From: a virus
Direction: 5' to 3' (one strand)
Virus record (IMG/VR): IMGVR_UViG_3300020029_000006
Coordinates: 1 to 6,065 of that record
DNA length: 6,065 bases
Shown: in pieces, positions 1 through 6,065 of the stretch
Numbering within the stretch: position 1 is the stretch's first letter
Layout of the letters: each line of letters begins with the position of its first letter
The notes under the pieces: generated by a model
What the model was told of the DNA's origin: nothing
The model's input: the letters and a program-made list of their open reading frames with translations, nothing else
The model's database searches: none
Program-made: the position numbers and the translations under genes

Positions 1-121
1 TACTCCTGAAGCCGCGAAGCAATAGCCAGCTGCGGTATGGTCGAGACGCCGGACATAGAGACGCCTTCGGAGCTACCAACGGGGAGTAACCGACTGTAGC
101 GATCAGGGTTCGAAGGCACAA
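1..121. repeat. Left copy of a 121-nt terminal direct repeat, identical to 5945..6065. It marks a circular genome and is probably assembly overlap rather than a biological repeat.
   Basis: Base-by-base comparison: 1..121 (tactcctgaagccgcgaagc...ggttcgaaggcacaa) equals 5945..6065 with no mismatch. The repeat lies inside one continuous reading frame. Confidence 0.95.
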
Positions 122-1061
122 CGGCCATCGGGTGGGCGACAAGAAATGCTCCAAGCGAAGTGACGGTTGTGGAGCCAGCGTCAGTAGAAAATTGGCCTGC
201 AGGACCCGCGGTTGACAACGAAGTGCTTCCGGGATAGATAGTAGAGACGGGATAGCCGTCCCTGGAGGCAGTAATCGTAGAGCCAAGGTCCGAGAGCAAT
301 ATCTGGGAATAAAGATTTCCTCTATTGTACGTATTGTTCGACGACGACACAGCCGAAGGGTAAAACTGACTCTCGAAATAAGCGTCGAGGTATTCGAGAT
401 TTCCGAATCTTTGCGAGAAAAACGTCGACACATCACTGAACTGAAGGACATTATAGATGGTACCAGTGCTGTTGGGGATAAGATACCAGCTGCTAGGCCA
501 AGCAAAAGAGTAAAGTCCCCACTGGGAGTAACCGTAGTAGTTGCGAACGATATCCCAATAAGCAAGGTAAGAATCAGCGGTACACCAACCTAAAGGGTAT
601 CCCAATTGGGCGGTCGAGAGGTTGGCCGACATAGGAACATTGCTAGATGTTGTCGATGGAATAGAAGCGGGAACAATGCGCAACCAGCGAAGCAACGAAT
701 TGGAGTAGGGGTAGTTGTTGGTAGTGTACGGGTAAGACGCGGTCGACGAAGAAGCAACGAAATTCAAGCTCAAATCATTCATATCAAACTTACTACTATT
801 CGTCCTCATCTCAGGATGGTACAGCTGAAGAGGCACCCAGAAGCGATGCAAACGAATAGTGTAAGGGTTGAACGACGGAACAGCGAGAGGGTTACTACGA
901 ACGTCAACGCCCTGCTCGATAGATACACGATCACGAGCGTTAATGAAATCGACTCGCACCGGATACAAAATGCCCGGCGTACACGTAAAAGCCTTACTCT
1001 CGGGAACATCGTACCGAGAATAGCCGTTTACGGCATGCGAAATGAAGGGTTGTTTTCCCAT
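1..1061 (-). CDS. VP1: Major capsid protein (Microviridae VP1/F-like), N-terminal 353 codons. The gene runs off the left edge and continues at 5944->5212 on the circle.
   Basis: This ORF is absent from the ORF track because it has no stop inside the window. Manual minus-strand translation from the ATG at 1061..1059 stays open to base 1: MGKQPFISHAVNGYSRYDVPESKAFTCTPGILYPVRVDFINARDRVSIEQGVDVRSNPLAVPSFNPYTIRLHRFWVPLQLYHPEM...AHPMAVVPSNPDRYSRLLP. The phase is 1061-119 = 942 = 3 x 314, so it joins in frame to track ORF 5212..6063 through the repeat. The N-terminal pattern (FTC..G.L.P..., VR.NPL..P, FWVP..L) resembles the conserved N-terminus of microvirus jelly-roll capsid proteins as I remember it. 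Confidence 0.85.
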   Translation of the reverse strand, partial: MGKQPFISHAVNGYSRYDVPESKAFTCTPGILYPVRVDFINARDRVSIEQGVDVRSNPLAVPSFNPYTIRLHRFWVPLQLYHPEMRTNSSKFDMNDLSLNFVASSSTASYPYTTNNYPYSNSLLRWLRIVPASIPSTTSSNVPMSANLSTAQLGYPLGWCTADSYLAYWDIVRNYYGYSQWGLYSFAWPSSWYLIPNSTGTIYNVLQFSDVSTFFSQRFGNLEYLDAYFESQFYPSAVSSSNNTYNRGNLYSQILLSDLGSTITASRDGYPVSTIYPGSTSLSTAGPAGQFSTDAGSTTVTSLGAFLVAHPMAVVPSNPDRYSRLLPVGSSEGVSMSGVSTIPQLAIASRLQE

Positions 1062-1064
1062 AAA

Positions 1065-2135
1065 TTAAGTATTTAGTTGGAGTTTATAGTGGTCTCTCCA
1101 AAACCGGAGAATATCCAAATCTAGCCACGTTGGAGGATCGAGGTCAGGCATTTTCCGGGAAGAGGCAGAGAACCGCATTATTTGCTTTTGTTCCCACGTA
1201 TAAGACGCTCTACGGGATACGGAGGAATTGAGATTGAACCGCTCAACACACAGAGACACAATACGCTTAACCAGAGAAGACTTGCTAAAACGTGAATAAG
1301 CATCAGCCGCGGCAATCGAGCGAACAACGTCGTCTTCAGGTTTAAGGTATCTAAGGTAATATCGAGGAATCGAGTAATTGTAATTGATACGCTTCTCAGA
1401 ATCAAAGTAAGACCACGACGAAACACGAGAAGAAGGGCGAGGCATATAACCAAGAAAATCACCAACGCCAGCAGATACGAATTTTCGCGTATAGCGGCGA
1501 TGTTGGAGGAGGCAAGATAAAGGTGTAGGGTTTCCATTTATGGTAACATATTTATCCGAAATTTCATCGGGGTTAAACTGAATCTGCTTAGTAACATATT
1601 TAACGCAGTAACGAGCACGCTTGTGAGTCGCTTTCGCCAGCCACACAAAACCAAGGTCTCGAACAGCGGAACGAATCGTATTATAGAGAACGTTTGTGCC
1701 AAACAGAAAGCCATGAAAATGCAATCGAGGTTCGCTTCCTGCTTCTGGGTGGGTACCAAACTCCTGGAAAAAGGCGTGTTTAAACGAATGACCGAGCTTG
1801 TGACGTAGACGTTCATTGAATTTCCGAATAAACCAGGACGGATTAAGTAGGGCTTCGTTATAATGCTTCGGAGCAATCGTTATTGTAATAAAAATAGCCT
1901 GCTGACTATCGGCCTTACAACGAGCAAGCTCGCGCTCGAGGCGCACGAACCAATCATTGCGCTGACGACGCAGACAGTCTTCACACTTTCCACATGGAAC
2001 CATGAGCCATTGACGGGCGATGTCCCAGGGACGGAGAGCCAGGGCAGACTTAGCAACATCAGAGCCGTTACGACAAGGGTTCTTCTTGTCAAAATAACGA
2101 CGATTGCGTATCCATATAGGCGACGAACAAGGCAT
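1065..2135 (-). CDS. VP4: Rolling-circle replication initiator (Microviridae VP4 / phiX174 gpA-like HUH endonuclease), 356 aa from the ATG at 2135.
   Basis: Track ORF 1065..2156 starts at a TTG, and the first ATG is at 2135..2133 (MPCSSPIW...). Motifs read directly from the sequence are as follows:
- FITITIAP (RCR motif 1).
- RLHFHGFLF (HUH motif; the H-F-H codons are at 1713..1721).
- ARYCVKYVTK (double-Tyr motif Y-x-x-K-Y-x-x-K, Tyr codons at 1608..1610 and 1596..1598), comparable to YVAKYVNK of phiX174 gpA.
- A Cys-rich PCGKCEDCLRRQRNDW segment typical of microvirus Rep N-termini. Confidence 0.9.
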   Translation of the reverse strand: MPCSSPIWIRNRRYFDKKNPCRNGSDVAKSALALRPWDIARQWLMVPCGKCEDCLRRQRNDWFVRLERELARCKADSQQAIFITITIAPKHYNEALLNPSWFIRKFNERLRHKLGHSFKHAFFQEFGTHPEAGSEPRLHFHGFLFGTNVLYNTIRSAVRDLGFVWLAKATHKRARYCVKYVTKQIQFNPDEISDKYVTINGNPTPLSCLLQHRRYTRKFVSAGVGDFLGYMPRPSSRVSSWSYFDSEKRINYNYSIPRYYLRYLKPEDDVVRSIAAADAYSRFSKSSLVKRIVSLCVERFNLNSSVSRRASYTWEQKQIMRFSASSRKMPDLDPPTWLDLDILRFWRDHYKLQLNT

Positions 2136-2335
2136 TACAGTATACTTTGAAGGCAATCAAATTTAACGCTAGGATGATCGCGGCGACAGCGAACAAGATA
2201 GTCAGTTGCGGGCTCCTCATCGGAAAACCAGGCGATGATGACGCGCCTTCTACCGCGGTATGCACCAACGGAAAAACGGTAAGGTATGCAATCAACAATC
2301 GGCGAAAACCTAGGCCTGAAATCGAAATAATCCAC
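2135..2335 (-). CDS. Hypothetical 66-aa protein with a GTG start. Its stop overlaps the Rep start codon.
   Basis: Track ORF MDYFDFRPRFSPIVDCIPYRFSVGAYRGRRRVIIAWFSDEEPATDYLVRCRRDHPSVKFDCLQSIL.
- For: it is on the same strand as all other genes, and its TAA (2137..2135) shares base 2135 with the Rep ATG (2135..2133), giving a TAATG coupling junction.
- Against: it has no ATG (the only start is GTG at 2335), it is short, and it has no recognisable motif. Confidence 0.3.
   Translation of the reverse strand: MDYFDFRPRFSPIVDCIPYRFSVGAYRGRRRVIIAWFSDEEPATDYLVRCRRDHPSVKFDCLQSIL
2158..2165 (-). promoter_or_regulatory. Weak candidate Bacteroidetes-type -7 promoter box (TAAATTTG on the minus strand), ending 22 nt upstream of the Rep ATG.
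   Basis: Plus-strand caaattta at 2158..2165 is TAaaTTTG on the minus strand, an exact match to TAnnTTTG. No TTTG -33 element sits at the expected spacing. The motif occurs about four times on this strand, so chance is plausible. Confidence 0.25.
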
Positions 2336-2392
2336 GACTAAAAAAAAGTTTTACACAACACGAGCCTAAGCGGGCTGCGCTGTTTCGGGCCT

Positions 2393-2414
2393 CGATCTCG
2401 CGTACGCGATATCG
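2393..2414. repeat. 22-nt near-perfect palindrome, cgat-c-tcgcgtacgcga-t-atcg.
   Basis: The core tcgcgtacgcga (2398..2409) is a perfect 12-nt palindrome. The flanks cgat (2393..2396) and atcg (2411..2414) are also complementary, leaving one c/t mismatch at 2397/2410. Confidence 0.8.
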
Positions 2415-2475
2415 TCGGCTCCGGAAACACTAACTCGCCGCGCTCTTAACGGCTCGGGGATATATAATAGAGAAG

Positions 2476-2507
2476 GAACCTGCAGGAGAAGAGTCTCCCA
2501 CAGGTTC
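2476..2507 (-). terminator. Two-tier stem-loop 44 nt downstream of the 107-aa ORF stop. It is a candidate intrinsic terminator or an ssDNA structural element.
   Basis: gaacctg (2476..2482) pairs with caggttc (2501..2507) for 7 bp. A 2x2 internal loop (ca/ca) follows. ggaga (2485..2489) then pairs with tctcc (2494..2498) for 5 bp around the tetraloop agag. On the minus strand the stem is followed by CTTCTCTATTATATAT, which is pyrimidine/T-rich but not a clean U-run. Confidence 0.35.
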
Positions 2508-2550
2508 GCTGCATCAAAGAACTCTTCCACCAAGAGGGCGGGTCACAACT

Positions 2551-2874
2551 TTAGTTCCCTTTCCCTTCTTTTTTCGTCGCGCCTTCATCGTAGTTGAGAT
2601 CAAAGTCAAACATAAGAACTATCGTATTGTCGAAAAACTCGATGCCAAAACCAGGAAGGTCTTCGCAGACGAAAATAAGGTCTGCTATTTTCGAGTGGTT
2701 GACGTAGAGCGAGTCGCTGATATCCGAACTCTCTAAGAATTGCGCAATAGGAGTGTCCGCAACAGCGCCAAGAGGGAGCGGGTCAAACTGACCGTCTTTA
2801 AAACGACCTATCTGGGCAAGGTCAACCTTGAGAGCCGGACTAACTCGCCGGATAACAACATGAATCTGTGTCAT
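2551..2874 (-). CDS. Hypothetical 107-aa protein (ORFan) with an acidic C-terminal half.
   Basis: The ATG is at 2874..2872 and the TAA at 2553..2551. It starts 11 nt after the stop of the preceding 106-aa ORF, on the same strand as the core genes. The protein is MTQIHVVIRRVSPALKVDLAQIGRFKDGQFDPLPLGAVADTPIAQFLESSDISD...FDFDLNYDEGATKKEGKGN. I recognise no motif. Confidence 0.6.
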   Translation of the reverse strand: MTQIHVVIRRVSPALKVDLAQIGRFKDGQFDPLPLGAVADTPIAQFLESSDISDSLYVNHSKIADLIFVCEDLPGFGIEFFDNTIVLMFDFDLNYDEGATKKEGKGN

Positions 2875-2885
2875 AATGATGTGAT

Positions 2886-3206
2886 TTAAAGTTTTACTTG
2901 AAATTCAGAGCAAAAGCGTTCCCAAGCGGCAGACTGCTTGCACCAAAATTTAGTACCTTCGGGTGCCGAAGTAAACAGAAACGAAGAAGAGACAAGGTGA
3001 CTCGGGCCAAAGCCGAAACCATCAAGAGAGTGTCGAATGTGAGAGCGCAGGCGGTCACGAAAACTCTTGTAGGGTTGGAAAGCACGCTCGTAATTCGCCT
3101 TAAAAGCGGCAAATATTCCTCGGCGAACAAGCCACTCAGTGAATGCATACTCTACAACGTCGATCATCAACTCGTTGGCTCTAACACTTTTGCTAGACTT
3201 TTTCAT
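2886..3206 (-). CDS. Hypothetical 106-aa protein (ORFan) and the first gene downstream of the candidate promoter at 3233..3263.
   Basis: The ATG is at 3206..3204 and the TAA at 2888..2886. The protein is MKKSSKSVRANELMIDVVEYAFTEWLVRRGIFAAFKANYERAFQPYKSFRDRLRSHIRHSLDGFGFGPSHLVSSSFLFTSAPEGTKFWCKQSAAWERFCSEFQVKL. The C-terminal F-x-F-T-x-x-P-E-G-x-x-F-W-x6-W-x2-F segment reminds me of small phage proteins of unknown function, but I cannot name a family. The longer antisense ORF 2898..3305 was rejected (see the rejected list). Confidence 0.6.
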   Translation of the reverse strand: MKKSSKSVRANELMIDVVEYAFTEWLVRRGIFAAFKANYERAFQPYKSFRDRLRSHIRHSLDGFGFGPSHLVSSSFLFTSAPEGTKFWCKQSAAWERFCSEFQVKL

Positions 3207-3232
3207 GGTAGTGTGGTTATTGGTTTACGATA

Positions 3233-3263
3233 CAAATATACGGCAAAAAGAACGAGTAACAAA
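3233..3263 (-). promoter_or_regulatory. Candidate Bacteroidetes-type promoter, TTTG (-33) followed by 19 nt and then TATATTTG (-7), driving the 106-aa and 107-aa ORFs.
   Basis: The minus strand reads cTTTGttactcgttctttttgccgTATATTTGtatcgtaaaccaataaccacactaccATG. Plus-strand caaatata (3233..3240) is TAtaTTTG, and plus-strand caaa (3260..3263) is TTTG, with exactly 19 nt between them. A second TTTG sits at 3267..3270. The element lies in the 83-nt gap between the VP2 stop (3290) and the ATG at 3206. It fits the Bacteroides consensus TTTG / TAnnTTTG, whose spacing I recall as roughly 19-21 nt. Confidence 0.5.
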
Positions 3264-3289
3264 GTTCAAAAGGTTGGAGAAATTGTTCA

Positions 3290-4546
3290 TTATTTCCCAG
3301 AATAGCTACGACGAGTATAAATACTACCATTTTTATCACCGTAGGGGCTGTAAATTTCCTTCACCTCTTCATAGCCTTCTGGACCAGTAGGACCTGCAGC
3401 CTTACGACTAACATACGCAGCGCCGGCGACGCCTGCAGCAGCAGCAAAGGAACGAACAACGTCATGAGCAAGACGAAGCCTGGAGTTGCGCAAATCCCAA
3501 CGAGTATTACCTACTTCAAGTTGAGCAGCTTCAGCAGCAGCGGTCTTCAGAATAGACGTAGTCTCGGCTACTTTCATCATCTTCGTCTCAACAACCTCAC
3601 CCTTATCATTGCGAATCTGAACAGGGACTTCTTTCTCCCAGTTGAGCTCGAACCAATTCTGTAAATCCTTGAGTTCTTGGTAATTAAGCTTGGTCCGGGA
3701 TTCAGACTCAGCAGCAGCAGAAACATTGGCGATGGCGGAGGACCAGGCAACCGCAAGCGCAGCACCAGCTTCAGGCTCGAACCAATCATTAGTTTTGCGA
3801 AGATTCTGGTACTTTTCTTCCAGAATGCCAGCCATAGCCATGATGGAGGACATCTTATAGCCTTGTGTAATATTGGACAAATAAGCGTCAATTGCAACGA
3901 TTTGAGCCTGTGCCTCGCGAAGGTTGGCGAGTTCACGGGCATCCTTAACATGGTGCTCAGCAATCTGTAACTCGAATTTATCCATTCGCTCTCGCCACTC
4001 TTGCGTATGAGTATTACCACGGAGGTTGGCAGCCTCTGCATCATCTCGATTTGCGGCAGCAGTATTGCGGTCGACCGTAGACTGTGCAACCATGTTTTGA
4101 GCGATAGAGGTAGGGTCAGCGGGAGCAAAGCCTCCAGGGGCAATCGGAGAGCCACCAGAGGGTCCGGAAGCGGAGGGCATGGACGCGGAACCGCCGGACA
4201 TAGTAGCGTTTACTCCAACACCAGAAGAACCTAAGACGGCGGCAGGGGTTACACCGGCTTTCAGATAACGATCGAAAACCTTCGAAGGGTCATTGTAAGA
4301 ATTTTCGTAATCGAACTGTCTCTGCCAATTAGCGTAGGAAAGCTCAGACTGTTTTTGCATCTGCTCTAAAGCGTACTTCTGCTGAAGAGCCATTTGCTTT
4401 TGCTGGAACTTCCACTGGCGGCGAGCGTTCATGCCACCAAAAAGTTGACCAAGAGCGCCAGTTATTAATCCGGTAGTACCGGTAGATGCAGCCGAATGAC
4501 CAAGAGCTTGGCCAAAGGATGCGGTAGCAGCAGCAGGAACAGGCAT
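3290..4546 (-). CDS. VP2: Minor capsid / DNA pilot protein (Microviridae VP2, phiX174 H-like), 418 aa.
   Basis: The ATG is at 4546..4544 and the TAA at 3292..3290. It is the second-largest structural-size ORF and lies downstream of the capsid gene. The layout is typical of VP2:
- A Gly/Ala/Thr-rich N-terminus (GQALGHSAASTGTTGLITGALGQLFGG).
- A Gln-rich helix (WKFQQKQMALQQKYALEQMQKQSE).
- NSYNDPSKVFDRYLKAGVTPAAVLG, resembling the conserved ...R.K.AG.NP..L segment of microvirus VP2 proteins.
- A Gly/Ser/Pro low-complexity linker.
- A long, probably alpha-helical and Ala-rich C-terminal part. Confidence 0.8.
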   Translation of the reverse strand: MPVPAAATASFGQALGHSAASTGTTGLITGALGQLFGGMNARRQWKFQQKQMALQQKYALEQMQKQSELSYANWQRQFDYENSYNDPSKVFDRYLKAGVTPAAVLGSSGVGVNATMSGGSASMPSASGPSGGSPIAPGGFAPADPTSIAQNMVAQSTVDRNTAAANRDDAEAANLRGNTHTQEWRERMDKFELQIAEHHVKDARELANLREAQAQIVAIDAYLSNITQGYKMSSIMAMAGILEEKYQNLRKTNDWFEPEAGAALAVAWSSAIANVSAAAESESRTKLNYQELKDLQNWFELNWEKEVPVQIRNDKGEVVETKMMKVAETTSILKTAAAEAAQLEVGNTRWDLRNSRLRLAHDVVRSFAAAAGVAGAAYVSRKAAGPTGPEGYEEVKEIYSPYGDKNGSIYTRRSYSGK

Positions 4547-4547
4547 A

Positions 4548-4739
4548 CTACATATGGATTAAATCGTTAGAACGAATGATATAATCGACACGAACAGTGT
4601 CAATGTGAACGCCACTACGCTGCACCCTAGCTTGGGCCGAACAGGAAGAAAGGAAAAAGGTGGCCAACGCAGCAATAATGGATGAGACGAGCGTCCAAAA
4701 AGCCTTTGATTTATAAAAAGGTTGCTTAGTGTCTGACAT
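4548..4739 (-). CDS. Small predicted lipoprotein, 63-aa precursor, with a lipobox Cys at residue 33 and a mature peptide of about 31 aa.
   Basis: Translation from the internal ATG at 4739..4737 of track ORF 4548..4880 gives MSDTKQPFYKSKAFWTLVSSIIAALATFFLSSCSAQARVQRSGVHIDTVRVDYIIRSNDLIHM. This has a Lys-rich n-region, an approximately 18-residue hydrophobic h-region, and L-S-S-C, which fits the lipobox [LVI][ASTVI][GAS]C (Cys codon at 4643..4641). The TAG at 4550..4548 lies 1 nt before the VP2 ATG. The upstream 47 codons of the track ORF span a long hairpin and read like non-coding sequence. Confidence 0.6.
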   Translation of the reverse strand: MSDTKQPFYKSKAFWTLVSSIIAALATFFLSSCSAQARVQRSGVHIDTVRVDYIIRSNDLIHM

Positions 4740-4793
4740 AACATTAAGAATTAAGGGGAAGCAATGGTGTAAACAATTGAATAAAGAACGATA

Positions 4794-4871
4794 GAAAAAT
4801 GCGCGGCCTCTTCTGCAGTCGTTACCAATAACCTTCAGGAATTCACGAACTCTTCCAGAAGGGGTCCGCGC
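4794..4871 (-). terminator. Long imperfect hairpin followed by a T-tract on the gene strand. It is a candidate intrinsic terminator after the VP1 / 98-aa ORF unit.
   Basis: gcgcggcctcttctg (4801..4815) pairs with cagaaggggtccgcgc (4856..4871). The pairing has 14 Watson-Crick pairs, one G-T pair (4809/4862) and one bulge (t4865), around a 40-nt loop. On the minus strand the stem is followed at once by ATTTTTCTAT. The hairpin sits in the 163-nt gap between the 98-aa ORF stop (4903) and the lipoprotein ATG (4739). The large loop is atypical for a terminator. Confidence 0.35.
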
Positions 4872-4902
4872 ACGTAGCATATATCTTCAAGTAAAGAATA
4901 TA

Positions 4903-5199
4903 CTATTTTTCTTCAGAATTAGAGGAACTCGAAGCGGGCTTAGCCTTATCGAGCTGAGAATCAATGAGTTCCTGTCCAACCTCAAGGCCATCGAACTTAT
5001 CCATGCGAGAGAAGGAATTGGGATCAAAATCGATATCGGGATTGAACTTCTCGCCCTTCTCAAAATCGGAAGGTTCGGCGATCACATCCGGACGGCCGGG
5101 AAGAACGTCAACGGAGCCAGAACCGTTCAGAACGGAAAGGATGCGCTGACCACGAGAGATGTAGGCAGGAGCGTCTTCAAGTAACCAATCAAGTGCCAT
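4903..5199 (-). CDS. Hypothetical acidic 98-aa protein directly downstream of the capsid gene. A scaffolding role is possible but unproven.
   Basis: The ATG is at 5199..5197 and the TAG at 4905..4903. It starts 12 nt after the VP1 stop. The protein is MALDWLLEDAPAYISRGQRILSVLNGSGSVDVLPGRPDVIAEPSDFEKGEKFNPDIDFDPNSFSRMDKFDGLEVGQELIDSQLDKAKPASSSSNSEEK. It is strongly Asp/Glu-rich with a Ser-rich tail. Its size, charge and position are compatible with a small assembly or scaffolding protein, but I recognise no diagnostic motif. Confidence 0.6.
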   Translation of the reverse strand: MALDWLLEDAPAYISRGQRILSVLNGSGSVDVLPGRPDVIAEPSDFEKGEKFNPDIDFDPNSFSRMDKFDGLEVGQELIDSQLDKAKPASSSSNSEEK

Positions 5200-5211
5200 A
5201 GAATCAATATA

Positions 5212-6065
5212 TTAACGATTAGACAAACGAGTTGCAAATGTTTTATTAACCAGATTCTTCTTCTGAACAGAATACGAAAGGTTGATAAAGAAGTTGTCTT
5301 CCTGCTTGGAGCTGAATGGAGAGTTTACCTGATCGATATCCACGAACAAAAGGGAGTAGTACTGGTTATAGCTTGCCGACAAAACACGCTGCTGGACCCA
5401 ATAAGAATAAAGAGGCTTAGTACCGGAAGCGCCTTGGAATCGAGACAGCTGACCAAGAACCTCATCATATGAGGATCGGAACTCATTAAAACACGGCTCG
5501 TAAGCCACTGCCTCCGAGGCCGAGGTGGTACCAAAGCCGAATTGGAATCCGGGAACGTCCTGATAACCAATATCGTTGTAGATCGGATTGAAATAATCAG
5601 CGCCAGTATAATGGAGATAATCAGGGAAAATACCCGACCAGTAGTAAACAGGACGAATACTTAGCATATCAATCATATAACCGGGTTCGCGAAAATAATA
5701 AGACTGCCGACGGCCGAGACGATCATTAAAGGCGATAGCTCCACCCTGCTGACCGAGAGGGGGCATACTGTAGTTATCGTTGCTAAAATTGTTGGCACCA
5801 GCCTGATTCATAACGACCTGCACATTAATAGTTTGCGAAGCACTAAAAAGCAACTTAGGCCTATCAACATGCTCGATCTTCGAAGCAAAAAAGGTTTCCA
5901 ACCAGTCGCTATAACGGGAACCTCCGGCACCAAGCAGGTCCTTGTACTCCTGAAGCCGCGAAGCAATAGCCAGCTGCGGTATGGTCGAGACGCCGGACAT
6001 AGAGACGCCTTCGGAGCTACCAACGGGGAGTAACCGACTGTAGCGATCAGGGTTCGAAGGCACAA
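5212..6065 (-). CDS. VP1: Major capsid protein (VP1/F-like), C-terminal part. The same gene as 1..1061, joined across the circular junction.
   Basis: Track ORF 5212..6063 has an apparent GTG start that is really an internal Val codon (window position 119 on the circle). The reading frame is open to the right edge. The TAA is at 5214..5212. Rejoined length is 1061 + 733 = 1794 nt, which is 597 aa plus the stop. The sequence includes aromatic/Gly-rich segments such as YYFREPGYMIDMLSIRPVYYWSGIFPDY, plausibly beta-rich, consistent with a jelly-roll capsid protein. Confidence 0.85.
   Translation of the reverse strand, partial: VPSNPDRYSRLLPVGSSEGVSMSGVSTIPQLAIASRLQEYKDLLGAGGSRYSDWLETFFASKIEHVDRPKLLFSASQTINVQVVMNQAGANNFSNDNYSMPPLGQQGGAIAFNDRLGRRQSYYFREPGYMIDMLSIRPVYYWSGIFPDYLHYTGADYFNPIYNDIGYQDVPGFQFGFGTTSASEAVAYEPCFNEFRSSYDEVLGQLSRFQGASGTKPLYSYWVQQRVLSASYNQYYSLLFVDIDQVNSPFSSKQEDNFFINLSYSVQKKNLVNKTFATRLSNR
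5945..6065. repeat. Right copy of the 121-nt terminal direct repeat, identical to 1..121.
   Basis: Exact identity with 1..121 over all 121 nt. Confidence 0.95.

Follow-up and report, generated by a model that had tools for sequence, protein, structure and literature searches.

An open reading frame (ORF) of 63 codons, placed directly in front of the VP2 gene of this microvirus, is with a probability of roughly 0.9 a genuine exported lipoprotein gene. The ORF itself is a true phage gene on which strong purifying selection acts, and the peptide that it would release after processing has only 31 residues. For its function we tentatively favour superinfection exclusion, or the masking of a receptor or entry site, over a role in lysis, and leave some of the probability to functions of other kinds. 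Processing, localisation, target and phenotype of the lipoprotein are what we infer here from its sequence and from that of its relatives.

Few phages of the mammalian gut are as abundant as microviruses, and their action on the envelope (lysis, exclusion, persistence) is nearly unexplored outside the phiX174 type. The family described here is compact and autonomous and is very probably directed to the envelope; one clade infecting Bacteroidales has it throughout, and it is shared with deeply diverged lineages which form prophages. Should it prove to be an exclusion factor, its partner would show by which route gut microviruses enter the cell; should it prove to be a lysis factor, its target would offer a new point of antibacterial vulnerability in Bacteroidales. 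With 63 codons the gene is trivial to synthesise and test.

The gene and its genomic setting

The window, that is the whole stretch of 6065 nt which was analysed, is a complete circular microvirus genome with a terminal overlap of 121 nt, and all of its genes lie on the minus strand. The major capsid protein (MCP, 597 aa) runs from 1061 to 1 and continues from 5944 to 5212, and is followed by a VP3-like ORF of 98 aa (5199-4903), the lipoprotein gene (4739-4548) and the DNA pilot protein VP2 (418 aa, 3290..4546), which was assigned through PHROG 8689 'pilot protein for DNA ejection' at E = 1e-5. Thereafter come ORFs of 106 aa (3206-2886), 107 aa (2874-2551) and 66 aa (2335-2135), and the replication gene rep, whose product Rep (363 aa, 2156-1065) was recognised by Pfam REP_ORF2-G2P. 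The genome also holds a candidate J-like packaging peptide. Its nearest relatives in GenBank are unclassified Microviridae from faeces of pigs, rodents, lemurs and tortoises, and the nucleotide matches to them are partial only, with 74-81% identity. No Rfam match was obtained within the window, and sigma-70 and terminator scans carry little information with a Bacteroidales host.

The lipoprotein ORF extends from the ATG at 4739-4737 to the TAG stop at 4550-4548, and its product of 63 aa is composed of MSDTKQPFYKSK / AFWTLVSSIIAALATFFLSS / C33 / SAQARVQRSGVHIDTVRVDYIIRSNDLIHM. At the junction with the next gene (...ATG TAG T ATG CCT) the ATG of VP2 at 4546 stands 1 nt past the stop. The initial annotation had placed a 63-aa ORF at 4548-4739, ending TAG-T-ATG at VP2 and probably co-expressed with it. 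Its coordinates and sequence match the ORF listing and translation, the junction is confirmed, and co-expression is plausible because the same 1-nt arrangement (TAG/TAA-T-ATG) recurs in most relatives.

Homologues were found by tblastn in about 50 GenBank microviruses with 37-90% identity, and a search of 5.8 billion protein clusters returned 377 homologous clusters (at 90% identity). From IMG/VR, 80 loci with a lipoprotein homologue were fetched, and the set of close relatives comes mainly from one group of metagenomes. Pooled over 83 distinct homologues of 189 nt, the NG86 method gave pN of 0.089 and pS of 0.634, and thus a dN/dS of about 0.07, which is rough as pS is near saturation. This low value belongs to the lipoprotein frame only; in both other frames the pseudo-dN/dS exceeded 2.3, by which these frames, including an ORF of 61 aa at 4744-4559, were ruled out.

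Column conservation over the 83 relatives was 0.92/0.955/0.64 by codon position within the ORF and 0.83/0.81/0.82 over the 141 nt upstream of it, and the periodicity sets in precisely at ATG 4739. All 85 relatives covered to at least 85% have an intact ORF, and no frame disruption of the lipobox ORF was seen among them. The view that this small gene is genuine and starts at an ATG of its own is therefore borne out by the dN/dS of one frame only and by the periodicity from 4739.

Export signal and mature peptide

The predicted signal peptide covers residues 1-32 (4644..4739, minus strand) and consists of the n-region MSDTKQPFYKSK and a 20-residue h-region. The n-region is positively charged through K5, K10 and K12, residues 13-32 directly ahead of the lipobox are uncharged with an 11-residue Kyte-Doolittle mean of up to 2.37, and the AF2 model has a helix at residues 12-32. 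In an alignment of 23 sequences, with identity down to 34%, K12, F14, W15 and F29 are invariant and T16, L17, A24 and L25 nearly invariant. The lipobox L30-S31-S32-C33 (4641..4652, minus strand) follows, in agreement with the consensus [LVI][ASTVI][GAS]-C of bacterial-type lipoproteins (Lgt/LspA substrates, PROSITE PS51257-type signal), and its Cys is the sole invariant column of the widest alignment.

The PROSITE pattern for prokaryotic lipoproteins, applied by hand, {DERK}(6)-[LIVMFWSTAG](2)-[LIVMFYSTAGCQ]-[AGS]-C, fits the sequence, and so do the accompanying conditions of a Cys no later than position 35 and a Lys within the first 7 residues. The strict lipobox pattern also matched 4 spurious alternative-frame ORFs among 12 related genomes, so the match alone is weak evidence which does not go beyond chance, and its significance rests on conservation. 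This conservation is considerable. None of 163 family proteins departs from the Cys, and all of them (163/163) have S, G or A at position -1, while position -2 is mostly S, A, T or V and position -3 is L in 131 of them; two relatives have the atypical lipobox LESC.

The signal and the mature part are moreover exchanged as modules. The mature peptide called type A stands behind at least three unrelated signal peptides in which the lipobox is kept (P0143 with ...PSC, P0161 with ...CSC and P0164 with ...SSC), and a common signal peptide (…SKKFWTLVAAIVAALxAFF…) stands ahead of at least three mature types, namely A, B and a further one in L105. Because the Cys and the character of position -1 do not vary and because of this modularity, which is the strongest argument, the product is very probably a true lipoprotein. 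The textbook signal peptidase II signal with the lipobox LSSC, which had first been noted on the single sequence, is thus conserved family-wide. In one public record the protein has already been named automatically, as 'MAG TPA: lipoprotein [Microviridae sp.]'.

The type A mature peptide (4551..4643, minus strand), initially put at about 31 aa, has exactly 31 aa, with a predicted lipid-anchored Cys and then a predicted beta-hairpin. In the AF2 model built from a 24-sequence alignment the hairpin pairs residues 33-42 with 48-57, with a mean pLDDT of 81. The type is recognised by the motif G-[VIL]-H-x-D-T-V in the pattern C-x9-G[VIL]HxDTV..., and G43, H45 and D47 are invariant in the 23-sequence alignment. 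Type B, which reads C-TTRHYVVQSASSIKSGDTTRTTITYEQVGNFKRP, was found in L087, L102-104, L106-108 and L111. Whether a genome has type A or B follows the adjacent VP2 and Rep and not the MCP; this is expected because of physical linkage and recombination, and it makes no choice between functions.

The export signal for surface lipoproteins of Bacteroidetes has been defined experimentally as C-X-K-(D/E)2-X, or SDDDD in B. fragilis (PMC5080379), so the rule given in the initial annotation was correct. Residues +2 to +6 are SAQAR here and lack this acidic signal, as was stated then, and 158 of the 163 relatives also have no acidic residue there (5/163 have one). Because the signal is lacking, the mature peptide should face the periplasm and not be exposed on the surface. 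Of the 163 relatives, 157 have S, A or T at position +2. By a rule from E. coli, unproven in Bacteroidetes, S, A or T at this position leads to sorting to the outer membrane.

Some members of the family are long forms of about 200 aa, with the lipobox at the N-terminus and a hydrophobic stretch with a basic tail at the C-terminus; the stretch has 11-12 residues and is too short for a confident transmembrane (TM) segment. The long ORFs are partly overprinted on another gene. As to selection for such long forms as fusion proteins, their lipoprotein frame is open in 6/6 diverged genomes and the third frame has 5-8 stops, and synonymous resampling of the better-conserved overlapping frame gave a P(no stop) of 0.35-0.67 per genome, under a null which is partly circular as it uses the codon usage of the region itself.

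Distribution, candidate functions and alternative products

A homologue is carried by a microvirus prophage of roughly 5 kb in Alistipes montrealensis (L092), and others lie in prophages on metagenomic contigs which are flanked by HisG, ZnuA and DUF4251 genes; the hosts are therefore Bacteroidales. This host picture agrees with the temperate Bacteroidetes microviruses already known (PMC3091885). Every GenBank record with an MCP identity of at least 59% has a gene of type A or type B directly ahead of VP2 (43/43, of which 39 were confirmed by match or inspection and 4 are same-species duplicates), and L119, with an MCP identity of 46%, carries the gene as well. No lipoprotein gene was found in a sister clade, sampled with a small number of five genomes (L110 and L120-L123, MCP identity about 38-43%), in which the microvirus gene set is still complete. 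Other lineages (L083, L085 and prophages) have the gene between VP2 and rep.

Mean identity over 80 close relatives was 88% for the lipoprotein, 88% for Rep, 76% for the MCP and 61% for VP2. Across diverged lineages the lipoprotein is 46-73% identical where MCP and Rep are just 24-34% identical (partial alignments) and VP2 gives no match in most, which points either to exchange of the lipoprotein among microvirus lineages or to extraordinary constraint. A library of 1.84 billion representative proteins gave 52 matches, apparently all of the same microviral family save one repetitive sequence of 577 aa, and no host homologue was found in it.

For superinfection exclusion or masking, the following course is proposed. 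The precursor would leave the cytoplasm through Sec of a Bacteroidales host (Alistipes, for example), receive its lipid on Cys33 and be cut by the signal peptidase II of that host, which would yield a 31-residue lipid-anchored beta-hairpin. This hairpin would most likely sit in the inner leaflet of the outer membrane on the periplasmic side, as the S/A/T at +2 suggests. The gene would be transcribed together with VP2 and probably be translationally coupled to it. By binding a conserved component of the host envelope the hairpin may change how the infected or lysogenic cell meets microvirus particles, and masking may also spare released progeny from loss on infected cells and debris.

Several features were counted in favour of this course. 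At the larger scale the gene is accessory, being absent from the sister clade (MCP about 40%); the contrast of lipoprotein identity with that of MCP and Rep suggests a mobile or host-adapted module; the gene is located at the edge of integrated prophages; it is physically coupled in most lineages to the host-interaction gene VP2; and alternative mature types occur on a common export signal. To our knowledge the characterised small phage lipoproteins other than spanins, T5 Llp and Cor, are exclusion factors.

Other features fit exclusion less well. No relation in sequence or fold links the protein with Llp, Cor or a solved structure. In conservation the mature peptide equals Rep and far exceeds the host-recognition proteins, and it is near-identical in lineages with unrelated capsids, unlike a factor tailored to a receptor, unless its target is a conserved entry component. 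Universality within the clade of MCP identity at or above 59% is more to be expected of an essential function, lysis for example, than of a moron, and the genome has no recognisable lysis enzyme.

It is possible, if doubtful, that the lipoprotein is instead the whole or a part of the lysis or egress effector. It could act from the periplasm as a 'protein antibiotic' against a conserved envelope-biogenesis machine (peptidoglycan synthesis or its regulation, Bam, Lpt, Lol), or it could be the outer-membrane component which is paired with an inner-membrane protein of two TM segments overprinted in rep. The statement of the initial annotation that the lysis mechanism of most microviruses outside the phiX group is unknown holds with a qualification, since some carry M15 peptidases, for example Bacteroides phage phiHBP1 (PMC13064476).

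In the window no muralytic or other lysis gene is detectable, and no ORF has a muralytic domain of the kind found in a holin-endolysin cassette. A homologue of the phiHBP1 M15 peptidase is present in none of about 110 lipoprotein-bearing loci, and the phiHBP1-type genomes which have an M15 peptidase (L112-L114) are without the lipoprotein ORF, a complementarity which with three M15-bearing genomes sampled is anecdotal. The universality of the gene in the clade, its place in the late/structural block and its coupling to VP2 also suit lysis. The gene is conserved independently of capsid and pilot diversification and is common to deeply diverged lineages, as host-specific lysis cassettes are, and the two architectures of the family, the short lipoprotein and the form of about 200 aa, recall two-component and unimolecular spanins.

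Against lysis stands first of all a better-precedented candidate, the ORF of 119 aa with two predicted TM segments which is overprinted in rep (1537-1178, minus strand). It is open in 88/91 relatives, and the synonymous diversity of rep is 0.18 inside the overlap with it vs 0.43 outside (p = 7e-23). Similar alternative-frame TM ORFs occur in sister-clade genomes which have no lipoprotein, and that clade manages without one. The literature checked on single-gene lysis proteins mentions no lipoprotein among them, and the present lipoprotein gave no family match to a known single-gene lysis protein (Sgl). As a spanin, the outer-membrane lipoprotein signal is in place, but there is no endolysin, no Pro-rich region and no extra Cys; no i-spanin adjoins or overlaps the gene, which lies between VP3 and VP2. 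A C-terminal TM segment is missing from the 63-aa form, the sole inner-membrane candidate is about 3 kb away inside rep, and the C-terminal stretch of the long forms is limited in length as described above. Exclusion is preferred to lysis partly because this rival candidate, the two-TM gene in rep, exists.

A bolder proposal sees in the 31-residue hairpin with its lipid a lysis effector of a new kind, either a 'lipo-Sgl' which would poison a conserved Bacteroidales envelope machine from the periplasm, or the outer-membrane half of an endolysin-free two-component system with the two-TM protein in rep as its inner-membrane half; in our estimate it is unlikely. If true, it would be the first lysis mechanism defined for Bacteroidales microviruses and the first single-gene lysis factor of lipoprotein type.

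It is quite improbable that the N-terminal segment is an uncleaved signal-anchor TM helix with a sequence-specific function, such as binding of a host membrane enzyme or self-association in the manner of a holin or of protein E, and that its Cys is not lipidated. What makes one consider this is the unusual length of the h-region (20 residues), the better conservation of the signal than of the mature part in the main group (dN/dS 0.048 vs 0.089), and the location within the segment of 9/14 invariant or nearly invariant positions (K12, F14, W15, T16, L17, A24, L25, F29 and C33), with the conserved residues from F14 to F29 spaced by roughly one or two helical turns. However, the same mature peptide is fronted in P0143, P0161 and P0164 by unrelated signal peptides which keep the lipobox alone, and by this a sequence-specific role of the signal helix is largely rejected. 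The small residue at -1 in all 163 proteins, with the Cys as sole invariant column, is a constraint of the Lgt/LspA type and not one of a generic TM helix.

The region upstream of the gene (4740-4905) folds as ssDNA into two hairpins with z = -3.4 vs shuffles, in keeping with the structured intergenic region which the initial annotation had seen there. It contains a highly conserved non-coding block (4780..4839, minus strand) with a column identity of 0.86-0.99 over 83 relatives, no codon periodicity and no Rfam match, which overlaps the 3' arm of a long hairpin (4799-4873) and the T-run after the hairpin. When up to 3 mismatches are allowed, the core of the block, GGCCGCGCATTTTTCTATCGTTC (4786-4808), is present in 10 out of 24 loci of more distant kin which were checked. 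One of these 10 is L110, which has no lipoprotein gene, and because the core occurs there too the upstream segment is taken as a cis-acting DNA element.

It is barely credible that the true product is a non-secreted protein of 110 aa which starts at the in-frame ATG 4880 and has the hydrophobic segment in its interior: this ATG does exist here, and about half of the automatic gene calls on relatives start upstream and give 100-aa products, but an in-frame upstream ATG is absent in 52/93 loci, a stop lies 4 codons upstream in 31/93, some relatives (P0100, P0024) read the segment in another frame, there is no codon periodicity upstream of 4739, and the conserved core persists in a genome without the gene. 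The extended form, which the initial annotation had named as the alternative start, is therefore ruled out as not conserved, and the gene calls of 100-110 aa are artefacts of the conserved non-coding element. Together with the membrane-protein gene overprinted in rep and the candidate J-like peptide, this deeply conserved cis element changes the annotation of such genomes.

Comparison with known phage proteins

The 63-aa protein and its long relatives gave no match in Pfam, PHROGs, NCBIfam or PADLOC, apart from one weak PADLOC match on P0130 (PDC-M02A, E = 0.0028). Foldseek of the AF2 model against the PDB returned no match at E <= 0.001, the model of a helix and a hairpin being too small to be informative, and a profile search of PDB sequences gave nothing meaningful for the lipoprotein. 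Searches of the literature for a lipoprotein, lipobox or spanin of microviruses returned no description of such a family. A global survey of microviruses, in which overprinted genes were omitted, found that small accessory proteins of about 65 aa, mostly of unknown function, link families (PMC9239249).

With Rz1-type o-spanins and T1 gp11-type unimolecular spanins the lipoprotein shares the N-terminal lipoprotein signal and a very short periplasmic peptide, and the relatives of about 200 aa resemble gp11 further in having an N-terminal lipobox and a C-terminal hydrophobic stretch with a basic tail. It differs from both in that endolysin and holin, an i-spanin partner, the Pro-rich region and a periplasmic Cys are all missing here; the hydrophobic stretch of the long forms is short, and the statistics for the open state of the long ORF are not compelling.

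Protein E of phiX174, the Sgl proteins and the amurins are likewise small and membrane-targeted, and serve minimal phages without a muralytic enzyme in late-gene expression, which is also predicted here. Unlike protein E, the lipoprotein is not overprinted and has its own slot in the genome, and its conserved lipobox points to cleavage and lipidation and not to a permanent TM helix. It has no similarity to E, and the closer analogue of E in this genome is the overprinted two-TM ORF in rep.

T5 Llp and Cor, the latter from lambdoid phages, are small outer-membrane lipoproteins which block the FhuA receptor. Like them, the microvirus protein is a phage lipoprotein of less than 80 aa with a signal peptidase II signal, is predicted to face the periplasm, has a small and beta-rich mature part and is also found in prophages. 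Its gene adjoins a host-interaction gene, VP2, as llp adjoins the gene of pb5 in T5. The differences are that no similarity of sequence, profile or fold was found, that the mature part of 31 aa is half the size, that the setting is a tailless ssDNA microvirus of a Bacteroidales host, and that the conservation of the lipoprotein does not track the capsid or pilot proteins. Small lipoproteins of phages were thus known already, and the present family is a new and unrelated one in a new viral and host setting.

A probable overprinted gene within Rep

An ORF of 119 aa with an ATG start was located on the minus strand at positions 1178-1537 of the window, in an alternative frame within the replication protein gene Rep (1065-2156), and its product carries two strongly hydrophobic segments, METLHLYLASSNIAAIRENSYLLALVIFLVICLALLLVF and MLIHVLASLLWLSVLCLCVLSG. 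The frame is open in 88 of 91 relatives, and the synonymous codon diversity of Rep falls from 0.43 to 0.18 exactly across the overlap (Rep codons 207-326; Mann-Whitney p = 7e-23). Related two-TM ORFs ending in ...PPYP[LV]E.. are found throughout the clade with major capsid protein (MCP) identity of at least 51%, and the Rep genes of the related loci L119-L122 also have long alternative-frame TM ORFs there. These sequence patterns suggest that the 119-aa ORF is a real membrane-protein gene overprinted on Rep, comparable to E or K of phiX174, and it is a candidate lysis gene.

Conserved and promoter-like elements around the lipoprotein gene

A non-coding block is present on the minus strand at 4780-4839 (core 4786-4808), between VP3 and the lipoprotein gene, with column identity of 0.86-0.99 among 83 relatives, and a long hairpin spanning 4799-4873 has its 3' arm and its T-rich tail in this block. 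Its core, GGCCGCGCATTTTTCTATCGTTC, was found again with at most three mismatches in genomes with MCP identity of only 43% and is also present in one genome having no lipoprotein gene; its position is constant, always between VP3 and VP2. The block is missing from the lineages having the long-form lipoprotein ORF, and a search of Rfam gave no match to it. Its possible roles are those of a terminator or promoter, or of an origin for replication or for the complementary strand.

At 4576-4603 on the minus strand, within the lipoprotein ORF and directly upstream of VP2, the sequence TTGACA-16-TATCAT comes close to the sigma-70-type promoter consensus (11/12), and its TTGACA falls on the codons of the conserved I-D-T of the lipoprotein. 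Because the host belongs to the Bacteroidales, whose promoter motifs differ from the sigma-70 type, the match probably arises from constraint on the coding sequence.

Alternative forms of the lipoprotein gene

A second mature peptide of 34 aa (type B; the window has type A) stands behind the same signal peptide and in the same place upstream of VP2 in L087, L102-L104, L106-L109 and L111 (for example, L111 2547-2744), and in two of them the lipobox is an atypical one, LESC. The carriers of type B include PQ006896, the closest GenBank capsid relative of the window (MCP identity 75.7%). Because the mature-peptide type tracks VP2 and Rep but not MCP, the comparison of these genes indicates recombination within the clade.

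In L088-L098, L101 and L117, including the prophages L089-L092, the lipoprotein module is the N-terminal part of a longer ORF, of 190-202 aa (for example, L092 8976-9585). About 110 codons in the middle of this long form, with many S, T, L, P and F residues, overlap a gene that is read in a different frame and is better conserved, its mean BLOSUM local score being 134 versus 62 in the frame of the long ORF. Synonymous resampling of the better-conserved frame gave a probability of no stop of 0.35-0.67 per genome, so that selection on the long ORF is only a possibility. The C-terminus has a short hydrophobic stretch followed by the J-like tail RRGGRRGKGRPKGTKxIPLGGSHL. In L089-L092 a microvirus prophage of about 5 kb is integrated, and its genes run lipoprotein(long)-Rep-MCP-VP3-like-(71 aa)-VP2, an order which places the predicted insertion point between the lipoprotein gene and VP2. 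No tRNA gene was detected over the whole 18 kb of the L092 locus, from Alistipes montrealensis.

A small basic peptide resembling protein J

A very basic peptide of 24 aa, MKARRKKKGKGTKVVTRPLGGRVL, is encoded on the minus strand at 2514-2588, in a frame that stays open upstream to 2609 and overlaps the 107-aa ORF at its 3' end. Its mean identity is 91% in 87 related loci, and its counterparts are MSRKNRRRKKSGRRTITQPLLGSVL in L110, a sister-clade genome having no lipoprotein gene, and MSRKRRKSRKSARPKVTFRIPNALR in L085. It is possibly a J/VP8-like packaging peptide overlooked by annotators. Its make-up is similar to that of protein J, which packages DNA in phiX174 (MSKGKKRSGARPGRPQPLRGTKGKRKGARLWYVGGQQF), the two sharing a basic run and then a C-terminal hydrophobic-x-GG-xxx.
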